A stretch of 12,489 nt of DNA. Origin: Candidatus Micrarchaeota archaeon. Lineage in GTDB: Archaea > Micrarchaeota > Micrarchaeia > Anstonellales > Bilamarchaeaceae. A program made the translations under genes and the position numbers. Shown here one piece after another: positions 1 through 12,489 of the stretch; the first letter of the stretch is position 1; each line of letters starts with the position of its first letter. The notes beneath the pieces are model-generated. The model did no database searches and was not told the DNA's origin. It worked only from the letters and a program-made list of their open reading frames with translations. Location: contig JBDRPL010000027.1 in NCBI GenBank assembly GCA_043827025.1, forward strand, positions 1-12,489. The letters run 5' to 3'.

Positions 1-19
1 CCTTCCACCCTTCACAATA

Positions 20-134
20 TGGGAACTGTATCCACCCTCTAAAGAAGGTAGGGGTTAGTTCCCAGCCATCGGGTCGCTTTCAGATGGGGGAGTCAGGAAT
101 CCCAGGGAAACTAGAGGGGCGCTCCCCTCTGGTT
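20..134. other. GC-rich structured non-coding region with three consecutive stem-loops (candidate ncRNA, REP/MITE-like element); may continue left of the window
   Basis: Inverted repeats read directly: TGGGAACT(20-27)/AGTTCCCA(57-64); CCATC(66-70)/GATGG(83-87); AACTAGAGGGG(109-119)-CGCT-CCCCTCTGGTT(124-134), 11 bp with one G:U. Direct repeat TCCACCCT at 4-11 and 31-38. Confidence 0.55.
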
Positions 135-141
135 GGCCTAA
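84..141. repeat. Bipartite dispersed repeat, copy 1
   Basis: ATGGGGGAGTCAGGAA (84-99) plus CTCCCCTCTGGTTGGCCTAA (122-141) match, in the same order and orientation, ATGTGGGAGTCAGGAA (11203-11218) plus CCCCCCTCTGGCTGGCTCAA (11290-11309). Confidence 0.7.
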
Positions 142-146
142 AAAAA
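140..146 (-). terminator. Possible archaeal oligo(T) terminator of the 218-1738 gene
   Basis: T7 tract on the minus strand about 70 nt downstream of the TAG at 218-220. Oligo(T) termination is established for archaea; this site is only inferred. Confidence 0.3.
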
Positions 147-217
147 GAGCCTCGGAAAAGATTCTAGAAACTGACAATTGATTGTCGAATTTTTCGACAT
201 AATGTGAAATAACAGGG

Positions 218-1738
218 CTACTCGGAACCGTAGATGCTTTTCTCATCTTTGTATTTTACATCGACAACCGTTGGAACCCCATTAATTTTTTCTATTTTCC
301 AACCATCTTGCAATATATAAGATGGAACTTTTGGAGCAAATGTTCTTTTGGCACCAGTGGATTTATGTATCAATGCACCTATGGCATTCTTGTTCTTTCC
401 GGTAGAACAGGATTCTAGAATGATGATTACACCCTCGAGGTATTTTCTCAATTCTTCTAATTCTTTAGCATCCGTAAGATCCAAACAAACGTTTTCTTTG
501 TATTTTTCGTTATAGGTAAATCCAAGTTCCATGCTGTCTGGGTCACCATGCGCACCAATAAGAAGATGGGTTATTTTGCCATAAGTTTCGTTTGTCTGTT
601 TTACTGCAGCATAAAAGTCACGTTCAGAATCTGCTTCATAAAGTACTACATCAAATTGTGATGAAAGATAATCAAATTTTTTATTGTCCTTGTAAAATGC
701 ACCATTAAGATCGCGATGATTATAAATTACAAGAAAAGTTGGTTTTCGATATTGTTTTTCTATATCCTCCCTTGAGACATATTTTGGAGAATACCCTACA
801 TCAACCTGATAAAGTTGTCGTTCTAGCTCTTCTTTGCTATACCTCAAAAAATACCTTATATTTCGCTGTTCATAAAGTTTCCAGGTATTCTCATTCCCAA
901 AAACTGCCCTGCCATACACCCAGTTAAGAGTGTTGATACGTCCAGCCTGCAGATAATGCGTGATCAGGCCCTTTTCTGTTTCTTCTTCTCCAGATTCCAC
1001 TGAAGGGACAACAAGATTTGGATTTTTTAACAAAGCAAGAATTTCTCTGAACTGGGAATCAGTAACTTGGCTAAAAAAAGCCTCAAGCCATAATGTTTTA
1101 TAGACTGGATAATATTCATCAGTGCCAATAAACCAAAATTTAAGGAAATTAACAAAGTCCTCAGGTTCTTTTTCAATAAAAGAGCTGAGACGGCCTGCAG
1201 ACTCGAATGCACAAGTGTCTGGATTTTTTGATTTGGGAACAAGATGGTTAAGTGCCCAATAAAATGAACTGGCTTTATCATCAGAATATGAAACGTGTTG
1301 ACCAATCTCACACACTCTTTTAAAAGTACGAAGATAGTTAAGGTCTGCCCATGAAGAAACCAATAATGAAAGAGTGGAAAGAGCAGAGGTCTGAAATTTT
1401 TCATCCATTTTAAGAATAACTGACAGTGTTTCTTTCAGTTCCCTAAGCATCTCAGCCTGAAAGTCAGGTCTTGAAACAAGCGAAACAAGAATAAAAAAAG
1501 TACTATAGTCTCCCTGAATGTGATGAGGGATGATTAATTTGTCATCATCAATCCTTCTCAGGACATAACCTGCAGTTTTTAGAGCCAGAAGTTTATCTTT
1601 CCTGCTAAGCCCGCCCCAAGCTTTTACCAGTTCCTCTCTTAGCTCTTTTGGTGCATCTAACAAAGAATCAGGAAATTTGATAGGGATCATACTAGCCCTA
1701 CTTTCCTTTTTTGTTTCAGGCAGCAATAATTCAGGCAT
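218..1738 (-). CDS. Hypothetical 506-aa protein with a probable helical N-terminal region and a C-terminal caspase-clan (CD) / DUF4347 / C80-like His-Cys domain
   Basis: Long ORF with ATG start and TAG stop. C-terminal motifs 'ITHLLIGAHGDP' (H397) and 'VIIILESCSTG' (C444) each follow a hydrophobic beta-strand, with 47-residue spacing. The CDS call is strong; the function is inferred. Confidence 0.8.
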   Translation of the reverse strand: MPELLLPETKKESRASMIPIKFPDSLLDAPKELREELVKAWGGLSRKDKLLALKTAGYVLRRIDDDKLIIPHHIQGDYSTFFILVSLVSRPDFQAEMLRELKETLSVILKMDEKFQTSALSTLSLLVSSWADLNYLRTFKRVCEIGQHVSYSDDKASSFYWALNHLVPKSKNPDTCAFESAGRLSSFIEKEPEDFVNFLKFWFIGTDEYYPVYKTLWLEAFFSQVTDSQFREILALLKNPNLVVPSVESGEEETEKGLITHYLQAGRINTLNWVYGRAVFGNENTWKLYEQRNIRYFLRYSKEELERQLYQVDVGYSPKYVSREDIEKQYRKPTFLVIYNHRDLNGAFYKDNKKFDYLSSQFDVVLYEADSERDFYAAVKQTNETYGKITHLLIGAHGDPDSMELGFTYNEKYKENVCLDLTDAKELEELRKYLEGVIIILESCSTGKNKNAIGALIHKSTGAKRTFAPKVPSYILQDGWKIEKINGVPTVVDVKYKDEKSIYGSE

Positions 1739-1762
1739 ATCTAGAATATTAGAGGAATACGG

Positions 1763-1770
1763 ATTTAAAT
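1763..1770 (-). promoter_or_regulatory. Putative archaeal TATA box for the 218-1738 gene (leaderless geometry)
   Basis: ATTTAAAT lies 25-32 nt upstream of the ATG at 1738, inside the palindrome GATTTAAATC (1762-1771). Confidence 0.45.
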
Positions 1771-1826
1771 CGATAAGTAAGGAAGGTTATTCATCTTTTT
1801 AAATGCACAAAAATATCCATCAATGC

Positions 1827-1835
1827 TTTAAAATA
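1827..1835 (+). promoter_or_regulatory. Putative archaeal TATA box for the trpB-aro operon (leaderless geometry)
   Basis: TTTAAAATA is centred about 26 nt upstream of the ATG at 1857, and no clear Shine-Dalgarno precedes that ATG. Confidence 0.5.
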
Positions 1836-1856
1836 TGGATTTGGAACATTTTGAGT

Positions 1857-3101
1857 ATGGATATCAATAAACAGGATGCTTACTTTGGGGATTACGGAGG
1901 CATATTCGTGCCTGAGACATTGATGGCTCCGCTCAAAGAACTGAAACACGAATTGGAAAAGGCAATGAATGATCCAATTTTTATTGATGAATTGAACAGA
2001 ATGCTGAAGGATTATGCTGGACGAGAAACTCCGCTCTATTTCTCAAAGAATCTGTCAAAAATGTTTGGCGGGAAGATTTATCTGAAGCGCGAGGATTTGC
2101 TTCATACGGGTGCTCATAAGATAAACAATGCCCTTGGTCAGGTATTGCTTGCCAAAAGAATGGGCAATAAAAGAATAATTGCTGAAACAGGTGCAGGCCA
2201 GCATGGAGTTGCAACTGCCACAGCTTGTGCTGTGCTTGGTCTTGAATGTGAAGTATATATGGGTGTTGAGGACGTGCAAAGACAGAGATTAAATGTGTTC
2301 AGGATGAAACTACTCGGGGCAACGGTGAATGTTGTTGACAAAGGTTCTCGAACCTTGAAGGATGCTATAAATGAAGCTCTCCGTGATTATGCCACGAATT
2401 ACAAGAATACGCATTACGTCATTGGTTCCGCTCTTGGCCCCCATCCTTATCCAAAGATGGTTCGCGACTTTCAATCGATTATTGGAAAGGAAGCAAAGAA
2501 GCAGATACTCGAATTCGAAGGAAGATTGCCGAATTATTTGATTGCATGCGTTGGCGGAGGAAGCAATGCAATTGGACTTTTTCATGAGTTTCGGAATGAT
2601 GCCGAAGTCAAGATGATTGGTGTTGAAGCTGGAGGCCTTGGAATCGAGACAAAGAAACATGCTGCGAGATTTGCCGAGAAACGTCTGGGAGTGCTGCACG
2701 GCACGAAAACATACGTGTTGCAGAACGAAGAAGGACAGATCAGAGAAACGCATTCCATATCAGCAGGTTTGGATTACCCGGCAGTTGGGCCAGAACACGC
2801 ATACTTGGAGGCGTTGGGAAAGGCAAGGTATGTTTCAGTAACAGACAATGAGGCATTAGAGGCGTTCGGATTGTTGAGCAGAACAGAAGGCATAATCCCA
2901 GCACTTGAAAGCGCGCATGCTATCGCTTATCTGAAGAAGATGGGCAACGAACTGAAGAACAAAGTGGTGATTGTGAATCTTTCAGGACGCGGGGATAAGG
3001 ATGTTGAAGTCGTATCAACGACTTCGACAGATTTGACTGAAAGTCAAACTGACGTGGAGAGTGTTTCCAGCAAGAAAGGTTTAATAAACCCTAAAACCTA
3101 G
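1857..3101 (+). CDS. trpB: Tryptophan synthase beta chain (TrpB1 type)
   Basis: Motifs [37 protein letters not shown] (PLP lysine), [41 protein letters not shown] and NLSGRGDKD. Start placed at ATG 1857 rather than 1803 because homology begins there and the TATA spacing fits. Confidence 0.97.
3002..3090 (+). other. Four tandem hairpins within the 3' extension of trpB
   Basis: TGTTGAAGTCGT-ATCA-ACGACTTCGACA (3002-3029, 12 bp with one G:U); TTTGACT-GAA-AGTCAAA (3032-3048); TGGAGA-GTG-TTTCCA (3055-3069); GGTTT-AAT-AAACC (3078-3090). Confidence 0.65.
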
Positions 3102-3109
3102 TTAATAAC

Positions 3110-5044
3110 ATGCTCTGTACTGTCATTGCGAAGCAGAAGGCAGATGATGCCATCCAAGCCATAAAAGAAGCAGCCGAACTCGGAGCAGACATTATTGAAC
3201 TGAGAATAGATTTTCTCTCTGATAAGGGCGAAGTCAAACGAATTATTTCTTCTTCTCCTTTACCTGTGATTGCAACTAATCGCGAAGGCAATCAATCTCT
3301 GTTAACTGATGCAATAAAGGCAGGGGCAAAATATGTTGATATGGATATGAATGAAATAGATAAAATGGTAATAGAGGTTGCCCGTAAAGTTGGGTGCAAA
3401 GTCATTCTCTCATACCACAATATCCACGAAATGCCTTCCATAGGCAAACTAACAGAAATTTACAACAAACTCAAGGCAAGCAAGGCAGACCTGATAAAAA
3501 TAGTCCCTACTTCAAACTCAAAAATAGACAATGCCACCATACTTTCAATGTATGATGGAATGCAAAACAACCTAATCGCATTCGCAATGGGCGAAATTGG
3601 AAAACCAACAAGGCTGAAGGCTGTTGAAAAAGGGGCAAGATGGATGTACTGCGCAACTGACAGAAAGGTTGCTCCTGGGCAATATTCACTGGAAGAGGCA
3701 AGAAAGGTAATCAAAAGAAGATACTTCATAATCGGCGACCCAATCGGACACTCAGTTTCGCCACAGATGCACAACTCGAATTTCTCATCACTTGGATTGA
3801 ACTCAACATATGAAGCAATAAAAGTAGCAAAGGAAGACCTCAAAAAGTTTGTTGCTGACCTGAGGAACTCGAATTATTCCGGTGGAAATGTTACAATCCC
3901 GCACAAAATCGAGATTCGAAAGTATGTTGATGAAATAGATCCACTGGCAAAAGAAATAGGCTCCATCAATACAGTAAAGAATTTCGCTGGAAAGCTTGTT
4001 GGTTACAATACTGACGGATATGGAGCGCTTCTCTCACTGGAAGAAGCCATTGGAAAAGTAGATGGCAAAGAAATTGCCATACTCGGCGCAGGAGGAGCTG
4101 CAAGAGCCATTGCATTCACCTTTGAAAAACATGGCGCAAAAGTCACAATAGTAAACAGGGATGCAAAAAAAGCCAAGGAAATCACAAACAACATAGCAGA
4201 ATACTCGAAGCTTGCAGAAGTAATGAGAAGAATAGACATCCTAATTAATTGCACCCCTCTTGGAATGTCCCCAAAAATAGATGAAAGCCCTGTGCCAAAA
4301 GAATATTTCAAGGGTACAAACAAAAACATGGTTGTCTTTGACATAGTGTATAATCCGCTGATGACAAAGCTTCTCAAAGAAGCCAAGGAAGCAGGATTTA
4401 AAGTAATAACTGGAGAGAAGATGCTTGCCTACCAAGCTTCAGGATCTTTTGAGATATGGACCGGCATGAAAGCGGATGCCAAGACAATGCTTGAAGGCGC
4501 AAGAACAAAACTGAATGAAAAGGAGGGTAATTCCACCATTGCATTGATAGGTTTCATGGGAACTGGCAAAACCACCATAGGTTCAATACTGGCGCAGAGA
4601 CTTAACAAGAAATTGATTGACATTGACAAAGAAATAGAAAACGAAGTGGGAAAAGAGATAGACAGGATATTCGAAGAAGATGGAGAATCGCACTTTAGAC
4701 TACTGGAAAAGAAAGCAGTTATGAAGCATTTCAATGGCAACTCTAATGCAGTGGTTTCATGCGGAGGAGGAACAGTCCTAGACATGGAAAGCTCCCTGAA
4801 AATAAAGGAGTGTTCACGAGTGGTGTTGCTAAGGGCAAAACCTGAAACAATAGTGGAAAGATTAAAGGATAACTTATCAAGGCCCTTGCTTCACATATCA
4901 AGTGAGGAAAAAATAGAAAGGATAAAGAAAATATTGAAGCACAGAAAGGCAATATATGAAATGTCAGCCAATTATGTAGTAGATACAGATGGACTGACTC
5001 CGGGCCAAGTGGCAGATAAAATAATGGAGAAATTAGGGAATTAA
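3110..5044 (+). CDS. aroD-aroE-aroK: Trifunctional type I 3-dehydroquinate dehydratase / shikimate dehydrogenase / shikimate kinase
   Basis: AroD (~3110-3710): ELRID, ILSYHN, ADLIKIV (Schiff-base Lys), FAMGEIG, APGQ. AroE (~3716-4510): GDPIGHSVSP, NVTIPHK, GYNTDG, ILGAGGAARA, DIVYNP. AroK (~4535-5044): GFMGTGKT P-loop, DID, GE..FR..E, GGG, RPLL. Confidence 0.95.
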   Translation: MLCTVIAKQKADDAIQAIKEAAELGADIIELRIDFLSDKGEVKRIISSSPLPVIATNREGNQSLLTDAIKAGAKYVDMDMNEIDKMVIEVARKVGCKVILSYHNIHEMPSIGKLTEIYNKLKASKADLIKIVPTSNSKIDNATILSMYDGMQNNLIAFAMGEIGKPTRLKAVEKGARWMYCATDRKVAPGQYSLEEARKVIKRRYFIIGDPIGHSVSPQMHNSNFSSLGLNSTYEAIKVAKEDLKKFVADLRNSNYSGGNVTIPHKIEIRKYVDEIDPLAKEIGSINTVKNFAGKLVGYNTDGYGALLSLEEAIGKVDGKEIAILGAGGAARAIAFTFEKHGAKVTIVNRDAKKAKEITNNIAEYSKLAEVMRRIDILINCTPLGMSPKIDESPVPKEYFKGTNKNMVVFDIVYNPLMTKLLKEAKEAGFKVITGEKMLAYQASGSFEIWTGMKADAKTMLEGARTKLNEKEGNSTIALIGFMGTGKTTIGSILAQRLNKKLIDIDKEIENEVGKEIDRIFEEDGESHFRLLEKKAVMKHFNGNSNAVVSCGGGTVLDMESSLKIKECSRVVLLRAKPETIVERLKDNLSRPLLHISSEEKIERIKKILKHRKAIYEMSANYVVDTDGLTPGQVADKIMEKLGN

Positions 5045-5058
5045 TAGATTGGTGAGTA

Positions 5059-7431
5059 ATGATGATGAATGAGGTTTCAATTATACTTAAAAAAACAGAT
5101 GGCAATATCACAGGGACAGTTACAGCACCCCCTTCAAAAAGCTACACTCACAGGGCAATAATATGCGGGGCGCTTGCAAAAGGAAAAACAATCATAAAAA
5201 ATGCACTTATATGTGAAGACACGCTTGCGACTATCGAAGCTTGCAGGAAACTAGGTGCAAAAATAGAGACTGTTGAAGATTGTTTAGAGGTGGACGGAAC
5301 AGAAAACACTTTACTTAAGGATTATGGAAACCGAGATGTCCATTGGAAGGATCTGACAATAGATTGCAAGGAATCAGGTTCCACACTAAGATTCATGATA
5401 CCTCTATGTACCTTGACAGAAAGACCTACCAGAATAATCGGAAAAAGCGGACTACTAAAAAGGCCTACGAAACAGATCGTCGAATCTTTGACAAAAATAG
5501 GAGTTTCGATTCATGATAATGACGGAGTTCCTCCTGTGAAAACGGGAGGGGGGCTGAAAGGCGGGCGAATTGAAGTAGCAGGCAATGTAAGCTCCCAATT
5601 CATTTCAGGTTTGCTGTTTGCTCTTCCATTGGCAAAAGAAAAGAGCGAAGTAGTGGTAACAACAGACGTTGAATCTAAGAATTACATTGAAATGACGCTT
5701 GACATATTGAATACGTTTGACATAAGCGTCGTGAACTCTGCTGACCTCAAGAAATTCCTCATATCGCCTAACCAAAGCTATAAACCAAAAAAATATGCTG
5801 TTGAAGGAGATTATTCGTCAGGCGCTTTCTTGCTTGCACTGGGCATATTGGCAAGCGATAAAGGAATCTATGTAAAAGGGCTGGAAGAAAAGACGTGGCA
5901 GGGGGATGCGGAATTCGCCCGCATACTCAAAAGAATGGGTGCAGAGATAACCTTCCAAAAGGGTTACAGAGTTGCAAAAAGCCATCTTAACGGATGTGAA
6001 ATAGATGCAAAGAACATTCTGGACTTGGTGCCAATATTATGCGTTGTGGCAACCCAAGCCAACGGAAAAACAATCATAAGGAATATTGAAAGACTGAAGA
6101 TAAAAGAATGCAACAGGGCAGCTGCCATAATCTCTGAACTAAGAAAGATGGGTGCAGACATCGTTGAGAAAGAAAACGCAATTGAAGTTGTTGGACCCAC
6201 CAAGCTAAAAGGCGCTGTGATTGATCCGCATAATGACCATAGGATAGCCATGGCCTGCTCAGTAGCTTCGCTGATTGCTGATGGGGAAACAATAATCCTT
6301 GATCCGACTTGCATAAAAAAATCATATCCTGAGTTCTATAATCACCTTAGAAGATTAGGGGTTGAAGTAACCACGCTTGAGAATTCATTTGGAAAAAAAT
6401 TCAAGATACAGACTTACGGGGACTCGCATGGGAAGAAGATAGGCGTCCTGATAGACGGCTGCCCTAAAGGAATTGGAGTAAGTATTCAAGACATACAAAA
6501 TGAATTGGACAAACGAAGAAGCTACGGCGAGCTTTCGACTCCAAGGAAGGAAGAGGACAAGGTGACTGTGCTTTCAGGAATAGAAAACGGAGTTGCAACT
6601 GGGAGCGTCATACGACTCGAAATCTTGAACATGGATACTCATTCCAAAAGCTATGAATCGATTAGGAATAGTCCAAGGCCAGGGCATGCTGACTATACGG
6701 CGTTCATGAAATATGGAAGCGTGTTTGACTATCGTGGCGGAGGATTCCTTTCAGGAAGAATGACTGCATGCATGGCCATGGCAGGTGCAATTGCAAAGAA
6801 GATCCTTTCAGGAAAGGACATTGCGGTAAATGCGTACGCAAGGCAGATAGGCAAAGCAAAGTTCACAAAGGAAGTCAGTGTTGAAGATTTGAAGAAATAC
6901 AAAGGCATTGCAAATTGTCCATTCGAAGAAACTTCAAAGAAGATGATTGCGGAGATAGAAAATGCCATGAAAGATGAGGATTCTGTTGGTGGGATAGTTG
7001 AATGCAGAATAGATGGTGTTCCTATGGGAATCGGGGAACCGATCTTCAATTCTATTGAATCGATTGTATCTCATGCGATGTTTTCCATTCCTGCAGTTAA
7101 AGGAATAGAATTCGGTTCGGGATTCTCAGGCTCTGGAAAGAAAGGGAGCGAAAACAACGATCCATTTGTAGTGAAGGATGGCGAGATTCAGACAAAGACG
7201 AACAATGCCGGCGGGATACTTGGCGGCATTTCAAATGGAATGTCAATTATTTTCAGGGTTGCAATAAAACCCACCTCTTCCATTGGAAAGGAGCAGGATA
7301 CTGTTGATTTGAAATCCATGAAAAATGCCAAGATAAAGATAATTGGAAGGCATGACCCGTGCATAGTTGTTCGCGTACCAGTTGTGGTTGAGGCAATGGC
7401 AGCAATTGCATTGGCAGAGTTGATGGAATGA
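5059..7431 (+). CDS. aroA-aroC: Bifunctional EPSP synthase / chorismate synthase
   Basis: AroA (to ~6370): PPSKSYTHRA, ESGSTLRF, SSQFISGLL, EGDYSS, KECNR, DHRIAM, KSYPEF. AroC (from ~6380): NSFG..TYGDSHG, RPGHADY, RGGG..SGR, SIPAVKGIEFG, TNNAGGILGGISNG, KPTSSI, GRHDPC. The SD GGTGA at 5051-5055 suggests the real start is the second or third ATG (5062 or 5065). Confidence 0.95.
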   Translation: MMMNEVSIILKKTDGNITGTVTAPPSKSYTHRAIICGALAKGKTIIKNALICEDTLATIEACRKLGAKIETVEDCLEVDGTENTLLKDYGNRDVHWKDLTIDCKESGSTLRFMIPLCTLTERPTRIIGKSGLLKRPTKQIVESLTKIGVSIHDNDGVPPVKTGGGLKGGRIEVAGNVSSQFISGLLFALPLAKEKSEVVVTTDVESKNYIEMTLDILNTFDISVVNSADLKKFLISPNQSYKPKKYAVEGDYSSGAFLLALGILASDKGIYVKGLEEKTWQGDAEFARILKRMGAEITFQKGYRVAKSHLNGCEIDAKNILDLVPILCVVATQANGKTIIRNIERLKIKECNRAAAIISELRKMGADIVEKENAIEVVGPTKLKGAVIDPHNDHRIAMACSVASLIADGETIILDPTCIKKSYPEFYNHLRRLGVEVTTLENSFGKKFKIQTYGDSHGKKIGVLIDGCPKGIGVSIQDIQNELDKRRSYGELSTPRKEEDKVTVLSGIENGVATGSVIRLEILNMDTHSKSYESIRNSPRPGHADYTAFMKYGSVFDYRGGGFLSGRMTACMAMAGAIAKKILSGKDIAVNAYARQIGKAKFTKEVSVEDLKKYKGIANCPFEETSKKMIAEIENAMKDEDSVGGIVECRIDGVPMGIGEPIFNSIESIVSHAMFSIPAVKGIEFGSGFSGSGKKGSENNDPFVVKDGEIQTKTNNAGGILGGISNGMSIIFRVAIKPTSSIGKEQDTVDLKSMKNAKIKIIGRHDPCIVVRVPVVVEAMAAIALAELME

Positions 7432-8555
7432 GCCTTGAAATGAATAGAAAAAAGATTGACGAAGTCGACAGAAGGATAGTTGAACTGATATCTGAAAGGA
7501 TCAAGATTGCAAGGCAGATTGGAGAGGAAAAGGAAAAAAGCGGGAAAGGCGTTTATGATCCGAAAAGAGAAGAAGAGTTATTGAAGAAGATAGAGCAGAT
7601 TGCGCAGAAGAAAGGACTTGATGTGCAAGAGTTGAAAAGAATTTTTATTGACATATTCTACGTTTCCAAGAAAGAGCAGGCAAAGGCTGCAAAGGCCAAG
7701 AGAATAGAGGCTTACGGCAAACAGAAAATAAGGGTTGGTTTCCAAGGAACGCGGGGGGCATACAGTGAAAGCGCAATGAAACTTGCATTTCCTCATTCTA
7801 TAGCTGTAGGATTCAGGCTATTCAGCCAGCCGTTTGATGCGCTTGTGAATGAAAAAATAGATGTGGCAGTGATACCAATTGAAAACTCAACATTTGGAAG
7901 CGTACTTCCAGTCTATGATTTGCTGATGAATTTGGATGTAAAGGCAGTTGGAGAAATAAAACTGCCGATAGAACATTGCCTGCTCGGAATACAAGGTTCA
8001 GAACTGAAAGATATAACTGAGGTATATTCCCATCCCCAGGCTCTTGCCCAATGCAGAGACAGCCTTGCCAGAATGAAAATCAAGCAAGTCGAATGTTTTG
8101 ATACTGCAGGTGCTGCTGAGATGGTTGCTAAGAAGAAAGACCGAAAGATGGGTGCAATTGCTTCTGAAAATGCTGCTGGGATTTATGGCCTAAAAATTTT
8201 GAAGAAAGGAATACAGGACAAATCAGGTAATATGACCCGGTTCCTTGTTTTTGTAAGAAGCAATGACAAAGTTGATTGGCAAAAAGACAAATCAAAACAA
8301 TATAAAACCTCCATAATCTTCAGCGTTCCACATGTTACAGGCTCTTTGTTCAAGGCTTTGAAGATTCTGGCGGACAACAAAATAAATTTGACAAAGATAG
8401 AGTCACGCCCAACAGGAAAGGTGACGTGGGAGTATTTATTTTACATAGATTTCATAGGCAATTTGGAAGATACAGAAATAAAGAAAATCATGGACAAATT
8501 TAAAGAACAGACGCAGTATTTGAGATTAATAGGGAGCTATCCGACAAGTGATTAA
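7428..8555 (+). CDS. pheA: P-protein: chorismate mutase (AroQ type) / prephenate dehydratase with ACT domain
   Basis: N-terminal RKKIDEVD..IVELISER..A.QIG..K...VYDPKRE; PDT motifs FQGTRGAYSE, PIENSTFG, SHPQALAQC, DTAGAA, NMTRF; ACT motif NLTKIESRP..WEYLFYIDF. ATGA overlap with the aroC stop. Confidence 0.96.
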   Translation: MSLEMNRKKIDEVDRRIVELISERIKIARQIGEEKEKSGKGVYDPKREEELLKKIEQIAQKKGLDVQELKRIFIDIFYVSKKEQAKAAKAKRIEAYGKQKIRVGFQGTRGAYSESAMKLAFPHSIAVGFRLFSQPFDALVNEKIDVAVIPIENSTFGSVLPVYDLLMNLDVKAVGEIKLPIEHCLLGIQGSELKDITEVYSHPQALAQCRDSLARMKIKQVECFDTAGAAEMVAKKKDRKMGAIASENAAGIYGLKILKKGIQDKSGNMTRFLVFVRSNDKVDWQKDKSKQYKTSIIFSVPHVTGSLFKALKILADNKINLTKIESRPTGKVTWEYLFYIDFIGNLEDTEIKKIMDKFKEQTQYLRLIGSYPTSD

Positions 8556-8556
8556 C

Positions 8557-9639
8557 ATGCTTTACAAAATAACTGAAAAGATATTCCAGCTTGAGCAAAA
8601 AGGAGAGAAAATATACAAAATGAATATTGGCGAGCCGGACTGGCCAAGCATTCCCGAAGCTGTGGATGCTGCTAAGAAAGCGTTGGATGAAGGCAAAACC
8701 AAATATGCATCTGCCCAAGGTGAAAAAGAGTTGCTTCAGCTTGCTGCAAAGATGCATAAATGCGACACCAAGAACGTAATTGTAAGCACAGGTTCGAAAT
8801 GGGCTATATTCTCTGCGATTTATTTGAATGTGAAACCTGATGAGGAAGTAATTGTGTTTTCTCCGCACTGGACTGCGTTCGAACTGATGATCAAACAGGC
8901 AGGTGCCAAACCAGTCATCATTGACTTGAAATTTGAGGATAAATGGGCAATTGATCTTGAATTTCTGAAATCCAAAATCGGGCCGAAAACCAAGATGATA
9001 ATACTGAACAACCCTGTGAATCCGACAAGCCATGCCTGGAGCGAAAAGGTTGAACAGGGGATAATTGAAATTGCCAAAGAAAAAAGAGTCCTGGTTCTAT
9101 TAGATACTGCATATCGTGGACTCGCTTTCGACAAGATGAAAGATCCTGTTTATGATGAGAATGTGATAATCGCCTATTCATTTGCAAAGCCATTCGGAAT
9201 GACTGGCTGGAGACTTGGACATACATGTGCAAACGAAGAGATAGTGAAAAAGATGATGAAGTTTAACCAGATAACACTTACCAATACACCCGTCTTCATC
9301 CAGGCTGCAGGGATAGAGATGCTGAAGCAAAGAGATTCACTTGGGAAGAAGGCGGTTGAGTATTGCAAGGAAAGGGCCAAGGTTGCCATGGAGATATTTG
9401 ACAAAGGCGGAATGGAATATACAAAGCCAAAGGCTGGATTTTATTTGTTTCCTAAACTAAACAGGAGCGGGATTGAAGTTGCAAATGAACTGCTTGACAA
9501 ATATAAAATTGCAGTTGTTCCAGGCGCAGCATTCGGAAACTATGATAGATTTGTGAGGATCTCATTGTGCTATTCTGGGAAAACGCTTGAAGGGATAATG
9601 GAGAAGATAGTTGAGGTATCCAAATGCAAATTGCAATAA
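8557..9639 (+). CDS. PLP-dependent class I/II aminotransferase (AspC-like; probably the aromatic aminotransferase of this operon)
   Basis: Motifs NIGEPD, TKYASAQG, NNPVNPT, DTAY, SFAKPFGMTGWRLG (PLP Lys), GFYLFP, VVPGAAFG, VRIS. The ATG at 8557 follows GTGA and the pheA stop; the GTG at 8548 is an alternative start. Substrate inferred from context. Confidence 0.92.
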   Translation: MLYKITEKIFQLEQKGEKIYKMNIGEPDWPSIPEAVDAAKKALDEGKTKYASAQGEKELLQLAAKMHKCDTKNVIVSTGSKWAIFSAIYLNVKPDEEVIVFSPHWTAFELMIKQAGAKPVIIDLKFEDKWAIDLEFLKSKIGPKTKMIILNNPVNPTSHAWSEKVEQGIIEIAKEKRVLVLLDTAYRGLAFDKMKDPVYDENVIIAYSFAKPFGMTGWRLGHTCANEEIVKKMMKFNQITLTNTPVFIQAAGIEMLKQRDSLGKKAVEYCKERAKVAMEIFDKGGMEYTKPKAGFYLFPKLNRSGIEVANELLDKYKIAVVPGAAFGNYDRFVRISLCYSGKTLEGIMEKIVEVSKCKLQ

Positions 9640-10262
9640 TCGGAAACGGCAGGATGGGCAGATGGTTTGCCGAATACTTCAGGAAGAAAGGGTTTGTTGT
9701 TTCTGTGTATGAAAAGGAAAATAAACTGGATGACATTTACCTTGCCAATTACGTGATGGTTGCTGTTACTCTTGACAAAACAGATGATGTACTAAGGCAA
9801 ATTACAGGCAAGGTTCATGCGGATCAAATAGTATTTGATATTGCGTCTGTAAAGTCGCACATCATCAACGAAATCAAGAAATTAAAATGCCGAATTGCAA
9901 GTATTCATCCAATGTTTGGCGAGTCTGCTAAGGATTTAAAAGGCCAAGAGGTCGTCATAATTTCCAATATCGGGAAGAAAGCAGAACATGAGGAAATGAA
10001 AGGGCTGTTCAAAGAGGCTAGGTTAAGCCAGATGACAGTTGAAGAACATGACAAGATGATGGCATATTCACAGGTCCTTCCCTACTTATTGGCATTGACA
10101 TTCGGCAGGATGACAAAAGGCAAGAAGCTGATAGAGCCTCCAGTCTTCCAGATGCAGAAGAAAGTCTATGAAAAGGTAATGGAAGAAGAAGAGATGGTGA
10201 AACAGATAATAATGTTGAATCCTTATGCCAAGGAAGTTGCTAAGGAGATTGGAAAGGGATAG
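9624..10262 (+). CDS. tyrA: Prephenate/arogenate dehydrogenase family protein (compact TyrA)
   Basis: Rossmann motif IAIIGNGRMG, DIASVK, catalytic SIHPMFG and EEHDKMMA. SD GAGGT at 9613-9617. Overlaps the aminotransferase by 16 nt. Confidence 0.9.
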   Translation: MQIAIIGNGRMGRWFAEYFRKKGFVVSVYEKENKLDDIYLANYVMVAVTLDKTDDVLRQITGKVHADQIVFDIASVKSHIINEIKKLKCRIASIHPMFGESAKDLKGQEVVIISNIGKKAEHEEMKGLFKEARLSQMTVEEHDKMMAYSQVLPYLLALTFGRMTKGKKLIEPPVFQMQKKVYEKVMEEEEMVKQIIMLNPYAKEVAKEIGKG

Positions 10263-10354
10263 AATATTACTTTGCCTATGGTTCAAATAGGGATGAAGAG
10301 AGAATGAATTTTGGTATAACTGGCGTACTGATACGGTGTGAAATTTATGGGGGT

Positions 10355-11167
10355 TTACTGTGAAGATGTTTGATCATATTTAATAATCGCCTTGACTGAA
10401 GACACACAATCCGCTCTAAACTTTAGAAAAAAATCATGCCGTAACGAAATTTCGTTGCATAAGCTTAGGTTTTTCGAACTTATTGCCAAAGCGATTTGAC
10501 GAGACCCAAAATAATAATCATCTTCTTTATATTCACTTGTACTATTAAATCCATTTAAGCTTCTGTCTACATTGAGTACACAATGTTCTTTGGGTTTTGC
10601 GTGATACTTTGAACTTATCTTATCACATAGTGATTTATCTTCAAAAAGAGCTGCAAAATAGTAATAACACTGATAACTTTCCATGTCGTCGCAGGCTATT
10701 AAATCTTCCCTTGTGGTATCAGCTATATCAAGATCGGACAGCACTCTTTCAAAACAATTGTACCTAGTAACGTTTGTATATGGGACAAACTCTTCATATT
10801 TAATTTCATAACAATACTTCGGATCCATTAATAAAATAGCTTGATTAAATGCCTGATAATCTAATACTTTTCCAACATCCTGAATACACGTTTTTTCATC
10901 ATTCATGGAAGCGCCAGGGCTACGAGAAACAATCGGACTAGCAAATACTGGAGAATGCTTGCATAAATCCGGATTTTTCTCTTCTATTGCTTTATCTACG
11001 ACACAAAAATACTGTTTAAAATAGGAATCCATTCCATCGTAAGAAGTACTGTGATCTATCGGGTAAGCACACTCAACCAAGGTTGTTTCTCTCCTAACAT
11101 CGGAATTACTCGTACAACCAAAAAGGCAAAACACCAAGATCAATAATATCAATTTCTTCATTTCCAT
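10355..11167 (-). CDS. Predicted secreted/lipoprotein with paired-cysteine repeats
   Basis: Signal/lipobox-like (ME)MKKLILLILVFCLFG|C, 12 further Cys, and repeats AIEEKNPDLC, AILLMDPKYC, AALFEDKSLC, AISSKNLSLC. Start could be 11161, 11167 or 11185; an AT-rich TATA-like TATTATTAA at 11200-11192 favours about 11167. Confidence 0.85.
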   Translation of the reverse strand: MEMKKLILLILVFCLFGCTSNSDVRRETTLVECAYPIDHSTSYDGMDSYFKQYFCVVDKAIEEKNPDLCKHSPVFASPIVSRSPGASMNDEKTCIQDVGKVLDYQAFNQAILLMDPKYCYEIKYEEFVPYTNVTRYNCFERVLSDLDIADTTREDLIACDDMESYQCYYYFAALFEDKSLCDKISSKYHAKPKEHCVLNVDRSLNGFNSTSEYKEDDYYFGSRQIALAISSKNLSLCNEISLRHDFFLKFRADCVSSVKAIIKYDQTSSQ

Positions 11168-11202
11168 CCCATTTCCGTTTCGCATTCATTCTTAATAATA
11201 TT

Positions 11203-11309
11203 ATGTGGGAGTCAGGAAATAAGTCTTCAGTCTCGGGTTTCCAGTCTTGAGTCCCAAAACCGAAAAATCGGAACAGAGAACACTTCTGCCCCCCCTCTGG
11301 CTGGCTCAA
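11203..11309. repeat. Bipartite dispersed repeat, copy 2 (longer internal segment)
   Basis: Same end motifs as 84-141. The 71-nt middle contains an imperfect 14-nt tandem (CAGTCTCGGGTTTC / CAGTCTTGAGTCCC) and the hairpin CCGA-AAAA-TCGG. Confidence 0.7.
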
Positions 11310-12079
11310 TTTATTGAATCAAGACAACCCTCTGGATTTTTTATGGAAATACTGCGGTTGAGGTCAACATAACTCCTTATAACAAATCCTGACTTTTTAG
11401 CAATAGTGTATTCTTCCTTTAGTAATGAAAGAGAAGAAGATCCGCAATATTCTTTTACCAAGACATAATGCACTCTAATAAAATGAGTAGAATCTTCATT
11501 TATGAAAGAACTGAGTATCCTATACGCGGATGATGTATGGTAGTCTGCAAAGTTTAGTTCATTGAATATAAATGCGACATTATCACGATTGATACTGCTT
11601 GTATTCATACGCCCATATGTGATTTCATCTGTTCTTGTCATGTTTGCATAATCGCATCTTAGAACCCAGTTTATTGTTGTTTCATTGCAACAAAAAGGAC
11701 AGTATTTACTTTCAAACTCAAAATATCTGGATGTTTTATTTACTTTGAGGATCTCTTGGAGTGGGTATCCACTATATTTTCGTAATATATTTTCTGTATC
11801 ATTACGATTATCTGCACACTCGAAAAGAGATAAGATGCTAGTGCCATTTCCATATTCACTGTATTGTAGATTTGCAGCCCATGCAAGTTCCTGGTCAGTG
11901 AACGTTGTTTTATTTCCCTCAAAAATAGGTTGAGGATAACCAAATGATTTAGGTTCATTAACTGTAGAAATGTTTGTCTGATTATTTTCTAATGCAATAG
12001 TTCAATTCTTCCCAGCATTCTGCTGCTGGACACATCCTAGCATAAGGAAAACGACAACCAAGGCTAATATTTTCTTCAT
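11306..12079 (-). pseudogene. Predicted lipoprotein/surface glycoprotein gene (257 codons) interrupted by one in-frame TGA at codon 26
   Basis: Manual translation: ATG 12079 MKKILALVVVFLMLGCVQQQNAGKN-TGA(12004-12002)-TIALENNQTNIST... stays open in the same frame through the Met at 11641 to the TGA at 11306. Many N-x-S/T sequons are present. Confidence 0.8.
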
Positions 12080-12103
12080 AGTAAAACATATCCTCATCAA
12101 AGT

Positions 12104-12489
12104 TTAATTTGATTTGGCTGACCATTCTTTTGAATTATATGAAACAATTTCCATTTTGACAGAAACAGAACCTGTCATTTTGTCTACCTTATATACTGAT
12201 TTTGTTAAATCAATAGTTTGATATCTGTCAAGTAACCCGCTATGTATATAAAATTGAGTTCCTTCAAAATAGTCTCCTTTATCTACTACAAAAGAACTTA
12301 GAATTGACAAATATGCTTCTCGGTATATCAAAGAATAATCCATAAAGTCTTCTACAACTTCGTTAGTCAATGGTCTTTTGTTGATATTGCCTAGAACTCC
12401 ATTAATTTGATCTATCGTAGAATTTGAAGTATTGAGATAGCTGCATTTATGGACTCTTAAAAAATCACCTGAAACATCATTTAAGACAT
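12104..12489 (-). CDS. 5'-truncated hypothetical protein, paralogue of the 11306-12079 product
   Basis: The frame of the 88-aa track ORF is open to the window edge (VLNDVSGDFLRVHKCSYLNTSNSTIDQINGVLGNINKRPLTNEVV...) and shares colinear motifs with the downstream gene. Confidence 0.8.
   Translation of the reverse strand, partial: VLNDVSGDFLRVHKCSYLNTSNSTIDQINGVLGNINKRPLTNEVVEDFMDYSLIYREAYLSILSSFVVDKGDYFEGTQFYIHSGLLDRYQTIDLTKSVYKVDKMTGSVSVKMEIVSYNSKEWSAKSN

What the first reader, a model, noticed from the sequence alone, without database searches (positions are those of the whole stretch)
1857..10262. Fusion-compacted aromatic amino acid operon (10 activities in 6 genes) in what looks like a DPANN-type archaeon
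Seen: trpB, aroD-E-K, aroA-C, pheA, aminotransferase and tyrA, with gaps of at most about 20 nt or overlaps. Shikimate steps 3-7 run in exact pathway order on only two polypeptides. Established: fungal AROM has the order AroB-A-K-D-E and lacks AroC, plants fuse AroD-E, and DPANN archaea mostly lack amino acid biosynthesis. Inference: this is an independently evolved two-chain 'AROM-like' system, possibly a metabolon, in a lineage normally regarded as auxotrophic.
Basis: partly seen in the sequence, partly recalled or inferred. Interest (0 to 1): 0.8.

Follow-up and report, generated by a model that had tools for sequence, protein, structure and literature searches.

The report
Two-protein shikimate pathway in small archaeon
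A small-genome archaeon encodes five consecutive steps of aromatic amino acid synthesis on just two fused proteins; the operon is common among its relatives, but this pairing is rare, and one fusion is predicted to be a rigid two-enzyme unit.

Summary
trpB, aroD-E-K, aroA-C, pheA (mutase-dehydratase), an aminotransferase and tyrA form one tight run, with ten enzyme domains in six genes. The genome is a Micrarchaeota MAG. It carries the rest of the pathway on other contigs, using the archaeal ADH route.

The interpretation needs scaling down. Aromatic amino acid synthesis is already reported for several Micrarchaeota orders. 65 of 401 genomes in the phylum have chorismate synthase, and 34 of 51 inspected relatives have the same D-E-K-A-C order, mostly with AroA and AroC separate. 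The order is therefore inherited, and fusions arise repeatedly between neighbours. A single origin of A-C is rejected. Both architectures appear as rows in a 2024 supplement.

What remains: both fusions together occur in only 2 of 401 genomes. The main A-C family has a fixed-length junction, a predicted rigid interface (pTM 0.91), and appears to replace split aroA/aroC in place. A metabolon is untested. The scan noted a related, ordinary archaeal operon on other DNA.

The parts
1857..3101 (+). trpB, tryptophan synthase beta (TrpB1 type); its partner trpA is on contig C5
   Evidence: TIGR00263 628 bits; trpA location. An upstream ATG at 1803 is in frame, but the family match starts at residue 8 of the 1857 start.
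3110..5044 (+). aroD-aroE-aroK trifunctional protein (644 aa)
   Evidence: Pfam/NCBIfam; AF2 pLDDT 91.8, pTM 0.67
3110..3718 (+). type I 3-dehydroquinate dehydratase domain (H103, K130, R168 conserved)
   Evidence: PF01487; invariant or near-invariant columns; catalytic roles recalled
3719..4519 (+). shikimate dehydrogenase domain (K266, D302 invariant)
   Evidence: TIGR00507 above cut-off
4529..5044 (+). bacterial-type (P-loop, AroK) shikimate kinase domain (G481, G486, K487, D506, R530 invariant)
   Evidence: PF01202
5059..7431 (+). aroA-aroC bifunctional protein (790 aa), with almost no linker between the domains
   Evidence: TIGR01356 and TIGR00033 both above cut-off; AF2 pLDDT 91.5, pTM 0.91; junction length
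5059..6381 (+). EPSP synthase domain (K27, R32, D322, K349, E350, R353, R395, K421 conserved)
   Evidence: PF00275; TM 0.92 to E. coli EPSPS
6382..7431 (+). chorismate synthase domain (H457, R486, R496, H543, D766 invariant)
   Evidence: PF01264; TM 0.83-0.85 to solved chorismate synthases
7428..8555 (+). pheA: chorismate mutase (AroQ) - prephenate dehydratase - ACT
   Evidence: PF01817, PF00800, PF01842
8548..9639 (+). PLP aminotransferase class I/II; by context likely the aromatic transaminase (start GTG 8548 or ATG 8557)
   Evidence: PF00155; same operon slot in relatives
9624..10262 (+). tyrA, short prephenate dehydrogenase (212 aa)
   Evidence: PF02153; a 216-aa homologue in G392 aligns full length at 41%; NCBIfam PRK06444 model is 197 positions, matched below cut-off

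Best explanation
This is an aromatic amino acid operon of a Micrarchaeota archaeon in which neighbouring shikimate genes have fused into AroD-E-K and AroA-C, which likely convert 3-dehydroquinate to chorismate in five ordinary steps. 3-Dehydroquinate would come from the aspartate kinase, asd, ADH synthase and DHQ synthase II cluster on contig C5. PheA, TyrA and the aminotransferase would then give Phe and Tyr, and TrpB with trp genes elsewhere would give Trp. The pathway order was inherited from an operon that already had it. Fusions likely arose by loss of a stop or a small indel between abutting, often 4-nt-overlapping genes, many times independently. AroD-E-K likely behaves as flexibly tethered domains. 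AroA-C is predicted to be a rigid two-enzyme protomer, likely assembled on the usual chorismate synthase tetramer (recalled). The block likely reached this genome by horizontal transfer. Shown: domains, order, distribution, repeated origin. Inferred: activities, flexibility or rigidity, oligomer, transfer.
For: Domains and conserved active-site columns. Front end found on C5; no canonical AroB was found and the only DAHP-family hit is NeuB (genome 91.6% complete). trpA on C5, trpEG and trpDCF on C24. D-E-K-A-C order in 34 of 51 inspected relatives; E-K fused in most; K-A, K-D, A-K, D-E and trpC-trpB fusions also seen. Split aroA/aroC pairs often overlap by 4 nt. The A-C label needs 7 changes on the AroC tree and 6 on the AroA tree; the AU test rejects one clade, p=5.9e-28, on 48 of the 125 rows. 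D-E-K needs 10 changes on an 87-row AroE tree, at least 3 forced. AF2 pTM 0.91 for A-C versus 0.67 for D-E-K. The A-C junction is 36 aa in 49 of 49 main-clade rows, while D-E and E-K linkers vary. G000's shikimate and Phe/Tyr genes are only 31-51% identical to 12 resident-type family members, against 44-74% among residents; its nearest A-C relatives include proteins labelled Aenigmarchaeota. HGT-driven gain of amino acid pathways is published for these orders.
Against: No enzyme was assayed. 27% of all 36-residue windows in the same alignment are equally length-invariant, so the fixed junction alone is weak. Trees are FastTree or quick IQ-TREE with modest deep support (main fused clade 82-94). 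Taxon labels of MAG proteins can be wrong: P0045 is labelled Methanobacteriota but is the protein of G269, a same-order genome. The direction of transfer is not shown.
Confidence: 0.8

Rival explanations
1. One reading: AroD-E-K and AroA-C bind each other and form a two-chain AROM-like metabolon that passes intermediates along.
For: Both fusions are adjacent in G000 and G104. Three further pairs probably share a contig, judged only by equal longest-contig lengths: P0002/P0124, P0003/P0122, P0023/P0129. K-A and A-K fusions in other Micrarchaeota, and A-K-D-E proteins elsewhere, show that K and A can be joined.
Against: The two fusions assort independently: 9 of 11 A-C genomes lack D-E-K and 4 of 6 D-E-K genomes lack A-C. 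In G164, G123 and G215 the fused A-C gene sits beside resident-type DAHPS, aroB, aroD and pheA, which argues against a co-adapted partner. G104's D-E-K is only 38% identical and does not group with G000's.
Confidence: 0.1
2. Both fusions are neutral read-through accidents with flexible tethers and no functional coupling; only co-expression and stoichiometry matter.
For: Many different neighbour fusions occur in the same operon; repeated origins; D-E-K pTM 0.67 with variable linkers; the D-E arrangement in the model differs from plant DHQ-SDH, rmsd 18 A.
Against: The main A-C family spans about 50 proteins at 42-60% identity without fission and with a constant junction. AF2 places the two domains confidently. 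The fused gene appears to have displaced split genes in at least three genomes.
Confidence: 0.35
3. The contig is mis-binned or chimeric and does not belong to a DPANN archaeon.
For: The contig is short and starts in a repeat. The operon's proteins are unlike the family's resident type. One close D-E-K homologue is labelled Patescibacteria.
Against: Tetranucleotide fit. Terminal and internal repeats are shared with C26, C10, C32 and C5. Same contig depth as its neighbour in X1 (15.3 vs 15.1). It supplies exactly the steps missing from C5 and C24, and tblastn finds no second copy. Same-family genomes carry the same fusion.
Confidence: 0.04

Closest known systems
Fungal pentafunctional AROM (AroB-A-K-D-E; PDB 6HQV, 7U5S)
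   Same: Several consecutive shikimate steps on multidomain chains; shares type I AroD, AroE, P-loop AroK and AroA domains.
   Different: Two chains, not one; no AroB (DHQ synthase II is used); AroC included; order D-E-K + A-C; domains only distantly similar to AROM's.
Plant, Planctomycetes and Methanomassiliicoccales AroD-E bifunctional (DHQ-SDH; PDB 2GPT; PRK09310)
   Same: Type I AroD fused N-terminally to AroE; best PDB sequence hit.
   Different: Extra C-terminal AroK; below the PRK09310 cut-off (217 vs 598); arose from a D | E-K operon state.
Archaeal fusion clusters 1521 (AroA-AroC), 319.4 (TIM barrel-AroE-P-loop) and 319.2 (AroE-AroK) of Padalko et al. 2024, PMC11237513
   Same: Identical domain architectures listed in supplementary file 3: A-C in 2 Thermoplasmatales, D-E-K in 1 unclassified archaeon, E-K in 1 Micrarchaeota and 1 other.
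   Different: Rows in a table only; the main-text passages seen do not mention A-C or D-E-K. No co-occurrence, phylogeny or structure is given there, and A-C was not reported from DPANN.
Biosynthetically rich Micrarchaeota (Anstonellales, Norongarragalinales; PMC8561730, PMC12892359)
   Same: Small-genome DPANN with de novo aromatic amino acid synthesis gained by HGT; G000 also has hisD and argG.
   Different: The word 'fusion' does not occur in the main text of PMC12892359. G000 uses the ADH front end, whereas most inspected family members use DAHP synthase + AroB.

Membership tests
AROM pentafunctional protein | AroB, AroA, AroK, AroD, AroE on one polypeptide | tested here: not met
   Two ORFs separated by a stop and 14 nt; no D-E-K-A-C single chain among 2 hits in the longer-length search (weak evidence)
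AROM pentafunctional protein | Contains AroB-type DHQ synthase | tested here: not met
   PF01761 not found in G000 (91.6% complete); DHQ synthase II found instead
AROM pentafunctional protein | Domain order B-A-K-D-E, without AroC | tested here: not met
   D-E-K and A-C
Shikimate pathway enzymes AroD/E/K/A/C | Family profile match over the full domain | tested here: met
   Pfam cut-offs passed for all five; aroE, aroA and aroC TIGRFAMs above cut-off, aroD TIGR01093 below (114 vs 139)
Shikimate pathway enzymes AroD/E/K/A/C | Catalytic residues present | tested here: met
   Invariant or near-invariant columns; their catalytic roles are recalled from characterised enzymes
Shikimate pathway enzymes AroD/E/K/A/C | Enzyme activity | not testable with these tools
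   Needs complementation or assay
Micrarchaeota (DPANN) | Marker-based placement with named members | tested here: met
   G164 (same family) and G392 (same class) encode proteins identical to P0010 and P0031, which NCBI labels Candidatus Micrarchaeota; one conflicting label, P0045
Anstonellales | Order-level marker phylogeny with named genomes | not tested
   Only suggestive: biosynthetic breadth, and a Bilamarchaeaceae label on a related A-C cluster
Metabolon | Physical association of the two chains and intermediate transfer | not tested

The most novel reading that the evidence does not exclude
A mobile family of linker-less, rigid EPSP synthase-chorismate synthase enzymes holds the two active sites at a fixed geometry on a chorismate synthase tetramer and hands EPSP on directly. 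It is advantageous enough to replace split aroA/aroC genes in place across DPANN and other archaea. Together with AroD-E-K it forms a prokaryotic two-chain counterpart of AROM that runs all the way to chorismate.
Probability: 0.2. Interest if true: 0.7.

Novelty: new variant of a known kind. Interest (0 to 1): 0.42.

Why it matters
AroA-C joins the two steps that AROM leaves apart. My five fusion-related literature searches and the PDB searches found no biochemical or structural study of it. If the interface is real, it is a natural test of whether fusing EPSP synthase to chorismate synthase couples them, and a compact two-gene cassette for shikimate engineering. The Micrarchaeota operon also shows every stage from separate genes to E-K, D-E-K and A-C, with interchangeable front ends. 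That makes it a tractable model for how AROM-like proteins arise from operon order. The presence of the pathway in this DPANN lineage is not itself new.

Tried and rejected
Complex prediction of the AroK domain with AroA-C: the tool's queue was full and nothing was folded, so there is no verdict. Longer-length homologue search for a single D-E-K-A-C chain: 2 hits, neither of that kind (weak negative). Genome-collection scan with the single A-C protein gave 3 clostridial loci, all with separate aroA and aroC. Metagenome scan with the close D-E-K alignment: 0 of the 80 kept loci (of 545 relatives) had D-E-K or A-C fused. Rfam: no match in the window. Promoter and terminator counts were at shuffle level, and the sigma-70 scan does not suit archaea. 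The repeat scan showed only short, likely chance pairs. No RNA holder listed. ilvD and lysA were not found in the 91.6% complete genome. Three papers recalled as relevant (Richards 2006, tried by two ids; Youssef 2015) were not held; Zhi et al. 2014 on prokaryotic shikimate domain architectures is recalled and was not looked up; these may already mention the fusions. PMC9074039 gave nothing on channelling. Supplementary file 3 of PMC11237513 was cut when stored, and supplements of the other papers were not read. Active-site positions were taken from alignment columns, not from a dedicated motif scan.

Full report
Observation. The window is a whole contig, G000:C27, of a 1.33-Mb, 91.6% complete genome. 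Six + strand ORFs run from 1857 to 10262. Pfam and NCBIfam identify TrpB; AroD-AroE-AroK (644 aa); AroA-AroC (790 aa); chorismate mutase-prephenate dehydratase-ACT; a class I/II aminotransferase; and a short prephenate dehydrogenase. Gaps are 8 and 14 nt and overlaps 4, 8 and 16 nt. That is ten enzyme domains in six genes, with shikimate steps 3-7 in order on two chains. Alignments of 58 A-C and 34 D-E-K proteins keep the active-site positions (catalytic roles recalled). The shikimate kinase is the bacterial P-loop type, not the GHMP type usual in archaea (recalled).

Not an artefact. One contig of run X1, which may be the source, spans 112-10,689 without a difference. Contigs of another groundwater study bridge the D-E and E-K junctions without differences; among the pieces listed, none from an independent run bridges A-C, and 45 were not shown. 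The contig's tetranucleotide profile fits the bin (0.984 against a median of 0.973 for 86 equal chunks), and tblastn finds no second copy of the shikimate genes. It shares repeats with four other contigs.

Taxonomy. Same-family genome G164 and same-class genome G392 encode proteins identical to P0010 and P0031, labelled Candidatus Micrarchaeota. One same-order genome's protein is labelled Methanobacteriota (P0045), which I take as a submitter's label. DPANN is therefore right. The order, possibly Anstonellales, was not tested.

The rest of the pathway. No AroB was found, and the single DAHP-family hit is NeuB. Contig C5 carries aspartate kinase, asd, ADH synthase, a methyltransferase, DHQ synthase II, an unknown ORF and trpA. 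C24 carries trpE-G and trpD-C-F, and C2 a pab-like trio. hisD and argG are present; ilvD and lysA were not found. The genome thus appears able to make Phe, Tyr and Trp through the archaeal ADH route.

How unusual is the lineage? 65 of 401 sampled genomes of the phylum have chorismate synthase, including 29 of 76 in the window's family and 0 of 94 and 2 of 83 in the two largest other families. The pathway is a minority trait, but it is in print. PMC8561730 (passages and section 22 read) lists aromatic amino acid synthesis for Anstonellales and related orders. PMC12892359 (passages) says Norongarragalinales and Anstonellales make nearly all amino acids, mostly gained by HGT after each lineage diversified. 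PMC13473441 (passages) argues instead for a free-living DPANN ancestor with amino acid genes.

How unusual is the order? I annotated loci from 51 of the other 64 aroC genomes; 13 were not fetched. 34 of the 51 have aroD, E, K, A, C contiguous in pathway order, usually as D | E-K | A | C | pheA | tyrA | aminotransferase behind DAHP synthase and aroB. The order therefore predates the fusions. Neighbour fusions vary: E-K, D-E, D-E-K, K-A, K-D, A-K, A-C and trpC-trpB occur. Among 384 collected proteins there are also K-E, K-D-E, A-K-D-E, K-D-E-C, A-C-CM and one B-A-K-D-E. Split aroA/aroC pairs often overlap by 4 nt, so one small change fuses them.

How unusual are the fusions? A-C is fused in 11 of the 65 aroC genomes and D-E-K in 6 of 401. 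Both occur together in 2: G000 and G104. Three metagenomic pairs probably add to this, judged only from equal contig lengths. None of 80 kept metagenome loci had either fusion. Both architectures are rows in supplementary file 3 of PMC11237513: A-C in two Thermoplasmatales and D-E-K in one unclassified archaeon. The main-text passages I saw discuss only D-E and E-K. Searches (listings only, except the papers named) turned up no study of either protein, but most subscription papers are not held.

Origin. On the AroC tree (125 rows) the fused label needs 7 changes, at least 5 forced by strong branches; on the AroA tree (164 rows) it needs 6. An AU test on 48 selected rows rejects one origin (p=5.9e-28). 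Separate origins include a Ruminococcaceae-labelled group and the G183 group, which retains the old AroC start methionine. The window's protein belongs to a main clade of about 50 proteins with moderate support, which holds members of five Micrarchaeota families and proteins labelled Aenigmarchaeota, Thermoplasmata and Deltaproteobacteria. It lies apart from the unfused AroA and AroC of its own family. In G164, G123 and G215, DAHPS, aroB, aroD, pheA and tyrA are resident-like (for example PDT 65-72%), but A and C are foreign (39-42% and 45-50%, against 52-63% and 65-68% among residents; E and K are also somewhat lower). This suggests replacement in place. In G000 all genes but trpB are foreign-type. 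D-E-K also arose several times; G000's forms a 9-member clade (97) that excludes G104's.

Structure. AlphaFold2 gives A-C pLDDT 91.5 and pTM 0.91, with the junction above 90: the last AroA strand runs straight into the first residues of AroC. The stretch S422-H457 is 36 aa in 49 of 58 rows, all of the main clade, and the other nine belong to other origins. However, 27% of equal windows are as invariant. D-E-K has pLDDT 91.8 but pTM 0.67 and variable linkers, and its D-E arrangement does not match plant DHQ-SDH. No solved structure covers both halves of A-C. Binding between the two chains could not be modelled.

Mechanism. Most likely (0.8), D-E-K turns dehydroquinate into shikimate-3-phosphate with tethered, independent domains, and A-C turns it into chorismate as a rigid protomer on a chorismate synthase tetramer (tetramer recalled). 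The fusions come from operon adjacency and spread horizontally. A DEK:AC metabolon is unlikely (0.1), because the two fusions assort independently. Whether the A-C interface couples the two reactions is open.

Verdict. Real; a new variant of known multifunctional shikimate enzymes. It works like AROM in compaction but is not an AROM. The lineage and gene order are ordinary; the rare double fusion and the uncharacterised, apparently rigid and mobile AroA-C family are the parts worth following. Interest 0.42.

Noticed in passing
window 1-146: Dispersed repeat shared with the start of contig C26 (99% over 146 nt) and part of C32; it breaks the assembly; no Rfam match.
   Followed up: partly
window 11965-12107 and 10302-10371: Short intergenic or gene-end repeats also on C10 and C32, and on C5.
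   Followed up: no
window 218-1738 (-): 506-aa ORF without Pfam or NCBIfam match; its C-terminal 170 aa resemble DUF4347/DUF6642 models, under the Atlas's bar. A His-Gly and a Cys motif suggest a caspase-like peptidase (my inference).
   Followed up: partly
window 10355-11185 (-): 276-aa cysteine-rich ORF with a lipoprotein-like signal peptide and no family match.
   Followed up: no
G000:C5 (L040), G000:C24 (L042) and window: The trp genes are split three ways: trpB precedes aroDEK, trpA follows DHQ synthase II, and trpEG and trpDCF are on C24. Relatives keep trpB-trpA together.
   Followed up: partly
L044-L053: The fused A-C back end is found behind either the canonical DAHP synthase + AroB or the archaeal ADH synthase + DHQ synthase II front end.
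   Followed up: partly
P0249, P0256, P0289, P0268, P0078, P0242: Other large shikimate fusions (A-K-D-E, A-D-E, D-E-A-K, K-D-E-C, B-A-K-D-E). A-K-D-E matches AROM order without AroB; source organisms unknown.
   Followed up: no
P0061-P0072: An independent AroA-AroC fusion family, one member labelled Ruminococcaceae.
   Followed up: partly
G000:C2 (L041:6569-9186): pabB/pabA/pabC-like trio, suggesting p-aminobenzoate synthesis from chorismate.
   Followed up: no
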